From NCBI GenBank assembly GCA_001781095.1, contig MFKU01000010.1:14254-78253 (forward strand): a DNA stretch of 64,000 bases, in the 5' to 3' direction. A program made the position numbers and the translations under genes. Positions within the stretch are counted from its first letter, which is position 1, and each line of letters starts with the position of its first letter. The stretch is from Candidatus Kaiserbacteria bacterium RIFCSPHIGHO2_01_FULL_53_31 (GTDB lineage: Bacteria > Patescibacteriota > Minisyncoccia > Phycocordibacterales > Phycocordibacteraceae). The notes below the pieces were generated by a model. That model was given only the letters and a program-made list of their open reading frames with translations, did no database searches and had not been told where the DNA came from. Shown piece by piece: positions 1-64,000 of this stretch.

Positions 1-517
1 AATTGTACGGCGACCCGAATGCGATAATATTCCCTTGCTTCAGGAATTCTTTCGTCGCACGGTAACCGCTTCTGCCGAAGTCGAGCGCGTGGTTGTTCGA
101 AAGACTGACCGCAGTGATTCCTATGTGCTGCAAAAAAGGTACGGCGGCAGGATTGAAGGTGAACTGTAATTTAGTATGATCAACCTGGGAGATCGAGGGG
201 TTCGTTGTTATCGTGCCTTCGAGATTTGCTACCGTCGCGTCCGCACTTGTGAACATACTCTCCACCTTTGTCGTGAGCGCATCATATCCAACGGCTTTCG
301 CGCGGACGGCTACCGACCGATCAAGCATGATGTCACCTAAAAAGAGAATCCGAACTGGGATGAGCGCCACCGCGCGCGGTTCATGTATATTCGACAATAC
401 CTGCAGTGTTGGAGCACTAACGATGTCAGGCTTGTACAAATATGTACCCGCGAGCGCGACAACGAAGATCGCGCTAACCGAAATCGGATGCAGCAACCGT
501 TTAAACAAAATACCCAT
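1..517 (-). CDS. CapA/PgsA-family (PGA_cap) metallophosphatase-like protein, partial (3' end outside window)
   Basis: Minus-strand translation from ATG at 517: MGILFKRLLHPISVSAIFVVALAG (TM) ...ILFLGDIMLDR...ANLEGTIT...VSLSNNHALDFG, motifs typical of the CapA family. Open to the window edge. Not in the ORF track because no stop lies in the window. Confidence 0.6.
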   Translation of the reverse strand, partial: MGILFKRLLHPISVSAIFVVALAGTYLYKPDIVSAPTLQVLSNIHEPRAVALIPVRILFLGDIMLDRSVAVRAKAVGYDALTTKVESMFTSADATVANLEGTITTNPSISQVDHTKLQFTFNPAAVPFLQHIGITAVSLSNNHALDFGRSGYRATKEFLKQGNIIAFGSPYN

Positions 518-595
518 ATCGGCACGATACCACGGCGAAGCATTGCTCACGTAAACGGATCATCTGGGCGGTACTGCACCGTTTGCTCGACGCAT

Positions 596-622
596 AAAGC
601 AGAAAACCTGCCGTAAGGCAGG
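596..622 (-). terminator. rho-independent terminator downstream of tRNA-Tyr
   Basis: On the minus strand: CCTGCC-TTAC-GGCAGG hairpin followed by TTTTCTGCTTTAT. Confidence 0.55.
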
Positions 623-636
623 ATTTCTCAACTTTG

Positions 637-720
637 TGCGCCGGGTTGGATTCGAACCAACGTAGCCCAATGGGCGACAGGTTTACAGCCTGTTGTAATT
701 GACCACTCTACCACCGACGC
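637..720 (-). tRNA. tRNA-Tyr (anticodon GUA), type II with long variable arm
   Basis: Manual cloverleaf: acceptor GCGTCGG/CCGGCGC (one G-U pair), discriminator A, D-arm GTAG..TTAC, anticodon stem ACAGG/CCTGT, loop CTGTAAA (GUA), variable arm GCCC-ATT-GGGC, T-arm GTTGG-TTCGAAT-CCAAC. No encoded CCA. Confidence 0.85.
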
Positions 721-747
721 GTGGCTCCACTATAGCGGATTTGAATG

Positions 748-2001
748 TTATTTCAAAACGAGAACGAGGACGCCCTGCTTGCCCTTGCGAATGAGGGCGT
801 GACCGCCCGGCAGGTCGCCCGGGAAGATTTTTTGATCTGGGTTCTCGATCGCGAAGTCGTTCAGGAAAATCCCCCTACCTTCGATGAGTCGTCGCACGTC
901 GCTCTTCGAGCTCGCGAGTCCCCCTTTTACCAATATTTCTGAAAGCGGGCTACCACCCTCGATGTCCTGCTTCGTGAGCTCAATTGACGGAGCTTCCGCG
1001 AGCGCGACAGTACGCGCCTCTGCCGAGAGTCCGCTAAATGGCGTACCGCCAAAGAGTGCGTCAGTTGCCGCGGCCACCTGCGCGGCCGCGGCTGGCCCAT
1101 GTACGATCTCAGTCACGAGGCGCGCAAGGGTCTCTTGCGCCTCGCGTTCGGCTGGAGCGGCCTTATGCTTGTCCATCAACACGGTGATCTCCTCGAGCGG
1201 GAGGAAAGTGTACACCTTCAGATATTTCTCGACGTCCTCGTCGGGCAGATTAATCCAGAATTGATAGAACTGAAATGGCGACGTCTTTTTCGTATCAAGC
1301 CACACGGCATTCCCCTCGCTCTTGCCAAACTTCTTCCCGGTTGAGTCAGTTACCAAAGGCACCGTAAACGCATACGCATCTTTACCGAGCTTTTTTCGAA
1401 TCAAATCCACGCCCGAGAGAATGTTTGTCCACTGGTCAGAAGCACCAACCTGCAAATCGCATCTATACTTCTCGTTCAGCGTCAAAAAATCAAGACCTTG
1501 AAGGAGTGCGTACGTAAATTCTGTATACGAAATGCTGTCGTCAGGATTCTCAAGGCGTTTCTTGATAATCTCGCGCTTGATCAAGTTGTTAACGGTGAAG
1601 TGCTTGCCCACGTCGCGAAGGAACGGGATCAATTTCACTTGTCCGAGCCAATCGGCATTGTCTACCATTTCAAATTTAGTCTCGCCAAGAACGCTCTTCA
1701 ATTGTGCCTTGAGCGCTCGTGTGTTTGCCGCAATAGTTTCTTCGTCGAGCATAGTTCGCTCACCTTTCTCCTTTGGGTCCCCGATCATTCCTGTCGCACC
1801 ACCCACAAGGAAAATAAGCTTATGGCCGACGGCACCAAGCCGCTTCATGAGCAAAATAGGAACCAAATGGCCAACGTGCATCGAATCGGCGGTCGGGTCG
1901 ACACCAACGTAGACGGTCCTGTTCTGCGATAGGATCTGCTCGACCGGTGCCGAGAAATCCTCAACCAATCCACGTGCCTTCAATTCTTCAGCAAGAGTCA
2001 T
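748..2001 (-). CDS. tyrS: tyrosyl-tRNA synthetase
   Basis: Class I HIGH motif (HVGH) and KMSKS-type KFGKS motif; C-terminal S4-like domain; 417 aa. Confidence 0.92.
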   Translation of the reverse strand: MTLAEELKARGLVEDFSAPVEQILSQNRTVYVGVDPTADSMHVGHLVPILLMKRLGAVGHKLIFLVGGATGMIGDPKEKGERTMLDEETIAANTRALKAQLKSVLGETKFEMVDNADWLGQVKLIPFLRDVGKHFTVNNLIKREIIKKRLENPDDSISYTEFTYALLQGLDFLTLNEKYRCDLQVGASDQWTNILSGVDLIRKKLGKDAYAFTVPLVTDSTGKKFGKSEGNAVWLDTKKTSPFQFYQFWINLPDEDVEKYLKVYTFLPLEEITVLMDKHKAAPAEREAQETLARLVTEIVHGPAAAAQVAAATDALFGGTPFSGLSAEARTVALAEAPSIELTKQDIEGGSPLSEILVKGGLASSKSDVRRLIEGRGIFLNDFAIENPDQKIFPGDLPGGHALIRKGKQGVLVLVLK

Positions 2002-2016
2002 AGAGAAACTATACCA

Positions 2017-3825
2017 CTACGAATTGCTCGCTATAAAGCCGCCGGCCTGGATTTCCCACAGCTTCTTATAAAGATTGCCCTCCTGAGCGATCAGCTCCGC
2101 GTGCGTGCCTGAGAGTATCGCATTGCCATTTTCCATAACAACGATGCGATCCATCTTCATGATTGTCGAGAGGCGATGCGCGATGACGATAACCGTTTTC
2201 CCTTCCATGAGTTTCGCGAGCGCATCTTGAATAAGCGCTTCTGATTCAGAGTCGAGGCTGGACGTCGCCTCGTCAAGCACCAAGATGGGAGCATTCTTCA
2301 AGATTGCGCGCGCGATAGCGATGCGCTGACGCTCGCCGCCAGAGAGCTTGACTCCGCGCTCACCGACATAAGTATTGTATCCGTCCTGCAGTGCCGAAAT
2401 GAATTCGTGGCAATGCGCACGCCTTGCCGCTTCGACGATTTCTTCTTCACTCGCGTCGCGTCTCCCATAGAGGATGTTGTCGCGCAGCGTCCGATGGAAG
2501 AGTATCGGTTCCTGGGGCACGAAGGCAATCGTCTCGTGCAAACTCTTTTGACTCACTTCACGAATATCCTGCCCGTCGATCATGACACTGCCCCCGCATG
2601 TGTCGTAGAGGCGCAGTAACAGCTTTGTGACCGTTGATTTCCCTGCTCCCGAGGGACCGACGAACGCGATTTTCTCGCCGCCCGAGATGTCCAGATTAAA
2701 TTGCCTGAGAATTGGGCGGTCCTCCGAGAAGTAGAACGCAACATCGTCGAAACGGATGGCACCCTCTTTGTATACGAGCGGACGCGCGGCCAGACTATCC
2801 TTAATGCCGTACGGCAGCTCCATAATATCGATCATTTCAGACGCATCGGCGAAAGAGTCATACAAGCGTCGTATCGTGTTGCCGATATTCCAAACCTGAT
2901 CAACAAGTCCGATAATGTAGATCTGAATGAGTACGAAATCACCCACGGTTACCACTCCTTGCCGCCAGAGCATGATTCCTATCCCGAGAAGACCGACCTC
3001 AATAATGATACCGAGACCCTGCTGTATCGCCTGAATCATGTTGTTTGCACTCCACGCGCGGGCCGTCGCCAGTCGCCACATATCGACGATCTCTGCAAAA
3101 GTTTTCTTCTCATACGATGCTGCTGCGAAAAGTGACACGGCCGAATGATTGCCGATGACGTCCGAGAGTGCCCCCGTCATCTTGCTGTCCTGCGCGACGC
3201 GTGCGACTCGAAGCGGATGGTGCCAGTTCGTCATCACGATCTGTAGCGCGATAAACACGACAACCCACACGAGCAGTGCGAGCCCGAGCCAATGGCTACG
3301 CGAATACAATACGGTGATGCTCCCGATCGAGAAAAGCAATGTCGGCAGAAAATTGAAGGCGACGCTATCGAACACCTGTTCGTACGACCGCGAGTATCGA
3401 GTTACCCGCCGCGTGAGCGTGCCTGCGAAGTTTGAGAGGAAGAAGTCGTGGCTGTGGCCGATCAAATTACTAAAGGCATTATTCGCCAAATCTGCCATGG
3501 CATGCACCTCAATATGATTAACAGAAACTAACAGTATTCTTCGAGCAATCCAATTAAATATCGCGAGACCCGCATACGTTGCGAGAATAACCAGCGATAC
3601 CTGTACCACATGGTCTGACGGAGTGCTCTTCGAGAGAACATCTATCAACTGCTTGAGATAGAGCGGAATGGTGATACTCACAAACTGCGTGCCGATGACG
3701 CCGATGATCACGAGCGCTAGGGCCCTCGGATAGCACAAAGATGCTGCGGTATACGCCCGCAGTACTGGCATGACGCGTGTTTGCTTCCTTTTTTCTTCAA
3801 ACGGCATAACCTGCCATGATAGCAC
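2017..3825 (-). CDS. ABC transporter, fused permease/ATPase (exporter type)
   Basis: N-terminal six-TM region; Walker A GPSGAGKST, signature LSGGERQRIAIARA, Walker B ILVLDEATS. Confidence 0.88.
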   Translation of the reverse strand: MLSWQVMPFEEKRKQTRVMPVLRAYTAASLCYPRALALVIIGVIGTQFVSITIPLYLKQLIDVLSKSTPSDHVVQVSLVILATYAGLAIFNWIARRILLVSVNHIEVHAMADLANNAFSNLIGHSHDFFLSNFAGTLTRRVTRYSRSYEQVFDSVAFNFLPTLLFSIGSITVLYSRSHWLGLALLVWVVVFIALQIVMTNWHHPLRVARVAQDSKMTGALSDVIGNHSAVSLFAAASYEKKTFAEIVDMWRLATARAWSANNMIQAIQQGLGIIIEVGLLGIGIMLWRQGVVTVGDFVLIQIYIIGLVDQVWNIGNTIRRLYDSFADASEMIDIMELPYGIKDSLAARPLVYKEGAIRFDDVAFYFSEDRPILRQFNLDISGGEKIAFVGPSGAGKSTVTKLLLRLYDTCGGSVMIDGQDIREVSQKSLHETIAFVPQEPILFHRTLRDNILYGRRDASEEEIVEAARRAHCHEFISALQDGYNTYVGERGVKLSGGERQRIAIARAILKNAPILVLDEATSSLDSESEALIQDALAKLMEGKTVIVIAHRLSTIMKMDRIVVMENGNAILSGTHAELIAQEGNLYKKLWEIQAGGFIASNS

Positions 3826-3837
3826 CGGATGAAGAAA

Positions 3838-4359
3838 TCACCGAGCGACGAAGAAAAGACCGATGGCGGGAGCGACGAACCACCAGAAGAAATATTCTTT
3901 GGGCAGGAAGAGCAGATCGATCGCAGGCGAGAACTGATAGATGGAGGAGACCGGAAAGACGTGATACGCGAGCGCAATGATAAAGGCCGCGCCGAGGAAC
4001 GCGAGTACGACGAGACCGAAAATTCCTATATACAGGAAGTCCGAGACGACCACGCGCCGCAGGATGATATAAAACGCGATGACAAGCGCGAGATACAGAC
4101 CTATATTTGCGAAAAGCGCGGTGACAGGAGGTTGCGTAGGCAGAAGCGACGTGTAGGGGAAAGCGACATAGAGCGCGTATGCGGCATAAAAAGCGAGCAA
4201 CACCGCGACGAACGGTCCGCGGCCGATGTACGATGCAAACAGGAGCAACACACCGAGCAAAATGAGGATGATGAGAAAATCACCTGCCATGCCCCACGCT
4301 GAAAGCGCGGTGTTTGTTGCAAGCGTACTCACCTCTGCGAGACTTGTGCTAGCGGGCAT
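3838..4359 (-). CDS. hypothetical polytopic membrane protein
   Basis: 173 aa, about five hydrophobic segments; no recognisable motif. Confidence 0.5.
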   Translation of the reverse strand: MPASTSLAEVSTLATNTALSAWGMAGDFLIILILLGVLLLFASYIGRGPFVAVLLAFYAAYALYVAFPYTSLLPTQPPVTALFANIGLYLALVIAFYIILRRVVVSDFLYIGIFGLVVLAFLGAAFIIALAYHVFPVSSIYQFSPAIDLLFLPKEYFFWWFVAPAIGLFFVAR

Positions 4360-4377
4360 GCCGTCAGTATAACAACT

Positions 4378-5493
4378 TTAAAGCCCTTCGCTCTTTAAGT
4401 CCTCAATTGCTTTGTGCGCCTTACTCGAGAGCTTATGCGGAAGCGCCGCTTCGAGACGGATGATAAGATCGCCCCTCGATTCCGCTCGGGGTGAACCACC
4501 AAGAGGAACGCCCTTGCCGCGTATGCGCAGTAATTCCTCCGCGCGTTTCATCGGAGGGATCTTAACCTCGAGTACCTTCCCTTCCAAAGTCTCAATCGGG
4601 ACCGTGGTGCCGAGGAGCGCATCGGTAAGCTTGACCGGCAGATCCATCATGAGATTTGATTCCTCACGACGGAAGACTGGATGCGGCTTCACGTGCACCT
4701 TCACATAGAGATCTCCAGCGATACCGCCTTTCACCGCCTCGCCCTGCTGCGGGAGACGAATCATCTCGCCGTTGTCTATACCAGCCGGAATGGAGATTTG
4801 AATTTCTTGTTCCTGGCGTCTCACACCGCGGCCTTTGCATCCCTCGCACTTCTCCTTCGGGATCCTGCCGCTGCCCTCGCAGACCGTGCAGGCACGAACG
4901 CTGGTGAATTGTCCAAGGAGCGAGTTGCGCGTCTCATGCACGCGACCGCTGCCCGAGCAGGTAGCGCAGGTCTCGAGATCGGTACCGCGCTTCGCGCCGT
5001 TCCCTCCGCACACTTCACAGACCGAGACCTTCGCGATGAGCACTTTGCGCGCGGTGCCAAACACCGCATCCTTAAATGAGATTTCGACATCGATGGAGAT
5101 ATCACGTCCTCGTGCTACGCCTCGAGGTGTACCCCCGCGAGAGCTGCTAAATATGTCGCCGAAAATATCTCCGAAATCGAATTCCATTCCGCCCTGACCG
5201 AATCCCTGCTGGAATTGGCTGAAATCGAATCCGCCGAATCCTTGTCCTGCTTGCCCCGAGTCTGTCGAGGAACCGTGCCCGCCGGCAAATGCCTGACCAT
5301 ACGTGTCATATTCGCGGCGCTTCTTATCGTCGCTCAAGACGGAATACGCCTCCGTAATCTCCTTAAACTTTGACTCGTCGGTACCGCCTTTGTCGGGATG
5401 GTACTTGTGCGCGAGCTTCCGAAACGCTTTCTTAATATCGTCCTGCGACGCTTTCTTATCGACCCCAAGTACTTTGTAGTAATCTTTTGTCAT
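4378..5493 (-). CDS. dnaJ: chaperone DnaJ
   Basis: J domain with HPD (KYHPDK), Gly-rich linker, four CxxCxGxG zinc-finger repeats. Confidence 0.93.
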
Positions 5494-5533
5494 ATGCGCT
5501 CTATAATACGCCGTCTTAGAATTGTATGCAAAA

Positions 5534-5564
5534 AGCGGCGATGGAGGCTCTCCTCCACCGCCGC
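5534..5564 (-). terminator. strong hairpin/terminator immediately after the small ORF stop
   Basis: AGCGGCGATGGAGG-CTCT-CCTCCACCGCCGCT (13/14 bp stem), followed on the minus strand by CTTTTTGC. Confidence 0.55.
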
Positions 5565-5795
5565 TCAGACCTTATAGCTCACGCCTAACTCAAGCATCCA
5601 GTTGCCCTGCTCGTCACATGGATCGATGCACAGTTCCTTGATCACATGCGTCACGGCACCGTTGCAATACGTTATCGTGAGTTCTCCCTTCTCCAGCTGT
5701 TCGCGTTTGAATTCAAGAAATGCCTCATAGTTTGTCCTTGGCACCTTCTCGCTAAAAACGAGAAATCCAGCGCACCATCCTTCGACCGTGTACAT
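5565..5795 (-). CDS. small Cys-containing hypothetical protein (76 aa) with its own SD
   Basis: ORF between dnaK and dnaJ. mRNA upstream reads GGAAGGGGGCACAAAA-ATG. Four Cys residues. No recognised family. Confidence 0.45.
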
Positions 5796-5889
5796 TTTTT
5801 GTGCCCCCTTCCTGCGGCATTCTACTCTTTGGCCAAGATGAGGTCAATCAAAACACCGCGCCCCTCTGGGGCGCGGTGTTTTGAACTAT

Positions 5890-7785
5890 TTAGGGCTTTT
5901 CTTTAAATTCTGCGTCAGTTGGCGCAGCCCCTTCTGGTGGCGGTGAATTGCCAGCATCTTTTTTATCCTCCGTAGCCTTGGCGGAGGAGGACATCATCGC
6001 TTCTCCAATTTTCGAGAGAGTTGTTGAAAGTGCTTCAGTGGCGCTCTTGATAGTTCCCGCGTCTTCGCTATTCTTCGCCGTCTTCAAAGCATCAATCTTG
6101 TCCTGCACTTCTTTCACCAATTCGACGCCGACTTTGTCTCCATTATCCTTGATCGCTTTCTCGGCAGCGTACATCGCTTGGTCAGCGATGTTGCGCACTT
6201 CGACGAGCTCTTTACGTTTCTCGTCGTCTGCGGCATGCGCCTGCGCGTCTGCCTGCATCTTCTCGATGTCGGCCTTCGAGAGGCCGGTGGAGCCCTCGAT
6301 GCGAATGCTCTGCTCCTTGCTTGTGGTCTTCTCCTTCGCCTTCACGGTGAGAATGCCGGACGCATCAACGTCGAAGGTCACTTCGACTTGTGGCATACCG
6401 CGCGGCGCGGGCGGGATACCGTCGAGCATAAATTTGCCGAGTGACTTATTGTCGGCGCTCATCGCGCGCTCGCCCTGCGTGATATGAATCTCCACTGACG
6501 GCTGATTGTCGGCTGCCGTCGAGAAGGTTTGCGAGCGACTAGTCGGGATCGCCGTGTTGCGCTCGACAAGCTTCGTCGCGACGCCGCCCATCGTCTCGAT
6601 GGCGAGCGAGAGCGGGATCACATCGACAAGTAAAATGTCCTTCACATCGCCTTGAAGGATGCCCGCTTGGATCGCTGCACCAATCGCGACTACTTCGTCC
6701 GGGTTCACCGTCATGTTTGGCTTCTTGCCAAAGAACTTTTCGACGGCTGCCTGGATGGCAGGCATGCGCGTCTGGCCGCCGACGAGAATCACTTCTTGAA
6801 TATCTTCCACCTTAAACGGTGACGCTTCCATAGCGCGCTTGCTGATCGCCATCGCACGATCGATAAATTCACTCGACAATTCTTCGAGCTTCGCGCGCGA
6901 CATCTTAATCAACAGGTGCCGGGGACCGGACGCATCACTAGTCAAGAATGGAATATTGATTTCGCTCTCCATAGCGCTCGAGAGCTCGATCTTCGCCTTC
7001 TCTGCCGCCTCGTCGAGACGCTGACGGGCGAGCGCATCGCCGAGCACGTCGATGCCGCTTTCCTTTTTGAATTCAGCCGCGAGCCAGCTGATGATCTTCT
7101 GGTCGATATCCTTCCCGCCCAGGTGCGCGTCGCCGTCGGTACTCTTCACCTCGATAACGTCATCGCCCACTTCAAGCACCGAGATGTCGAAGGTGCCTCC
7201 GCCAAAGTCGAACACGGCGATTTTCTCATCCTTTTTCTTGTTGAAACCGTACGCAAGCGCAGCAGCGGTCGGCTCGTTGATGATGCGCTTTACTTCAAGA
7301 CCCGCGATTTGCCCCGCGGCCTTTGTCGCGCTCCGCTGATCATCGTTAAAGTACGCGGGCACCGTAATCACCGCTTCGGTAATCTTCTCACCGAGCCGCG
7401 CTTCAGCATCGGCCTTTAACTTCCCGAGAATCATCGCAGAGAGCTCTTCGGGGCGGTACCATTTATCATTCATCTTGACCTCGATTCCTCCGTTGTCGGC
7501 CTTGCGCATTTCGAAGGGTACCGACGCTTTATCCTTCTGCACGGCAGACTCGTCGAAAGAATGTCCGATGAAACGCTTGATTTGGAAAATGGTATTCAAG
7601 GGGTTGGTCACCGACTGACGCTTAGCGAGCGTGCCGACGATGCGTTCGCCGTTCTTCCCCACCGCGACGATAGAGGGTGTGGTGCGCGCTCCCTCGGCGT
7701 TCTCGAGAACACGTGGCTCACCACCCTCGACGATCGCCATCGCGCAGTTCGTAGTGCCCAAATCAATACCAAGAATTTTTGCCAT
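5890..7785 (-). CDS. dnaK: chaperone DnaK (Hsp70)
   Basis: MAKILGIDLGTTNCAMAIVEGG..., full Hsp70 ATPase and substrate-binding domains; 631 aa. Confidence 0.95.
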   Translation of the reverse strand: MAKILGIDLGTTNCAMAIVEGGEPRVLENAEGARTTPSIVAVGKNGERIVGTLAKRQSVTNPLNTIFQIKRFIGHSFDESAVQKDKASVPFEMRKADNGGIEVKMNDKWYRPEELSAMILGKLKADAEARLGEKITEAVITVPAYFNDDQRSATKAAGQIAGLEVKRIINEPTAAALAYGFNKKKDEKIAVFDFGGGTFDISVLEVGDDVIEVKSTDGDAHLGGKDIDQKIISWLAAEFKKESGIDVLGDALARQRLDEAAEKAKIELSSAMESEINIPFLTSDASGPRHLLIKMSRAKLEELSSEFIDRAMAISKRAMEASPFKVEDIQEVILVGGQTRMPAIQAAVEKFFGKKPNMTVNPDEVVAIGAAIQAGILQGDVKDILLVDVIPLSLAIETMGGVATKLVERNTAIPTSRSQTFSTAADNQPSVEIHITQGERAMSADNKSLGKFMLDGIPPAPRGMPQVEVTFDVDASGILTVKAKEKTTSKEQSIRIEGSTGLSKADIEKMQADAQAHAADDEKRKELVEVRNIADQAMYAAEKAIKDNGDKVGVELVKEVQDKIDALKTAKNSEDAGTIKSATEALSTTLSKIGEAMMSSSAKATEDKKDAGNSPPPEGAAPTDAEFKEKP

Positions 7786-7834
7786 AATTAAATAGGTTAC
7801 GTAGTAATGATTCTACGGAAATGCAGGGAGGAGT

Positions 7835-7899
7835 GCAAGCAAAACAAAAGAGAGTTGAATTGGCCTAGCGGCCCGAGCGCTCTATTTTGTTTTGCTTGC
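7835..7899. repeat. 20-bp-arm inverted repeat in the grpE-dnaK spacer (candidate operator or RNA stem-loop)
   Basis: GCAAGCAAAACAAAAGAGAG ...33 nt... CTCTATTTTGTTTTGCTTGC (19/20 complementary). Not the canonical CIRCE spacing or sequence. Confidence 0.5.
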
Positions 7900-7907
7900 C
7901 GACGACC

Positions 7908-8450
7908 TTATCCGCCAAAATGTGCAACGCGGACTTTTGCCGGACGTATCACCGAGCCGTTAATGCACCAGCCTTTTTCAAGTACCGCTATGATTTTATT
8001 GTCGTTCTCTGAATCTTGAGTGGCGTCCTGCCCAAACGCTTCGTGCATCGCCGGGTCGAACTGCTCGCCCACCTTCCCCACCTCCTCGAGCCCGAGTGAC
8101 GCGAATGCACTCTCGATCTGCCGCGCGATTGCCGTAAATCCTTCTGGAATCTCTCCATGCTCTTTAGAACGCTCGAGCGCGTCAAACGCCGGTAAGAGAG
8201 TTCCAACAGCCTTCACCTTACCTCTCAATTCCGACGCTTTAGTGTCTCCCTCTATTCGCTTCAAGAGATTCACATAATCCGCCTTGGCCCGCTGCCAGCC
8301 GTCCATATATTCCTGTTTCTCCTTCCGACATGCGCTTAGCTCGTCACGCAATTTTGCGATCTTGTTTCCCTCGAGGGACTCGGGATCTTCGCATCCTTCG
8401 GGTGCCTCAGGATCCTCGACCTCGATTTTTACATAATCTTCCCCATCCAT
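7908..8450 (-). CDS. grpE: nucleotide exchange factor GrpE
   Basis: RAKADYVNLLKRIE and LLPAFDALERS motifs; operon position upstream of dnaK. Confidence 0.85.
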   Translation of the reverse strand: MDGEDYVKIEVEDPEAPEGCEDPESLEGNKIAKLRDELSACRKEKQEYMDGWQRAKADYVNLLKRIEGDTKASELRGKVKAVGTLLPAFDALERSKEHGEIPEGFTAIARQIESAFASLGLEEVGKVGEQFDPAMHEAFGQDATQDSENDNKIIAVLEKGWCINGSVIRPAKVRVAHFGG

Positions 8451-8489
8451 CTCTCCACTATGCCTGAAATTGCGATTTTTTTCAAATGT

Positions 8490-8531
8490 TCAATAAAGAT
8501 ATGCAAGAAATCGCCTAACGGCGATTTCTTG
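8490..8531 (-). terminator. rho-independent terminator after rpsI
   Basis: CAAGAAATCGCC-TAAC-GGCGATTTCTTG (12-bp stem), then CATATCTTTATTG on the minus strand. Confidence 0.6.
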
Positions 8532-8536
8532 TGAGA

Positions 8537-8932
8537 CTAACGTTTGCTCCATTGCTTGCGTTTACGCGCCTTCACGAGGCCCGGTTTCTTTCGTTCCTTG
8601 GCGCGCGGATCGCGCGTGAGGAAGTGCGCAGCCTTTAGCTTCGCACGAGTGCCCGGTTCAGCCTTGATAATCGCGCGAGAGATAGCGTGGCGAAGTGCAT
8701 CCGCTTGTGCCGCGATGCCGCCGCCTTCGACATGTGCGGCCACTGCGTAGTGCTCCGCGCTCTCGGCCATCGCGAGCGCCTCCTCGGCGACCTTCGCGCG
8801 TTCACTGGTCTTAAAATAATCTTTGACGCTCTTGCCGTTGACCATCACCGATGACTTCGACGCGGCAATCATCCGCACGCTCGCGGTAGCGGTCTTGCGG
8901 CGCCCGACTGCGGTAATAAATTTCGTTGCCAT
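8537..8932 (-). CDS. rpsI: 30S ribosomal protein S9
   Basis: C-terminal ...KARKRKQWSKR typical of uS9; 131 aa. Confidence 0.92.
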   Translation of the reverse strand: MATKFITAVGRRKTATASVRMIAASKSSVMVNGKSVKDYFKTSERAKVAEEALAMAESAEHYAVAAHVEGGGIAAQADALRHAISRAIIKAEPGTRAKLKAAHFLTRDPRAKERKKPGLVKARKRKQWSKR

Positions 8933-8935
8933 ATA

Positions 8936-9301
8936 TTATGCGTGCACTATTAAATTCTTCATGCGTGGCGTGCGAAGTTTGTTGCGTGGGATCATTCCAT
9001 CAACCGTCTTCTTCACGACCTCTTCTATTCCCTTCTTCGTGATCATCTCGTCCATGCGGATCGAGCGCTGACCGCCTGGATACCCCGTGTAGTGGAGATA
9101 CACCTTCCCCTCCGTCCGGCGTTTCGGGAGATGCAGTTTGCTCGCGTTCTCGATAACGACCTTCACCGGAAGCGCTTGATTCTTGACGAAGTGCACCGAA
9201 CGCTTCCCGAGAAGCGCGTGCGCCGCCTCGCTCGCCACGCGTCCAAGCGTACGATCAGTCGCATCGATGGTATGAGTTGTCGGTTTCATTAAAGTGCTCA
9301 T
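8936..9301 (-). CDS. rplM: 50S ribosomal protein L13
   Basis: MSTLMKPTTHTIDATDRTLGRVAS... is the uL13 N-terminus. The upstream part of the 247-aa ORF call is a non-coding extension. Confidence 0.88.
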   Translation of the reverse strand: MSTLMKPTTHTIDATDRTLGRVASEAAHALLGKRSVHFVKNQALPVKVVIENASKLHLPKRRTEGKVYLHYTGYPGGQRSIRMDEMITKKGIEEVVKKTVDGMIPRNKLRTPRMKNLIVHA

Positions 9302-9306
9302 AGTAT

Positions 9307-9660
9307 CTACACAAACGCGATATACGCAAGCTTGCGTGCATCGTTCGCGCCGCGCTTCGTGCGCTTCACCACGCGTGTGTACCCGCCCTTCCGATCGGCA
9401 TAGCGCGGACCGATCGTGCCAAAGAGTTTCTTCACCGAGGCCGTGTCGCCGAGCCGCATCTGCGTAAGCCGTCGGCTCGCGAGCGTGTTCTTCTTTGCGT
9501 AGGTCACTAACCGCTCGACGAACGGTCGCAACTCTTTCGCCTTCGCCTCGGTTGTCGAGATGCGCTCGTGCATGACGAGCGAGCGAGCGAGCGAACGCAA
9601 GAGCGCCCGGCGCTGATTCGCCGGCCGACCGAAGACTCTCGCTTTTTTGGTGTATGCCAT
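9307..9660 (-). CDS. rplQ: 50S ribosomal protein L17
   Basis: Internal start MAYTKKARVFGRPANQRRALLRSLA... is the bL17 N-terminus. Confidence 0.9.
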   Translation of the reverse strand: MAYTKKARVFGRPANQRRALLRSLARSLVMHERISTTEAKAKELRPFVERLVTYAKKNTLASRRLTQMRLGDTASVKKLFGTIGPRYADRKGGYTRVVKRTKRGANDARKLAYIAFV

Positions 9661-9682
9661 ACGTGTTCCAACAATCCAATGC

Positions 9683-10633
9683 TTAATCCATCTTGAGCAC
9701 AAGACCGAGGCCGGCGAGCGCCTTGGAGATCTCTTCAATCGCCTTGTCCCCGATGCCGTCAATCTCTTTCAGCGATGAGGCCGACTTGCGTGCGAGACCG
9801 GCTGCACTCTTGATGCCCGCGCCCTCGAGCGCTCCGATTACCCTCGCCGAGAGGCCGAGCTCCGTGACTTTCACCTTGGTCGCGCCAGCACCCGGTGCAT
9901 CGCTTTCTGCAGCAGGAGCAGCCGTCGGCACGCTTACAGGAGCACTCTCCTGGAAACCGATAATCGACTTCAGCTGGTGGATCATTATCTCTATTGATTG
10001 TTCGAGTGCCGTGCGCGGTGAAATCGTGTCGTTCGTCTCGATAAAAATGCGCAGGCGGTTGAAATCGGTCCGGTCCCCGACGCGCATATTTTCCACCTCA
10101 TAGTTCACGCGGCGAATCGGCGTAAAGGTCGCATCGAGCGCGATGGTGCCGATGTCGACCTTTTCCTTCGAGAGCACCTCGCGCGGCACATAGCCGAGGC
10201 CGCGATCGATCGTCGCCTCGAGTTCGAGCGAGGCTTTCCCCGAGAGGTCGGCGATGTGCTGATCAGGATTCTGTATTTCGACCTGGCTTGGAAGCTTGAA
10301 ATCTCTTGCCGTCACTTCATGCGTACCCTTGACCGAGAGCGCAATAGTCTGCGGATCGTCGCCGTGAAGAACGAAATGCACACGCTTCAAATTTAAAAGC
10401 ATCTCCATCACGGTCTCACGCATACCTTCAATGGTCGCGAATTCGTGGGGAACGCCCTCGATCTTCACCTGTGTTACTGCGGCGCCGGGAAGCGACGAGA
10501 GAATAATGCGGCGGAGCGAATTGCCCAGCGTGTGGCCGTAGCCCGGGTAGAGCGAATCAATCTCGTATACGCCTTGTACGCCTTCTTCTGAAACGATACG
10601 AGGCTTACTCGGAAGTGTGATGTGGTATTCCAT
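9683..10633 (-). CDS. rpoA: DNA-directed RNA polymerase subunit alpha
   Basis: N-terminal domain GHTLGNSLRRIILSS, C-terminal HhH domain; 316 aa. Confidence 0.93.
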   Translation of the reverse strand: MEYHITLPSKPRIVSEEGVQGVYEIDSLYPGYGHTLGNSLRRIILSSLPGAAVTQVKIEGVPHEFATIEGMRETVMEMLLNLKRVHFVLHGDDPQTIALSVKGTHEVTARDFKLPSQVEIQNPDQHIADLSGKASLELEATIDRGLGYVPREVLSKEKVDIGTIALDATFTPIRRVNYEVENMRVGDRTDFNRLRIFIETNDTISPRTALEQSIEIMIHQLKSIIGFQESAPVSVPTAAPAAESDAPGAGATKVKVTELGLSARVIGALEGAGIKSAAGLARKSASSLKEIDGIGDKAIEEISKALAGLGLVLKMD

Positions 10634-10660
10634 AACTCAATCGTAATTACCAATAATAAT

Positions 10661-11272
10661 CTAACGTGTGTAGAATGAGAGCACAGTCGTGAGGTCGCCC
10701 GCCGGATCCGCCGAAGCGGCCGTCGGTCGCGCAACTACCGAGCCCTCCATCGCCTTCGGATTCCACGAAAGCCACGAGGGAAGCGGCCGCTCCATAAAGC
10801 GCTCGCCGAAACCGACAAGGACCCCGTGCGATTTCGAACTTTCGCGCACGGCGATCTTCTCTCCCGGCGAAAGCGCGTGCGAAGGAACGCGGATCTTCTT
10901 GTCCCCGACGAGCACGTGGCCATGCGCAACCATCTGGCGTGCCGCACGGCGCGTCGGCGCCAGGCCCAATCGCCAAACTACGTTATCGAGACGCAGTTCC
11001 AGGAGCTCGTGCAAACGGTCCGCCGGCTTCGCGCTATGCGCGGCAAGCGCTTTGTTCACATACCCGCGAAACTGCTTTTCGGGCAGGCCGTAGGTCACGC
11101 GTACCTTCTGCTTCTCGAGCATCTGCTTGCCGTACTCACTTTGGCGGCCGCGGCCACGGCGTTTGTTCTTTGCACTGCGGTCAGCGGAGAGCGCGAACTT
11201 CTGCGTCTGCGCTTTCTCAAATACTGAAACGCCGAGGCGCTTCGCGATCTTATATCGTGGTCCGGTAATCAT
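10661..11272 (-). CDS. rpsD: 30S ribosomal protein S4
   Basis: MITGPRYKIAKRLG...; S4 domain; 203 aa. Confidence 0.92.
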   Translation of the reverse strand: MITGPRYKIAKRLGVSVFEKAQTQKFALSADRSAKNKRRGRGRQSEYGKQMLEKQKVRVTYGLPEKQFRGYVNKALAAHSAKPADRLHELLELRLDNVVWRLGLAPTRRAARQMVAHGHVLVGDKKIRVPSHALSPGEKIAVRESSKSHGVLVGFGERFMERPLPSWLSWNPKAMEGSVVARPTAASADPAGDLTTVLSFYTR

Positions 11273-11281
11273 AAATATATT

Positions 11282-11716
11282 TTACACGCGGCGCGGCTTC
11301 GGCGGGCGCGGCCCGTTATGCGGCACCGGCGTCGCGTCCTTGATGGAGCGAATCTGGATGCCCTTGCTCGAGAATGCACGTAAGACCGACTGGCGCCCCG
11401 CACCGACACCACGAATGACCACCGATGCCTCCTTGAGGCCGATCATCGTTCCCTTCTCGCCGAGGAACTCCCCGACCTTCGCCGCTGCGTAGGGTGTCGA
11501 CTTGCGCGCACCGCTGAAGCCGAGCGCACCAGCCGAGGATGAAATGATCGCATTTCCCTTCTCGTCCGTGAGAATGGCCTTCGTGTTATTGAACGTTGCT
11601 TCGATATGGAGAATACCCTTCTCGAGGTGACGTTTCGTAACTCTCGACATCGCGCGCTCCTTTCTTCCCGCGTCGAGGCCTTTTCCACTTTTCTTGATGA
11701 TTCGTTTCTTTCCCAT
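11282..11716 (-). CDS. rpsK: 30S ribosomal protein S11
   Basis: GILHIEATFNNT...AGALGFSG...TPYAA motifs. Confidence 0.92.
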   Translation of the reverse strand: MGKKRIIKKSGKGLDAGRKERAMSRVTKRHLEKGILHIEATFNNTKAILTDEKGNAIISSSAGALGFSGARKSTPYAAAKVGEFLGEKGTMIGLKEASVVIRGVGAGRQSVLRAFSSKGIQIRSIKDATPVPHNGPRPPKPRRV

Positions 11717-11718
11717 AA

Positions 11719-12099
11719 TTATGTCTTTTCGAGCGTACGTCGGCCTGAGGTCATCGTCTTGCGCACGTTGCCGCGGCGCGTGCGGGAATTCGTCTTTGTG
11801 CGCTGGCCACGGACAGGAAGCCCCCGCTCGTGGCGCGCACCGCGAGCCGACTTGATATCTTTGAGCCGCTTAATATTCTGACCTATCTCACGACGCAGTT
11901 CGCCCTCGATGACAAACGCTTCGGCGAGCGAGCGGATCTTCTGCTCCTGTTCGCTTGTAAGCTCCTTGCCTTTCTTAGTGAAATCAACCTTCGCTTGTAT
12001 CAGGATCTCTCGTGCACGCGTCGGGCCGATGCCGAAGATCTGCGGCAGCGCATACGCGAGCTGTTTATCATCAGGAATCGTGACACCGGCGATACGCAT
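11719..12099 (-). CDS. rpsM: 30S ribosomal protein S13
   Basis: MRIAGVTIPDDKQLAYALPQIFGIG... Confidence 0.92.
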   Translation of the reverse strand: MRIAGVTIPDDKQLAYALPQIFGIGPTRAREILIQAKVDFTKKGKELTSEQEQKIRSLAEAFVIEGELRREIGQNIKRLKDIKSARGARHERGLPVRGQRTKTNSRTRRGNVRKTMTSGRRTLEKT

Positions 12100-12108
12100 A
12101 TAAAATAA

Positions 12109-12225
12109 TTAACCCTGGCGCGCTTTGCGGCGCGGGTTTTTCTTATTGATACGGAAAAGACGTCCGCCACGGCGGACGAGCTGATCTCCCGGCTGCTGCT
12201 TTTTTATAGACGCACGTACTTTCAT
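12109..12225 (-). CDS. rpmJ: 50S ribosomal protein L36, zinc-independent (Cys-less) form
   Basis: Manual translation [38 protein letters not shown]. bL36 framework with all four Zn-ligand Cys replaced. Below the ORF-track length cutoff. Confidence 0.8.
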
Positions 12226-12303
12226 AAGATTTTGTTGTGAACGAAGTGAATTAGAAAATCTTATGCCCGCCGAAGCTTTAGCGTAGGTGGGCCATTTCCA
12301 TTA

Positions 12304-12573
12304 TTAAGTAAGCCTCCGAACAATTCTGGCGCGACCCCCGTAGGGATCGAGCACCATCTCAACCTGATCGCCCACCAGCACGCGAATACGGTGAAGGCGC
12401 ATTTTGCCCGCAAGGTAGGCGAGAACAAGTGCGCCTTCCTCCCCTGTGTCCCCTTTTGTCGAAGTCTCGGGTGACGGGCTCGCTGGCGGAACCAGACGAA
12501 CACGAAAAAGAGAATCAGGCAACACCTCTTCAACGGTGCCTACCGTCGTCTTAGTTTCCCCTCCTTCATTCAT
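12304..12573 (-). CDS. infA: translation initiation factor IF-1 with ~20-aa insertion
   Basis: [14 protein letters not shown] ... [23 protein letters not shown]...RIVRR. The S1-like IF-1 core is interrupted by [20 protein letters not shown]. Confidence 0.85.
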
Positions 12574-12622
12574 GCAGGTACCGTATCAATGTAGCAGGAG
12601 CCCCAAGAATCGTCAACATGCT

Positions 12623-13864
12623 TCAGGGATTCGTCACGACCACCCTGATAGCCGCCGGATCCTCAGGGAACGTCTGCTTCCAGAATGGCCGCAGAATGAT
12701 AATGGCGCGGCTTACCTCGGGGTAGCTGGTGAGGGCGACCTCAGCTGCAGAGCGCGTCTTCCCTGCAACCGCTGCCGCAATGCGGGCAGTATCAACGGTG
12801 TAAACGAGTGGTGCCGAGCCCGAAAGCGTAAACGAAAATGAGGTCGCCTCGGCGTCAGGCATGTGAGACGCAGGAGTGAGAGTGAGCGCGTCCGTTTTTG
12901 AAACAGTCAGAGGTTCGCCCTGATAACTCAGCCCCGGAACAGAAGACGCAATTGCCTTTCCGAGAGCGGTATTGGGGAAGACGACTGCAGTGACAATTCC
13001 CTTTTCCTTCACGTCAGCAGTTCCAGAATTAGCGGACGGCGCGAAGTCCAGTTCCTGGAATGTCGTCGTTGCAGCACCGGGAATGAGGAGATAGCCCGCA
13101 GGGATCTGACTCTGGAGGCTCTTCTCGAGATCAGCGGTCAGAGCGGTCTTCAGCGCTCGCCGCGTCTGCGCTTCAGTCGTGACGTCCACCACGGGTACAG
13201 ACCCCGATGCACCTCCCGTCATAGCCGTAGACGAACGAGCATAGACCTTATCGGCCTGTGGCGTGCTGGCAAACCCTGGAACCGTGAACGACGACGGTCC
13301 GACGTTATACGAGCCGCCCGCCTTATCGGCGAAAACCTTAGCCGTGACTTTACCCGGTACTGCGGTCGTCCCGGAGGGTACAGTCACCGCAGCATGAATG
13401 CGGAAGATGAGCCCCGCCGAGGTCGCGAAGCGCGTGTTCGTGATGAGCTGTTGCGATTTCGACTGTGTATTGTAGATCGTGACGGTCCCGGACGCCGACG
13501 ATGAAACAGTTTTCGTACCGCTCGCCTTCACACTCTGAGATGCAATCTTTTCAGCTGAAATCACTTTGAACGGCAGACCCCCTGCGCTTGAACTCGCCGT
13601 GAACGAGCTCTGGACGGACGCTGAGAGAGTATTCGGCATTACCTCAACGCTCGCATTCGAGAAATAAAAGAGCGCGCCAACGGATGCAGCAATAACGAGT
13701 ATTACAATAGTGATCGTGACGTACGGGAATCGAGGCTGTCGACCGGACGCCCGTTGCGATGCGGTATTAGTAGTAGGAGTCTGACTAAGTGGTTCCATCT
13801 CTCTCCTGCGCGAAGGCGGAATGATATCGTCAAATTTGTTCATGGAATAAAGTATACCCAGCAC
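12623..13864 (-). CDS. Ser/Thr/Ala-rich membrane-anchored surface protein, hypothetical
   Basis: N-terminal TM (VTITIVILVIAASVGALFYF) followed by ~370 aa of low-complexity S/T/A-rich sequence. Confidence 0.5.
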   Translation of the reverse strand: MLGILYSMNKFDDIIPPSRRREMEPLSQTPTTNTASQRASGRQPRFPYVTITIVILVIAASVGALFYFSNASVEVMPNTLSASVQSSFTASSSAGGLPFKVISAEKIASQSVKASGTKTVSSSASGTVTIYNTQSKSQQLITNTRFATSAGLIFRIHAAVTVPSGTTAVPGKVTAKVFADKAGGSYNVGPSSFTVPGFASTPQADKVYARSSTAMTGGASGSVPVVDVTTEAQTRRALKTALTADLEKSLQSQIPAGYLLIPGAATTTFQELDFAPSANSGTADVKEKGIVTAVVFPNTALGKAIASSVPGLSYQGEPLTVSKTDALTLTPASHMPDAEATSFSFTLSGSAPLVYTVDTARIAAAVAGKTRSAAEVALTSYPEVSRAIIILRPFWKQTFPEDPAAIRVVVTNP

Positions 13865-13953
13865 TAACCTGTTGGTAAATAGACGTTAGACTCATAGTCG
13901 GGATTTCGTAGTTACCGCCTGCATGAACATCTGTGACCGCGGTGTGCATTATG

Positions 13954-14994
13954 TCAGAGTGCTCGAATAGTATTTCGATACTGTATAGCCATGAGGAGGA
14001 GCGGGAGGTCGGGAGCAATAGTTGTCATCTGGCGAACGTAACTTGTGAGATGCGTCGCAAGGACAGGAATGATTTTCGGCGGGTTATCAGAAAGCCAAAA
14101 TGGTCTCGTGTCCATTGACTGCAGTACTTCCGTAAGAGCGGCAGCCTCTGAATCCCGTGTAAGCATGAAGATGGTTCGCGGCAGAGGATGTTCTTTGGCG
14201 ATTTCTCCAAGACCGCGCATGAGCTCTGCTGCGCCTGGTTTATCCCCCGAAGCGCGCGTCAATGCTTCGGAAACTGCAACGAGAAGCCCCTTACGTATGA
14301 GAGAGATCGTAACGAGTGGTCCCGACGCATCGACAATGATCGCGTCGCGCTCGTGCGGAAACGCGACGCGCATCGCCTGCGAGCGTACCGCACTGCCGGC
14401 CACGAGGAAAATGCGTTTGGTGTGATACAGCTTCTGCATGACCGAGAGAATGATACTGGAGACTTTTTCGGCAATAAGCGACGCAAGAATAATGATCGTC
14501 GCCTGACGCACACGTTTACCGTACGGATCGTGAACCTCGTATCCGTTCAGGATTGTGCCCAGTACGCTCATGTGGGAAATACTCTTCCCGGGGACTGCCG
14601 GGTTCATCTTGCGCAAAGTCTCGGCGACGATGCGTTTCGTAAATACGAACTCTTTCCTCTGCATAATGCGCTCGACGCGTATCTTCGTTTCCTGCCAGGG
14701 CGCATCGATCGACACAAGAACGGCATCAACACCGTTCGTACCTGTCGCGCGCACGAGCGCGGGAATACCATCGATAATCAGCGCTGTGCCGAGCAACTCG
14801 AGTGCGCGAAACATCGCGCGCTCGTGCGGTTCATTCTCTTGGATCTCGATAGGTAGACGTCGCGTATAGAGCAACACCGGCAACTCACTCTCGGAATATC
14901 GTGCGTACGCGCCCACGACTGAGCTCGCACCGATGTCGATGAGTGCCACAGACTCGCTCCGCCCGCCGCGGAAGAAATCTTTTAAAAGACCCAT
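13954..14994 (-). CDS. actin-like ASKHA ATPase (PilM/FtsA-like)
   Basis: N-terminal phosphate-1 motif VALIDIGASSV; ~350 aa as for PilM/FtsA; followed by a TM protein. Confidence 0.4.
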   Translation of the reverse strand: MGLLKDFFRGGRSESVALIDIGASSVVGAYARYSESELPVLLYTRRLPIEIQENEPHERAMFRALELLGTALIIDGIPALVRATGTNGVDAVLVSIDAPWQETKIRVERIMQRKEFVFTKRIVAETLRKMNPAVPGKSISHMSVLGTILNGYEVHDPYGKRVRQATIIILASLIAEKVSSIILSVMQKLYHTKRIFLVAGSAVRSQAMRVAFPHERDAIIVDASGPLVTISLIRKGLLVAVSEALTRASGDKPGAAELMRGLGEIAKEHPLPRTIFMLTRDSEAAALTEVLQSMDTRPFWLSDNPPKIIPVLATHLTSYVRQMTTIAPDLPLLLMAIQYRNTIRAL

Positions 14995-14998
14995 GTAT

Positions 14999-16840
14999 TT
15001 ATTCTATCACTGCTTTGATGCGCCGAACGCCACCAGACGATGCTTCTTCTTTTAATATCTTAAAGGTGCCGATGAGTTCGCTGGTATTCGAGATGTGCGG
15101 GCCGCCGCAGAATTCGATTGAGAACGCTTCCGAGAACTTCGGGTCGGCTTCGGTCGCATCCTTTGGTCCTATCGAGTACACGCTCACCTGCTCTGGATAG
15201 TTTGCGCCGAATTCGTGTTCAGCATTCAACCTTTCTGCTTCTTCTTTATTCATAACCGTGCGAATGACCGGTAATGCTTCTGCAATCTTCTCGTTTACAA
15301 TCTCTTCCACCTCAGCTTTCTGCTCTGGCATCATCTTGGTGCCGCACGAGAAGTCGATGCGCAGCCGCTCGCTCGTAATATTGCTTCCCCGCTGGTGGAC
15401 ATCGCTCCCGAGCACTTTTTGGAGTGCCTTTAAGAGCAAGTGATGCGCCGTATGATAGCGTATCGTCTGCTCTGCCTGATCGGCGAGGCCGCCCGTGAAT
15501 TTCTGTTCGGCACCCGCACGCGAGAGCGCCTGATGATCTTCCAGCTTCTTCTGAACTTCTTCCTTACTGATCAAAATTCCCTTCTCTTTCGCAATCTCTT
15601 CAGTAAGTTCAATTGGGAACCCGTAGGTGGTGAACAACATAAAGGCATCAATGTCCTTTCCCGACTTCTCGAGTTCGCGCATGCCATGCGTCAAAGTTTT
15701 TCGAAATTGCGCTTCTTCTTTTTCGAGTTCTTCGCGAATGGCAGATGCCGACTTCATAATAAATGAGTACGCGTCTGCATACGTCGCGCAATACGTCTCC
15801 GCGACCTTGCCAAGTACGGCGTCAGTGCTGCCAAGTTTATCCGCCTCGCGAATCGATCGACGAATCAGACGACGAAGTACATACCCTTGCTCAGTATTCG
15901 AGGGACGAATGCCGCTCGCTATCATAAAGGCCGCCGCGCGAATATGGTCCAGCACAATCCTGAAAGAACGAGTAGCATTTTGGTCGCCGTACATTTTCCC
16001 CGATCGATTTTCGAGCAATTCACGTGCCCCATCAAAGGTATCAATGAGGAAAATATCCGCGTTATCACGAGTCGCCGCTGTTAAGCGTTCGAGCCCGCCA
16101 CCAAAATCGACATTTCTGTTTGGTAACTCTTTGAAACTTCCATCTTCCTGTTTCGCGAACTGCATGAAGACAGAATTGCCGATCTCAATGAAGCGGCCGC
16201 AATCGCAATTTGGATGGCACGTCTTGCCATATTTCTCGTCGTGCGGAATATCGAAGTCATAAAAGATCTCAGAATCCGGACCTCCGATTTCCCCCGGCGG
16301 CATCTTGCTCGGTACCCCTGCCCTACTCCACCAATTCTTCTCGGCACCATACGAGTAGATATGGTCATCGGCGACACCAATTTCCTTCCAGATTTCCTTC
16401 GATTCTGAATCTGCTTCCATGCCGCTCGCCGCGTAGCCCGAAAACGTCGTTACGTACAGTCGCTCCGGATCAAGCCCGAGACTATCCTCTTTATTCGTAA
16501 GAAATTCATATATCCACGGCAGTTGCTCTGCCTTGAAATAATCTCCGAGCGACCAGTTACCAAGCATTTCGAAGAAGGTCGTGTGGCGGTTGTCACCCAC
16601 ATCCTCAATGTCTTCCGCTCGGAACGAGAGCTGAGAGTTAGCGAGCCGTGTGCCCGCCGGATGCGGCTGGCCCATAAGGAATGGAACCAAGGGCTGCATC
16701 CCGCTGCTTGTGAAGAGGGTCGTCGGATCGTTCTCGGGTACGATAGGTGCCGAGGGAATAATCACGTGTCCCCGTTTCGCGAAGAAATCCAGATACCGTT
16801 TCCGTACTTCCGCGACGGTCATATTGGGAAAAGATAACAC
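14999..16840 (-). CDS. alaS: alanyl-tRNA synthetase, short form lacking C-Ala domain
   Basis: Class II core (FTSSGMQPL, RHTTFFEMLGNWSLGDYFK) and editing domain HxxxH motifs (HTAHHLL); ends after the editing domain at 613 aa. Confidence 0.88.
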   Translation of the reverse strand: MLSFPNMTVAEVRKRYLDFFAKRGHVIIPSAPIVPENDPTTLFTSSGMQPLVPFLMGQPHPAGTRLANSQLSFRAEDIEDVGDNRHTTFFEMLGNWSLGDYFKAEQLPWIYEFLTNKEDSLGLDPERLYVTTFSGYAASGMEADSESKEIWKEIGVADDHIYSYGAEKNWWSRAGVPSKMPPGEIGGPDSEIFYDFDIPHDEKYGKTCHPNCDCGRFIEIGNSVFMQFAKQEDGSFKELPNRNVDFGGGLERLTAATRDNADIFLIDTFDGARELLENRSGKMYGDQNATRSFRIVLDHIRAAAFMIASGIRPSNTEQGYVLRRLIRRSIREADKLGSTDAVLGKVAETYCATYADAYSFIMKSASAIREELEKEEAQFRKTLTHGMRELEKSGKDIDAFMLFTTYGFPIELTEEIAKEKGILISKEEVQKKLEDHQALSRAGAEQKFTGGLADQAEQTIRYHTAHHLLLKALQKVLGSDVHQRGSNITSERLRIDFSCGTKMMPEQKAEVEEIVNEKIAEALPVIRTVMNKEEAERLNAEHEFGANYPEQVSVYSIGPKDATEADPKFSEAFSIEFCGGPHISNTSELIGTFKILKEEASSGGVRRIKAVIE

Positions 16841-18588
16841 TATTTCACCAGCCGTTCGAGCTCAGCGACATCGTTTTCGATACTCGAAAGCCCCTCAAGG
16901 AAGATTTCCTGCTTCTTCGTATCAAGGCCGCACGACTTGAATATGTCATACGGTGATTTGCTTTCTCCGGCAGAAAGAAAACCGTCGACTTTTTCAATAA
17001 ACTTCGGATCCTTCTTCACCTTCCCGTAGAGCGCCTTCGAAATAAGTTGTCCGTACGCATAGGAATAGACATAAAAGAATCGGCGAATATGGCTCCAATG
17101 CACGAAGAAATAGCCGTCCGAACGCTCGAGCTGTACTGCGGGCCCAAGATACGCGCACATATGCGTATTCATAAGATCGGCAATGCGCTCCTTCGGCACA
17201 TACCCTTCCTTACGAATCGCTTCGTGCAGTGATTGCTCAAAACGGAAACAAGCGATTTGCCGAAAGACGGTGGCAACGTTATCTTGCGCAGCATCGTGCA
17301 GAGCGATGATGCGCTCCTCGGCGGGAAGCATATCGATAATGCGATAGAGCGCCGCTGTTTCAAAAAAGGTACTCGCCGTTTCGGCCGTTGATATCGGATG
17401 GCCTTGATACAGCGGGCGCTGGTTCTTCGTGCGTTCGGCGTGAACAGCGTGTCCCATTTCATGTGCAAGCGTCTTTAATGACTCGAAATTATCGATGTGG
17501 TTTAGTAGTACGTACGTCGGGACCGTAACGCCCGAAGAGCAGAATGCGCCGCCCGATTTCCCTCTTTTCGGCGAAACATCTACTTGTCCATTTACAAGCA
17601 GCCGATCAAAAATATCCGCATACTGAGCACTCAATGAGCCAAACGTCTCGCGTACGATTTCAACTGCCTTTTCAAACGGCACTTTCGTCTTTATTTCGCC
17701 GACATGAGCAGCTCGGTCGGCATACGTGAGTATTTTCTCCTTTAGCAATTTACGCTTGACCTCATAGAAGCGGTGCGCGATAGGTGCGCTTCGCATGACG
17801 GCGTCAACCATCGCGAGAATGCTTTTCGGATCATTCTGATAGCCGCGAATCGTGGCTTCGAAGGGCGTCTTGAATCCGCGCAATTCGTCCTCGATTTTCT
17901 TCGTCGTATAGACTGCATTAATTTCGCTTTCAGCGACATCGCCCATACCCTCATAGATGTCACGAACGCTTCGATAGAGCTGTCGCCGCTTCACAGTTGA
18001 GAGTGTTTGGACCATGGCCTCGGCCTCAGGAAGCGGTAATGTTTTACCATCGTGTATGACCGTTTTCTTATTCAAGATATTCTCCGTTGCTTGGAGCCAT
18101 CGGCCAAAAGACACATCGCTTACGAGCGAGAGGATCTTTTCTTCCGGTTCCGAGAGGTCGTATTTTGCATTATCAAAAAGTTGCCGGAGCCAATACCCAT
18201 ATGGAGTGAGCACGGAAGCCTCGAGAAATTTCTTCTGCACGGCTTTCGAGACCTTGCCTAGCTTTAGTGTGAAGAAGAGAATCTTATTGCCACGTTTTGT
18301 GGCTCGCTCGTCGAGCTTCGCGCTCAGTGCTTCAGCCGCCTTGTCTTCGACGTCGAGCGACTTGCGGTAGGCTGTGTAGTAGCCGGCGCGGCTTGCTCTA
18401 AGCTCGATAAGCTTTTCATACTCGACAAGCGCCTTCGCGAGCGCGACGGGATTCTTTAGATAATCCTCTCGAGAACAATATTTTTTTACGAAGGCAGAAA
18501 TCGCTTTATCGGCTTGCTTCTGATCACGCTCGATTTGCGGGTCATCGAGGCTTTTATAGAGGAGCTCGAGGTCCCACGTTGTTTTCAT
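16840..18588 (-). CDS. pepF: oligoendopeptidase F (M3 family)
   Basis: HEMGHAVH zinc-binding HExxH; start taken at MKTTWDLELLYK to remove overlap with the downstream HD gene. Confidence 0.85.
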   Translation of the reverse strand: MKTTWDLELLYKSLDDPQIERDQKQADKAISAFVKKYCSREDYLKNPVALAKALVEYEKLIELRASRAGYYTAYRKSLDVEDKAAEALSAKLDERATKRGNKILFFTLKLGKVSKAVQKKFLEASVLTPYGYWLRQLFDNAKYDLSEPEEKILSLVSDVSFGRWLQATENILNKKTVIHDGKTLPLPEAEAMVQTLSTVKRRQLYRSVRDIYEGMGDVAESEINAVYTTKKIEDELRGFKTPFEATIRGYQNDPKSILAMVDAVMRSAPIAHRFYEVKRKLLKEKILTYADRAAHVGEIKTKVPFEKAVEIVRETFGSLSAQYADIFDRLLVNGQVDVSPKRGKSGGAFCSSGVTVPTYVLLNHIDNFESLKTLAHEMGHAVHAERTKNQRPLYQGHPISTAETASTFFETAALYRIIDMLPAEERIIALHDAAQDNVATVFRQIACFRFEQSLHEAIRKEGYVPKERIADLMNTHMCAYLGPAVQLERSDGYFFVHWSHIRRFFYVYSYAYGQLISKALYGKVKKDPKFIEKVDGFLSAGESKSPYDIFKSCGLDTKKQEIFLEGLSSIENDVAELERLVK

Positions 18589-18625
18589 GCCTTGTACAAT
18601 ATCAGTGTCGACTAGTAGCTGCAAA

Positions 18626-19201
18626 TTATTGCGTAGAAATTGCCTTTTCTTGCGCATGTACCTCGGCGAGACGCTTCGTGAGTCGGTGATCGGGAAGCCG
18701 CTCCTCCGCTATCTTCAGCACCTCGCCATGGAACCAGAGATACTCCTCGTTTGGTTGTCCCCAATGCTTCAAAAGTGATTCGCCTTCCTGTTCGTATTCC
18801 TCAAGTCTACTTTCGGTGTTATCTATTTTGTCGGCGATAGCAATCAACAGTGCGTCATCGCTCGCGCGTTCGACGAGCGCAATGTACTCGTTCTTTCGCT
18901 CATGCCACGATAACGTATGTTCATTTTTTTCTTTAATCTCGCTCACGGACTCGACAAGCACAGCGACGTCTTCGTTAAATACTTTCGCTATCTCCTCGCG
19001 CGTAGTGTCAGTGTCTTCGAGCGTGTCGTGCAAGAGCGCCGCCGTGACAACGTCATCGGACGCGCCGTCTTCAGCAACGAGAATTGCGACTGAAAACGGA
19101 TGGACAATATAGGGAAGCTTCCCACGAACGATGCGCATCTGGCCATGGTGCTTTCGCGCTGCGAATTGTATGGCCTTCTTAATTTGTGGAGTGTGATTCA
19201 T
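18626..19201 (-). CDS. HD-domain hydrolase of RelA/SpoT type (small alarmone hydrolase-like)
   Basis: HGQMRIVRGKLPYIVHP...LLHDTLEDT signature of the SpoT/Mesh1 HD domain; 191 aa with no synthetase domain. Confidence 0.7.
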   Translation of the reverse strand: MNHTPQIKKAIQFAARKHHGQMRIVRGKLPYIVHPFSVAILVAEDGASDDVVTAALLHDTLEDTDTTREEIAKVFNEDVAVLVESVSEIKEKNEHTLSWHERKNEYIALVERASDDALLIAIADKIDNTESRLEEYEQEGESLLKHWGQPNEEYLWFHGEVLKIAEERLPDHRLTKRLAEVHAQEKAISTQ

Positions 19202-19228
19202 AGAGCGATTGTAACACTCGAGAAATAT

Positions 19229-19903
19229 TTATAGCCAATCGATCGGAATTTCGCCGTGTTCAATTAAATATTCGTTGACTTTACTGAAGTGCTTGCAGCC
19301 GAAGAAGCCAGAAGCGGCAGAGAAGGGCGAGGGGTGTGTCGCTTCGAGCACGAGATGTTTGCTGCGGTCGATGTGCGCACCTTTCGCCTTCGCATAATTG
19401 CCCCACAGTATAAAAACGAGATTCTCGCGCTGTTCGGACAAGGCGCGTATAACTGCGTCAGTAAAAAGCTCCCAGCCGCGGCCCTGATGCGAGCCGGCGT
19501 TATGCGCACGCACGGTCAGTGTCGCGTTGAGTAACAGGACGCCCTGCTCCGCCCAACGGGTAAGATCCCCTTTCTTCGCCGAAGCTACGCAGGGCATGCC
19601 AGTATCGCTTTCGACTTCTTTGAAGATATTTTGTAATGACGGTGGAATCGTTACCCCTTCATCTACGGCGAAGGCAAGCCCGTTTGCCTGTCGTGGGCCG
19701 TGATACGGATCTTGTCCAAGGATCACGACCTTTACCTTTTCAAACGGACACAGATCGAACGCGCGGAAAATGTTCTTCGGTGCTGGATACACTGTTCCCT
19801 CTTTGTATTCCTTTTTAACAAACTCCGTAAGCTCTTCGAAGTATTTCTGCGAGAACTCATCTGCGAGATGCGCCTTCCAGCTCTGATTAATTTTCACTTC
19901 CAT
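19229..19903 (-). CDS. ung: uracil-DNA glycosylase, family 1
   Basis: GQDPYH water-activating motif and HPSPFS motif; start at MEVKINQSW (ATG). Confidence 0.9.
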   Translation of the reverse strand: MEVKINQSWKAHLADEFSQKYFEELTEFVKKEYKEGTVYPAPKNIFRAFDLCPFEKVKVVILGQDPYHGPRQANGLAFAVDEGVTIPPSLQNIFKEVESDTGMPCVASAKKGDLTRWAEQGVLLLNATLTVRAHNAGSHQGRGWELFTDAVIRALSEQRENLVFILWGNYAKAKGAHIDRSKHLVLEATHPSPFSAASGFFGCKHFSKVNEYLIEHGEIPIDWL

Positions 19904-19906
19904 ATA

Positions 19907-19924
19907 TTGATTCTGCAGAATCAA
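19907..19924. promoter_or_regulatory. perfect 18-bp palindrome abutting the ung start codon
   Basis: TTGATTCTG/CAGAATCAA, 4 nt upstream of the ung ATG. Confidence 0.35.
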
Positions 19925-19940
19925 GCCGCGCAATTGTCCA

Positions 19941-20726
19941 TTACGACGCGGCCTTCCTTACTTTTTTATGTGCGACGAGAAGTTGCTTACCAGCGTTTTC
20001 TCGATACGTGCAGTAGTCGCAGGGTCCTCCACCAAAGGCGGTACCCATCGGCGGGATTTCATCGCTCACGAGCATTTCTTTCATCGCGAGGATCGTCTGT
20101 TCAACCCAGGTATCACTGCCCGCGTACGGGATAAGCACGATATCGAACTCCAGTTTACCGTCAAAGGCCTTCGCGTCTGACTTGCCGTTTGCGTATACGA
20201 AATAACCCGTTGGCGAGACATTGAACCCATTTCTGCGGAAGAGCCATTGGTAAATCTCCATCTGCCGTTTGTAGGAATCGTAGAGATCATCTTCGGACGA
20301 CGGGCCTTCTTTTTTGCTCGTCGCTTTGTAGTCAACGATGATGAGTTCGCCTGCCGGATTGACCCAAACGTCGTCGATACCGCCGCGTATGAAGAGATTT
20401 GTCGGTTTGTGCAGATAGTTGATACCGCGACGCAGCGCATCGCGCCACCCGTCGAGACGATCGTCCGCCAGTGGCACTGCATCAACGTCATACTGTGACA
20501 TGAGAGGATGCGCCGTGCCATTTGCCCGATGCACATCGAACTCACGCTTAAAGAGTTCGTCAACCGCGTTGTTCAGCGTGAATGCGGGACCGGACGGTCG
20601 TTTGACCCCATAGCGCAGATCGAGAAACGCGCAGCGCGGGCATTCTGAAAAGAGATCGATCTTTGATCGACTTACTTTAAACGGTTCTTTTGAAGCAGGA
20701 TCAAACGCCATATGATTCAGCGGCAA
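19941..20726 (-). CDS. Cas4/RecB-like PD-(D/E)XK nuclease with 4-Cys Fe-S cluster
   Basis: N-terminal CPRC, motifs GIDDV ... IVDYK ... QMEIYQW, C-terminal CDYC; standalone, with no cas1/cas2 or repeat array nearby. Confidence 0.7.
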   Translation of the reverse strand: MPLNHMAFDPASKEPFKVSRSKIDLFSECPRCAFLDLRYGVKRPSGPAFTLNNAVDELFKREFDVHRANGTAHPLMSQYDVDAVPLADDRLDGWRDALRRGINYLHKPTNLFIRGGIDDVWVNPAGELIIVDYKATSKKEGPSSEDDLYDSYKRQMEIYQWLFRRNGFNVSPTGYFVYANGKSDAKAFDGKLEFDIVLIPYAGSDTWVEQTILAMKEMLVSDEIPPMGTAFGGGPCDYCTYRENAGKQLLVAHKKVRKAAS

Positions 20727-21585
20727 CGACGTCAGCAGTTACGTGTGGGAGAGCGAGCAGACCGTCGGCCTCGGCGAGCAGTTCACCCGTGCGCTCGCCC
20801 GAAAGATGTAATGCATCCAGCGTACGGCGATCACGTAAAACTTCATCGACTGCGATCGTGCCCTGCTCGATGAGAATGCGTTTCTCTGCGCGCGTGAGAC
20901 CGGTGAGCGCCGTCACGGGATACACGCTTGCACGGCTCATGCGCATGAAGAGACTATCTTGCATTGGATAGCCCCAGCCGAGGAGCTCAACACCGGCGCA
21001 TTCGGCGTACGCGATTGCTTCTGTTGTAAATTTTGTATTCGTGACGAGGAGGCCGCGATCGATTGGACAGGCGCGAGCAGTGGCATCACAATTGAAAATG
21101 TCGTCGAACCGGCTCTTCACATATAACGCAACTTTCAGATCTGTTTTGTAGCCGGGATCATTGTGATATTTGAGTTCGGCAGCGAGATGTACGCCCTGAT
21201 CCTTGTGCGATGCGTAGAAGTCGACCTCGTGCGAGACGCAATGTCCTTTTATTATCTTGCGCGTCTCGACCTGCCACCCGTCTGCACGATAGAGATGGGA
21301 GATGAAATCCTCAAACGGGTGCCCCGTGGGGCCAAGTTCGAAGAGCGCGCGGCGAAGCGCATATCGCGCGGCAATCGGTCGCGCTTCTCTGCGCAGCAGT
21401 GTGAACGCACGTGTGTACACCTCACGCGAAGAAGCTCCTTGCGTGACTGTATTGGAGATGGTTTCAGCGATTCGCTCTGCCGTATGCGCTCCTGCGCCGG
21501 CCCGCTTGAGTGACGAGACGAGCCGTATCGGGTCGAAAGTTTCTGTTGTTCCGTCGGCTTTGCGTATGGCAGGCAAAGGCGTCAT
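20701..21585 (-). CDS. ATP-cone domain fused to Mrr-like restriction-endonuclease domain, with C-terminal HhH-like tail
   Basis: N-terminal IRKADGTTETFDPIRLVSSLKRAG (ATP-cone pattern), then HLYRADGWQVE...DFYASH...LKVALYVKS...LLVTNTKFTTEA (Mrr_cat-like). Confidence 0.55.
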   Translation of the reverse strand: MTPLPAIRKADGTTETFDPIRLVSSLKRAGAGAHTAERIAETISNTVTQGASSREVYTRAFTLLRREARPIAARYALRRALFELGPTGHPFEDFISHLYRADGWQVETRKIIKGHCVSHEVDFYASHKDQGVHLAAELKYHNDPGYKTDLKVALYVKSRFDDIFNCDATARACPIDRGLLVTNTKFTTEAIAYAECAGVELLGWGYPMQDSLFMRMSRASVYPVTALTGLTRAEKRILIEQGTIAVDEVLRDRRTLDALHLSGERTGELLAEADGLLALPHVTADVVAAESYGV

Positions 21586-21995
21586 AGAACGGTCGTCGTC
21601 GCATCCATACCGTTCACGGTCGCTGTTATAGGGAGACCAGCTTGTCCGGTCACGGTCGTTGAGAAATCCAGAGACGTCGGCACCTGTAGACAGATGCCCT
21701 CGTCGACAGAAAGCGTAATCGCAACATGAATTCTCTCAGTACTGGACGCATCGCCGGTGAGTGTCGCATTCGAGCTAGCTCGACTGCAGACATTCGGCGC
21801 ATCAACAGAGCCAGTGATGGTATGCACGCCTTTCTTAAACGTGTCCCGAAGCGTGACGGTGGGTACCGTTGTCGCGGTGGCCGCTTGCTTGGCAACGCTC
21901 GCGCCGTCGCGCACGCTCGGAACCGAGATGATGAATCCGACGATCACAATGCTCGCAATAATAGCTGCAGCCGCCCAAAGACGCGTATGACTCAT
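21582..21995 (-). CDS. small membrane-anchored/secreted protein, hypothetical
   Basis: N-terminal TM (AAAAIIASIVIVGFIISV), Thr/Ser-rich; ATGA-type 4-nt overlaps with both neighbours. Confidence 0.45.
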   Translation of the reverse strand: MSHTRLWAAAAIIASIVIVGFIISVPSVRDGASVAKQAATATTVPTVTLRDTFKKGVHTITGSVDAPNVCSRASSNATLTGDASSTERIHVAITLSVDEGICLQVPTSLDFSTTVTGQAGLPITATVNGMDATTTVL

Positions 21996-22993
21996 GCGGC
22001 AATAATACCACCACCGATGAGATTGCCGCTATGGTAGAAAACCATCGATTGACCGGGCGCAGGGATCTCCGGCAATTCATCCGAAGAAACAAACACATTA
22101 TTCCTGATTTCGCCGCGAATATGGGGACCGCGGTAACGATACTGAGCTTCTATCGCGCCCTTAGGTCTTGCGAACCAGTTCTCATGAACAATCAGTATTT
22201 CTTTTTTTGTACGGATGCCTCCCGAAATGCGTTCTTTCCCCACCATCAGCTGATTCAGTGAAATATTCTTCGCATGGACAAACCATGGGCCGGGCTCTGT
22301 TGCCCCGACGAGCACGACACGCTCGCCAAGTGTATGCAATAAAACTCCGTTATGCGTGCCGACCATGCGACCACTCTGATCAATCGCTTCGCCCGGAGCC
22401 TCTCCGAATTCAGCTCGCAAGAATTCTTCAATAGAAATTGAACCCAAGAAGCACACTCCCTGGCTGTCTCGCTTTTCCGCAACCGGCAGTTTGAACGTAT
22501 GTGCGAGCGCACGTACCGTGTCTTTTTCGAAATCGCCAACGGGAAAAATCGTTTTCTCCAGAATGTCTTTTGGTACCGCCCAGAGGAAATAGCTCTGATC
22601 TTTCTCGCCCGAGCGGTAATGACCCATTGCGATAGCGTCGGCGCCGGCCGCCTTCGCGTACCGATAGAACGCGCCAAACTTCACTTCCCTGTTGCACATC
22701 ACATCGGGATTCGGCGTTCGACCGGCGCGGTATTCCGATAGCAAATAATCAATAACACCACTCTTGTACTCTGCGCTCGCGTCCAGTGTCCGGAAAGGGA
22801 TCTGGAGTCGCGCCGCTGTACGCATCGCGTCGCGGCGGTCCTCTGTCCATGTGCATGGCATCCCGGGCGGATACCAGCCCTTAATAAACACCCCCGTCAC
22901 CTGCGCTCCCGCCTCTCTCAACAGCGCAGCCGACACGGCCGAGTCCACGCCCCCCGAGAGTCCCGCAAACACATTCTTCCCTTTCACGTTCAT
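21992..22993 (-). CDS. mnmA: tRNA-specific 2-thiouridylase MnmA
   Basis: PP-loop SGGVDSAV; 333 aa. Confidence 0.9.
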   Translation of the reverse strand: MNVKGKNVFAGLSGGVDSAVSAALLREAGAQVTGVFIKGWYPPGMPCTWTEDRRDAMRTAARLQIPFRTLDASAEYKSGVIDYLLSEYRAGRTPNPDVMCNREVKFGAFYRYAKAAGADAIAMGHYRSGEKDQSYFLWAVPKDILEKTIFPVGDFEKDTVRALAHTFKLPVAEKRDSQGVCFLGSISIEEFLRAEFGEAPGEAIDQSGRMVGTHNGVLLHTLGERVVLVGATEPGPWFVHAKNISLNQLMVGKERISGGIRTKKEILIVHENWFARPKGAIEAQYRYRGPHIRGEIRNNVFVSSDELPEIPAPGQSMVFYHSGNLIGGGIIAA

Positions 22994-22995
22994 AT

Positions 22996-23937
22996 TTATT
23001 TCAAATACTTATTTCGATTGGCTTGATGGCCGGCGAAGGTCGTTGCGTAATGCATCAAGGTATCACTGCCAGTGAGGTAGTACAAATAATTAGTTTCTGC
23101 TGGATGCAATGCCGCGTTGATTGATTCGATGCCCGGGTTCGCGATGGGGCCGGGCGGCAATCCTTTGTGCGTGTAGGTGTTGTACGGCGAATTAACGCGG
23201 AGATCCGTAAGTGATGGTGAATACGTATCGCGCTCAAAAATATAACCGAAAACGGCATCGACTTGGAGCGGCATGCCCCTCTCGAGACGATTCCATAGAA
23301 TACCCGCCACCATGCGCTTGCTCTCTTCCGTGCGCGCTTCCTTCTCGATAAGCGACGCCATAATGACAATGTCAGAAAGTGGGCGATGCGACGCAGTAAT
23401 CTCTTCACTGATGAGTGCAGTGTTCATGTCGAAATTCGCGCGCATGACCGCAACGATAGCTGCCGCATCCGCAGATGGCGAGAAGAAATACGTGTCGGGG
23501 AACAAATACCCTTCATACTGTTTCGCCACCGTGAGGAATTCTTCCGCCGATATTCCGGGCAGGGCGGCTGCTACCTGCTTTGCCGTCTCGCGTACGGTTG
23601 TTCCCTCTTCAAAGGTGATGCGCGTGAGCGGCAACCCATAATCGGCCGCAAGCAATCGGCGGATGATTCTGAAGAGACTCTCGGGGGTATTGAAGCGGTA
23701 GGTCCCCGCATGCACTGCCCCGTCATATCCTGCGACGCGTAATATGATCCGAAGCGGCGTGGCGTAGGCGATGACGTCTGCACGCGCGAGTTTTTCGGCA
23801 ATGGCAGACGCGGACGATCCCTTTTCAATACTGACCGTGCCCGGGACGAAATCAGGCGGCAATGAAATAACGATGCTGCCACCCACTAATACGAGTGCAA
23901 CGCCAACAGCCGTCATCCGCCGCGTAAAGAATTCCAT
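22996..23937 (-). CDS. mltG: endolytic murein transglycosylase MltG (YceG family)
   Basis: N-terminal TM, YceG-like core GLPPGPIANPG...YLYYL; start taken at MEFFTRR. Confidence 0.8.
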   Translation of the reverse strand: MEFFTRRMTAVGVALVLVGGSIVISLPPDFVPGTVSIEKGSSASAIAEKLARADVIAYATPLRIILRVAGYDGAVHAGTYRFNTPESLFRIIRRLLAADYGLPLTRITFEEGTTVRETAKQVAAALPGISAEEFLTVAKQYEGYLFPDTYFFSPSADAAAIVAVMRANFDMNTALISEEITASHRPLSDIVIMASLIEKEARTEESKRMVAGILWNRLERGMPLQVDAVFGYIFERDTYSPSLTDLRVNSPYNTYTHKGLPPGPIANPGIESINAALHPAETNYLYYLTGSDTLMHYATTFAGHQANRNKYLK

Positions 23938-23944
23938 GCAATGG

Positions 23945-25291
23945 TTAGAGAGGCAGATTCGCCGGAGCTTCACTCGTGGCCGACTGAATGCGTTCGAGAC
24001 TCGGTGTCTCAACCGCACGCGACGGTATGTGGAAGATGGTCGCGAGTTCTTCGGTGCTCATCACCATTTCCTTGCCCACTGCCGGCTCATAGAAAAATTG
24101 GCGACGCCGATACGCGTCAATAATCCCGCGACGAAAATGATCTTTAAGCTTCGCGGCACCGATTTCCCAGGGATAATCGTCGAACTTTGCGAGCCAACCA
24201 GTGTGCTTCATGCCATTCCACCCCTCAGACGAGAATTGTTTAAAGAGGCCCGTCATGCCCGCGATGACGGTAACATCAAACTTCCCTTGCTCGACGATAT
24301 ATACCGCACGTGCGCCGACATCAAAAGCGAGTTTCGAAACGTTGCGCTCGATGGCGGCAATCTTTTCCGACTGGCCCTTCGTCGGGTTCGGGAATCCCGG
24401 GCGCTCTTCGCCGGTCACGGGATCGACGTACGGATCGCGAGTCTCCTTCCGAATGTTCGCAACAAGTTCTAACGCTTCATCCTTCCAGGTATAGGGCTTA
24501 CCCGCTTTATTAAGCTTGTTGTATTTCTCGCCCTTATGCATGCGGATGACGAGTTGGAGCCAGAGATATTCGCCCTTCCGCATCGATCCCATGAATTCGA
24601 CTAGGTTCGCGAGCGGGTCGACTTGTTCGGGCTCCTTCTGGACTTTATCGAGTCCATACTCGACATACGTTTTAATCGGTATTGGATCTTTCTCCGTGTA
24701 TTTGAAATCGCAGCCCCAGATACTCCACTCTTCGGGAGTCGCGGTCAGAAACCGTGTGTAATCCTGCGCTTCGACAATCTGCGTCCCCGGGTACTGCGCA
24801 TACATCTGTGCTTCGATGAGACGACGGAAGTTTGCCCGCGTCCAAATATAGAAATGCACCTGGCCCTCGAACGAAGCTATCTCAAGAGAGAACCACGGGC
24901 GCGTCGCGCCCTTCCAATATTTGATATACCACGTGCCCTCGCCGCCCCCGATATGCAGGCCAGAGAGAAACGCCTCCATGGCGAGCGGCGTCTTCACGAG
25001 ATTGCGTGGCGGTTTGATCTCGAGCAGGACATGCTTCTGTTTCGCGGTAAATTCTGAACGGCGGAAAATGACCCAGATTGTCCACGCGCTACCGATAATG
25101 AGCACCGGCAGCCAGAGGGGTGCGAGGAAGAGCGCCATCGAGAGAGCAAGCGAAACGACCTTCGGCATGAACACAGCCGCCATAAAGAGAAGTGCGAGAC
25201 CGAGAATAAAAAGAGGCCATGGCTGGAGCCGTACGCCGAATGTATCTTTCAGTTCGTCCGCTTTCTCATCAATTTTCGAAAACAACCCCAT
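23945..25291 (-). CDS. hypothetical membrane protein (two N-terminal TM segments, ~350-aa soluble domain)
   Basis: 448 aa; no motif recognised. Confidence 0.5.
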   Translation of the reverse strand: MGLFSKIDEKADELKDTFGVRLQPWPLFILGLALLFMAAVFMPKVVSLALSMALFLAPLWLPVLIIGSAWTIWVIFRRSEFTAKQKHVLLEIKPPRNLVKTPLAMEAFLSGLHIGGGEGTWYIKYWKGATRPWFSLEIASFEGQVHFYIWTRANFRRLIEAQMYAQYPGTQIVEAQDYTRFLTATPEEWSIWGCDFKYTEKDPIPIKTYVEYGLDKVQKEPEQVDPLANLVEFMGSMRKGEYLWLQLVIRMHKGEKYNKLNKAGKPYTWKDEALELVANIRKETRDPYVDPVTGEERPGFPNPTKGQSEKIAAIERNVSKLAFDVGARAVYIVEQGKFDVTVIAGMTGLFKQFSSEGWNGMKHTGWLAKFDDYPWEIGAAKLKDHFRRGIIDAYRRRQFFYEPAVGKEMVMSTEELATIFHIPSRAVETPSLERIQSATSEAPANLPL

Positions 25292-25426
25292 GGTTATGTC
25301 ATACAGTATACCCGAGCACTAACCGTAATCGAAGCGCTCGCGTGCACAACCAGTAATGATGCAACCATAGAAATAATCGGTTAGTGCTGGGTATACCAAC
25401 AAAAACGGCGCTGCCAGCGCCGTTTT

Positions 25427-26500
25427 CTACACAACCGAGTAGCGGCCGTCCTTCAGGCGCTTGAAATGTCGAGGGTCGTTCAGATTAACGAGAATGGTGT
25501 TGTCCTTGACGAAGCGCGCGCGTCGCACATGCTTGATGATCTCGTCTTTCTTCAACGGGCCATTCTTCTCGAGCACTTCGTGGATAACGTCGCGCACGAC
25601 GCCAGGAGTGTAGCCCCATTCGGTAAGTGCATAAAGGCCGCGGCCAACGAGTACAAAGCGAGGATCCTTGATGAGCTCGTTATGTGTCGTCGCGATGTGC
25701 GCCTTCTTAGAGAAGAGTGCGCTGATTGCCTTCGAGACTTCAGAGAAGTGCATCGGGGAGCCGTGGCGCTTGATAGCAAGATAGGCGTAGTCGCGGATGC
25801 CTTTTATGCGGATGGCCGGTGCAGTCGCGCGACCCCACTCGGCGAGCGGGTTGCTGCCGATGTGCTTGGAGAGCGTGAGCCAACGTTTCAGAACCTCCTC
25901 ATTCTTATACGCATCGTTGACTCCCTTGAGTTCGTCGAGGAAGCGATCAAGAAGCTCTCCCTCTGGGAACACATCGTCATCTTTGAGCGAGGAATAGAGC
26001 CTAGTGAGCGCCTCGTGGATCTTCTTTGCAGTCGCGGCGTCCACGTGCCAGCGCGCGAGGAACTCGTCAGTCTCACGTTCGCGAATAAATGCAGAGCCGA
26101 CGACGAGCAAGAAACGGAATCGGTTGCGCGTCTTGTCATCTTTCCCGAGCATGTTGAGAAGCGTATCTTCGGCCACGATGGCGCCAAGGGATTCGATGTA
26201 GCGCGCGAGCTCGCCAAACGCTGCGCCTGACTCCTTAAACACCTTGCTTCCGCGGATGGCAGAGAGTCCGGCGGCCTCAATCTGTCGAACGCGCTCGCGA
26301 GTAATATTCAAACGATCCCCGATGGCTTCAAGCGTCTCGCTCTTGGGGCTCGTGCCGAGGCCAAAACGCTGGATCAGCACCTTGCGCGAACGCTCGGACG
26401 CTGCGGCCAGGAGCCGCTTAACGAGGGCGGTGCTGTCGAACGAGAAAGAGGCGGTATTTGCGGCCTTTCCGTTCTTCTTTTTGTTAGTTATGACAGCCAT
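25427..26500 (-). CDS. sigma-70 region-4 HTH domain protein
   Basis: RFGLGTSPKSETLEAIGDRLNITRERVRQIEAAGLSAIR is a near-consensus sigma70_r4; the remaining ~250 aa are unassigned. Confidence 0.55.
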   Translation of the reverse strand: MAVITNKKKNGKAANTASFSFDSTALVKRLLAAASERSRKVLIQRFGLGTSPKSETLEAIGDRLNITRERVRQIEAAGLSAIRGSKVFKESGAAFGELARYIESLGAIVAEDTLLNMLGKDDKTRNRFRFLLVVGSAFIRERETDEFLARWHVDAATAKKIHEALTRLYSSLKDDDVFPEGELLDRFLDELKGVNDAYKNEEVLKRWLTLSKHIGSNPLAEWGRATAPAIRIKGIRDYAYLAIKRHGSPMHFSEVSKAISALFSKKAHIATTHNELIKDPRFVLVGRGLYALTEWGYTPGVVRDVIHEVLEKNGPLKKDEIIKHVRRARFVKDNTILVNLNDPRHFKRLKDGRYSVV

Positions 26501-26546
26501 GTGTTGTAATTTATAGCAAACAGCTAATAGAAAGTCAATGCAACCC

Positions 26547-29384
26547 CTACCGGACTACTAGATTGATAATTTCCCCCGCCACATACACGATCCGCGTTGG
26601 CTCTTTACCCCCGAGTGCCATCGCTACGGCAGCAATTTTACGGGCCGCGGACACGGCATCAGCCTCGGGCGCATCTGGTGCGAGTGTTATCGAGCCGCGG
26701 CGTTTGCCGTTGACCTGCACCACAACCTCGATTTTAGTCGATACAAGAAGCTTCTCATCAAATTCTGGCCAGAGAGCGGTATGTATTGACTCTGTGTTTC
26801 CAAGCACTTCCCAAAGTTCTTCGGTAACATGCGGCGCAAACGGTGCTAACAATCGAAGATATTTGCTCCATTGTTCTTCTCCGATTGCCCCCTCCTTTTC
26901 CACGGCATTCAAGAAGATCATCATCTGGCTAACCGCCGTATTAAACTTGAAAGCCTCAATATCACTGCCGACCTTACGGATAGTCTCGTGCAAAAGAGTC
27001 TCGAAGCCCTTAACTGGCTCTTTGCGTACACGCTCGCGTAGATTCCAAAGCCGCTCGATGAATCGCGCAGTGCCCGCGATGGAGCTTGTGCTCCAAGCAG
27101 TCGTATTCTCGAACGGGCCCATGAACATCTCGTACATGCGGAAAGCATCAGCGCCATATTCCTCTACGACGTCATCCGGATTAATGACATTGCCGAGGCG
27201 CTTGCTCATTTTGCGTCCATCCTCAGCAAGGATGAATCCAAGGAATTCGAGTCGTGCAAAAGGTTCTGACGTACTCACCACACCAATGTCATAGAGGAAT
27301 TTGTGCCAGAACCGTGCATAAATAAGGTGACGAACCGCGTGGTCACCTCCGACGTACACATCCACCGGCGCCCAATACTTCTCTTTTTTCGATGACACGA
27401 GTTGATGTGCCTCGTGTGGGTCCATAAAGCGCAAGTAATACCAGGATGAACCAGCCCACTGCGGCATTGTATTGGTCTCGCGCTTCGCTGACCCACCGCA
27501 CTTAGGACACTTTACATTTACCCAGGCATCTATCTCTGCGAGTGGTGACTCTCCCGTCCCGGTCGGTTCGTAGGATTCAACTTCAGGTAGTACCACGGGC
27601 AAGTCTTCATAGGGTACGGGCACGACACCATCTTTAGGGCAGTGGACCACTGGAATCGGTTCGCCCCAGTAGCGCTGACGCGAGAAAACCCAATCGCGGA
27701 GCTTGTATCGAGTCACCTTCTTCCCTCCTACGGCTGCAACAATCTCGTCTTTAGCCTTTTCACTCTCCTGTCCATTAAACTGGTCTGAATTAGTAAGTAT
27801 TCCAGGTTCTGTCCAGACAAAATCATTATTATCGAGCAGATTGCGAGTGAAATCTCCCTCAAAAACGGTGAAGAAATCTTTTAGCTCATCTCTTTTCTTC
27901 CAGACGACCTCATGTAATGCTGCTTCCTTTTCATCCACAAGATCTCTCTCTTCGTTTTCAAGTTCAAAAAAGACGTAATGGAAATGCGCCCATCGGTTCT
28001 GTTTCTTCACGCGGTGGTAGAAGAATGTATTTATCATGACCTCTGGACGCTCGATATGTTTGAGATTCTTGTACCCTGTTTCTTCCCTTATCTCACGCCG
28101 CGCCGTCTCGACGTGATCTTCGCCATCATCAATGCCGCCAGTCACGAGCCCATGCATGAGTACATTTTTCCAGCTGATACAGAGATACGAATCGTCTTTA
28201 GGGTTCCGAACAATTGCACAGACTGCTTCGCGCTTCACGATCTCTTCGTCAGGTCGCAGTCTGGCATCACTTTCCTCCACTGCAACAAACTTAGGCTCCA
28301 CGACATGACGTACGGGTAGATTAAATTTCTGCGCGAATTCGAAATCGCGTTCGTCGTGTGCCGGCACGGCCATAATGGCGCCCGTGCCGTATGAGCCAAG
28401 AACGTAGTCAGCAACGAAGACAGGAATCTCTTCTTTTGTTGCTGGATTGATCGCCGTAACACCTTCTAGTTTAACCCCTGTCTTCTCCTTCCCTTCTGAA
28501 CCACGTTCAATTTCAGTTTTAGAAAACGCTGCCGTAACATACTCGCTCACTTCATGTGCATTCGTGATGTGCCCGCTAGTAGAGAGTTTCTCAATGAGCG
28601 CGTGTTCGGGCGCAAGTACTAGATACGTTGCACCAAATATCGTATCCGGACGCGTCGTGAATACCGATACTGTCTCCTCCCCCACTGCGAAGTTAATTTC
28701 TGCACCCTCTGAACGTCCAATCCAGTTGCGCTGTGCTTCTTTAATATGCTCTGGCCAGTTAAGTTGATCTAGGTCTTTGAGCATCCGGTCAGCATAATCA
28801 GTGATCTTCAGCACCCACTGCGGTAACTTCTTTTTTATTACCGGCGTTCCACAACGTTCACAGACGTTTCCATCAAGGTCCTCATTAGCGAGTCCCGTCA
28901 TGCACGAAGGACACCAGTTGATCGGCTCATCTGATTGGAATGCGAGCCCGTGTTCGAGCATCTTGAGGAAGATCCATTGTGTCCAATGGTAGTAGCTTGG
29001 ATCGGTCGTATTGATCTCTCGCGACCAATCATAGTTAAAGCCAATCTTCTCGAGTTGCGCTTTGAACGTCGCAATGTTCTGCTCGACTGCCTTTCGCGGA
29101 TGCGTCTTGTTCTTCAAGGCGAAGTTCTCGGCAGGGAGACCGAAGGCATCCCATCCCATAGGGTGCAGTACCGAGAAGCCGCGCATCTTTGAGAATCTTG
29201 AATAGATGTCAGTTGCGATATACCCCTTTGGGTGACCAACATGAAGTCCCTCACCAGACGGGTACGGGAACATGTCGAGCACATACTTCTTCTCTTTCTT
29301 TGAATCCTCTTCTGTTTTGTATAGATCGAGCTTCGCCCATTTTTCTTGAGCTTTTTTCTCTATTTCTGAATGGTCGTACGCCAT
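26547..29384 (-). CDS. leuS: leucyl-tRNA synthetase with embedded Nudix hydrolase domain
   Basis: HVGH and KMSKR motifs, editing domain. After VPAHDERDFEFAQKFNLPV a ~120-aa insertion carries a canonical Nudix box GGIDDGEDHVETARREIREETGY; 945 aa. Confidence 0.9.
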   Translation of the reverse strand: MAYDHSEIEKKAQEKWAKLDLYKTEEDSKKEKKYVLDMFPYPSGEGLHVGHPKGYIATDIYSRFSKMRGFSVLHPMGWDAFGLPAENFALKNKTHPRKAVEQNIATFKAQLEKIGFNYDWSREINTTDPSYYHWTQWIFLKMLEHGLAFQSDEPINWCPSCMTGLANEDLDGNVCERCGTPVIKKKLPQWVLKITDYADRMLKDLDQLNWPEHIKEAQRNWIGRSEGAEINFAVGEETVSVFTTRPDTIFGATYLVLAPEHALIEKLSTSGHITNAHEVSEYVTAAFSKTEIERGSEGKEKTGVKLEGVTAINPATKEEIPVFVADYVLGSYGTGAIMAVPAHDERDFEFAQKFNLPVRHVVEPKFVAVEESDARLRPDEEIVKREAVCAIVRNPKDDSYLCISWKNVLMHGLVTGGIDDGEDHVETARREIREETGYKNLKHIERPEVMINTFFYHRVKKQNRWAHFHYVFFELENEERDLVDEKEAALHEVVWKKRDELKDFFTVFEGDFTRNLLDNNDFVWTEPGILTNSDQFNGQESEKAKDEIVAAVGGKKVTRYKLRDWVFSRQRYWGEPIPVVHCPKDGVVPVPYEDLPVVLPEVESYEPTGTGESPLAEIDAWVNVKCPKCGGSAKRETNTMPQWAGSSWYYLRFMDPHEAHQLVSSKKEKYWAPVDVYVGGDHAVRHLIYARFWHKFLYDIGVVSTSEPFARLEFLGFILAEDGRKMSKRLGNVINPDDVVEEYGADAFRMYEMFMGPFENTTAWSTSSIAGTARFIERLWNLRERVRKEPVKGFETLLHETIRKVGSDIEAFKFNTAVSQMMIFLNAVEKEGAIGEEQWSKYLRLLAPFAPHVTEELWEVLGNTESIHTALWPEFDEKLLVSTKIEVVVQVNGKRRGSITLAPDAPEADAVSAARKIAAVAMALGGKEPTRIVYVAGEIINLVVR

Positions 29385-29419
29385 GACTTAGTACAGAGTT
29401 CAACCTTGGAATTCAGAAT

Positions 29420-30370
29420 CTAGAGCTGGACCTTGCTAAGTGGTGGGTAGAAGCTAGGATCAATCGTGCGCTCAAAGCAATAGTTCCCAGTCGGGTGCTG
29501 CCAATTGTCTACACCCTTAATACCTGCTGGCCGTGGAACCATATCGCCAGCAACAGAAGACTGGGTGCCGCGACTTTGACTGTTGAAGTCCGCGCAAATC
29601 TTAAACGTTAACGAGCCAGTCGCTTCATATCCGTACGCTGCTTGAGTTTGAGGATCATTCGGTACGGGGCCATACATAAGAGGATTATTAAGATCTTCTA
29701 TATTTGCCGGCAAAGCTCGCTTGGCCTGATAATAACTCACGACTTGCGACTGGATATTTTGCAGATCGTTTACCTTTTGCGCGTCGAAGCGGGCGAGTCG
29801 CGCTTGTGCCGGCGTACCGACGATAAAGAATCCCGAGACGATCGCCGCCGCAAGGATACCAGCGACACCAATACTCACATATCGCTTACGCATCGGGAAC
29901 GCCATCCAGTACCCGCGCAGGTCAGCGATGAAGTGCATAAACACACCGGCTGCAACCAAGAAGATGACGAGAATCTTGAGCAGGAATGATGTTGTGAGCT
30001 CTTCGCCATTTAAGAAGGTTGTGAGAAGCGTGACCAAGTCACCAGCGATCGCGAGACCTGCGACAAAGAGTGTGAAGATGATTGCCCAGCGGCGCACCCA
30101 GATCTCGCCGCGCGAAGGATCGCGCGCGATGTCGCCTCGGATAACGCGCATGAGGGCGAGATATACTGGGAACAGAATAATGATTGATGCCATCTGGAAG
30201 CTTATACCGCTTTGATATGGATCGACGGGATAATAGGTGAGCGCGTTCGGAAACGTGTAGTCAATGTAACTAAAGAGAAGAAAGATGAACGCGATGATAC
30301 TCCAATAGAAGGCGATGATCGCACCCGCCCACAAGAAGAAATCTTTTGGTGTTGTGTGTGGTTTGTCCAT
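29420..30370 (-). CDS. hypothetical polytopic membrane protein with extracytoplasmic C-terminal domain
   Basis: About seven TM segments, then a ~130-aa Pro/Gln-rich domain. Confidence 0.5.
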   Translation of the reverse strand: MDKPHTTPKDFFLWAGAIIAFYWSIIAFIFLLFSYIDYTFPNALTYYPVDPYQSGISFQMASIIILFPVYLALMRVIRGDIARDPSRGEIWVRRWAIIFTLFVAGLAIAGDLVTLLTTFLNGEELTTSFLLKILVIFLVAAGVFMHFIADLRGYWMAFPMRKRYVSIGVAGILAAAIVSGFFIVGTPAQARLARFDAQKVNDLQNIQSQVVSYYQAKRALPANIEDLNNPLMYGPVPNDPQTQAAYGYEATGSLTFKICADFNSQSRGTQSSVAGDMVPRPAGIKGVDNWQHPTGNYCFERTIDPSFYPPLSKVQL

Positions 30371-30417
30371 AGGGCGAGATTATACCATGCAAACCAAGCC
30401 CTGAACATATAAAAATG

Positions 30418-30450
30418 AATCCCCGACGCGGCGTTGCCGCGTCGGGGATT
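30418..30450 (-). terminator. rho-independent terminator for the two-gene SD-led cassette
   Basis: AATCCCCGACGCGGC-GTTG-CCGCGTCGGGGATT, followed on the minus strand by TCATTTTTATATG. Confidence 0.6.
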
Positions 30451-30485
30451 TGTCCATCGTAGCTCGCAGAGCAGATGTTATCTCT

Positions 30486-30695
30486 TTATCGTTCTCCGCT
30501 GGTCAGACGGAAACCCGATGGCAAACTGCTTGCATGTTGAACGACGTGTGCCGCGCACCGGGGACACATCGGTGTCATGATTGGCAACGTATCGTGCGTC
30601 ACTCCGACTGCGCTCTCGTGGCTGAGTGGCGTACCACAACGACATGCCTTTAGGCGCGTTACCGCCTCAGTGACACTCTCACGTCCGATATTCAT
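30486..30695 (-). CDS. small Cys-rich (zinc-ribbon-like) hypothetical protein with SD
   Basis: CRCG...H...CPRC; mRNA upstream reads AAGGAAAGGAGCTGACTA-ATG. Confidence 0.45.
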   Translation of the reverse strand: MNIGRESVTEAVTRLKACRCGTPLSHESAVGVTHDTLPIMTPMCPRCAAHVVQHASSLPSGFRLTSGER

Positions 30696-30732
30696 AGTCA
30701 GCTCCTTTCCTTAGTTGCGATCAAGTGAAGTG

Positions 30733-31119
30733 TTATCGATGCGGATCGCCTCTTATCTCGTCCGTCACCTCTACGAGTTTCTGGAGGCGTACGCCGCTGA
30801 CGATAATGACTTCGTCAACCCCGAAACTGAAATTGGTAAGGAACGAAAGCGGAAATCCGTGATCGTTCCACCATCTTGCAGCTGCCGGATGGCTGTCTGC
30901 TAGGATTTTCAGGGCCTCTTTTTGAGGGACGATTACACACTCCCTTCTGTCCTTTCTCACTCGTCCCGATTCAAGACCAATCTCGGCACCCGTAATGTAG
31001 CCGGCCGTTGGATAGCATGGAAGCACCAGCCCTACCCACGCAGCGCGTATTTCTTCGGGGGCCTCTCCTCTTGGGATCTTAGTTACTTTCACTCGTCCTG
31101 TTGCTCCTGATGATTTCAT
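30733..31119 (-). CDS. hypothetical protein (128 aa) with strong SD
   Basis: Start placed at MKSSGATG because GAAAGGAG lies 6 nt upstream; the annotated longer ORF uses TTG. Confidence 0.5.
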   Translation of the reverse strand: MKSSGATGRVKVTKIPRGEAPEEIRAAWVGLVLPCYPTAGYITGAEIGLESGRVRKDRRECVIVPQKEALKILADSHPAAARWWNDHGFPLSFLTNFSFGVDEVIIVSGVRLQKLVEVTDEIRGDPHR

Positions 31120-31175
31120 CACAACTCCTTTCTCCGGTATCAAAATAAGCTTTCTGTGGAAACTGTCAACTTCAT

Positions 31176-32273
31176 TTATCCATGCAGGAATACGATAACG
31201 TCGCTGTCTTGGACGATATATTCTTTGCCTTCAGTGCGGACTTTGGCGGCTTCTCGCGCGGCGGCGTAGCCACCGAGCGCGAGAAGATCTTTTGCCGGCA
31301 CCACTTCAGCACGGATAAACTTCGTTAGGAAATCAGTGTGAATAGCGGCGCCCGCGACGGGCGCCGCGCTACCCCGCGTTATCGTCCACGCCCGCGTCTC
31401 GTCTGGGCCCGTCGTGAAGAATGAAATCAAGTCGAGTGTTCGATATGCTTCTGTAATAAGCGCAGCGAGACCGTCTTCTGGCACGCCCAATTCTTGACGA
31501 AATGTCGAACGATCTTCATCGGCAACATCATTCAATTCGCGTTCAGTCGCGGCGTCGAAGAACATATAGTGAGACCCGAGTGATTTGATGAGCTCATAGG
31601 CACGCTCAGCGCGCCCGTCAGCGAGCTCGTCGAGATTGTGCCCGCCGCTCTTCTTGTTAAGTGCATAGAGAATCGGCTTCATCGTGAGAAGGTTCAACGG
31701 CTGCACGCGCTTCTTCTCGTCGTCAGTGAGACCCGCATGGAACGCGAGCTTTCCGGCCGCGAACCCTTGCTCGAGCTTCGCGAGTGCTGCCTCCTCGGCG
31801 ACTGCGTCCTTCAGTCCCGCCTTTATATCCCGCACGAGCTTGTCGCGACGTTTACGCACCTGTTCTGAATCAGCGAGCACAAGCTCGAGATTAATCACCT
31901 CGATATCTTTATAGGGCTCAACATCTTGATCGACATGCAATATGTTCGGGTCGTCAAAGAATCGCACTACCTGCAAAATTGCATCCGTCTCGCGGATGTT
32001 CGCGAGGAACTGGTTCCCGAGCCCCTGCCCTTCTGCGGCACCCTTCACGAGCCCTGCGATATCGACAAACTCAATCGCCGCGGGAATTATTTTCTTGCTC
32101 TTCGACAGAGCGGCGAGCGCTTCCAATCGCGGGTCAGGCACACCCACGACACCGACCGCAGGGTCGATGGTGCAAAAGGGATAATTCTCACAGGGCACGG
32201 ACGCCTTGGTGAGCGCATTAAAAAGCGTGGACTTCCCGACGTTCGGCAGGCCTACGATCCCTATCTTCAACAT
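31176..32273 (-). CDS. ychF: ribosome-binding ATPase YchF (Obg-family GTPase)
   Basis: [19 protein letters not shown]1 motif; C-terminal TGS domain. Confidence 0.92.
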
Positions 32274-32428
32274 TAGTAGTATTTATAGCGTAGTTTCCAA
32301 AATACTCCAGAAATTGACACCGGGGCCGCGCTACGCGCGGCCTCGCTTCTGTTGAGATTCCGAGATGCACACGGTATAGTGCGAGCGGACTTGCTTCTAC
32401 TACTGCACAGAATGTCGGGGGAGGACGT

Positions 32429-32680
32429 ATGAAAATTGACAAGTCGTTGAGGGCTGCTATTAGGGAAATCGGTCGGAAAGAATTTCTCCGTTGCATTGTC
32501 GAGTTCGTGCGTGATGCTCGGTTCTGCCTTACGGCCACCGGTCTAGACGAGGAGACCATGCGTGCCGTGATTGAGGCAGAAGCACTGGGCGCTTTCGATG
32601 ACATTCGTATTCCTCAGATAGTAAAAAGGGCCCTACAAAAGCACCCGAATCAGCCTTGCCTCGACGAGTGCGAATCATGA
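32429..32680 (+). CDS. small hypothetical protein (83 aa) with SD
   Basis: GGGGGAGG 5 nt upstream of the ATG; followed by a terminator. Confidence 0.45.
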   Translation: MKIDKSLRAAIREIGRKEFLRCIVEFVRDARFCLTATGLDEETMRAVIEAEALGAFDDIRIPQIVKRALQKHPNQPCLDECES

Positions 32681-32693
32681 TAAGCACAAGAGA

Positions 32694-32730
32694 AGGCCGA
32701 CGCGCTCCGCGCGTCGGCCTAATCTTTTAT
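32694..32730 (+). terminator. rho-independent terminator
   Basis: AGGCCGACGCGC-TCC-GCGCGTCGGCCT, then AATCTTTTAT. Confidence 0.6.
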
Positions 32731-32910
32731 ACAGCATTGTATACAAATACTTTGTAATATGTAGAGACCGTATACGGCCTCATGGAGTGCCTCAGGGGTC
32801 AGGTATTGAAACGTCATAGGATTCTGAGAATATCCTGAACCTACGGAAGTCTCCGTCCCGCGATTCTTGGAAATCTAGAACGAGCGATAACCGAGACGTT
32901 CTGTGGAAGT

Positions 32911-32940
32911 GGAAACACCCTCAAGGGGTGTTTCCATTTT
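32911..32940 (+). terminator. second plus-strand terminator-like hairpin, ~180 nt downstream of the first
   Basis: GGAAACACCC-TCAA-GGGGTGTTTCC, then ATTTT. Confidence 0.45.
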
Positions 32941-32959
32941 AAACACAAACAAAAACCTC

Positions 32960-33712
32960 TTATTGCGCGATTGTCCACGTCGTTCCTCGTATCGGGAACT
33001 GCCCTTGTACTGCGGCGGCAGTCTCAATTGAGGTCACGTCAATCACAAGCTGCATCCCAATATACGAATCAACGACACGAGTTATGGTGGCCTTTATTGT
33101 GAAGAGGCGCATTTGTCCTGGAGCAAAGTATGCATCGGTGGGCGCAAGGGCTACTCCATTTTGAAAAGGAGTTGAACCTTCAGCGCCGCCGGCTGAGCTG
33201 CGCGAGCCGCCTCTATCGTCTACGGTAGAGAGCCCAATGACAGACTCAGTAGGCGAAGAACCGTTTTGTTCGACCCAAAAGCCTTTGAGTAACGCCCCTT
33301 CTCCCCCGACGTTCGTAATCTGTAGATAAGAAATGGGGACTGATTGACCCGCATGTGCGGTCCCTCCAGTGAGGAGCGGCACACTCGCAATTGCGAGCGT
33401 CGTCGTCCCTACCGCAGTACTCAGAGTGGTGGTGGCTTCGACTGGTGGCGGAGGGATTATTCTAGGAACTGGTTTCGGGACGACGATTGGTACCGTGACC
33501 GCTTTTTTATGGACGGGAGGAGATACCAGCGCAGGTACTGGAGCAAGTGGCGAGGATGTCGCGATTTCTACACTGACTTCCGGAGTTGACGTTGCGATCC
33601 TGGTCGGTTGTGCGTATCCGAAGAAAGAGATAATTGGAATAAAGATCACGAGAAATATCGCTCCAATGGCGTGAAGGGTTGTTGAGGCTAACGAAAATAA
33701 AGTTGTGATCAT
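32960..33712 (-). CDS. secreted/membrane-anchored hypothetical protein, Pro-rich linker
   Basis: N-terminal TM, PIVVPKPVPRIIPPPP linker, beta-rich C-terminal domain. Confidence 0.5.
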   Translation of the reverse strand: MITTLFSLASTTLHAIGAIFLVIFIPIISFFGYAQPTRIATSTPEVSVEIATSSPLAPVPALVSPPVHKKAVTVPIVVPKPVPRIIPPPPVEATTTLSTAVGTTTLAIASVPLLTGGTAHAGQSVPISYLQITNVGGEGALLKGFWVEQNGSSPTESVIGLSTVDDRGGSRSSAGGAEGSTPFQNGVALAPTDAYFAPGQMRLFTIKATITRVVDSYIGMQLVIDVTSIETAAAVQGQFPIRGTTWTIAQ

Positions 33713-33785
33713 TTTTAGTATAGCTTACATAGGAATAAGGACACCCGGCGAAGAGCGTCCCTATTCCACTCGCGTGACTCGATGC

Positions 33786-34037
33786 TTAAATGTGCTTGCC
33801 AACAATATTATTGTATTGGCTGGTGAGCAGAAGAACTCCACTGTGTTCATCGATGTTGAACGCGGTCGCGATTGCCGACATCCAGTCGTTCGCCGTGACG
33901 GTGCTGACCTCCATATTTTGAGTCACGTACGCATAGGTTGCAGCGTGAGCAAAGCTCGGAAGCGCCAGCGCGAAGACACTTGAAGCAGCGATACCTGCGA
34001 CGAGAAGAGATGCGGAAAAACGATTAAAAGTAGTCAT
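33786..34037 (-). CDS. small secreted hypothetical protein
   Basis: Signal peptide ending AHA-AT; 83 aa. Confidence 0.4.
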   Translation of the reverse strand: MTTFNRFSASLLVAGIAASSVFALALPSFAHAATYAYVTQNMEVSTVTANDWMSAIATAFNIDEHSGVLLLTSQYNNIVGKHI

Positions 34038-34143
34038 ACATTTGTAGTTAATTTGATTTGCAGAAAGAGCGCTAGTAGAAATAATGTCGACCTCACTGGA
34101 ACCTACTTACTATGCCGTACACGCGCGTCTTGCATTACAGGGA

Positions 34144-34500
34144 TCAACCTTCTTGGTTGTTCAATTTGACCGCAGCCTCAGACGTTGACACCGTCTTTCC
34201 CATCAAGAACAATTTGACAATGCCGATGGCAATCATCCAGTACACAAGCATCGCGAGAAGTGTCGTCCACTCAAAGACATTGTAGGCCACCTGCGAGACC
34301 TGAAATACGCTGAGAAATGGAGCGGCAAACGGATAGGTGATCCCATAGATGAAACTACTGAATCCGGCACCAGCATTTGCTCCAAAGAGCTTCAATGCAA
34401 GGCGGAATGCGAGCAGTACTTCTAGGAGACCGAGTATGTACCAGACAATTTGTGTACCCCGATAGAGAGGCTTCGTACTAGGAGAATTATATGAATCCAT
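34144..34500 (-). CDS. YggT-family membrane protein
   Basis: Two-TM repeat architecture and size typical of YggT/Ycf19. Confidence 0.4.
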   Translation of the reverse strand: MDSYNSPSTKPLYRGTQIVWYILGLLEVLLAFRLALKLFGANAGAGFSSFIYGITYPFAAPFLSVFQVSQVAYNVFEWTTLLAMLVYWMIAIGIVKLFLMGKTVSTSEAAVKLNNQEG

Positions 34501-34511
34501 AATATTTTTTA

Positions 34512-34643
34512 TTAACTCAGCAGTTGAATAATAACTATGATAAGAGCAATGACGAGTAACGTATGAATTACGTTCCCACCGAGGTGAAAGCTAAATCCAA
34601 GAAGCCACAGAATGACCAAGATGACGACAATTGTCCAAAGCAT
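34512..34643 (-). CDS. 43-aa two-TM small membrane protein
   Basis: Manual translation MLWTIVVILVILWLLGFSFHLGGNVIHTLLVIALIIVIIQLLS. Confidence 0.4.
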   Translation of the reverse strand: MLWTIVVILVILWLLGFSFHLGGNVIHTLLVIALIIVIIQLLS

Positions 34644-34722
34644 ACTGTGTGAATAATGGGTAAAAGAGGGTTCAGCTCTTATGTCTGGAGCCGTCCATCT
34701 ACGCGTTCGGTGACACTGTCTT

Positions 34723-35265
34723 TTATGAGTGCTTGTATAACTGCTTCAGCTTCGCGAGCCCCCGGTGCAGTTGCACTGCAATCGTATTCTTCGATTTGCC
34801 CGTGATAAGCGACATTTCTTTTAAGGAAAGATCTTGCACGTATCGCATACGCATGACAGTCTGATACTGCGGAGGCAAGCGAGCGATTAAGAGCAGAGCC
34901 GCCTTCCCATCGAATATATTTACTAGTTGCTCTCGAGAATCGACACTTGGTTCATACCCCTTTTCAAGAAGTGAATCCAAGGAAGCGTTTCTGCGCTTAC
35001 GATATTCGTCCACGATGAGATCATTCAGAACGTGGTAGAGGAAGGACTTCATCACGTCAATTTTCCCTTCTCTCACAAGATACTTCCAAGCTTTCATAAA
35101 CGTATCCTGAACTAAATCATCACTCATTGCGCGGTCGTGGAGTTTAAAAAATGCACGCGTAGAAAGTCCGCTCGAATAGGCGTGATGAGCTTCAGTTAGT
35201 ATGTCCTGCTGCTGTTTCTCCTTTTGAGGAGTCATATAAAGACATGCCGGGGCGAGCGACACCAC
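34723..35265 (-). CDS. ECF-type RNA polymerase sigma factor
   Basis: Region 2 (DLVQDTFMKAWKYL) and region 4 (LSLKEMSLITGKSKNTIAVQLHRGLAKLK). Confidence 0.8.
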   Translation of the reverse strand: MVSLAPACLYMTPQKEKQQQDILTEAHHAYSSGLSTRAFFKLHDRAMSDDLVQDTFMKAWKYLVREGKIDVMKSFLYHVLNDLIVDEYRKRRNASLDSLLEKGYEPSVDSREQLVNIFDGKAALLLIARLPPQYQTVMRMRYVQDLSLKEMSLITGKSKNTIAVQLHRGLAKLKQLYKHS

Positions 35266-35382
35266 ATTACAGAGGTATTACAGTCTTGACAGATTGAGGA
35301 GAAGTTACACACCGATAGTATAGCATATTGTGCAAACATCATCTTTCTGTAATAAGCGCCGCCTCCTCACGGCTCTAAGTAT

Positions 35383-35976
35383 ATGAACAAAAATAGTGGA
35401 GATAGGGTGAAGACGTTTGTCGCGATTCCCCCCGAATTTGTTGAGAGGGTGTGGGAAGAAAGTTGGACATATATCAAGACGGTAGTAGATATCGTGCGAG
35501 AACCAATCCTGATTCTCGATAAGGACCTGCGTGTCATGGCGGCTAATGATTGCTTTTATCAGACCTTTCAGGTGGAACGCAAGGATACTGAAGGGAAAAT
35601 TGTATACGACCTCGGGAACGGCCAATGGGATATCCCTGCCCTTCGGAAACTCCTTGAAGATATTTTGCCGAAGAACTCCTTTTTTAAGGGTTTTGAAGTA
35701 GAGCACAACTTCCCATTCATTGGTCGTAAGGTGATGATTTTAAATGCTCGCCAAATTCACTTTAAAGAAGACGCTGCCGCAAAACTCTTCCCGCCCACAA
35801 TTTTTCTCGCAATGGAAGATGTTACCGACATGATGGCCGTCGCCGAGACGCTTGCGGGACATGCTAAACAGTTTGAAGCAAAGCTCACGGAACGAACCCA
35901 ACGGCTCGAAGCGCAAATCAGTATATTATCAAGGGAATTGAATCTGCTTAAAGAGAAGACTTTACGTACTCACTAA
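35383..35976 (+). CDS. PAS-domain protein with C-terminal coiled coil
   Basis: REPILILDKDLRVMAANDCFYQTFQV...GKIVYDL PAS-like fold; no output domain. Confidence 0.5.
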   Translation: MNKNSGDRVKTFVAIPPEFVERVWEESWTYIKTVVDIVREPILILDKDLRVMAANDCFYQTFQVERKDTEGKIVYDLGNGQWDIPALRKLLEDILPKNSFFKGFEVEHNFPFIGRKVMILNARQIHFKEDAAAKLFPPTIFLAMEDVTDMMAVAETLAGHAKQFEAKLTERTQRLEAQISILSRELNLLKEKTLRTH

Positions 35977-36052
35977 AAACCCCGGCCGTATGGCTCCGGG
36001 GAAATCAAGGTCAAAGGTTGATAAAAAAGTCCGTCCGCAGAATTGCATAATC

Positions 36053-36080
36053 TTGTTATTTCCCAAATGAAAGCTATAGT
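36053..36080 (+). promoter_or_regulatory. candidate sigma70-type promoter for the small-ORF cassette
   Basis: TTGTTA-16 nt-TATAGT, about 45 nt upstream of the first SD. Confidence 0.3.
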
Positions 36081-36125
36081 ACACACGGATCCAGATCCCA
36101 TAGATTACGAGAAAGGAGGTTCGCG

Positions 36126-36380
36126 ATGAAGAGACCTATGCGACGCCGGCGAATGGCAAGAGGAGCTCTCAAGAAATATCTTGAAGGACGATTGACTCCG
36201 TACATTAACAGGATATGCAAGACCGTTGTCGAGAACGGAAAGGCTTCTACCCAGGCGACGCTGGCGGTCACACAGCTCGTGCACGATAGCATCGCTCAAA
36301 TCAGGGTCTATAGCATGGTGACCAAAGGGATGCGGCGCGCGACCCGCGAACAGAAGCGCCTGAAGGAAGCACTCCACTAA
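36126..36380 (+). CDS. small basic hypothetical protein (84 aa), SD-led
   Basis: AAAGGAGGT 6 nt upstream of the ATG. Confidence 0.5.
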   Translation: MKRPMRRRRMARGALKKYLEGRLTPYINRICKTVVENGKASTQATLAVTQLVHDSIAQIRVYSMVTKGMRRATREQKRLKEALH

Positions 36381-36404
36381 CAGAAGCGATAGAGGAGGTG
36401 TGGC

Positions 36405-36470
36405 ATGTGGCGATTACTCGTTGTGTTGCTTCTGGGAATATTGTGGCTTCTGCATGTCCCGGAAGCGTGA
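36405..36470 (+). CDS. 21-aa hydrophobic peptide, SD-led
   Basis: AGGAGGTG then ATG: MWRLLVVLLLGILWLLHVPEA. Confidence 0.3.
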   Translation: MWRLLVVLLLGILWLLHVPEA

Positions 36471-36604
36471 GCTATTCGCTCGGCAGGTGAACCCTGCCGA
36501 GCGAATTCTGTCATTGTTGTTGAAGCTTGCTATTTCACACGTGAAAGATATAGTGCTGAACGGACCGCGTTCACAAAAAACAGACCAGAACCGAGGAGGT
36601 GGTC

Positions 36605-36895
36605 ATGTGTGAGGAAATGGGCAACAAGAATAACGGGTACACGCGAGATCTCGCGACAGAGATCGCGCAGGATCTCGACATTCCCGTAGATAGCGTGCTG
36701 ACAGCGCTTGGACTGAAATACGATGTCGAGGATGTCATCATCAGACGGAATCTCGACCGAGCGACGACGAAAGAAAAGGTGCGAGCGCTGCACGAGAGTT
36801 GTCGGCGCGGTAGCGAGACCGAATCAGTCGCTATCCGCAGATTCGCCGATGTCGTCCTAAAACAAGAGGCCGCGCTTCGAGGCGCATGTCTCTGA
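36605..36895 (+). CDS. small hypothetical protein (96 aa), SD-led
   Basis: GAGGAGGTGG 5 nt upstream of ATG (MCEEMGNKNNGY...). Confidence 0.5.
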   Translation: MCEEMGNKNNGYTRDLATEIAQDLDIPVDSVLTALGLKYDVEDVIIRRNLDRATTKEKVRALHESCRRGSETESVAIRRFADVVLKQEAALRGACL

Positions 36896-36911
36896 AAGGA
36901 GGGTTAGGGGA

Positions 36912-37097
36912 ATGTACCAAACACACGAAGATACGAAACGGCGGATTCTCAGAGGCAAGCTAGCGCTTGCGCGTAGCGTCCGAAAGGCTGCGTATGAGGC
37001 AAGTTCGGGCATTATCTACAACCTCGAGGTCGAGCTACGGCTACTCGGAAACGGTCTGACGAGACCGCGTGCACGAAACAAACGGAAAACGGACTAG
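36912..37097 (+). CDS. small basic hypothetical protein (61 aa), SD-led
   Basis: AAAGGAGGG upstream of the ATG. Confidence 0.45.
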   Translation: MYQTHEDTKRRILRGKLALARSVRKAAYEASSGIIYNLEVELRLLGNGLTRPRARNKRKTD

Positions 37098-37154
37098 AAC
37101 CGGATCGGCGTTCGTATCACTGCGTACGCCGACCCTCACCATTTTATCGGCGGG

Positions 37155-37379
37155 GTGGTGTATGATCACATCTGGAGGAAAATTGCTATGATTCTGACAC
37201 GAACAGAGCGAAGACCATTCATCAAACCCAGCAATCGGTTCTCCCGGCGTCACCAGCTGCTCATTCTCAATCTGCCAAAGGTCCCACTCCAGGATCGTTT
37301 GCGCGCAGTAGGCATCGTAGTCTGGAACAAGCTTCGCGTTCGTTGGGACAGCCTCATGTGCGCGCTCGGTTGGAGTTGA
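37155..37379 (+). CDS. small hypothetical protein (74 aa)
   Basis: Last ORF before the cassette terminator; weaker SD (GGGGTGGTG). Confidence 0.35.
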   Translation: MVYDHIWRKIAMILTRTERRPFIKPSNRFSRRHQLLILNLPKVPLQDRLRAVGIVVWNKLRVRWDSLMCALGWS

Positions 37380-37395
37380 ACCGGTATAGGCTCAC

Positions 37396-37433
37396 GGAAG
37401 GCCCTCGGGACACCGTGGGCTTTCCTTTTTTGT
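37396..37433 (+). terminator. strong rho-independent terminator ending the small-ORF cassette
   Basis: GGAAGGCCC...GGGCTTTCC followed by TTTTTTGTT. Confidence 0.65.
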
Positions 37434-37580
37434 TGGCAACAATAATTATCCCCACCCAACTTGCGTCTTATCGGCATTTCTGTCATACTAATCTCACTCG
37501 CAGAGTATTAGAGCTTCGCAGCGTCCACAAGACCTCAAAGTGTTCAGTTTCGGCGAGGTTAATTAAGTTAAATCCAATTC

Positions 37581-37940
37581 ATGGACACAGCATCAGTACA
37601 GGGAAACAAGCTTTACGTAGGCGGTATTCCCTATCGCTCGACAGAAGACGATATGAAAAAGGCCTTTAGCGAGGCTGGTACAGTCGTTTCTGCGAGCATT
37701 ATTAGCGATCGTATGACCGGCCGCTCACGCGGTTTCGGCTTCGTCGAGATGGCCTCCGAAGCAGAGGCGCAAGCGGCGATCGATCGTTGGGACGGCAAGG
37801 AGATGGACGGGCGGACGCTCTCAGTATCCTTCGCTCGCCCGCAGGGTGATAGACCTCCTCGTCGCGAAGGCGGCTTTGGTGGTAGTGATCGCGGCGGCTA
37901 CGGCGGTGGCAACGGCGGATACGGTCGCGGCGGATATTAA
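37581..37940 (+). CDS. RRM-type RNA-binding protein with Gly/Arg-rich tail
   Basis: RNP2 LYVGGI, RNP1 RGFGFVEM, C-terminal GGYGGGNGGYGRGGY. Confidence 0.85.
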   Translation: MDTASVQGNKLYVGGIPYRSTEDDMKKAFSEAGTVVSASIISDRMTGRSRGFGFVEMASEAEAQAAIDRWDGKEMDGRTLSVSFARPQGDRPPRREGGFGGSDRGGYGGGNGGYGRGGY

Positions 37941-38011
37941 TCTCTCGTCGAGATAGCACAATGCTCGCTCCGAAAGGGGCGGGCGTTTTGCATATATGCT
38001 AGCGTCTGCAC

Positions 38012-38746
38012 ATGACTCGTGATGAGAAGTGGCTGCTCGATGAAAAATATCTCGGCAGAGAAACGCCGGAATATTTTGGGGACAAGAGGCGGCTCGCCAC
38101 GGGCGAGCCGCTCGCCTACGTCATCGGCTGGCAACCATTTCTAGGTCTTAAAATCTACCTCGACTCCCGTCCGCTCATCCCCCGCCCCGAGACCGAATGG
38201 TGGACTGAAGGACTTCTGAAGAAAATGTCGGGGAGTGAACGACCAACTGTGTTTCTTGATCTTTGCGCTGGTTCGGGCGCGATTGGGTGTGCTGTGTTGA
38301 AAAATATTCAGGACGCGCAGGTCTACTTCGGTGAGATTGACCCCGCACATGAGGCAACTATTTTTAAAAACATACGAGGAAATAATCTCGATGAGTCCCG
38401 CGCTCATTTCGGCATCGGCGATCTCTTTCAACCGTTGAAGGATTTGAGATTTGACGTTATAGCCGTCAATCCTCCCTATATCCCGATAAATCGCGAGCTG
38501 CCTGCGAGCGTAACTGACTACGAACCGGCGCGCGCGCTCTACGCCGGAACTGACGGACTAGATATCATCCGCAAAATTGCCACGGAACTTCGCGCCTATC
38601 TTACACGCGGTGGCACCGCATGGATTGAATGCGACAGCGCTCACGCTGAAGCCGCTCGCGCTCTGTTTCTGAAACAAGAATTCCGCGCCGTCATAAAGGA
38701 CGACCAGTTCGGCGTACCACGAGTCGTGGAAGTGAGTTACTCATGA
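38012..38746 (+). CDS. prmC: HemK/PrmC-family protein-(glutamine-N5) methyltransferase
   Basis: NPPY motif (VNPPYIP); SAM-binding fold. Confidence 0.7.
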   Translation: MTRDEKWLLDEKYLGRETPEYFGDKRRLATGEPLAYVIGWQPFLGLKIYLDSRPLIPRPETEWWTEGLLKKMSGSERPTVFLDLCAGSGAIGCAVLKNIQDAQVYFGEIDPAHEATIFKNIRGNNLDESRAHFGIGDLFQPLKDLRFDVIAVNPPYIPINRELPASVTDYEPARALYAGTDGLDIIRKIATELRAYLTRGGTAWIECDSAHAEAARALFLKQEFRAVIKDDQFGVPRVVEVSYS

Positions 38747-38758
38747 TAAAATCTCAGC

Positions 38759-39994
38759 ATGTCTGAACCGCTTTCAACTGAACCCTATAAAGGCGTCCGC
38801 GATTTTTATCCCACCGACTGGGCACGGCTTCAGACGATATTCACTCGCATTCGCGAGACGCTCGCCCTCTGGGGGTATGAGGAATACAACGCTTCCCCGC
38901 TCGAGCGCGCCGAGCTCTATGGGGCGAAGACTTCGGAGGAAATTGTAAGCGAGCAGACCTATACCTTTACCGATCGCGGCGACCGCCGTGTTACGCTCCG
39001 CCCGGAGATGACTCCGACCTTGGCCCGCATGGTCGCCGCGAAGCGCCGAGAGATGCCCTTCCCGCTTCGCTGGTTCTCGATTCCAAATATCTTCCGCTAT
39101 GAACGCCCTCAGAAGGGCCGCCTGCGCGAGCACTATCAGCTCAATGTCGACCTCGTCGGTATCGCGAGTAGTGAAGTAGATATCGAGATCGTCAAGATCG
39201 CTTCTGAAATAGTGCGGGCGTTCGGTGCGAAGGAGAGTGACTTCACCATTCGCGTTAATTCTCGTGCACTCCTCACCGCCGCCTGTACTGCCGCTCTGCT
39301 CGACGCCGATGCGACGCGCGCATACCTGCACCTGCTCGACAAGAAATCGAAGATGCCGGCCGAAGAATTCAATGCGGCGCGTGAGGCTATCACGACGACT
39401 GACCCGCTTCCACTCATCGATTCCACCGAGATAGAATCATTCGTCGCGACGCTTAAGGAACACGGAATCGGTAATGCCGTTTTCGATTCGACACTCACGC
39501 GCGGGTTCGATTACTACACGGGCGTCGTGTTCGAAATTTTTGATACTGATCCAGCGAATCCCCGCTCCATATTCGGAGGCGGTCGCTTCGACAAGCTGGT
39601 TGCCCTTTTCGGCGGCGATCCTATTCCCGCAGTCGGATTCGGCATGGGCGATGTGACGTTTGCTGATTTCCTCGAGACGCATGGGCTCACGCCGAGCGAA
39701 GCCGGCAAACGACCGCAGCTCTACATTGGTACTCCCAATTTAAGCAATATACCTGCTGCACAAGCATTCGCCGATATGCTGCGTGCGCAAGGCGTGCGAG
39801 TATTCGTCAATCTAAGCGAGCGCGCTCTCGGCGACCAGATTAAAGATGCCGTGAAGCGCAACATTCCACTCTTCATAGCCTATGGTGCTGACGAGGTCGC
39901 GAGTGGCACCGTAAAATTGAAAACACTCGCGATGAGCGAAGAAATTTCTATTCCGATGTCAGAACTCGCCTCGAAAATCCAAAGTAGCAATTGA
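38759..39994 (+). CDS. hisS: histidyl-tRNA synthetase
   Basis: KGVRDFYP, FRYERPQKGRLREHYQLNVDLVG; class II with anticodon-binding domain. Confidence 0.92.
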   Translation: MSEPLSTEPYKGVRDFYPTDWARLQTIFTRIRETLALWGYEEYNASPLERAELYGAKTSEEIVSEQTYTFTDRGDRRVTLRPEMTPTLARMVAAKRREMPFPLRWFSIPNIFRYERPQKGRLREHYQLNVDLVGIASSEVDIEIVKIASEIVRAFGAKESDFTIRVNSRALLTAACTAALLDADATRAYLHLLDKKSKMPAEEFNAAREAITTTDPLPLIDSTEIESFVATLKEHGIGNAVFDSTLTRGFDYYTGVVFEIFDTDPANPRSIFGGGRFDKLVALFGGDPIPAVGFGMGDVTFADFLETHGLTPSEAGKRPQLYIGTPNLSNIPAAQAFADMLRAQGVRVFVNLSERALGDQIKDAVKRNIPLFIAYGADEVASGTVKLKTLAMSEEISIPMSELASKIQSSN

Positions 39995-39996
39995 AC

Positions 39997-40578
39997 ATGC
40001 GTGCTATCACCTTCGACATCGAATCCATTTCAAACTCGTCCGTGCGGGGGCATGTCGATGTCAACGAGCAAGAGCTCACCGTCGTGGCAATTCACGATTC
40101 TCTCACCAACGAATATTCTTCGTATTTTAAAGAACAACTGCACCTCCTGTGGCCAACGCTTGAACGAGCCGACCTCTTGATTGGATTCAATTCCAACACA
40201 TTCGATATTCCGCTTCTGAATCGATATTACCCGGGTGACCTCACTCACTTCCCCTCACTCGACCTGCTCCTTGAGGTGCAGAAAGTTCTTGGTCGTCGCA
40301 TTCGGCTACAATCCCTCGCCGAAGCAACCCTCGGACGCGGGAAGAAGGGCGACGGGCTCAAGGCGGGCGAATGGTGGAAGGGGGGGGAAAGAGACAAGGT
40401 ACGCGAATATTGCATCGAAGACGTGCGCCTCACGCACGATCTCTACGACTACGCACTTAAACACGGAGTCCTCAAGTATAAAGATCTGCGCGATATTCGT
40501 GACATCAAGCTCGACACCTCCGGATGGGATACGGCGGCCGCGACATCCCCGACAATGACCCATGCCCTTCCCTTATGA
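39997..40578 (+). CDS. DEDDy-type 3'-5' exonuclease domain protein
   Basis: Exo I FDIES, Exo II FNSNTFDIP, Exo III YCIEDVRLTHDLY. Confidence 0.65.
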   Translation: MRAITFDIESISNSSVRGHVDVNEQELTVVAIHDSLTNEYSSYFKEQLHLLWPTLERADLLIGFNSNTFDIPLLNRYYPGDLTHFPSLDLLLEVQKVLGRRIRLQSLAEATLGRGKKGDGLKAGEWWKGGERDKVREYCIEDVRLTHDLYDYALKHGVLKYKDLRDIRDIKLDTSGWDTAAATSPTMTHALPL

Positions 40579-41249
40579 GATCGACTTACACCATTCCGGT
40601 CGCAATTGTACTCGGCGGCGTTATCGTTGCGGTAGCAGTCTATTTCTCCATTGCGCGTCCTTTCCCTAAAACCAGCTCCGGCACCGGTAATCCGGCGCTG
40701 GTGCGTCCGGTCGGTACGAGCGATCACATTCTCGGGAGCCCCACCGCGCCCGTGATGATTGTCGAATATTCTGACTTCGACTGCGACTATTGCAAAGGTT
40801 TCCACGCCGTACTGCACCAGATCATTGCGAACGAGGGTGCGCAGGGGCAAGTCGCGTGGGTGTTTCGTGAATTCCCGCTAACTGAAATTCATGCGAATGC
40901 GATGAAACATGCCGAAGCGGCCGAGTGCGTCGCGAAGGTTAGCGGCAATGATGCATTTTGGAAATTCGCGGATGTACTCTTCGCGAATCAGCCGGTTGAT
41001 CCCTCGCGCTACTGGGAGTTCGCAGCGAGAGCGGGCGTTTCGGGAGATGCATTCGCCACCTGCTTCGCGGAGGCTGCAACAAGAGTCGACATGCGCATCA
41101 CTGCCGATCGTCAGAATGCACTTGATACCGGTGCCATCGGCACCCCTTACTCCCTTATTCTCGTGCAAGGTAAAGTACCGATAGTTATTGACCAAGCGTT
41201 CTCCTACGACGACCTGAAGCTCCTCATCGATCAAACTCTCGGCAAATAA
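40575..41249 (+). CDS. DsbA-like thiol:disulfide oxidoreductase, membrane-anchored
   Basis: N-terminal TM, CDYC active site in a thioredoxin fold; ATGA overlap with the upstream gene. Confidence 0.7.
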   Translation: MRSTYTIPVAIVLGGVIVAVAVYFSIARPFPKTSSGTGNPALVRPVGTSDHILGSPTAPVMIVEYSDFDCDYCKGFHAVLHQIIANEGAQGQVAWVFREFPLTEIHANAMKHAEAAECVAKVSGNDAFWKFADVLFANQPVDPSRYWEFAARAGVSGDAFATCFAEAATRVDMRITADRQNALDTGAIGTPYSLILVQGKVPIVIDQAFSYDDLKLLIDQTLGK

Positions 41250-42095
41250 CTATTCTTCCACGAGACGCAAGCGATACATATTAAAAGAGTCCTCGCCTTC
41301 GAACATGTCAGAAGGGTTTGGCAGGAACACGCGACGGCTCGAGAGCTCCTTCGTGGCGTCATTCACGAGTCGGCGAAATACTTCAAACTCCTCCTTTACA
41401 TTTTCGTACTCAAGCACATAGCGTCGCATCTGTGACGAGCCATCAGCATTCCTCCTCTTCTTGCATTCATAGACAATGAACCGCCGAACCGGTCGGTCGA
41501 ACATCTCGCGCACGGTGTAATAGTTGAAAATAGCCTGCAGGATAAATAGCGGCTTCCCTGCGCCACTTTTACTAAACGCATCGACGAATTTGTGGTCCAC
41601 GATGTCGACCGCACTCGAGTCCCCGCGCGACTCCACTACTAAATCCGAAATAGCCTTTATTGGCAGCGCAAGCCCTTCAACCGATACGACTCCCGATATC
41701 TCGACACCCAACACCTTGTGCTTCGGAGCCCGCATTAAGTAAAAGCCGACAGCCTGCAAATAATCCTTCTCCATCGCTGCACGCTTCGTTTTCTTCGCTC
41801 TTACCGACTTCGCCTTGCCGAAATTGATTTCAAAATCCGCAACCGAACGCAGGTATTCAAGCCCGAGGCGTTTAGCCATCTCTTTATCCGCGCCACTATA
41901 GAAATGCTGGAGAGCGATGTGGCCGGCGCGCCCAATAATCCCAGCTGGTCCAGACGGCGTGTCGTAAATCTTCTCTACGTACCGCTTGTACCACGCTAAG
42001 GGATTTCTCAGAAACGCCATCAATGACGAATGGCTCCAATGCTCGATTGGAAGTTTTGACTTTCTCTTGCCATGCTTTCTTTTTGCGGTAGCCAT
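41250..42095 (-). CDS. RecB-family PD-(D/E)XK nuclease (no Fe-S cluster)
   Basis: ISDLVVES ... VDIVDHK ... QAIFNYY motifs. Confidence 0.55.
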   Translation of the reverse strand: MATAKRKHGKRKSKLPIEHWSHSSLMAFLRNPLAWYKRYVEKIYDTPSGPAGIIGRAGHIALQHFYSGADKEMAKRLGLEYLRSVADFEINFGKAKSVRAKKTKRAAMEKDYLQAVGFYLMRAPKHKVLGVEISGVVSVEGLALPIKAISDLVVESRGDSSAVDIVDHKFVDAFSKSGAGKPLFILQAIFNYYTVREMFDRPVRRFIVYECKKRRNADGSSQMRRYVLEYENVKEEFEVFRRLVNDATKELSSRRVFLPNPSDMFEGEDSFNMYRLRLVEE

Positions 42096-42205
42096 ACCGC
42101 TCTATTGTACGTGAAAACTAATACGGCTTCAGGTGGCTGGCTTTGTCGTGGACGACATTGTTTGATTATGAAGCACGAATTAGAAAACAAGAAGTACTGA
42201 GAAAG

Positions 42206-43414
<1,209 letters not shown>

Positions 43415-43444
43415 ATGGAATGCTATGTATTAGAAAAATGTGAA

Positions 43445-45139
43445 TTAAGTTCCGATGAAGGAGAGTCGAACTGATAGCGCCGCACACACCGCTTGTGCAC
43501 CGGCGACTGCGGCCGCATCTCCCGCGGCTTCTGCTCTGCGTAAATCCTCTACTGCTTTTTGATACGCCTCGCGGATAACCGCTGATTCAAAGGCGTGCAG
43601 AAGTTCGTCCGCCGCCGTCTCTAACGGGTCCTCGCCGCATGCTTGTTCCGCCTCAAATACGGCAGACTCGGGGAGGGTCTCGAGAGGAGGCACCTGAACT
43701 CCAGTAATTCGAGCGTACTCTGCTTCTATACGTCTGGCAAGGGGGGTATCGGGATAAGCGCAGAGTGCACCAAGGAGTTGCAGCTCGCGCGTCTCACGTG
43801 CAGAGGTGCGAGGTGTGAGGTTTGAAATGCGAGAAGACGTGCCATCATCCCTCATGCCTCGCACCTCATGCCTCGTATGTGAAAGCGTTTCGCGAACCGC
43901 TTCGGTCGAGAGTCCGAGCGAGCGAGCCGCAACCTGCAAGAAATGTTCGCGCTCCATCGGGCTCTTCATCGCGGCGATGAGAGGCAACACGACCGTCTCG
44001 GCCGTGCGCACCAATCGATGAGGATCAGCTTCTTTTTCAGAAAGTACCGAAAGAAAAAATTCGACAATGGGTTTCGCCGCTTTCACTCGTGCTGAAAAAT
44101 CATTGTGATCTTCAGAAATTAGATCTGCCGGATCTTTTCCTTGTGGGAGTCGTACCGCCTTGACTCGCAATCCTTCGCGAAGTGCGAGTTGCGCCGACTT
44201 CGCCGTCGCGGCGAGCCCCGCGGTATCGGCGTCGAGCACGAGCATCAAGTTCTCGCTGTAGCGCTTCATGAGCGCCACATGCTTCTCCGTGAGTGCCGTA
44301 CCAGAGAGTGCCACAGCATTCTCAAAGCCAGCTTGGTGCGCGTGGAGCACATCCATCTGACCCTCGACAAGGAGTGTGAATCCCCGCGTGCGAATCGCAT
44401 CCTTCGCTCGATCAAGTGCGAAAAGAATTTCAGACTTATGATAGAGCGCGGTCTCAGGACTATTTAAATATTTCGCTGGTTCGTCTGCCGACAAAGCTCT
44501 GCCAGTAAAGGCGACGACACGCCCGACAACATCACGTATCGGGAACATCAGCCGATTGCGAAAGCGATCATAATAGGTGCCCTTTTTCCCATCGGCCTCT
44601 TTAATTAATCCTGCAGCGAGCAATTCTTCAATAGTGAAATTCTCCGCCGTCATTGCTTCAAGCAATGCGCGCCACGCATCGGGCGCATAGCCAAGACCCC
44701 AGATCGTACGCGTATCATCCGCGAGTCCGCGACTCTTTGCATATGCCTTAGCAATACTCTCGGGAAAATTTCCCTCATACCACCTCGCCGCCCGTTGCAT
44801 TACCTCTCGCAGCCGTTCTTTCTTCGACGTCGCCTCGTCGCCCGCTTTACCCCGAGCGAAGTCGAGGAGCACTCCCGCCTTTTCTGCGAGAATCTTCAGT
44901 GCACCTTTAAAGTCAACCCCATCAATTTTCTGAACAAACGAAAATATGTCGCCGCCCTCGTCACAGCCGAAGCAATGCCACGACCCGCGCTCCACGCTCA
45001 CGTGGAAACTGGGCGTCTTCTCTTTATGAAAGGGGCACAATCCCATCATCGACTTCCCTGCCCGCACGAGCTTCACGTGCGGACTGACGATATCGATAAT
45101 CGAGAGACGGTCTTTAATCTCGGAAACAGAGTCAGTCAT
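43445..45139 (-). CDS. dnaG: DNA primase
   Basis: Zinc ribbon CPFHKEKTPSFHV...CFGC, TOPRIM domain. Confidence 0.92.
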   Translation of the reverse strand: MTDSVSEIKDRLSIIDIVSPHVKLVRAGKSMMGLCPFHKEKTPSFHVSVERGSWHCFGCDEGGDIFSFVQKIDGVDFKGALKILAEKAGVLLDFARGKAGDEATSKKERLREVMQRAARWYEGNFPESIAKAYAKSRGLADDTRTIWGLGYAPDAWRALLEAMTAENFTIEELLAAGLIKEADGKKGTYYDRFRNRLMFPIRDVVGRVVAFTGRALSADEPAKYLNSPETALYHKSEILFALDRAKDAIRTRGFTLLVEGQMDVLHAHQAGFENAVALSGTALTEKHVALMKRYSENLMLVLDADTAGLAATAKSAQLALREGLRVKAVRLPQGKDPADLISEDHNDFSARVKAAKPIVEFFLSVLSEKEADPHRLVRTAETVVLPLIAAMKSPMEREHFLQVAARSLGLSTEAVRETLSHTRHEVRGMRDDGTSSRISNLTPRTSARETRELQLLGALCAYPDTPLARRIEAEYARITGVQVPPLETLPESAVFEAEQACGEDPLETAADELLHAFESAVIREAYQKAVEDLRRAEAAGDAAAVAGAQAVCAALSVRLSFIGT

Positions 45140-45230
45140 GCAGCCAGTCTACCGCGCCGCAAAAGCATTTGACAACAGCCGTCCGTATGTTAATGTGCTT
45201 GCGGGGTTGAGATCCTAAAGGAGGTTACAT

Positions 45231-45413
45231 ATGATGAGTAGAAGAAAACGTTTTATGCTCGTTTCTGGCGCACTGCTTGTTGGTGCGACCATCGGCATCG
45301 CACTCGACACCGTGACTGGGACTGACACTAGTCAGTTGGGATGGAGGTGGCTTGTTCATGACCTCTATCTCATGACGTGGGGTTCTGTCATCATGGCTGT
45401 GGTTCTCCGGTAA
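45231..45413 (+). CDS. small membrane hypothetical protein (60 aa), SD-led
   Basis: AAAGGAGGT 7 nt upstream of the ATG; two hydrophobic segments. Confidence 0.4.
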   Translation: MMSRRKRFMLVSGALLVGATIGIALDTVTGTDTSQLGWRWLVHDLYLMTWGSVIMAVVLR

Positions 45414-45437
45414 CCGGGGCTCTATCAACGAAACAGC

Positions 45438-45473
45438 AGGGCGAGAGGCCAGCGGGTCCCTCGCCCTTTTCCT
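45438..45473 (+). terminator. terminator hairpin followed by a separate perfect 19-bp palindrome (45473-45491)
   Basis: GGGCGAGAGG...CCTCGCCC then TTTTCCTG; then GAGGATATC-TGA-GATATCCTC. Confidence 0.45.
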
Positions 45474-45520
45474 GAGGATATCTGATATCCTCAAATAACT
45501 CCGAGTTTCCGCGTTGTTTA

Positions 45521-45583
45521 CTTTTTGTAATGAATTGTTAGAGCGTCCGGCTTGGACGGAAGCTGTAGCTCGTGCGTTCGGCG
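45521..45583. repeat. degenerate duplicate of the rpoC 3' end (direct repeat, copy A)
   Basis: 24/24 identity to 46334-46357 (spanning stop plus 16 nt of 3' UTR), then ~80 percent identity for ~40 nt; reads ...AERTSYSFRPSRTL* against the true rpoC ...AERTSFNIRPSRTL*. Confidence 0.75.
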
Positions 45584-45597
45584 GGAATACCGTGGCA

Positions 45598-45993
45598 TTA
45601 TCGCTTCTTAGCGTTTCTGGAGTGTGACTTGAGCCAGGTAGCAATTACCGCGGCCTCAATCTTATCGGTTGTCACAGACAATACAAACGTCTCAACTGCC
45701 TTGTTCGTCGCGGTCAATACATGTCCATTTACAAAGAGAAACCGCGCGCACGCGGCAATACCCGTTCTCTTATTTCCATCCACAAATACGTGATAATTAA
45801 CGACGGCTTCGAGATAGACTGCCGCCTTTATAAATAGGTCGGGGTAGAGGTCTCGCCCGCCGAACGTAGCGCGCGGCTTGTTGGCGGCTGCAGCCAGGAG
45901 ATGCGGATCACGGACGCCATGGGAGCCGCCGGTCGCATCGATAACCTCAGAGTGGATAACGAGAATCGACTCTGCGGTAAGATACCGAATCAT
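45598..45993 (-). CDS. doc: Doc-family (Fic fold) toxin
   Basis: Fic/Doc motif HVFVDGNKRTG. Confidence 0.8.
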   Translation of the reverse strand: MIRYLTAESILVIHSEVIDATGGSHGVRDPHLLAAAANKPRATFGGRDLYPDLFIKAAVYLEAVVNYHVFVDGNKRTGIAACARFLFVNGHVLTATNKAVETFVLSVTTDKIEAAVIATWLKSHSRNAKKR

Positions 45994-46229
45994 TTTTTTG
46001 CAAGTGCTTCAAGCGCAGGACGATATCGTTTAATGAAACGACTCGTCCAGTCGAGCAGCTCAGTATCGATCATAGGCGCAGGATGCGACACTAAAAACCG
46101 TCGATGCTTTTCATCAATATCAAGCGCAAGCGGAGTCCCATGCCTGATGCCGAGAGCCTTTAGGGACCGCCTCGGAATCACAACAGCAATTGACGAACCG
46201 ACCTTAATTGCTTTTTGAAATGTTGCCAT
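45990..46229 (-). CDS. AbrB/MazE-fold antitoxin (Phd-equivalent)
   Basis: KVGSSIAVVIPRRSLKALGI swapped-hairpin signature; 4-nt overlap with doc. Confidence 0.65.
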   Translation of the reverse strand: MATFQKAIKVGSSIAVVIPRRSLKALGIRHGTPLALDIDEKHRRFLVSHPAPMIDTELLDWTSRFIKRYRPALEALAKK

Positions 46230-46349
46230 TTTCGTAAAGATTATTGATTATAACGCCATTATAATCGTTTGGACTGAGATGTCAACCGCTTCTTAATCTC
46301 CTGTACCGTATCCCGCTCCTGCGATGTTGATCTTTTTTGTAATGAATTG

Positions 46350-49300
46350 TTAGAGCGTTCTGCTTGGGCGGATGTTGAAGCTCGTGCGCTCTGCAGGGAT
46401 CGGCGCGGGGCGCTCGGCCTGAAGCTTCGCGATGTGTGCGAACTTTTTGCTTCCTGAGAATCCTGTGCCCGCAGGGATCAAGCGTCCGAGAATCACGTTC
46501 TCCTTGAGGCCGCGGAGACGATCCACACTGCCACGGAGCGCGGCATTGATGAGGATCTTCGTGGTCTGTTCGAACGAGGCGGCCGAGAGGAAGGATCGGC
46601 GAGAAAGCGCACTCTCCTTGATACCGAGCACAATCTCTTCGCTCTTCGGCGGCAGCTTGTTTGCTACATCCATTTCCTTCACCGCCTTTTCAAATTCCCA
46701 ATCCTCGACGACATCGCCGACTGAGTAGTCCGTGTCACCAGTGTTTGTAATCTTCACACGCGAGAACATCTGCTTCACCACCACTTCGAGGTGTTTGCGC
46801 GAGACGGACGCGCCCTGAAGCTCGTAGATCTTTGACGCTTCGGCGATGATATATTCCTGCACCACGGAGCGTCCCGCATACTCGAAGAGATCATCGAGAT
46901 CTGCCGAACCGTCGGTAAGGACCTGTCCCTTCACCACCGCATCACCCGCCCTCACCAAAGGCACACGTGGATACGGCGCGAGATATTCGTAGACTGAGCC
47001 GTCCTTCTTCCCTTGTCCGGCTGATGGTGCGACTACGACCACTTTCTCACGGCCTGCCTCTTTGATCTCGGTCACGAGACCATCGGATTTCGAGATAACT
47101 GCCGGATTTTTTGGTGAGCGTTTCTCAAAGACTTCTTCGACGCGCGGCAAACCGCTCGTGATATCGCCGCCGATCGACGCCACGCCGCCAGCATGGAAGG
47201 TGCGCATCGTGAGTTGCGTGCCCGGCTCGCCGATCGCTTGTGCGGCCACGGTGCCGACCGCTTCGCCCAAGTCGACAAGTTCTTGCGTCGTGAGGTCCAT
47301 ACCGTAACACGTCTGGCAGACGCCATACCTCGTCTCGCACGACATCGGTGAACGAGCAACGACCGATGACACCGACGCTGCGGCAGAAAGCGCCTCAGCA
47401 TCACCTGCCGAGAGGTATTGTCCGCGCTTGAAGAGCACCGTTCCATCGGCATCTTTTACATCATCTGCGAGCACGCGTCCGCGCAAGACTTCAGCGTAGT
47501 CGATCTGAATACCCGAGAAACTGGTACGATTGATATTCACGCCACGCTTCGTGCCGCAATCTTTTTCTGTCACGATAGAATCCTGCGCTACATCGAAGAG
47601 ACGGCGCGTGAGATATCCGGCCTTCGCGGTGCCAAGCGCCGTGTCGGTGAGGCCTTTGCGCGCGCCGTGTGTGGACATGAAGTATTCAATCGGGTTAAGG
47701 CCTTCAGAGAAGGAGGACGCGATCGGCACTTCGATAGTTTCTCCAGCGGTGTTCTGGATGAGACCTTTCATACCAGCCATCTGTGTCAAGTTGCCCATCG
47801 AGCCGCGAGCACCACTTCTCACCATGTCGGCGACCGAACCCATTGGATTCAACTCGAGAGCGACTTGCTCCTCGACTTCCTGCTTGGCGCCCTGCCAGAT
47901 CTCGATCGCCATGCGGCGTTTTTCCTCCGGCGCGAGAAGACCATTCTGGAAATCTTCTTCAATCTTCGCGACTTTAGCATTGGCCGCTGCGATGATGCGC
48001 GGCTTCTCCTTAGGCACAGCAACATCGTCGATAGCCCAGGAGACGCCGGATTTCGTTGCATACTCGAAACCGAATCGCTTGACCTTGTTCACAATATTCG
48101 GGACGGCATCGATGCCGTAGCGAAAGATGCAGTCATTCACGATGCGTGCGAGCACTTTCTTGGTAATCGTGTCGCCGATAAAAGGATAGTCAGACGGGAG
48201 TACGGTGTTGAAGAGCAGTTTCCCGACGGTCGTCTCGAAGACATGTCCCTCGAAGGCCGCGTACTTCTCCTTCCCCGCTACCGGCAGCACCTTGATCTTC
48301 GCCCGTCGGTCGATGGCCCCGTATTCGGACGCGAGAATAGCGGCATTCGGTGAGGCGAAATATTCGCCTTCGCCCTTTGCGCCATCCACCGCCTTGGTGA
48401 GCCAGTAGACGCCGAGAATAATATCGAGCGGCTTTCCGGTAAGCACGATGATGTCGCCCGAGCCCGGTTTCAAGATATTTTTATTTGCACTCATCACGTT
48501 CTTTGCTTCCCACTGCGCTTCTTCTGAGAGCGGAAGATGCACGGCCATCTGGTCGCCATCGAAGTCCGCGTTGAATGCGTTACAGACGAGCGGGTGCAGC
48601 TGGATAGCATCGCCCTCGATGAGCCGCGGGCGGAATGCTTGGATACCCTGGCGGTGAAGCGTTGGCGCGCGGTTTAGGAGCACGTATTTCCCCGCAATAG
48701 CCTCTTCGAGAATTTCCCACACTTCAGACACGCCGTCTTCGATGAGGCGTCCTGCACCGCGGATATTGAAGGCCAGTTCGCGTGAGAGGAGTCCCGCGAT
48801 GACGAACGGACGGAAGAGCTCGAGCGCCATGTGCTTCGGCAGACCGCATTCGTCGAGCTCGAGATCAGGACCGACGACGATCACCGATCGGCCCGAGTAG
48901 TCGACACGCTTACCGAGCAAGTTCTGGCGGAAGTAGCCCTGCTTCCCTTTCAGATAGTCAGCGAGCGACTTGAGCGGTCGGCGCTGCGCCGCCGTGAGCG
49001 CACCTCCCGAGGCGCTGCCCTTGCGAATAGAGTTGTCGAGGAGCGCATCCACCGCTTCCTGCAAAATGCGTTTCTCATTGCGCAGGATGACTTCCGGCGC
49101 GTGGATGTCGAGCAGCTTCTTAAGACGATTATTGCGATTGATGACGCGGCGATACAAGTCGTTCACGTCTGAGGTCGCGTGGCGGCCGCCTTCGAGTGCG
49201 ACCATCGGGCGGAGCGCCGGCGGGATGATCGGGATGCGCGTGAGGAAGAGCCATTCGGGTCGAATATGCGACGCGATAAGACCGGCGATGAGCGAGAGAC

Positions 49301-50069
49301 GCTTCGCGAGCTTTTCGCGCTCTGCGGCACCTGCCTTTTCATAGCGAGCAAGCAACGTCTTCTCGAGCTCCTTGATATCAAGCGCGCGGAAAATATCATA
49401 AATGGCCTCCGCGCCGATACGCGCTTCGAAGAGGCCTCCGTACTTGACCGAGTAGCGATGATACTCGAGCTCATCGAGCACCTTGCCGATGACGACGCCT
49501 TCGATCTCGGCCTTTGCGAGCGTCATCTTCACCTTCAGTGCATCGCGCTCCTTATCGCCAGTAATGGATTTGTACTTGGACTTGTATTCGCTCTCCAGTT
49601 CGGCGAGGAGACGTTTCTTCTCCTCCTCGGCAATTTTAGTAATGATATAGCCCGCGAAATAGATGACTTTCTCAACGTCCGCTGCTGAAGCACCAAGAAT
49701 AAGCGCCATGCGCGACGGCACACTGCGGAGGAACCAGATATGCGCGACGGGCGTACAGAGCTCGATATGCCCCATGCGCTCACGACGCACGATCGAGCGC
49801 GTTATCTCGACACCGCATTTATCGCAGACGATCCCTTTATAGCGGATACCTTTGTACTTGCCGCAGTAACATTCGTAGTCCTTCTCGGGGCCGAATATCT
49901 TTTCGTCGAAGAGCCCGTGTTTCTCGGAGCGTTGCGTGCGGTAATTGATGGTCTCCGGCTTGGTGACCTCGCCGCTCGACCACGCGAGAATGCGTTCCGG
50001 CGATGCGAGCGCGAGACGCAGACCATTCCAGGTGTCTCGTAGCGGAAGTTTTCGGGGAGTGAATGCCAT
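46350..50069 (-). CDS. rpoC: DNA-directed RNA polymerase subunit beta'
   Basis: Zn-binding CxxC, NADFDGD catalytic motif; 1239 aa. Confidence 0.95.
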   Translation of the reverse strand: MAFTPRKLPLRDTWNGLRLALASPERILAWSSGEVTKPETINYRTQRSEKHGLFDEKIFGPEKDYECYCGKYKGIRYKGIVCDKCGVEITRSIVRRERMGHIELCTPVAHIWFLRSVPSRMALILGASAADVEKVIYFAGYIITKIAEEEKKRLLAELESEYKSKYKSITGDKERDALKVKMTLAKAEIEGVVIGKVLDELEYHRYSVKYGGLFEARIGAEAIYDIFRALDIKELEKTLLARYEKAGAAEREKLAKRLSLIAGLIASHIRPEWLFLTRIPIIPPALRPMVALEGGRHATSDVNDLYRRVINRNNRLKKLLDIHAPEVILRNEKRILQEAVDALLDNSIRKGSASGGALTAAQRRPLKSLADYLKGKQGYFRQNLLGKRVDYSGRSVIVVGPDLELDECGLPKHMALELFRPFVIAGLLSRELAFNIRGAGRLIEDGVSEVWEILEEAIAGKYVLLNRAPTLHRQGIQAFRPRLIEGDAIQLHPLVCNAFNADFDGDQMAVHLPLSEEAQWEAKNVMSANKNILKPGSGDIIVLTGKPLDIILGVYWLTKAVDGAKGEGEYFASPNAAILASEYGAIDRRAKIKVLPVAGKEKYAAFEGHVFETTVGKLLFNTVLPSDYPFIGDTITKKVLARIVNDCIFRYGIDAVPNIVNKVKRFGFEYATKSGVSWAIDDVAVPKEKPRIIAAANAKVAKIEEDFQNGLLAPEEKRRMAIEIWQGAKQEVEEQVALELNPMGSVADMVRSGARGSMGNLTQMAGMKGLIQNTAGETIEVPIASSFSEGLNPIEYFMSTHGARKGLTDTALGTAKAGYLTRRLFDVAQDSIVTEKDCGTKRGVNINRTSFSGIQIDYAEVLRGRVLADDVKDADGTVLFKRGQYLSAGDAEALSAAASVSSVVARSPMSCETRYGVCQTCYGMDLTTQELVDLGEAVGTVAAQAIGEPGTQLTMRTFHAGGVASIGGDITSGLPRVEEVFEKRSPKNPAVISKSDGLVTEIKEAGREKVVVVAPSAGQGKKDGSVYEYLAPYPRVPLVRAGDAVVKGQVLTDGSADLDDLFEYAGRSVVQEYIIAEASKIYELQGASVSRKHLEVVVKQMFSRVKITNTGDTDYSVGDVVEDWEFEKAVKEMDVANKLPPKSEEIVLGIKESALSRRSFLSAASFEQTTKILINAALRGSVDRLRGLKENVILGRLIPAGTGFSGSKKFAHIAKLQAERPAPIPAERTSFNIRPSRTL

Positions 50070-50113
50070 AAATAATTAAGAGGTTACAGATGGTAGGTTT
50101 TAATAAATTGCAA

Positions 50114-53100
50114 TCACTCCTCCGGCGCGGGCGGAAGATTCAGAGGTTCGACGTCAAGTCCGAGACCGCGGATCTGATTAGTAAGGACCGAGAATGATGC
50201 TGGTGTGCCGGTATGCAATATCGCTTCGCCGCGAACAATCGCGTCGAAGGCCGCTGAACGACCCTGGATATCATCCGACTTGATTGTAAGCATCTCGCGC
50301 AGCGTGTATGCAGCGCCATAGCCGAGGAGCGCCCAGACCTCCATTTCGCCAAAGCGCTGGCCGCCGTTCTGCGCCTTGCCGCCCAAAGGTTGCTGCGTAA
50401 TGAGACTGTAGGGACCGATCGAACGCATGTGGATTTTGTCCTCCACCATGTGATGGAGCTTGAGGATATACATGTAGCCGACGGCGATAGTCTGCGCGAA
50501 TGGCTCGCCGCTGCAACCATCGTAGAGCTGCATCTTTCCTGAACGCGAGAAGCCGGCGGTCTCGAGCTCGTCGCGTATTTCGTCAGCGGTCGCGCCGGCA
50601 AACGGAGGGACGACTGCCTGATACCCGAGTGTGTTCGCGGCGAGTCCGAGGTGCAATTCAAGAATTTGTCCGAGGTTCATACGGCTCGGCACGCCGAGTG
50701 GCGTGAGAATAATATCGACCGGATTGCCGTCTTTGTCATACGGCATGTCTTCGACCGGCAGTACGCGGCTGATGACACCCTTGTTGCCATGACGTCCCGC
50801 AAGTTTATCGCCGACGGATACATTGCGTACTTGCGCGACAGTGATGACGATTTTCTTGATGATGCCGCTCTCGAGCTGATCGCCTTTCTCACGCGAAAAT
50901 ACCCTCACGCCGATGATGCGTCCACGCTTCCCGCCTTCCATGCGCAGCGAGGTGTCCTTCACATCCTTTGCCTTATCGCCGAAAATGCTGCGTAAGAGAC
51001 GCTCTTCAGGCGTGAGCTGCGTCTCGCCCTTTGGCGTCACTTTGCCGACGAGAATATCCCCCGAGCGCACTTCGGCACCGATGCGAATAACGCCCTCTTC
51101 GTCGAGGTTCTTCAATCGCAGTTCGCCCACGTTCGGGATGTCATGTGTCGTTGTCTCCGGGCCAAGCTTCGTGTCTCGCACGACGCACTCGAAGTCTTCA
51201 GTGTGCACCGTGGTGAATTTCGCTTCCTCAACGAGACGTTCGGAAATGATGATGGCGTCTTCGTAGTTCGCCCCGTTCCAACTCATAAACGCCACACGCA
51301 CGTTCTGGCCGAGCGCGAGTTGACCCTGATCGGTCGATGAGTTATCCGCAAGCACATCACCTTTCTTCACTTTGTCGCCCATGCGGACAGACGGCCGTTG
51401 GAGGAACGCCGAGTTCTGATTGGTCTGTGTGAGTCCCTGGAGGCGATACTCCCGCTTCTTTCCCTCTTTGTTGGTTACGATAATCTTGCGCGCATCAACA
51501 TAGGTGACATCGCCCGATTCAAGAGCGAGCACGAGGCGGCCCGTGCTGCGCGCAGCATGCGTCTCGATACCTGTTGAAACGACAGGCGCCTCTGGGATGA
51601 GGACCGGCGTCGCCTGCTTTTGCATGTTCGAACCCATGAGCGCGCGGTTCGCGTCGTCGTGGTCGACGAAAGGAATCATCGAGGTCGCGATGGAGAACAT
51701 TTGATACGTGGAAGCGTCCATTAAGGTCACCGCGTCGCGCGGTACGATAATGGGATCTCCCTTGTGACGGGCCTCGACCGATTCAAGCGAGATACGGTCA
51801 TGCTCGTCGATCTTCGTGGCGCCATGCGCGATCATCTCGAGCTCTTCATCGAGCGCGTTCAAATACACAATCTCATCAGTGACTTTCCCTTTATGCACGC
51901 GAACATACGGCGTTTCAATAACACCGAAGTCATTGGTTCGTGCATGCGTTGCGAGACGGAGAATAAGACCAATGTTCTGACCTTCAGGAGTGTGGATTGG
52001 ACAAAGGCGGCCGTAGTGCGAAGGATGCACGTCGCGCACTTCGAAGCCTGCTCGCTCGCGGGTGAGCCCGCCGGGACCGAGCGCGGAGAGGGTGCGCATG
52101 TTCTCGAGCTCTGCGAGAATGTTCTGTTGATCCATAAATTGCGAGAGCTGGTTCGCCGTGAAGAACTCATGCACCGATGCCTGGAACGGACGAGGGTTCA
52201 CAAGTGCGAGCGGTAGAGTCGTCTCGCTCTCGATGGTCGACATGCGGTCCTGAATATTGCGTTTCATGCGACTCATGCCGACACGCATGCGCGCCTGCAA
52301 TAGTTCGCCGACAAAACGGACGCGGCGAAAACCGAGATGATCGATATCGTCCGGGCGTGCGTTCGGATCAGTATTCAACTTTGTAATTTCTGAAATGATT
52401 CGCACGAAATCCGCAAGCGTGAGTGTGCGCTTATCGAGCGTCTTCTCGGTTACCGGGAGGCCGAAACGCGCATTCAAGCGGTGGCGACCCACTTTCCCGA
52501 GATCGTAGCGCTCTGCCCCGAAGAGCGACTGTACGAAGTTCTTCGCGTTCTCAGACGTGACGAGGTCTCCGTCCCGCATGCGGCGATGGATCTCGATATA
52601 GGCCTCCTCGACTGAGGTGGCCTCATTGTGCTCGAGTGTCGCCTGCATCGCCGCGAGCGCGAGTGGCTCATTCACAAAATGCTTCAACGTTTCCTTCCCT
52701 ACTCCGCCGCCAAAAACCGTGAGGAGCTCCGTGATCGGGAACTTGCGCTTCCGGTCAATCTTCACGAAGATCGCGCCGTCCGCTTCTGAATCTATCTCTA
52801 TCCAGACACCGCGCAGTGGAATAATCTTCGCACCGAAAAAAGGTTTCCCCCGAATGAGTTCAGAGACGAAGAACGCGCCAAACGAGCGTGCGAGTTGCGG
52901 GACGATAGCACGCTCCACGCCAGAGACGATGAACGAACCATGCGGCGTCATAATAGGCATGTCCGCGAGAAAAAGTTCCTGCGACTTCTCGGATCCCAAT
53001 GTCTTGTTGACGAGCTTCACAGTCGCCTTGATTGGCGCCTCGTAAGTGCGCATGTTCTCACGTGCAAATTCCTCGTCATACTTCGGTTCGCCTATTTCAA

Positions 53101-53290
53101 AACTTTCAAACTGCAGTTCAAACTTCTTCCCCGAATAGTCGGCGATCGGTGAAAATTCCTTAAAGAGCTCGGTGAGGCCGTTCGTGAGAAGCCAGTCGAA
53201 TGACCCACGCTGGTGCCCGACGAGATCTGGGAACGGCACGTGCGGCGCTCGATATGCACCGAAGGTCTTCTGGGGGAGGTTCTTACGCAT
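50114..53290 (-). CDS. rpoB: DNA-directed RNA polymerase subunit beta
   Basis: Start taken at MRKNLPQKTF; conserved rpoB blocks throughout. Confidence 0.95.
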   Translation of the reverse strand: MRKNLPQKTFGAYRAPHVPFPDLVGHQRGSFDWLLTNGLTELFKEFSPIADYSGKKFELQFESFEIGEPKYDEEFARENMRTYEAPIKATVKLVNKTLGSEKSQELFLADMPIMTPHGSFIVSGVERAIVPQLARSFGAFFVSELIRGKPFFGAKIIPLRGVWIEIDSEADGAIFVKIDRKRKFPITELLTVFGGGVGKETLKHFVNEPLALAAMQATLEHNEATSVEEAYIEIHRRMRDGDLVTSENAKNFVQSLFGAERYDLGKVGRHRLNARFGLPVTEKTLDKRTLTLADFVRIISEITKLNTDPNARPDDIDHLGFRRVRFVGELLQARMRVGMSRMKRNIQDRMSTIESETTLPLALVNPRPFQASVHEFFTANQLSQFMDQQNILAELENMRTLSALGPGGLTRERAGFEVRDVHPSHYGRLCPIHTPEGQNIGLILRLATHARTNDFGVIETPYVRVHKGKVTDEIVYLNALDEELEMIAHGATKIDEHDRISLESVEARHKGDPIIVPRDAVTLMDASTYQMFSIATSMIPFVDHDDANRALMGSNMQKQATPVLIPEAPVVSTGIETHAARSTGRLVLALESGDVTYVDARKIIVTNKEGKKREYRLQGLTQTNQNSAFLQRPSVRMGDKVKKGDVLADNSSTDQGQLALGQNVRVAFMSWNGANYEDAIIISERLVEEAKFTTVHTEDFECVVRDTKLGPETTTHDIPNVGELRLKNLDEEGVIRIGAEVRSGDILVGKVTPKGETQLTPEERLLRSIFGDKAKDVKDTSLRMEGGKRGRIIGVRVFSREKGDQLESGIIKKIVITVAQVRNVSVGDKLAGRHGNKGVISRVLPVEDMPYDKDGNPVDIILTPLGVPSRMNLGQILELHLGLAANTLGYQAVVPPFAGATADEIRDELETAGFSRSGKMQLYDGCSGEPFAQTIAVGYMYILKLHHMVEDKIHMRSIGPYSLITQQPLGGKAQNGGQRFGEMEVWALLGYGAAYTLREMLTIKSDDIQGRSAAFDAIVRGEAILHTGTPASFSVLTNQIRGLGLDVEPLNLPPAPEE

Positions 53291-53603
53291 GTGATTGGGG
53301 TGAATTAATAGAAGTTTGAACGTATACAAACAGAAGCACACAAACAAAAGCGCGCTCTCGCTTTGCGTTTCTTCTGTGCCCGTATGAATCTGGCGCCCCG
53401 CCCTCCGCTACTCACCCGTATCTCAATTTCTAATGTATCAGCCCCCGTATTTTTGTGCAAGTGGGTGTGGGGATAAAGAGAAAGGCGGCCTGTTGTTCAG
53501 GTCGCCCGGGCCGGGGGTCTCTGGAAGCCTAAGCTTCTTTGTAGGCGTGCCGCAAACGCCTCGTTGTTCGGCCCGAAAGCCTACACCACCCGATAGCTAT
53601 AAT

Positions 53604-54257
53604 TTATTTCTTGCTACGCCAGTTGTCAATGTTTGCGTGATGGCCGGTTTGAAGAACTTTCGGGACCCGATAATTCTTCTTTTTGTATGAAATGGTTTCG
53701 GGGCGGGTGTAGACCGCCGAGGAGGCGATGCGACGCTCCTCGACGGACGCATCCTTGCCGAGCACGCCCGGGAGACGGCGCGTGACTGCATCCACGATCG
53801 CGAGTGCAGGTATCTCGCCGCCGGTGTATACAGCCTCGCCAACTGCAAATTCCTTTACGGTTGCAAGTGTTTTTAGAATCTTCTTCGCGCGTTCATCAAT
53901 GCCTTCATAGCGACCGCAGACGAGCACTACATCATCATACTTAGTGAGTTTGTCGGCATCTTTATTCGTGAACTGCTTCCCGCTTGGGCTGAACCAAACA
54001 ATGACCGTAAGGCGTTGCCTTACGGTTTTGCCCAAGGCTGCCTGAACAGCCTTAACTATAGGCAGCGCTGACATCACCATCCCTGGCCCCCCGCCATACG
54101 GGCGCTCGTCCACCTTGCCCCATTTGTTGTCGACAAAATCGCGTGGGTTCTGATACTTCACTACCATCTTCTTCTCTTTCCGCGCGCGCCCGATGATCGA
54201 TGCATTTAAATAAGCATCGCAGGCTTCTGGAAACAGTGTGATGAGATGAAATTTCAC
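53604..54257 (-). CDS. trmD: tRNA (guanine37-N1)-methyltransferase
   Basis: SPOUT fold; PYGGGPGMVM motif. Confidence 0.9.
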   Translation of the reverse strand: MKFHLITLFPEACDAYLNASIIGRARKEKKMVVKYQNPRDFVDNKWGKVDERPYGGGPGMVMSALPIVKAVQAALGKTVRQRLTVIVWFSPSGKQFTNKDADKLTKYDDVVLVCGRYEGIDERAKKILKTLATVKEFAVGEAVYTGGEIPALAIVDAVTRRLPGVLGKDASVEERRIASSAVYTRPETISYKKKNYRVPKVLQTGHHANIDNWRSKK

Positions 54258-54259
54258 TT

Positions 54260-54559
54260 TTACAACTCCTCAACAACTTGGTCGACGGTTTTTGATTCGG
54301 TATCGCGTTTGCCACCGACGGGCTCATTGATTTTTAGATTTACCCGTGCATTCCCTTTCATACCAACCACGCGAAGCAGAATGCGCAATGCCTCGGCGGT
54401 CTTGCCGCTCTTGCCGATAATCTTACCCATGTCATCGGGGTGCACGGTGAGAGTGAGGAGTACTCCCATTTGATCAATGGTGCGCGTTGTTTCTACAGAT
54501 TCCGGATGATCGACAAGCGCTTTAACTGCGTATTCGAGAAATGTTTGGTCTGGTTCCAT
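54260..54559 (-). CDS. khpA: KH-domain RNA-binding protein (KhpA/YlqC)
   Basis: GKIIGKSGKTAEALR KH GxxG loop; position rpsP-khpA-trmD. Confidence 0.8.
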   Translation of the reverse strand: MEPDQTFLEYAVKALVDHPESVETTRTIDQMGVLLTLTVHPDDMGKIIGKSGKTAEALRILLRVVGMKGNARVNLKINEPVGGKRDTESKTVDQVVEEL

Positions 54560-54594
54560 AGGGATATGTTAGCTATTCCGCCAAAGGCGGCAGG

Positions 54595-55119
54595 TTAGGT
54601 GGCAGGAGTTTCTTCTGTAGCCGGAGTTCCCTCGACAGGAACTTCTTCGGCTGGCGTTTCCGCTGGGGCTTCTTCGGCTGCTGGCTCTGCTTCTGCCACT
54701 ACCTCTGCCTCAGTCGGCATGGGAGATACCTCATCTGCTGCGGGAGCCGCTAGTGCAGTTTCGCTTTCGGTCTTTACTGCCTCGGCCTCTGCGGCAGTTT
54801 TCTTTTCTGCTTCAGCCGCTGCCGCAACCGCCTCCTCATCTACTTGCGGCGTTTTCTTCGGAAGGACATTCACCTTTTTACCGGTGAGTACGCCTTTATT
54901 AATCAAGAGATTGCGAATAGAATCAGTCGGTTGAGCACCCTTAGCGATCCATTCCTTCACTTTTGCCTCGTTCAAAGTGAGCGCCTTACTGCGAGGATTA
55001 TACGTGCCAAGCTGTTCGACTATATTGCCGGTCTTAGCAGCACGCTCCTTTTCCAAAACGGCAATGCGAAATGCCGGATCATTGGTCCGGCCGATGCGCT
55101 GAAATCGAATCATCAACAT
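54595..55119 (-). CDS. rpsP: 30S ribosomal protein S16 with Ala/Glu/Pro-rich C-terminal extension
   Basis: MLMIRFQRIGRTNDPAFRIAVLEK... bS16 core (~85 aa) plus a ~90-aa acidic low-complexity tail. Confidence 0.88.
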   Translation of the reverse strand: MLMIRFQRIGRTNDPAFRIAVLEKERAAKTGNIVEQLGTYNPRSKALTLNEAKVKEWIAKGAQPTDSIRNLLINKGVLTGKKVNVLPKKTPQVDEEAVAAAAEAEKKTAAEAEAVKTESETALAAPAADEVSPMPTEAEVVAEAEPAAEEAPAETPAEEVPVEGTPATEETPAT

Positions 55120-55167
55120 GAGTGCGACTATAGCAGAAGGACGCAGATATTGCTAGAGTAGAGCTAA

Positions 55168-57120
55168 ATGGCTGGTTCTGAACTCTATGAAGGCCCGATA
55201 GCGATGACCCGCAAGGGTTTCGGCTTTTTTTCGATTGGCGAAGATAAAGAGGATCTCCTTATACCGCCTGAATCAACAAACCATGCCCTCTCGGGCGATA
55301 TCGTAAAGGTGACCCCCGCGGGAACATATCGCGACCCAATGGGAAAAATGCCGCCGCGAGAGGCTGGCACAGTAGTCGAGATCGTCTCGCGCGCCCGCGA
55401 GTCCTTCGTCGGTACACTCGTCCCATCTGAGGAACGGCCCGGAATCATTCTCCTCCAGCCTGACTACAAGCGGATGCATGTGCCACTCGAAGTGAGAGAT
55501 GCCCAAGATGCTCCTCTAGGCTATAAAGTCCTCGTTGAAATGAAGGGTTGGGACGACGATATTGCCTACCCATGGGGTGTCGTCACCGAGAAGATCGGCG
55601 AGGCTGGCGTGCATGAGACCGAGATGCGCGCGCTTGTCCTCGGCCAAGGATTCTCGAGTGACTTCCCTCCCGGTGTGATGAGTGACGCACACGACCTCGA
55701 GTTGAATGGCCGAACCCAAATCAAAGAAGAAGTTGCCAAAGGAACGCGTAGAGATTTCCGCGCTATCCCGACCTGCACCATCGACCCTTTTGATGCAAAA
55801 GATTTTGACGATGCACTCTCGGTGCGAAAGCTCGACGATGGGAATAGCGAAATTGGCGTGCATATCGCCGACGTCTCATTCTTCGTGAAGCCAAGCACAA
55901 ACCTCGACAAAGAGGCCTATGCCCGAGCAACAAGTGTGTACCTCGTCGACCGCACGGTGCCGATGCTCCCTGAGATTCTTTCAAATGACCTCTGTTCACT
56001 AAAGCAGGGTGAGGATCGCCTCTCCGTCTCTGCAGTTTTTACACTCGACAAAGACGCCAACATTGTGGACACGTGGTTTGGCGAGACTGTGATTCACTCT
56101 GCGAAGCGCTTTGTCTATGAAGAAGCTCAGGATGTCCTCGATAACGGCGAAGGGACGCTGCATGAAGAGCTCGCGCTCATGCTCGATCTATCGAAGAAGA
56201 TTCGCACCCGTCGTCAGGCGAAGGGTGCGATCGAATTCGACACCGTCGAAGTTAAGGTCGAGCTCGACCAAACCGGTAAGCCGATCGCGATTCGCTTGAA
56301 GGAGCGCAAAGCGACTAATCTCATGATCGAGGACTTCATGCTTCTCGCGAACGAGGCCGTGGCGAAGCATCTCTCAGATCTCACGAGTAATGGCGGCCCT
56401 CACTTCGCTTCGCTTTACCGCATCCACGATGAGCCAGACGCCGACCGGATCGAGAATCTAGCGAACCTTCTTAGGATTATGGGTTATCAACTTAAGACAA
56501 AAGCTGGAAAAGTCTCGGGCGCTGAATTAAATAAACTGCTCGATGCGGTGAAAGGCAAACCTGAAGAGTACCTCGTAAAGACAGCTACGCTTCGCTCGAT
56601 GAGTAAGGCAGTGTACGCGACACAGAACATCGGTCATTTCGGTCTCGCCTTTGATTTTTATACTCATTTCACTTCCCCGATCCGGCGCTACCCTGACCTC
56701 ATCATCCATCGCCTCATCAAAGCGCACGCCGGCGGCGACCTGATCACACCTACAGAAATGCAGGAGTTCGACAAACTCGCACTGCACGCATCAGAGCGCG
56801 AGGTGGCGGCATCCGACGCCGAGCGCGACTCAGTCAAGATGAAGCAGGTAGAATTTCTCTCGACAAAAATTGGCGAGACCTTTGACGCCGTTATCTCGGG
56901 TGTGACCGAGCGCGGTCTCTATGTCGAGGAGCAAACAACCCACGCTGACGGGATGATCATGATCCGTAATGTCGGTGATGACTATTTTGAATTTGACGAA
57001 AAGCATTACCGCCTCGTCGGCCGCCGCACGCACAAAGCCTTCCAACTTGGCGATCCTATCCGCGTCAAATTGATGGCCGCCCGCATCCCCGAAAAAGAAT
57101 TGGATTTTGTTCCCGCCTAA
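55168..57120 (+). CDS. rnr: ribonuclease R
   Basis: Cold-shock domains, RNB catalytic domain (IDPFDAKDFDDALS, HFGLAFDFYTHFTSPIRRYPD), S1 domain. Confidence 0.9.
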   Translation: MAGSELYEGPIAMTRKGFGFFSIGEDKEDLLIPPESTNHALSGDIVKVTPAGTYRDPMGKMPPREAGTVVEIVSRARESFVGTLVPSEERPGIILLQPDYKRMHVPLEVRDAQDAPLGYKVLVEMKGWDDDIAYPWGVVTEKIGEAGVHETEMRALVLGQGFSSDFPPGVMSDAHDLELNGRTQIKEEVAKGTRRDFRAIPTCTIDPFDAKDFDDALSVRKLDDGNSEIGVHIADVSFFVKPSTNLDKEAYARATSVYLVDRTVPMLPEILSNDLCSLKQGEDRLSVSAVFTLDKDANIVDTWFGETVIHSAKRFVYEEAQDVLDNGEGTLHEELALMLDLSKKIRTRRQAKGAIEFDTVEVKVELDQTGKPIAIRLKERKATNLMIEDFMLLANEAVAKHLSDLTSNGGPHFASLYRIHDEPDADRIENLANLLRIMGYQLKTKAGKVSGAELNKLLDAVKGKPEEYLVKTATLRSMSKAVYATQNIGHFGLAFDFYTHFTSPIRRYPDLIIHRLIKAHAGGDLITPTEMQEFDKLALHASEREVAASDAERDSVKMKQVEFLSTKIGETFDAVISGVTERGLYVEEQTTHADGMIMIRNVGDDYFEFDEKHYRLVGRRTHKAFQLGDPIRVKLMAARIPEKELDFVPA

Positions 57121-57191
57121 GTTAGGCGACACATCAATATTTCTATCCAGTCCATACTATATAGCGTACTACAAGTAAAACAACCACCGGG

Positions 57192-57220
57192 AAAGTTAGG
57201 ACATCGGATGTCCTAACTTT
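57192..57220. repeat. REP-like palindromic hairpin (left)
   Basis: AAAGTTAGGACATCGGATGTCCTAACTTT; overlaps the transposase stop codon. Confidence 0.7.
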
Positions 57221-57863
57221 TGTATTCCAGATAGTCGCTTTCTTGAGCAAGGCTTGGGTCATGAATAACTTCAACGATTGTCCGCTCATACTCTGACCGC
57301 GTCCCGAGCATTGGATTAAGCACATCGGTCCTAATAATTGACGGGAAATTTCGCACGCCCAAATAATCGAGATGACTGCTCCAGCGATAGTCGAGTAATG
57401 CTTCGAGAGCCTTTTTAGTATTTCTAACCTCGCCCGCGCGCCATTCTGGATGCACATAATCGAGAGGATTGAGATGTATATAAAATGGAATATAGAGAAA
57501 ATGCGCATCACGTTTTATTTGCACCTTGCGATATTTACCCTGCCAGAGAGCACCCGAGCGTTTATGCCGATTATTGAAATATTTTGTATAGCCCATATTA
57601 ATCTTTTGCATAAACAGAGAAATCCCATTCTCGATACGTTCTGTAACGAGCAGATGATAGTGATTCTTCATTAAGCAATACGAATGGATATCGACGAGTT
57701 GTTCACGAGCATGATCTTCGCGCCGCTCATTCAGAATGTAATTCGGCGTCGTGTTGCGATCATTTAAGGCATACAGGTTGTGAATGAAGCGGAGACGGTC
57801 GTGCTTGTCTGTAACGATATCTCGTTTCTCCACCCCACGCCCAATAAGGTGCCAGAATTCCAT
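57213..57863 (-). CDS. Y1 HUH transposase (REP-associated tyrosine transposase / IS200-like)
   Basis: HUH motif NHYHLLV; catalytic tyrosine region GYTKYFN; 216 aa. Confidence 0.7.
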   Translation of the reverse strand: MEFWHLIGRGVEKRDIVTDKHDRLRFIHNLYALNDRNTTPNYILNERREDHAREQLVDIHSYCLMKNHYHLLVTERIENGISLFMQKINMGYTKYFNNRHKRSGALWQGKYRKVQIKRDAHFLYIPFYIHLNPLDYVHPEWRAGEVRNTKKALEALLDYRWSSHLDYLGVRNFPSIIRTDVLNPMLGTRSEYERTIVEVIHDPSLAQESDYLEYKS

Positions 57864-57878
57864 TGCGTCATTATAGCT

Positions 57879-57908
57879 AAAGTTAGGACATCCGATGTCC
57901 TAACTTGT
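57879..57908. repeat. REP-like palindromic hairpin (right, inverted relative to left)
   Basis: AAAGTTAGGACATCCGATGTCCTAACTT; exact reverse complement of the left hairpin, 16 nt upstream of the transposase start. Confidence 0.7.
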
Positions 57909-57978
57909 GCATAATTCATGAGCTGGACAATCCTATCGAGGTCAGACTTACTGTTGCTTGCATCACTGAAAAAGAAAT

Positions 57979-58021
57979 GGATTTTATTCCTGCATAAAAT
58001 TAGAACACCGGAGGTCCAACT
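57979..58021. repeat. degenerate duplicate of the rnr 3' end plus a degenerate REP copy
   Basis: GAAAAAGAAATGGATTTTATTCCTGCATAA reads KEMDFIPA* against rnr KELDFVPA* (26/30 nt); followed by AATTAGAACACCGGAGGTCCAACTTT. Confidence 0.6.
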
Positions 58022-58351
58022 TTACTTTTGCAGTTTTCTTATGAGCATAATCATTTTCTGAATTACCCAAGATAGTCCCCCTGTAGCGCAGGTTACGAAT
58101 ATGAGCATCAACCATTGTATGGAACTAATTGTTTTAATTTCTGATCGGATTGTTCCATTACGCAACGTGTAGGTACAGAGCGTGCCATGCGGCCAAATCG
58201 ACAATTCCATTTTTGCACATCCGCCTTCCTCAAAAAATGAAGATCCGCTATATAGGCAGCGATGCTCCGATATCGGCGTAGCTAATCCCCAAAACATCGC
58301 GAGACCTACGATAAATGCTAACCCACTAATAATTAGACTTAAGCGTGTCAT
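58022..58351 (-). CDS. hypothetical membrane protein (109 aa), low-GC
   Basis: Two TM segments; AT-rich codon usage unlike its neighbours. Confidence 0.4.
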   Translation of the reverse strand: MTRLSLIISGLAFIVGLAMFWGLATPISEHRCLYSGSSFFEEGGCAKMELSIWPHGTLCTYTLRNGTIRSEIKTISSIQWLMLIFVTCATGGLSWVIQKMIMLIRKLQK

Positions 58352-58403
58352 CCGTTGAACATTGTGATGTTCATATTAATTAACTTCAGAGCGACCGTTT
58401 AAG

Positions 58404-60650
58404 TTACTTCGCAACAGCGACCGCTTCGTCGAACTTTACACTTAGGAGTTTTGAGACGCCATCCCCACCCATAGTGACGCCATAGAGGATCCCGGCGCGG
58501 CTCATAGTCTCGCGATTGTGCGTGATCACGATAAGCTGCGACTTCTTCGCGAGGTTTCCGATCATGTCGCCGTAGCGACGGCTGTTCGCTTCATCGAGCG
58601 AAGCATCGGTCTCGTCGAGGATGAGGAACGGTGGTGGGTTCACCTGACTCATGGCAAAGATGAGCGCAATGCTGGTAAGCGCTCGCTCGCCGCCCGAGAG
58701 CTGCATCAGGGAGCGCACCTTCTTCCGAGGAAGATTCACTGAGATTTCAATGCCGGCCTTACCCTTCGTAGCATTGGCGGAGAAGGGGTCGCTTGATTCT
58801 TCCAACTCTTCAGATTCGTCCAATTCCTCAACTTCGGGCTCTTCCAAAGTCAAACGTGCATTGCCACCGCCGAACATAAGCGCGAAATATTCGTTAAATG
58901 ATTCATTTACTTTCGAGAGACCCTCAGTGAAATGTTTAGCGAGTTCAGTATCCAAATCTTGAATGAGTGCACCCAAGCTCTCGGCCGATTTCGCGAGGTC
59001 GTCGAGCTCCCGCGCGAGAAATGTCTCACGCTCCGACACCTCTTTGTGCTCGTGACGGATCTCTTCGCCCGCACCGCCAGCTTCTTCGAGGCGAATCTTG
59101 ATTCGCTCAAGTTGCCGCGCGCGATCTTCCTGGCCGCTATGCTCGTCCTCAGATATCGACCCACGCGGTTCGTACGAGATCCCTTGAGTACCGACGAGCG
59201 CTACCACTTCCGCCTTATCGGTATCTAGCCGCCCCGTCAACAGTTTCAATTCGCGCTCGCGCGCATCCGCGTGCGTTACCTCACTTTCTTCATGCGCTTT
59301 CGTCTGGGCAAATTCGAGAATGTGCCGACGCAACTCCCTACCCGTCTCGTCGTATGCCGTAAGTTCTTCCCTCGCACGCAGGAGCGCAAGTTTCGCTTCT
59401 TCAAGATTCTTGGAGAGCATAGTTTCTTTTTCTCCTAATTTCTTCTGCTCTTCTTCGAGCGCATACACCGACTGCTCCTCATCGGTGAGCCGATCATCGC
59501 CGACGATAAACCTGTCGACGAATGCTTTTATCGTCGTATGTAACGACTTCAGCGCTGACAAAATGGCGTCCGATGTACTCGTCTGCCGGACTTGCCGTTC
59601 TGCTTCTTCAGCGAGCGCGACGAGCTCTTCTCGAGAGATGCGCGCATAGGGATCGGTGCCGATCTTCGTGCTGCGCTCCTTCGCCGCCGCCAACGCTCCC
59701 TCGATTCTCCCGAGCTCGCGTGCGAGCGCGCCCCGCTCGCTCGATAGGCGATCCGCCGTCGCCTCTGCCTTACGCACTACCTCGAGACGCTTAGCGCCCT
59801 CCGCATCGGTCGTGGCACGCTCCTCAATCGCCGAGAGCTCGGCACTTGCGGCGGCGAGCCGTCCCGTGGCCAAACGTTTCTCTTCGGCGACCTTCACCTT
59901 CTCTTCCGCTATGCGCGTGTCCTCGATCGAGAAGTACATCTGCGCGAGCGTTATAAGTTTCTTCCGTAAACTGTCGGCGCGTTCAAGCTTCTCAACTTGT
60001 CGCTCGAGGAAACGCAGATGCGGCGCGAGTTCGCGTCGAAGTGAATTCACCTGTGCGATGTTCACTTCAGTCTTCTCAAGCTTCCGTTGTGCTTCAGTCT
60101 TTTTGAATTCATAGACCTTGAGCCCGAGCGCGTCTTCGAGCATCGTACGTCGCTCGCGCGCATTCGCCAGAAGAATCCTATCAGCTTCACCCTGCGAGAT
60201 GATGTGGTGGCTCGTCTCGCCGATGTTGGCACCCGCCAGCAGTTCTTCGATATCGCGCAAGCGGACCTTCGACCCATTGATCGAGTACTCGCTCGTCCCA
60301 TCACGGTGTACTACACGCTCAATCACCACTTCATCAAAATCGATATTGAACGTGCGCTTCCCATCCGTTCCGCCATCCGCCAGCCGGCGGATTGGATTAT
60401 CAAAAACAATCGCGACCGCAGCGCGATTCGAACGAGGCACGGAATGCGACCCGTTGAAAATAAGATCTTCAGCGCGTTTGCCGCGCATGCTCTTCATCGA
60501 CTGCTCGCCGAGCGCAAATCGGAAGGCCTCGGCAACATTACTCTTGCCCGACCCGTTCGGCCCCACAATCGCCGTCGTGGCCGATGAGAAATCAAGTACG
60601 GTCTTCCGTACAAAAGATTTAAACCCGACGATCTCCAGTCGCTTCAACAT
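58404..60650 (-). CDS. smc: chromosome partition protein SMC, minimal 748-aa form without recognisable hinge
   Basis: Canonical SMC N-terminus (RLEIVGFKSF...GPNGSGKSN...DLIFNGS) and C-terminus (LSGGERALTSIALIFA...LILDETDASLD...ITHNRETM). Conserved rnc-smc synteny. Only ~450 aa of coiled coil between the heads. Confidence 0.8.
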   Translation of the reverse strand: MLKRLEIVGFKSFVRKTVLDFSSATTAIVGPNGSGKSNVAEAFRFALGEQSMKSMRGKRAEDLIFNGSHSVPRSNRAAVAIVFDNPIRRLADGGTDGKRTFNIDFDEVVIERVVHRDGTSEYSINGSKVRLRDIEELLAGANIGETSHHIISQGEADRILLANARERRTMLEDALGLKVYEFKKTEAQRKLEKTEVNIAQVNSLRRELAPHLRFLERQVEKLERADSLRKKLITLAQMYFSIEDTRIAEEKVKVAEEKRLATGRLAAASAELSAIEERATTDAEGAKRLEVVRKAEATADRLSSERGALARELGRIEGALAAAKERSTKIGTDPYARISREELVALAEEAERQVRQTSTSDAILSALKSLHTTIKAFVDRFIVGDDRLTDEEQSVYALEEEQKKLGEKETMLSKNLEEAKLALLRAREELTAYDETGRELRRHILEFAQTKAHEESEVTHADARERELKLLTGRLDTDKAEVVALVGTQGISYEPRGSISEDEHSGQEDRARQLERIKIRLEEAGGAGEEIRHEHKEVSERETFLARELDDLAKSAESLGALIQDLDTELAKHFTEGLSKVNESFNEYFALMFGGGNARLTLEEPEVEELDESEELEESSDPFSANATKGKAGIEISVNLPRKKVRSLMQLSGGERALTSIALIFAMSQVNPPPFLILDETDASLDEANSRRYGDMIGNLAKKSQLIVITHNRETMSRAGILYGVTMGGDGVSKLLSVKFDEAVAVAK

Positions 60651-60708
60651 TGCTCTCTATTGTATCAAACAAAACTGTGCTAAAAGAGTATTCAGAAGGA
60701 GGGTAAGT

Positions 60709-60903
60709 ATGCGTCTTGAATCGAATAGGAAGCGCCCGCGACTGGCTCCCGTTTTCTTCCTGGCTGCTGTCGCGGGGGCAACGTGGTTAATCTTCACAAC
60801 TCCCGAAACGAATGCTCGTCAAAAGAGCCCTGCACGTTTCGAGTCACTCGGGCCGGTTTCAGAGCAACGACCCAATCGCCACGAGTGTTCTCCGGTTCCA
60901 TAA
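60709..60903 (+). CDS. small secreted/membrane peptide (64 aa), SD-led
   Basis: AAGGAGGG 5 nt upstream of ATG: MRLESNRKRPRLAPVFFLAAVAGATWLIF...; followed by a terminator. Confidence 0.4.
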   Translation: MRLESNRKRPRLAPVFFLAAVAGATWLIFTTPETNARQKSPARFESLGPVSEQRPNRHECSPVP

Positions 60904-60924
60904 TGTGTCCCCTGCAAAAGATCA

Positions 60925-60966
60925 CGGGCGCGACATCCTTCGAGGATGCCGCGCCCGGTTTTGTAA
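60925..60966 (+). terminator. rho-independent terminator
   Basis: CGGGCGCGACATCC-TTCGA-GGATGCCGCGCCCG then GTTTTGTAAT. Confidence 0.6.
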
Positions 60967-61016
60967 TAAACGAAATGATTTAGCACCGCTACCCACTTGG
61001 GGGTTTCGCCGCCAAG

Positions 61017-61709
61017 TTACTCCCAGTGCATCGATGCCAAACCGGCCTGAGCGGCGGCCTGTTCTGCCTCCTGCTTACTCTGCCCTTCGCCGTGGGCGAT
61101 TTCTTCGGAGCCGATAAAGACACCAATAGTGAAGCGCTTGTCGTGATCGGGGCCGACTTCGCCGAGTGTTTTATAATTCGGTGTCACCCCACGCTTCTCC
61201 TGAGCGAGTTCCTGGAAATGGCTCTTAGCGTCTTGGTACGCACGCTTCGCGATGACGTCATCGATTTTTCCGTACAGATTCGCGGCAATAAATTTCTCTG
61301 CGCTCTCGTAGCCCAAGTCAAGATAGATTGCACCAATAATCGCTTCAAAGGTGTCTGCGAGTATCACGTCGCGTGCGCGGCCAGTATCGCGCGCTTCACC
61401 CTTTGACAGCAATAAAAAATCATTGACCCCGAGCTTCTGCGCACTCCCGGCGAGCGAGACGGTATTCACAAGCGCAGCACGAAAATTCGTCAATTCCCCT
61501 TCGGGCTTGGTGGGAAATTTCTTGAAAAGGAAATCGGTAACGGCGAGCTCCAGCACCGCGTCTCCGAGGAACTCGAGACGTTCATTATGATTCCCTGCAT
61601 AGTCTCGATGTTCATTCAGGTATGAACGATGCGTGAACGCCTCGATAAGGAGGTCGAGCTTATTGAAAGACAAACCGATACGGCTCGCGAAGCTGGAGAA
61701 ATCAGGCAT
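61017..61709 (-). CDS. rnc: ribonuclease III
   Basis: ERLEFLGDAVLELAV signature; C-terminal dsRBD. Confidence 0.92.
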   Translation of the reverse strand: MPDFSSFASRIGLSFNKLDLLIEAFTHRSYLNEHRDYAGNHNERLEFLGDAVLELAVTDFLFKKFPTKPEGELTNFRAALVNTVSLAGSAQKLGVNDFLLLSKGEARDTGRARDVILADTFEAIIGAIYLDLGYESAEKFIAANLYGKIDDVIAKRAYQDAKSHFQELAQEKRGVTPNYKTLGEVGPDHDKRFTIGVFIGSEEIAHGEGQSKQEAEQAAAQAGLASMHWE

Positions 61710-61768
61710 GCAACGTAGTGGTAACCATTAGGGTATAGCGCGTTTAGAGAAAATGTACAAACTGGCGA

Positions 61769-62695
61769 CTAAATCCTCGTGGCCTGTGGCTGACTAGCCT
61801 TGGTGGCGCTCGCGTGATCGAGAAGCTTCTGGACAGCCGATGTCACGATGGGGAGCATGTCATCATAGAAATTGAGATCAATGATGTCCTGCAGACGGAA
61901 CCATTTTGCATCGTCGAGCCCACCGCTCTTCTTGAGCACGAGCGGCTCGAAGTCGCATGCCGCGAGGAAGAACCATACGTGCTTGCACACTCTCCCCTTC
62001 TCCGGATGTGAAGCGACATACTCATTCTCGCCGATCTGACTCTCGATTTTCCCATCGAGACCGAGCTCTTCTTTCAGCACACGCGCCACCCCGACCTCGG
62101 GCGATGGATCCTTATCGATATGTCCTTTCGAGAGTGTCCAGTGACCGAACACGTCGTGCACGAGCGCGAGATAGTATTGCCCGTCGTGCTTGGCATACGC
62201 GATAGCTCCCGCCATTTTCTCGAGCGGCAGTTCTTCACGCTTTACTTTCTTTTTGCCTTGTTCGTCCTTGCCTGGTTCGCCGAGCTCCTTATAGACGGCA
62301 CCGAGGACACCATTCACGAACCTGCCTGAAGAATCGCCACCAAAGGTCTTGGCGAGTTCGATTGCCTCATTGATCGCAACCTTCGCTGGCACTTGTGCGC
62401 GATCGGCGAACAATAATTCAAAGAGTCCGAGGCGCAGGATATTGCGATCGATGGGCGCGATGCGCTCGAGTGGCCAGTCAGGGGCGGCCTTCGCAATAAC
62501 TAAATCAAGATCCTCGCGCTTCGCGAGCACGCCTGAAAGGAGATTTTGTATAAATGGCTGATCGATGTCATCACCACCGAACTCAGCGACATTGCGCGCG
62601 AGAATCGCCGATGCTTCCTTCTCTGATGCGTGTGTCGTATCCCACTCGAAAAGTGTTTGAAGAACAACGGAACGCGCTAAGTGACGATTCGCCAT
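61769..62695 (-). CDS. nusB: NusB antitermination factor fused to a C-terminal Nudix-like domain
   Basis: N-terminal NusB (ARSVVLQTLFEWD ... AINEAIELAKTFGGDSSGRFVNGVLG). C-terminal ~140 aa has a Nudix fold with a degenerate box GHIDKDPSPEVGVARVLKEELGL; start taken at MANRHL. Confidence 0.75.
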   Translation of the reverse strand: MANRHLARSVVLQTLFEWDTTHASEKEASAILARNVAEFGGDDIDQPFIQNLLSGVLAKREDLDLVIAKAAPDWPLERIAPIDRNILRLGLFELLFADRAQVPAKVAINEAIELAKTFGGDSSGRFVNGVLGAVYKELGEPGKDEQGKKKVKREELPLEKMAGAIAYAKHDGQYYLALVHDVFGHWTLSKGHIDKDPSPEVGVARVLKEELGLDGKIESQIGENEYVASHPEKGRVCKHVWFFLAACDFEPLVLKKSGGLDDAKWFRLQDIIDLNFYDDMLPIVTSAVQKLLDHASATKASQPQATRI

Positions 62696-62771
62696 GGAAA
62701 GATCTATGTGCCTAGTATAGCAAATCGAACGCTTGCACAAGCGTCAATTGTGCAAAAACGTTTCCTTGTGC

Positions 62772-63122
62772 CTACGCGCCTCCACCGAAGCCGCTACGCG
62801 CCTTCGGTCGGCCGCCGATACCAACTATTTTCCCAAGGATACCCTTTGAACTCTTCGCCTCTGCATTCGCGTGTTCGTGTGCGTGGTCGTGACCGTGTTC
62901 GCCTATCGGTTCAGCCTTCGTGACCTTCTTGGAAACTGTCGCACCTTTTGCTTTAACTATAAAAATTTGCTTGCCGCGATACATGCCGGTCGACTCGTCG
63001 ACACGATGTGGGAGGCGGAGATTCCCGCTTTCCTTATCAACGACGGATTTCGTCGCCGAGAGCGCGTGGTGCGACCGGCGGTTGCCAGTGTGACCTCGGG
63101 TATGACGCATGCGTACTGACAT
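62772..63122 (-). CDS. rpmF: 50S ribosomal protein L32 with His-rich C-terminal extension
   Basis: MSVRMRHTRGHTGNRRSHHALSA...SGNLRLPHRV..YRGKQI is bL32; extension EPIGEHGHDHAHEHANAEAK. Confidence 0.75.
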   Translation of the reverse strand: MSVRMRHTRGHTGNRRSHHALSATKSVVDKESGNLRLPHRVDESTGMYRGKQIFIVKAKGATVSKKVTKAEPIGEHGHDHAHEHANAEAKSSKGILGKIVGIGGRPKARSGFGGGA

Positions 63123-63150
63123 GCGTGGCACTCTAGCACATGCGTAGGAT

Positions 63151-63190
63151 AAATACAAAAAGGGGTCGTAGCGCGTTCGCTACGACCCCC
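63151..63190 (-). terminator. rho-independent terminator upstream of rpmF
   Basis: GGGGTCGTAGCG-CGTT-CGCTACGACCCC then TTTTTGTATTT on the minus strand. Confidence 0.55.
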
Positions 63191-63206
63191 ACCTGGCGGC
63201 TACTGT

Positions 63207-63425
63207 CTATCGGCCACTGACGCGTCTCTGCTGATTGCAACACTGAGAGACGTGAGAACTCACGTACTTTCCCTGCACCCAACAGTAGAGCACGTCATAC
63301 GGCTTTGTCTCTACGTGTGCGCCTGCTCCCGTACAAACTGCACAGAGCGGATACCCAGCCAGTGCGAGCTCCGGCCGATATTTCGCCACAAACGGAATTT
63401 CTGCTGCGGCCCCCTGCTGCTGCAT
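63207..63425 (-). CDS. small Cys-containing hypothetical protein (possibly a YceD/DUF177 remnant)
   Basis: Position upstream of rpmF, where DUF177 usually sits; sequence match is weak. Confidence 0.25.
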   Translation of the reverse strand: MQQQGAAAEIPFVAKYRPELALAGYPLCAVCTGAGAHVETKPYDVLYCWVQGKYVSSHVSQCCNQQRRVSGR

Positions 63426-63515
63426 TCCAACAACCTCCGTTGCGTTGCGCTCGAGTCACCCCGAGACCCCCGTTTTGAAACACCTTGTTTCAACCGTCCG
63501 CTAAGATTTATACCA

Positions 63516-64000
63516 CTAATTACGTGAACTCTCAATGTGCAAAAAAGAACGCCGGTGAATAGCTGAGGGGCCATGGAGTTTGAGTGCTTCATAATGTGCA
63601 CGCGTACCATAGCCTTTGTGTTTCTCGAGACCATAGGCCGGATACTGCTTCGCAAGTTTGGTCATAAGCCGATCCCTCGTTACCTTCGCGGCAATCGAGG
63701 CGAGAGAAATGATCGGTACTAAATCGTCCCCGTTGATGATCGTCTTTTGTTTATATTCTGGCGGAGCTTTGAGTGATCCGTCGAGCACTATCTCGACGAG
63801 AGCTGCATCCGGCGCGAGCGCATTCACGCCGCGGTTGAGTGCCTCGCGTACTGCATGACTGATTCCCCGCTCATCAATAATAGCCGCGCTCGAGAACTCG
63901 ACCACAAATCGCGCGTCGCCTCCGGCGACGCGCGATTCAAGCATTCCAAAAATCTTTTCGCGCTTTTTCTCACTCAGTTTCTTTGAATCCTTCACGCCCG
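63516..64000 (-). CDS. rnhB: ribonuclease HII, partial (5' end outside window)
   Basis: KDSKKLSEKKREKIF, ISLASIAAK and HKGYGT motifs; reading frame open to the window edge, so the catalytic N-terminus is missing. Confidence 0.8.
   Translation of the reverse strand, partial: GVKDSKKLSEKKREKIFGMLESRVAGGDARFVVEFSSAAIIDERGISHAVREALNRGVNALAPDAALVEIVLDGSLKAPPEYKQKTIINGDDLVPIISLASIAAKVTRDRLMTKLAKQYPAYGLEKHKGYGTRAHYEALKLHGPSAIHRRSFLHIESSRN

Follow-up and report, generated by a model that had tools for sequence, protein, structure and literature searches.

A clade-wide NusB–Nudix fusion in Patescibacteria with a degenerate Nudix box and a conserved, predicted nucleotide pocket

Introduction

A gene in the 64-kb window (the whole stretch of DNA that was analyzed) encodes NusB fused in frame to a C-terminal Nudix-fold domain, and this fusion is an old, clade-wide architecture of Patescibacteria of the Parcubacteria/Paceibacteria type (Table 1). 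Because two of the three metal-binding Glu residues of the Nudix domain have been lost and the phosphate- and adenine-binding pocket has been kept, we read it, with a probability of roughly one half, as a pseudo-enzyme, that is, a non-hydrolytic module attached to NusB that would bind a nucleotide or an RNA 5' end. NusB is normally a small single-domain adaptor, which together with S10/NusE recognizes boxA on nascent pre-rRNA and nucleates an antitermination and RNA-chaperoning complex. Fusions to NusB are informative about events around boxA.

Table 1. Features of the nusB-nudix locus (positions are those of the window)
Feature	Position	Strand	Basis and remarks
nusB-nudix fusion gene	61769..62695	(-)	308 codons plus TAG stop at 61769-61771; one ORF with both Pfam domains
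NusB domain, aa 1-138, all-helical	62282..62695	(-)	PF01029, TIGR01951, AF2, Foldseek
Linker, aa 139-157, GEPGKD motif and then Lys/Arg-rich sequence	62225..62281	(-)	81-sequence conservation, AF2
Nudix-fold domain, aa 158-301, Ap4A-hydrolase type	61793..62224	(-)	PF00293, family profile versus PDB, Foldseek
Degenerate Nudix box GHIDKDPSPEVGVARVLKEELGL, aa 191-213	62057..62125	(-)	Read from sequence
Pro197 in place of Glu7 of the box	62105-62107	(-)	Read from sequence
Val206 in place of Glu16 of the box	62078-62080	(-)	Read from sequence
rpmF (ribosomal protein L32 with C-terminal extension), upstream of nusB-nudix	62772..63158	(-)	PF01783, E=3.9e-11
Terminator-like hairpin upstream of rpmF	63190-63161	(-)	Consensus scan
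rnc (RNase III), downstream	61017..61709	(-)	Ribonuclease III and dsrm Pfam domains; starts 59 nt past the nusB-nudix stop
Strong terminator-like hairpin after rnc	60925..60957	(-)	Consensus scan; 15 pairs, 11 of them G-C

Domain Architecture of the Fusion Protein

The reading frame opens with the ATG at 62695, and the protein begins MANRHL. This start was assigned because the N-termini of 79 related loci fall at the same position, with MANRHL in 75 of them and a single substitution in the other four; one further locus of the 80 (L041) is masked at its N-terminus and stands outside the count. A longer frame from a TTG at 62740 was dropped on the same evidence. The preliminary description had proposed a complete NusB fold followed in frame by a Nudix domain, and Pfam, AF2, and Foldseek agree on this arrangement. 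A survey of relatives revealed a continuous single frame of 295–333 aa in all 80 related genome loci, with no stop or frameshift separating nusB from a downstream gene, and both Pfam domains (NusB and NUDIX) occur in all of the at least 120 protein clusters among the matches listed.

By its sequence, the N-terminal domain appears to be a bona fide NusB and the NusB orthologue of this organism. The Pfam domain PF01029 covers aa 7–136 (E=2e-35; 122.5 bits against a cut-off of 23.1), the NCBIfam nusB equivalog TIGR01951 scores 127.1 bits (cut-off 88.35), and E. coli NusB chains match the domain at E about 3e-17. In the AF2 model, which has a mean pLDDT of 91.8 over the whole protein, seven helices span residues 4–138 with pLDDT above 90, and Foldseek superposes them on 3imq_A with an rmsd of 1.5 Å over 128 columns; 3d3c and 1eyv are also matched. 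Phe16, Asp121, and Phe126 align with Y18, D118, and F122 of E. coli NusB, positions implicated in S10 and boxA binding. F126 is invariant in the family, and N128 and G129 show little or no variation. The likeness to canonical NusB (E. coli; 3d3b, 3imq, and 6tqn, the rrnTAC) thus lies in the N-terminal 138 aa, where the NusB signature is kept; the canonical chains in the PDB consist of a single domain and run to about 130–155 aa, whereas the protein described here has 308 aa and continues past NusB into a conserved linker and the Nudix domain. Neither an rRNA operon nor a boxA was found in the window, where Rfam finds one tRNA only.

The junction between the two domains is strongly conserved. 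Tyr135, Lys136, Glu137, Gly139, Glu140, Pro141, and Lys143 are invariant in all 81 sequences compared, Gly142 is kept in 79 of them, position 138 is L, I, or M, and position 144 is D, E, N, or A. AF2 confidence is low in the linker (mean pLDDT 51 for the block 141–150, and below 50 at 145–147).

Fold and Subfamily of the Nudix Domain

The NUDIX domain PF00293 is matched at aa 176–274 (E=8.7e-11; 42.4 bits against a gathering score of 21.1), and the last 155 aa alone give NUDIX at E=1.8e-11. AF2 predicts the strand/helix/strand Nudix sandwich at 158–301 (pLDDT 92), with strands in 158–192, the box helix at 199–211, and then further strands and helices. A Foldseek search with the whole two-domain model returned 520 PDB chains at E≤0.001; 46 among the 50 matches listed are Nudix proteins, and the top match is 3gz8, the Nudix domain of NrtR.

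Profile and model comparisons place this domain in the Ap4A-hydrolase/aq_158 branch. A profile of 37 family Nudix domains matches aq_158 best (3i7u; 6e-20), followed by CT771 (4ilq; 4e-15), Ndx1 (1vc8; 3e-13), the C. elegans Ap4A hydrolase (1kt9; 2e-11), NUDT2 (3u53; 1.6e-10), and Dcp2 (~2e-9). The closest solved relative by both profile and structure is aq_158, the Aquifex aeolicus Ap4A hydrolase or “Omnivore RNA pyrophosphatase” (3i7u/3i7v; Foldseek TM 0.82–0.86, 25% identity), an enzyme that strips triphosphates, diphosphates, and many caps off RNA 5' ends (PMC13145063). Its W27, K31, Y67, K78, and Y115 correspond to W186, K190, Y226, K238, and Y277 here. However, aq_158 is a standalone protein of 134 aa with a complete box (E38, R46, E47, E50, E51) and E97, and the equivalents of E38, E47, and E97 in the fusion are Pro, Val, and Gly. 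The same subfamily includes human NUDT2, C. elegans 1ktg, Chlamydia CT771, and T. thermophilus Ndx1; in these as in the fusion, the Lys/Tyr/Lys set that binds phosphate and the two aromatic residues that stack on the adenine are conserved. Unlike the fusion, the asymmetric Ap4A hydrolases are free-standing, catalytically complete, and act on free dinucleoside polyphosphates.

Two other groups of RNA-related Nudix proteins are more distant. E. coli RppH and Bdellovibrio BdRppH share the fold and the RNA-related context, and BdRppH is found among both the sequence and the structure matches. The similarity is only weak, however, and the RppH profile NF001936 gives 15.4 bits (cut-off 118; E=0.013), far below membership. 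In Dcp2, too, a Nudix domain, which acts in decapping, comes after a helical N-terminal domain, which has a regulatory role, and Foldseek aligns 244–278 columns; these alignments have an rmsd of 10–16 Å, however, the helical domains are unrelated, and the catalytic box of Dcp2 is complete.

The Catalytic Site

Read against the consensus GX5EX7REUXEEXGU, the box is GHIDKD-P-SPEVGVA-R-V-LK-EE-L-G-L, so that a complete Nudix box is absent. Arg15 (R205), the EE pair (E209 and E210), Gly22, and Leu23 are kept. The degenerate state of the box and the replacement of the first Glu of REUXEE by Val had already been recognized, but a second loss, that of Glu at position 7 to Pro197, had been overlooked. 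In the 37 closest loci (L001–L037), position 16 is always Val or Ile, position 7 is never Glu and in most of them is Pro or Ala, and 34 have Arg at position 15. Among 116 family members, a sample weighted towards close relatives, Glu occurs at position 16 in 32, at position 7 in 62, and at position 19 in 88. All five box residues are present in 28 of 115 members, and among the 80 related loci the box is fully canonical in 24. A neighbor-joining tree of the family requires at least 15 changes of state at position 16. About a quarter of the family, sister clades at 57–72% identity among them, keeps a perfect box.

The three metal-ligating Glu residues of Ap4A hydrolases (E52, E56, and E103 in C. 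elegans) correspond to Val206, Glu210, and Gly259, residue roles and correspondences being transferred by sequence alignment, and the set is therefore incomplete. The first two of these sites are box positions 16 and 20, and the third lies outside the box; Gly259 also aligns with human E110 and aq_158 E97, and 113 of 116 members have Gly at this site, canonical-box members among them. D261 and D262 are conserved close to the missing Glu. The RExxEE motif binds metals, and in DHNTPase, which overlays Ap4A hydrolase and RppH, the position-16 Glu ligates two of them (PMC5526541). Position 16 corresponds to E53 of E. coli RppH, the equivalent of Val206, and the E53A mutant shows no activity either in vitro or in vivo (PMC6061791). 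The human NUDT2 chain solved in 1xsa/1xsb/1xsc has Ala at this position.

These observations make it unlikely that the Nudix domain of this protein is an active RNA 5'-end-deprotecting enzyme. Such an enzyme would act on the nascent rRNA leader and leave a monophosphate in place of its 5' triphosphate or of an Np4/NAD-type cap; NusB bound to boxA would tether it close to its substrate, and the leader would be marked for 5'-end-dependent decay after RNase III cleavage. The deprotecting activity of aq_158, the appearance of Dcp2 and BdRppH among the matches, the canonical boxes of some members, the retention of E209, E210, and R205, and the apparent operon with RNase III are all consistent with this possibility, but Val occupies the very site at which Ala inactivates E. 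coli RppH, Glu7 is replaced by Pro, the third metal ligand is missing even where the box is canonical, and the repeated changes at position 16 would not be expected of an essential catalytic residue. The kept residues R205, E209, and E210, together with the conserved D261/D262, may form an unconventional active site. The perfect boxes elsewhere in the family suggest that catalysis is still selected in some lineages, so that the original role of the domain, and perhaps its usual one, could be that of an enzyme. The idea of a cap-like surveillance coupled to antitermination, put forward in the preliminary description, is accordingly plausible for the canonical-box relatives, given what is known of aq_158 (PMC13145063), but the catalytic site of the present protein argues against hydrolysis.

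The Predicted Ligand Pocket and Its Possible Function

In human Ap4A hydrolase, K42, Y82, K89, and F128 have phosphate-binding and adenine-stacking roles (PMC4734340). Their counterparts are K190 (K42; 115 of 116 members), Y226 (Y82; 114), K238 (K89; 107), and Y277 (F128; 116); D279, which corresponds to E130, is found in 110 members and W186 in all 116. The phosphate-binding and adenine-stacking positions are conserved at 92–100% across the 116 members, and five of the six pocket residues sit among the 25 of 139 columns that are conserved at 90% or more. The degenerate Nudix domain is under purifying selection as strong as that on NusB. For NusB and the Nudix domain alike, the degenerate-box clade gives a pN of 0.13, with a saturated pS of about 0.78, and a median dN/dS of 0.077; this median rests on the 185 of 703 pairs with finite dS, synonymous sites being saturated for most pairs.

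A catalytically inactive binding module, which had been mentioned as a possibility from the outset, is the reading we favor, since the catalytic Glu sites are unstable and the pocket is fixed. NusB would be permanently joined, via the conserved Lys-rich linker, to a Nudix domain of Ap4A-hydrolase/aq_158 descent that in this lineage has lost two box Glu residues (7 to Pro and 16 to Val), and in which the third, out-of-box Glu is absent family-wide. Because the residues that hold the first phosphate and sandwich the adenine in Ap4A hydrolases appear all to be kept, the result would be a pocket, non-hydrolytic or very poorly hydrolytic, for the 5'-(poly)phosphate of an adenine nucleotide, and hence a second binding function for NusB. 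The most likely ligand would be the 5'-triphosphate or NpnN-capped end of the boxA-bearing rRNA leader, or else a free dinucleoside polyphosphate or ATP-like signal. We infer that its binding would tune or stabilize the role of NusB in coupled rRNA transcription and RNase III processing. The residue pattern would fit that of the regulator NrtR (3gz8), whose non-catalytic Nudix domain combines a degenerate motif with a retained ligand pocket and is joined to a module that binds nucleic acid. The ligand of NrtR is ADP-ribose, and its winged helix contacts DNA, whereas the partner here is the RNA-binding NusB and the pocket is of the Ap4A-hydrolase type; the analogy is one of logic and not of membership.

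It is also conceivable, but rather doubtful, that the Nudix fold is purely structural and serves as a protein–protein or protein–RNA scaffold with no small-nucleotide ligand, which might dimerize NusB or replace a missing stabilizing subunit of the antitermination complex, such as SuhB. In E. coli, the enzyme-fold protein SuhB turns the transient binding of NusB/E to boxA into a stable one (bioRxiv 10.64898/2026.03.17.712431), and non-enzymatic Nudix proteins are a recognized class (PMC5389931). The instability of the catalytic residues across the family would fit a scaffold, and the GEPGKD motif of the linker is invariant though predicted to be disordered, as would be expected of an interaction motif. 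The invariant pocket residues could themselves be conserved for fold stability or for a protein interface. Yet the fixed residues are exactly the phosphate and adenine positions of Ap4A hydrolases (PMC4734340), which a retained pocket explains better.

A more far-reaching version of the binding hypothesis, which we regard as speculative, is that the Nudix domain is a built-in reader of the nascent pre-rRNA 5' end, deprotecting it in canonical-box lineages and clamping it in degenerate-box ones. With NusB/boxA as its tether, the reader would sit close to the triphosphate or NpnN cap at the start of the transcript, and NusB would recognize the leader twice, at its 5' end and at boxA. The antitermination and RNase III processing complex could then be stabilized without a separate SuhB-like factor. 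If true, this would tie rRNA antitermination physically to the chemistry of RNA 5' ends, a connection not known before, in one of the major radiations of bacteria. The family in any case offers a natural series from canonical to degenerate catalytic sites on a fixed pocket, and thus a clean system in which to follow how an enzyme becomes a pseudo-enzyme.

Distribution and Gene Neighborhood

The fusion had been described as a graft made by this organism. A relative of its Nudix domain is in fact encoded in at least 586 species-level Patescibacteria genomes, with an in-frame fusion behind NusB in all 80 loci examined and with conserved synteny, so that a graft by this organism is not tenable. 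The gene order in related loci is RNase HII, L32, NusB-Nudix, RNase III, and SMC, and the L32, NusB-Nudix, RNase III order is found in every locus long enough to show it. In 74 of the 80 related loci rpmF lies upstream of nusB, adjacent in most, and the other six begin within about 350 bases of nusB; rpmF likely shares a transcription unit with the fusion gene. Downstream, rnc follows in 78 of 80 loci, the other two being cut by contig ends, and the strong hairpin after rnc is probably the end of the operon. The fusion occurs in hundreds of genomes of the Parcubacteria/Paceibacteria type, always beside RNase III, and this suggests that in these reduced-genome bacteria the transcription and processing of rRNA are directly coupled to the recognition of nucleotides or 5' ends.

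As had been noted, the LeuRS encoded in the same window has a Nudix insertion (Pfam E=2.4e-13). Its Nudix box is perfect (GGIDDGEDHVETARREIREETGY), in contrast to the degenerate box linked to NusB. The two modules were considered as paralogues, and this was rejected at 22% identity and E=0.13, with different nearest PDB relatives. Being related at the superfamily level only and differing in box state, they do not obviously form one system, and the earlier suggestion of a single lineage-specific one was not upheld.

An ordinary housecleaning Ap4A/nucleotide hydrolase, fused to NusB for co-expression and with no functional tie to transcription, is improbable. The subfamily does consist of Ap4A/Ap6A hydrolases that act on free nucleotides, and gene fusions in reduced genomes can be neutral, but hundreds of species, with synonymous divergence at saturation, have kept the fusion together with its linker motif and its synteny, and neither this protein nor most other members have the full set of catalytic residues. 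Nor do apparently split genes favor it. In P0140 (locus L082) a TAA in frame, at the codon of the conserved Tyr135, interrupts the fusion gene. P0133 (locus L084), whose start is 38 bases from a contig edge and whose first residues, MGEPD, lie within the linker motif, is very likely a truncated fusion gene, and for P0128 (locus L083) the distance between start and contig edge is 22 bases. P0163 (locus L081) is an intact standalone Nudix relative that does not adjoin nusB. None of these four thus speaks for an ancestral pair of separate nusB and nudix genes. The merging of two separate genes by an assembly or sequencing error is refuted for practical purposes by the unbroken frame in every related locus and every listed cluster, from independent projects, and by the in-frame conservation of the linker; no support for it was found, and the related contig of L082 shows the opposite, a gene split by a stop.

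No description of a NusB–Nudix fusion was found in the literature on NusB with Nudix, or on either with Patescibacteria/CPR, and public annotation names the fusion proteins simply “NusB.” One relative of the Nudix subfamily, P0249, is fused to sigma-70 region 4 and DnaA-C HTH domains and offers, like NrtR, a precedent for the reading as a binding module.

Architecture and predicted fold

The gene encodes a genuine NusB followed at the C-terminus by a Nudix domain, which is of Ap4A-hydrolase ancestry, conserved and under selection. An in-frame NusB-Nudix fusion had been proposed in the preliminary description, and both domains indeed lie within one ORF. Pfam assigns residues 7-136 to NusB (E = 2e-35) and residues 176-274 to NUDIX (E = 8.7e-11; 42 bits versus a gathering score of 21), and the latter was also found when the C-terminal 155 residues were searched alone (E = 1.8e-11). 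The NCBIfam equivalog for nusB, TIGR01951, scored 127 bits (cut-off, 88), and sequence matches in the PDB were solved NusB chains (~3e-17) and Ap4A hydrolases (4e-4 to 1e-3). An AlphaFold2 model with an input alignment of 49 sequences (mean pLDDT 91.8) predicts seven helices in the NusB part (residues 4-138) and a strand/helix/strand sandwich in the Nudix part (158-301), with the Nudix box on helix 199-211. By Foldseek, PDB structures matched were 3imq_A for the NusB part (rmsd 1.5 Å, 128 columns) and the Aquifex Ap4A hydrolase 3i7u for the Nudix part (TM 0.82-0.86); other Nudix matches were the NrtR Nudix domain 3gz8, MutT1, CT771 and the C. elegans Ap4A hydrolase. The protein agrees with NusB in every respect open to testing, and both fold and profile place it in the Nudix superfamily; its box is incomplete, it lacks the three-Glu set of Ap4A hydrolases, and the profile does not identify it as RppH.

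The two domains are joined by a linker with the consensus YKE(L/I/M)GEPGK(D/E), in which Tyr135, Lys136, Glu137, Gly139, Glu140, Pro141 and Lys143 are invariant across 81 sequences. AlphaFold2 confidence is about 51 here, and below 50 at residues 145-147. The motif looks like a conserved short linear motif, for which RNA, S10, RNAP and the Nudix domain are candidate partners.

Features in and around the nusB-nudix gene and in LeuRS (window coordinates)
Feature	Position	Strand	Remarks
nusB-nudix ORF	61769-62695	-	single ORF, 308 codons, N-terminus MANRHL
Linker	62225-62281	-	aa 139-157; GEPGK(D/E), then Lys/Arg-rich; near-invariant across 81 sequences
L32	62772-63158	-
Terminator-like hairpin	63190-63161		flanks L32/nusB-nudix/rnc group; consensus match only
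Terminator-like hairpin	60957-60925		flanks L32/nusB-nudix/rnc group; consensus match only
SMC-like protein	58404-60650	-	748 aa
IS200-like Y1 transposase ORF	57213-57863	-	PF01797, E = 4.5e-9
RNase R	55168-57120	+
LeuRS	26547-29384	-	945 aa; NUDIX inserted after editing domain, aa about 384-511, Pfam E = 2.4e-13
LeuRS Nudix box	28071-28139	-	fully canonical, GGIDDGEDHVETARREIREETGY
tRNA	637-720	-	sole Rfam match in window

Distribution and gene neighborhood

The fusion protein gave 8000 matches in a collection of 5.8 billion proteins. Among the matches listed, PF00293 and PF01029 were both present in 120 of 120 clusters (82-91% identity, 295-326 aa), which came from independent NCBI, JGI, ENA and Logan assemblies. 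Those clusters that carry a name (from Kaiserbacteria, Paceibacteria, Minisyncoccia, Patescibacteria) are labeled 'transcription antitermination factor NusB' and nothing more; the proteins are already public, annotated only as NusB. No account of a NusB-Nudix fusion was found in literature searches on NusB, Nudix and Patescibacteria/CPR, and NusB is not mentioned in a large survey of the Nudix clan.

In a scan of one genome per GTDB species, relatives of the Nudix domain were encoded at at least 586 loci. In the best 80 of these, NusB lies directly upstream in the same frame, and a start is found at the MANRHL position wherever the N-terminus is readable. All 80 have an uninterrupted ORF of 295-333 aa, which rules out the stop or frameshift that the preliminary description had considered as an alternative. 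Wherever the contig is long enough, these loci show the order RNase HII, L32, NusB-Nudix, RNase III, SMC, an operon-like arrangement with RNase III that extends across a large part of Patescibacteria (Parcubacteria/Paceibacteria-type genomes). The consensus-matched flanking hairpins suggest that L32, nusB-nudix and rnc may form one transcription unit.

Several apparent exceptions were rejected. The related protein P0140 comes from a fusion gene at locus L082 (contig JACCDV010735530.1), where TAA stands in frame at 941-943 of the locus instead of the conserved Tyr135 codon. Gene callers there report NusB, of 133 aa, and Nudix, of 141 aa with a TTG start, as separate genes; a sequencing error would explain this, as would a pseudogene or a gene in the course of splitting. 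The gene calls of P0133 and P0128 lie at contig edges. P0163 is a genuine standalone Nudix relative, but nusB does not adjoin it.

Neighboring genes have peculiarities of their own. Pfam L32p (56 positions) covers only aa 18-66 of L32 (~115-128 aa), which ends in a long extension rich in His (…GEHGHDHAHEHANAE…). In many related loci, tblastn matches span at least 100 residues, an indication that the extension is conserved. Bacterial SMC usually has ~1100-1200 aa, so the much smaller SMC-like protein, in which the SMC_N profile spans the N- and C-terminal head halves, has a markedly shortened coiled coil or hinge. SMC matches are similarly long in related loci with enough downstream sequence. 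The transposase ORF lies between the RNase R and SMC genes.

Ancestry of the Nudix domain

Searched exhaustively by HMMER against 1.84 billion representative proteins, the Nudix domain by itself had only 732 matches at E ≤ 1e-3, of which 133 reached E ≤ 1e-10. Among the full-length matches, many are proteins of 280-360 aa aligned at about residues 150-300, i.e., further NusB-Nudix fusions. Judged by this search, the domain is a distinct, fairly small subfamily. When a profile of 37 diverse family Nudix domains was compared with the PDB, the top match was Aquifex aeolicus aq_158 (3i7u, 6e-20), followed by Chlamydia CT771 (4e-15), T. thermophilus Ndx1 (3e-13), C. elegans Ap4A hydrolase (2e-11), human NUDT2 (1.6e-10) and Dcp2 (2e-9). 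Long known as an Ap4A/Ap5A/Ap6A hydrolase, aq_158 was described in 2026 to strip triphosphates, diphosphates, m7G, Np4, NAD, FAD and sugar caps off RNA 5' ends (PMC13145063). These activities imply that the parent branch of the NusB-linked Nudix acts on 5'-5' polyphosphate linkages, RNA 5' ends included.

Variant architectures include NusB-Nudix-Rho_N (P0146, P0157) and a 577-aa protein (P0226) in which a long N-terminal extension with a weak, sub-threshold cold-shock-domain match precedes NusB-Nudix. P0249, with sigma-70 region 4, DnaA-C HTH and a Nudix domain with a degenerate box, resembles a DNA-binding regulator.

The catalytic site

The box (residues 191-213; positions counted along GX5EX7REUXEEXGU) is degenerate, as the preliminary description stated, but it lacks two glutamates rather than one, with Pro197 at position 7 and Val206 at position 16. 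R205, E209, E210, G212 and L213 are kept. Throughout the window's clade (the window protein and its 37 closest loci, Nudix domains 71-87% identical), Val or Ile stands at position 16 and Glu is absent from position 7, where Pro or Ala predominates; the degeneration is therefore old and has remained stable in this clade. Of the 37 loci, 34 have Arg at position 15, and the typical box is GHIE.D(P/A)(S/T)P..GV.R(V/I)(I/V)KEELGL. Sister clades that are 57-72% identical, among them genomes of Adlerbacteria and Lloydbacteria, have a perfect box, e.g., GKIGDNETVEEGT.REIKEEIGL, and 24 of the 80 best loci are fully canonical. In a set of 42 diverse representatives at 50% identity, position 19 varies greatly, and 10 have Glu at position 16; 9 of these 10 belong to the 37 full-length NusB fusions in the set. 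In the combined family set, Glu occupies positions 7, 16, 19 and 20 in 62, 32, 88 and 110 of 116 members, respectively, and a neighbor-joining tree of 115 members requires at least 15 Glu/non-Glu changes at position 16. A third metal ligand of Ap4A hydrolases lies outside the box (C. elegans E103, human E110, aq_158 E97); in its column, 113/116 family members have Gly, canonical-box ones included.

The RExxEE motif binds metal, and position 16 is of documented importance: its Glu in DHNTPase ligates two metals and superposes on the counterpart in Ap4A hydrolase and RppH (PMC5526541). By sequence check, this position is E53 of E. coli RppH, whose E53A mutant is inactive in vitro and does not complement in vivo (PMC6061791). 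The solved human NUDT2 chain of entries 1xsa/1xsb/1xsc has Ala here. Because R205, E209, E210 and D261/D262 remain, the domain may possibly be an active enzyme even so.

Ligand pocket and selection

Human NUDT2 (sequence verified), aq_158 and the C. elegans enzyme were aligned to the 116 family members. The human residues for P1 phosphate binding and adenine stacking are H37, K42, Y82, K89, F128 and E130 (PMC4734340). Their counterparts are, in the same order, H185 (variable; H/R/K/Y in 111/116), K190 (115/116), Y226 (114/116), K238 (107/116, plus 5 Arg), Y277 (116/116) and D279 (110/116); W186 is likewise invariant. Of 139 alignment columns, 25 are conserved to 90% or more; these include five of these six pocket positions, but only one of the five catalytic/metal positions as its canonical residue. 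The putative ligand pocket is thus fixed in the family.

Synonymous differences have reached saturation in the degenerate-box clade (median pS 0.77-0.79), and both domains have a non-synonymous difference of 0.13. Over the 185 pairs with finite dS, NusB and Nudix share the same median dN/dS, 0.077. The degenerate Nudix domain is not decaying.

Possible function

We infer that the Nudix domain of this lineage has probably lost canonical metal-dependent hydrolysis and may still bind the 5'-(poly)phosphate of an adenine nucleotide. Alternatively, its role may be purely structural. Given that NusB/NusE bind boxA in the rRNA leader, it is most economical to suppose that the Nudix pocket would provide NusB with a second contact or input. 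Candidates for this input are the 5' end, triphosphate or cap-like, of the same boxA-carrying leader and a free signal of the dinucleoside-polyphosphate or ATP type. Relatives with a canonical box may still use this module for 5'-end processing. A demonstrated link to the pre-rRNA 5' end or an alarmone would raise the interest of the fusion. Rfam at gathering thresholds found no rRNA operon or boxA-bearing leader in the 64 kb.

NrtR-type proteins may be similar in function, with a non-catalytic Nudix sensor joined to a nucleic-acid-binding domain, and Dcp2 is similar in domain order, but homology of either to NusB-Nudix does not extend beyond the Nudix fold.

The Nudix insertion in LeuRS

The description had also linked the fusion to a Nudix insertion in LeuRS, as modules grafted onto two RNA-handling proteins. 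The insertion is present, but the catalytic states of the two modules differ, and they share only 22% identity (E = 0.13). The nearest solved relative of the LeuRS insert is only NudI (E about 1e-3), which together with this low similarity indicates independent acquisition. Since aminoacyl-tRNA synthetases are able to make Ap4A, a hydrolase within LeuRS deserves a study of its own.
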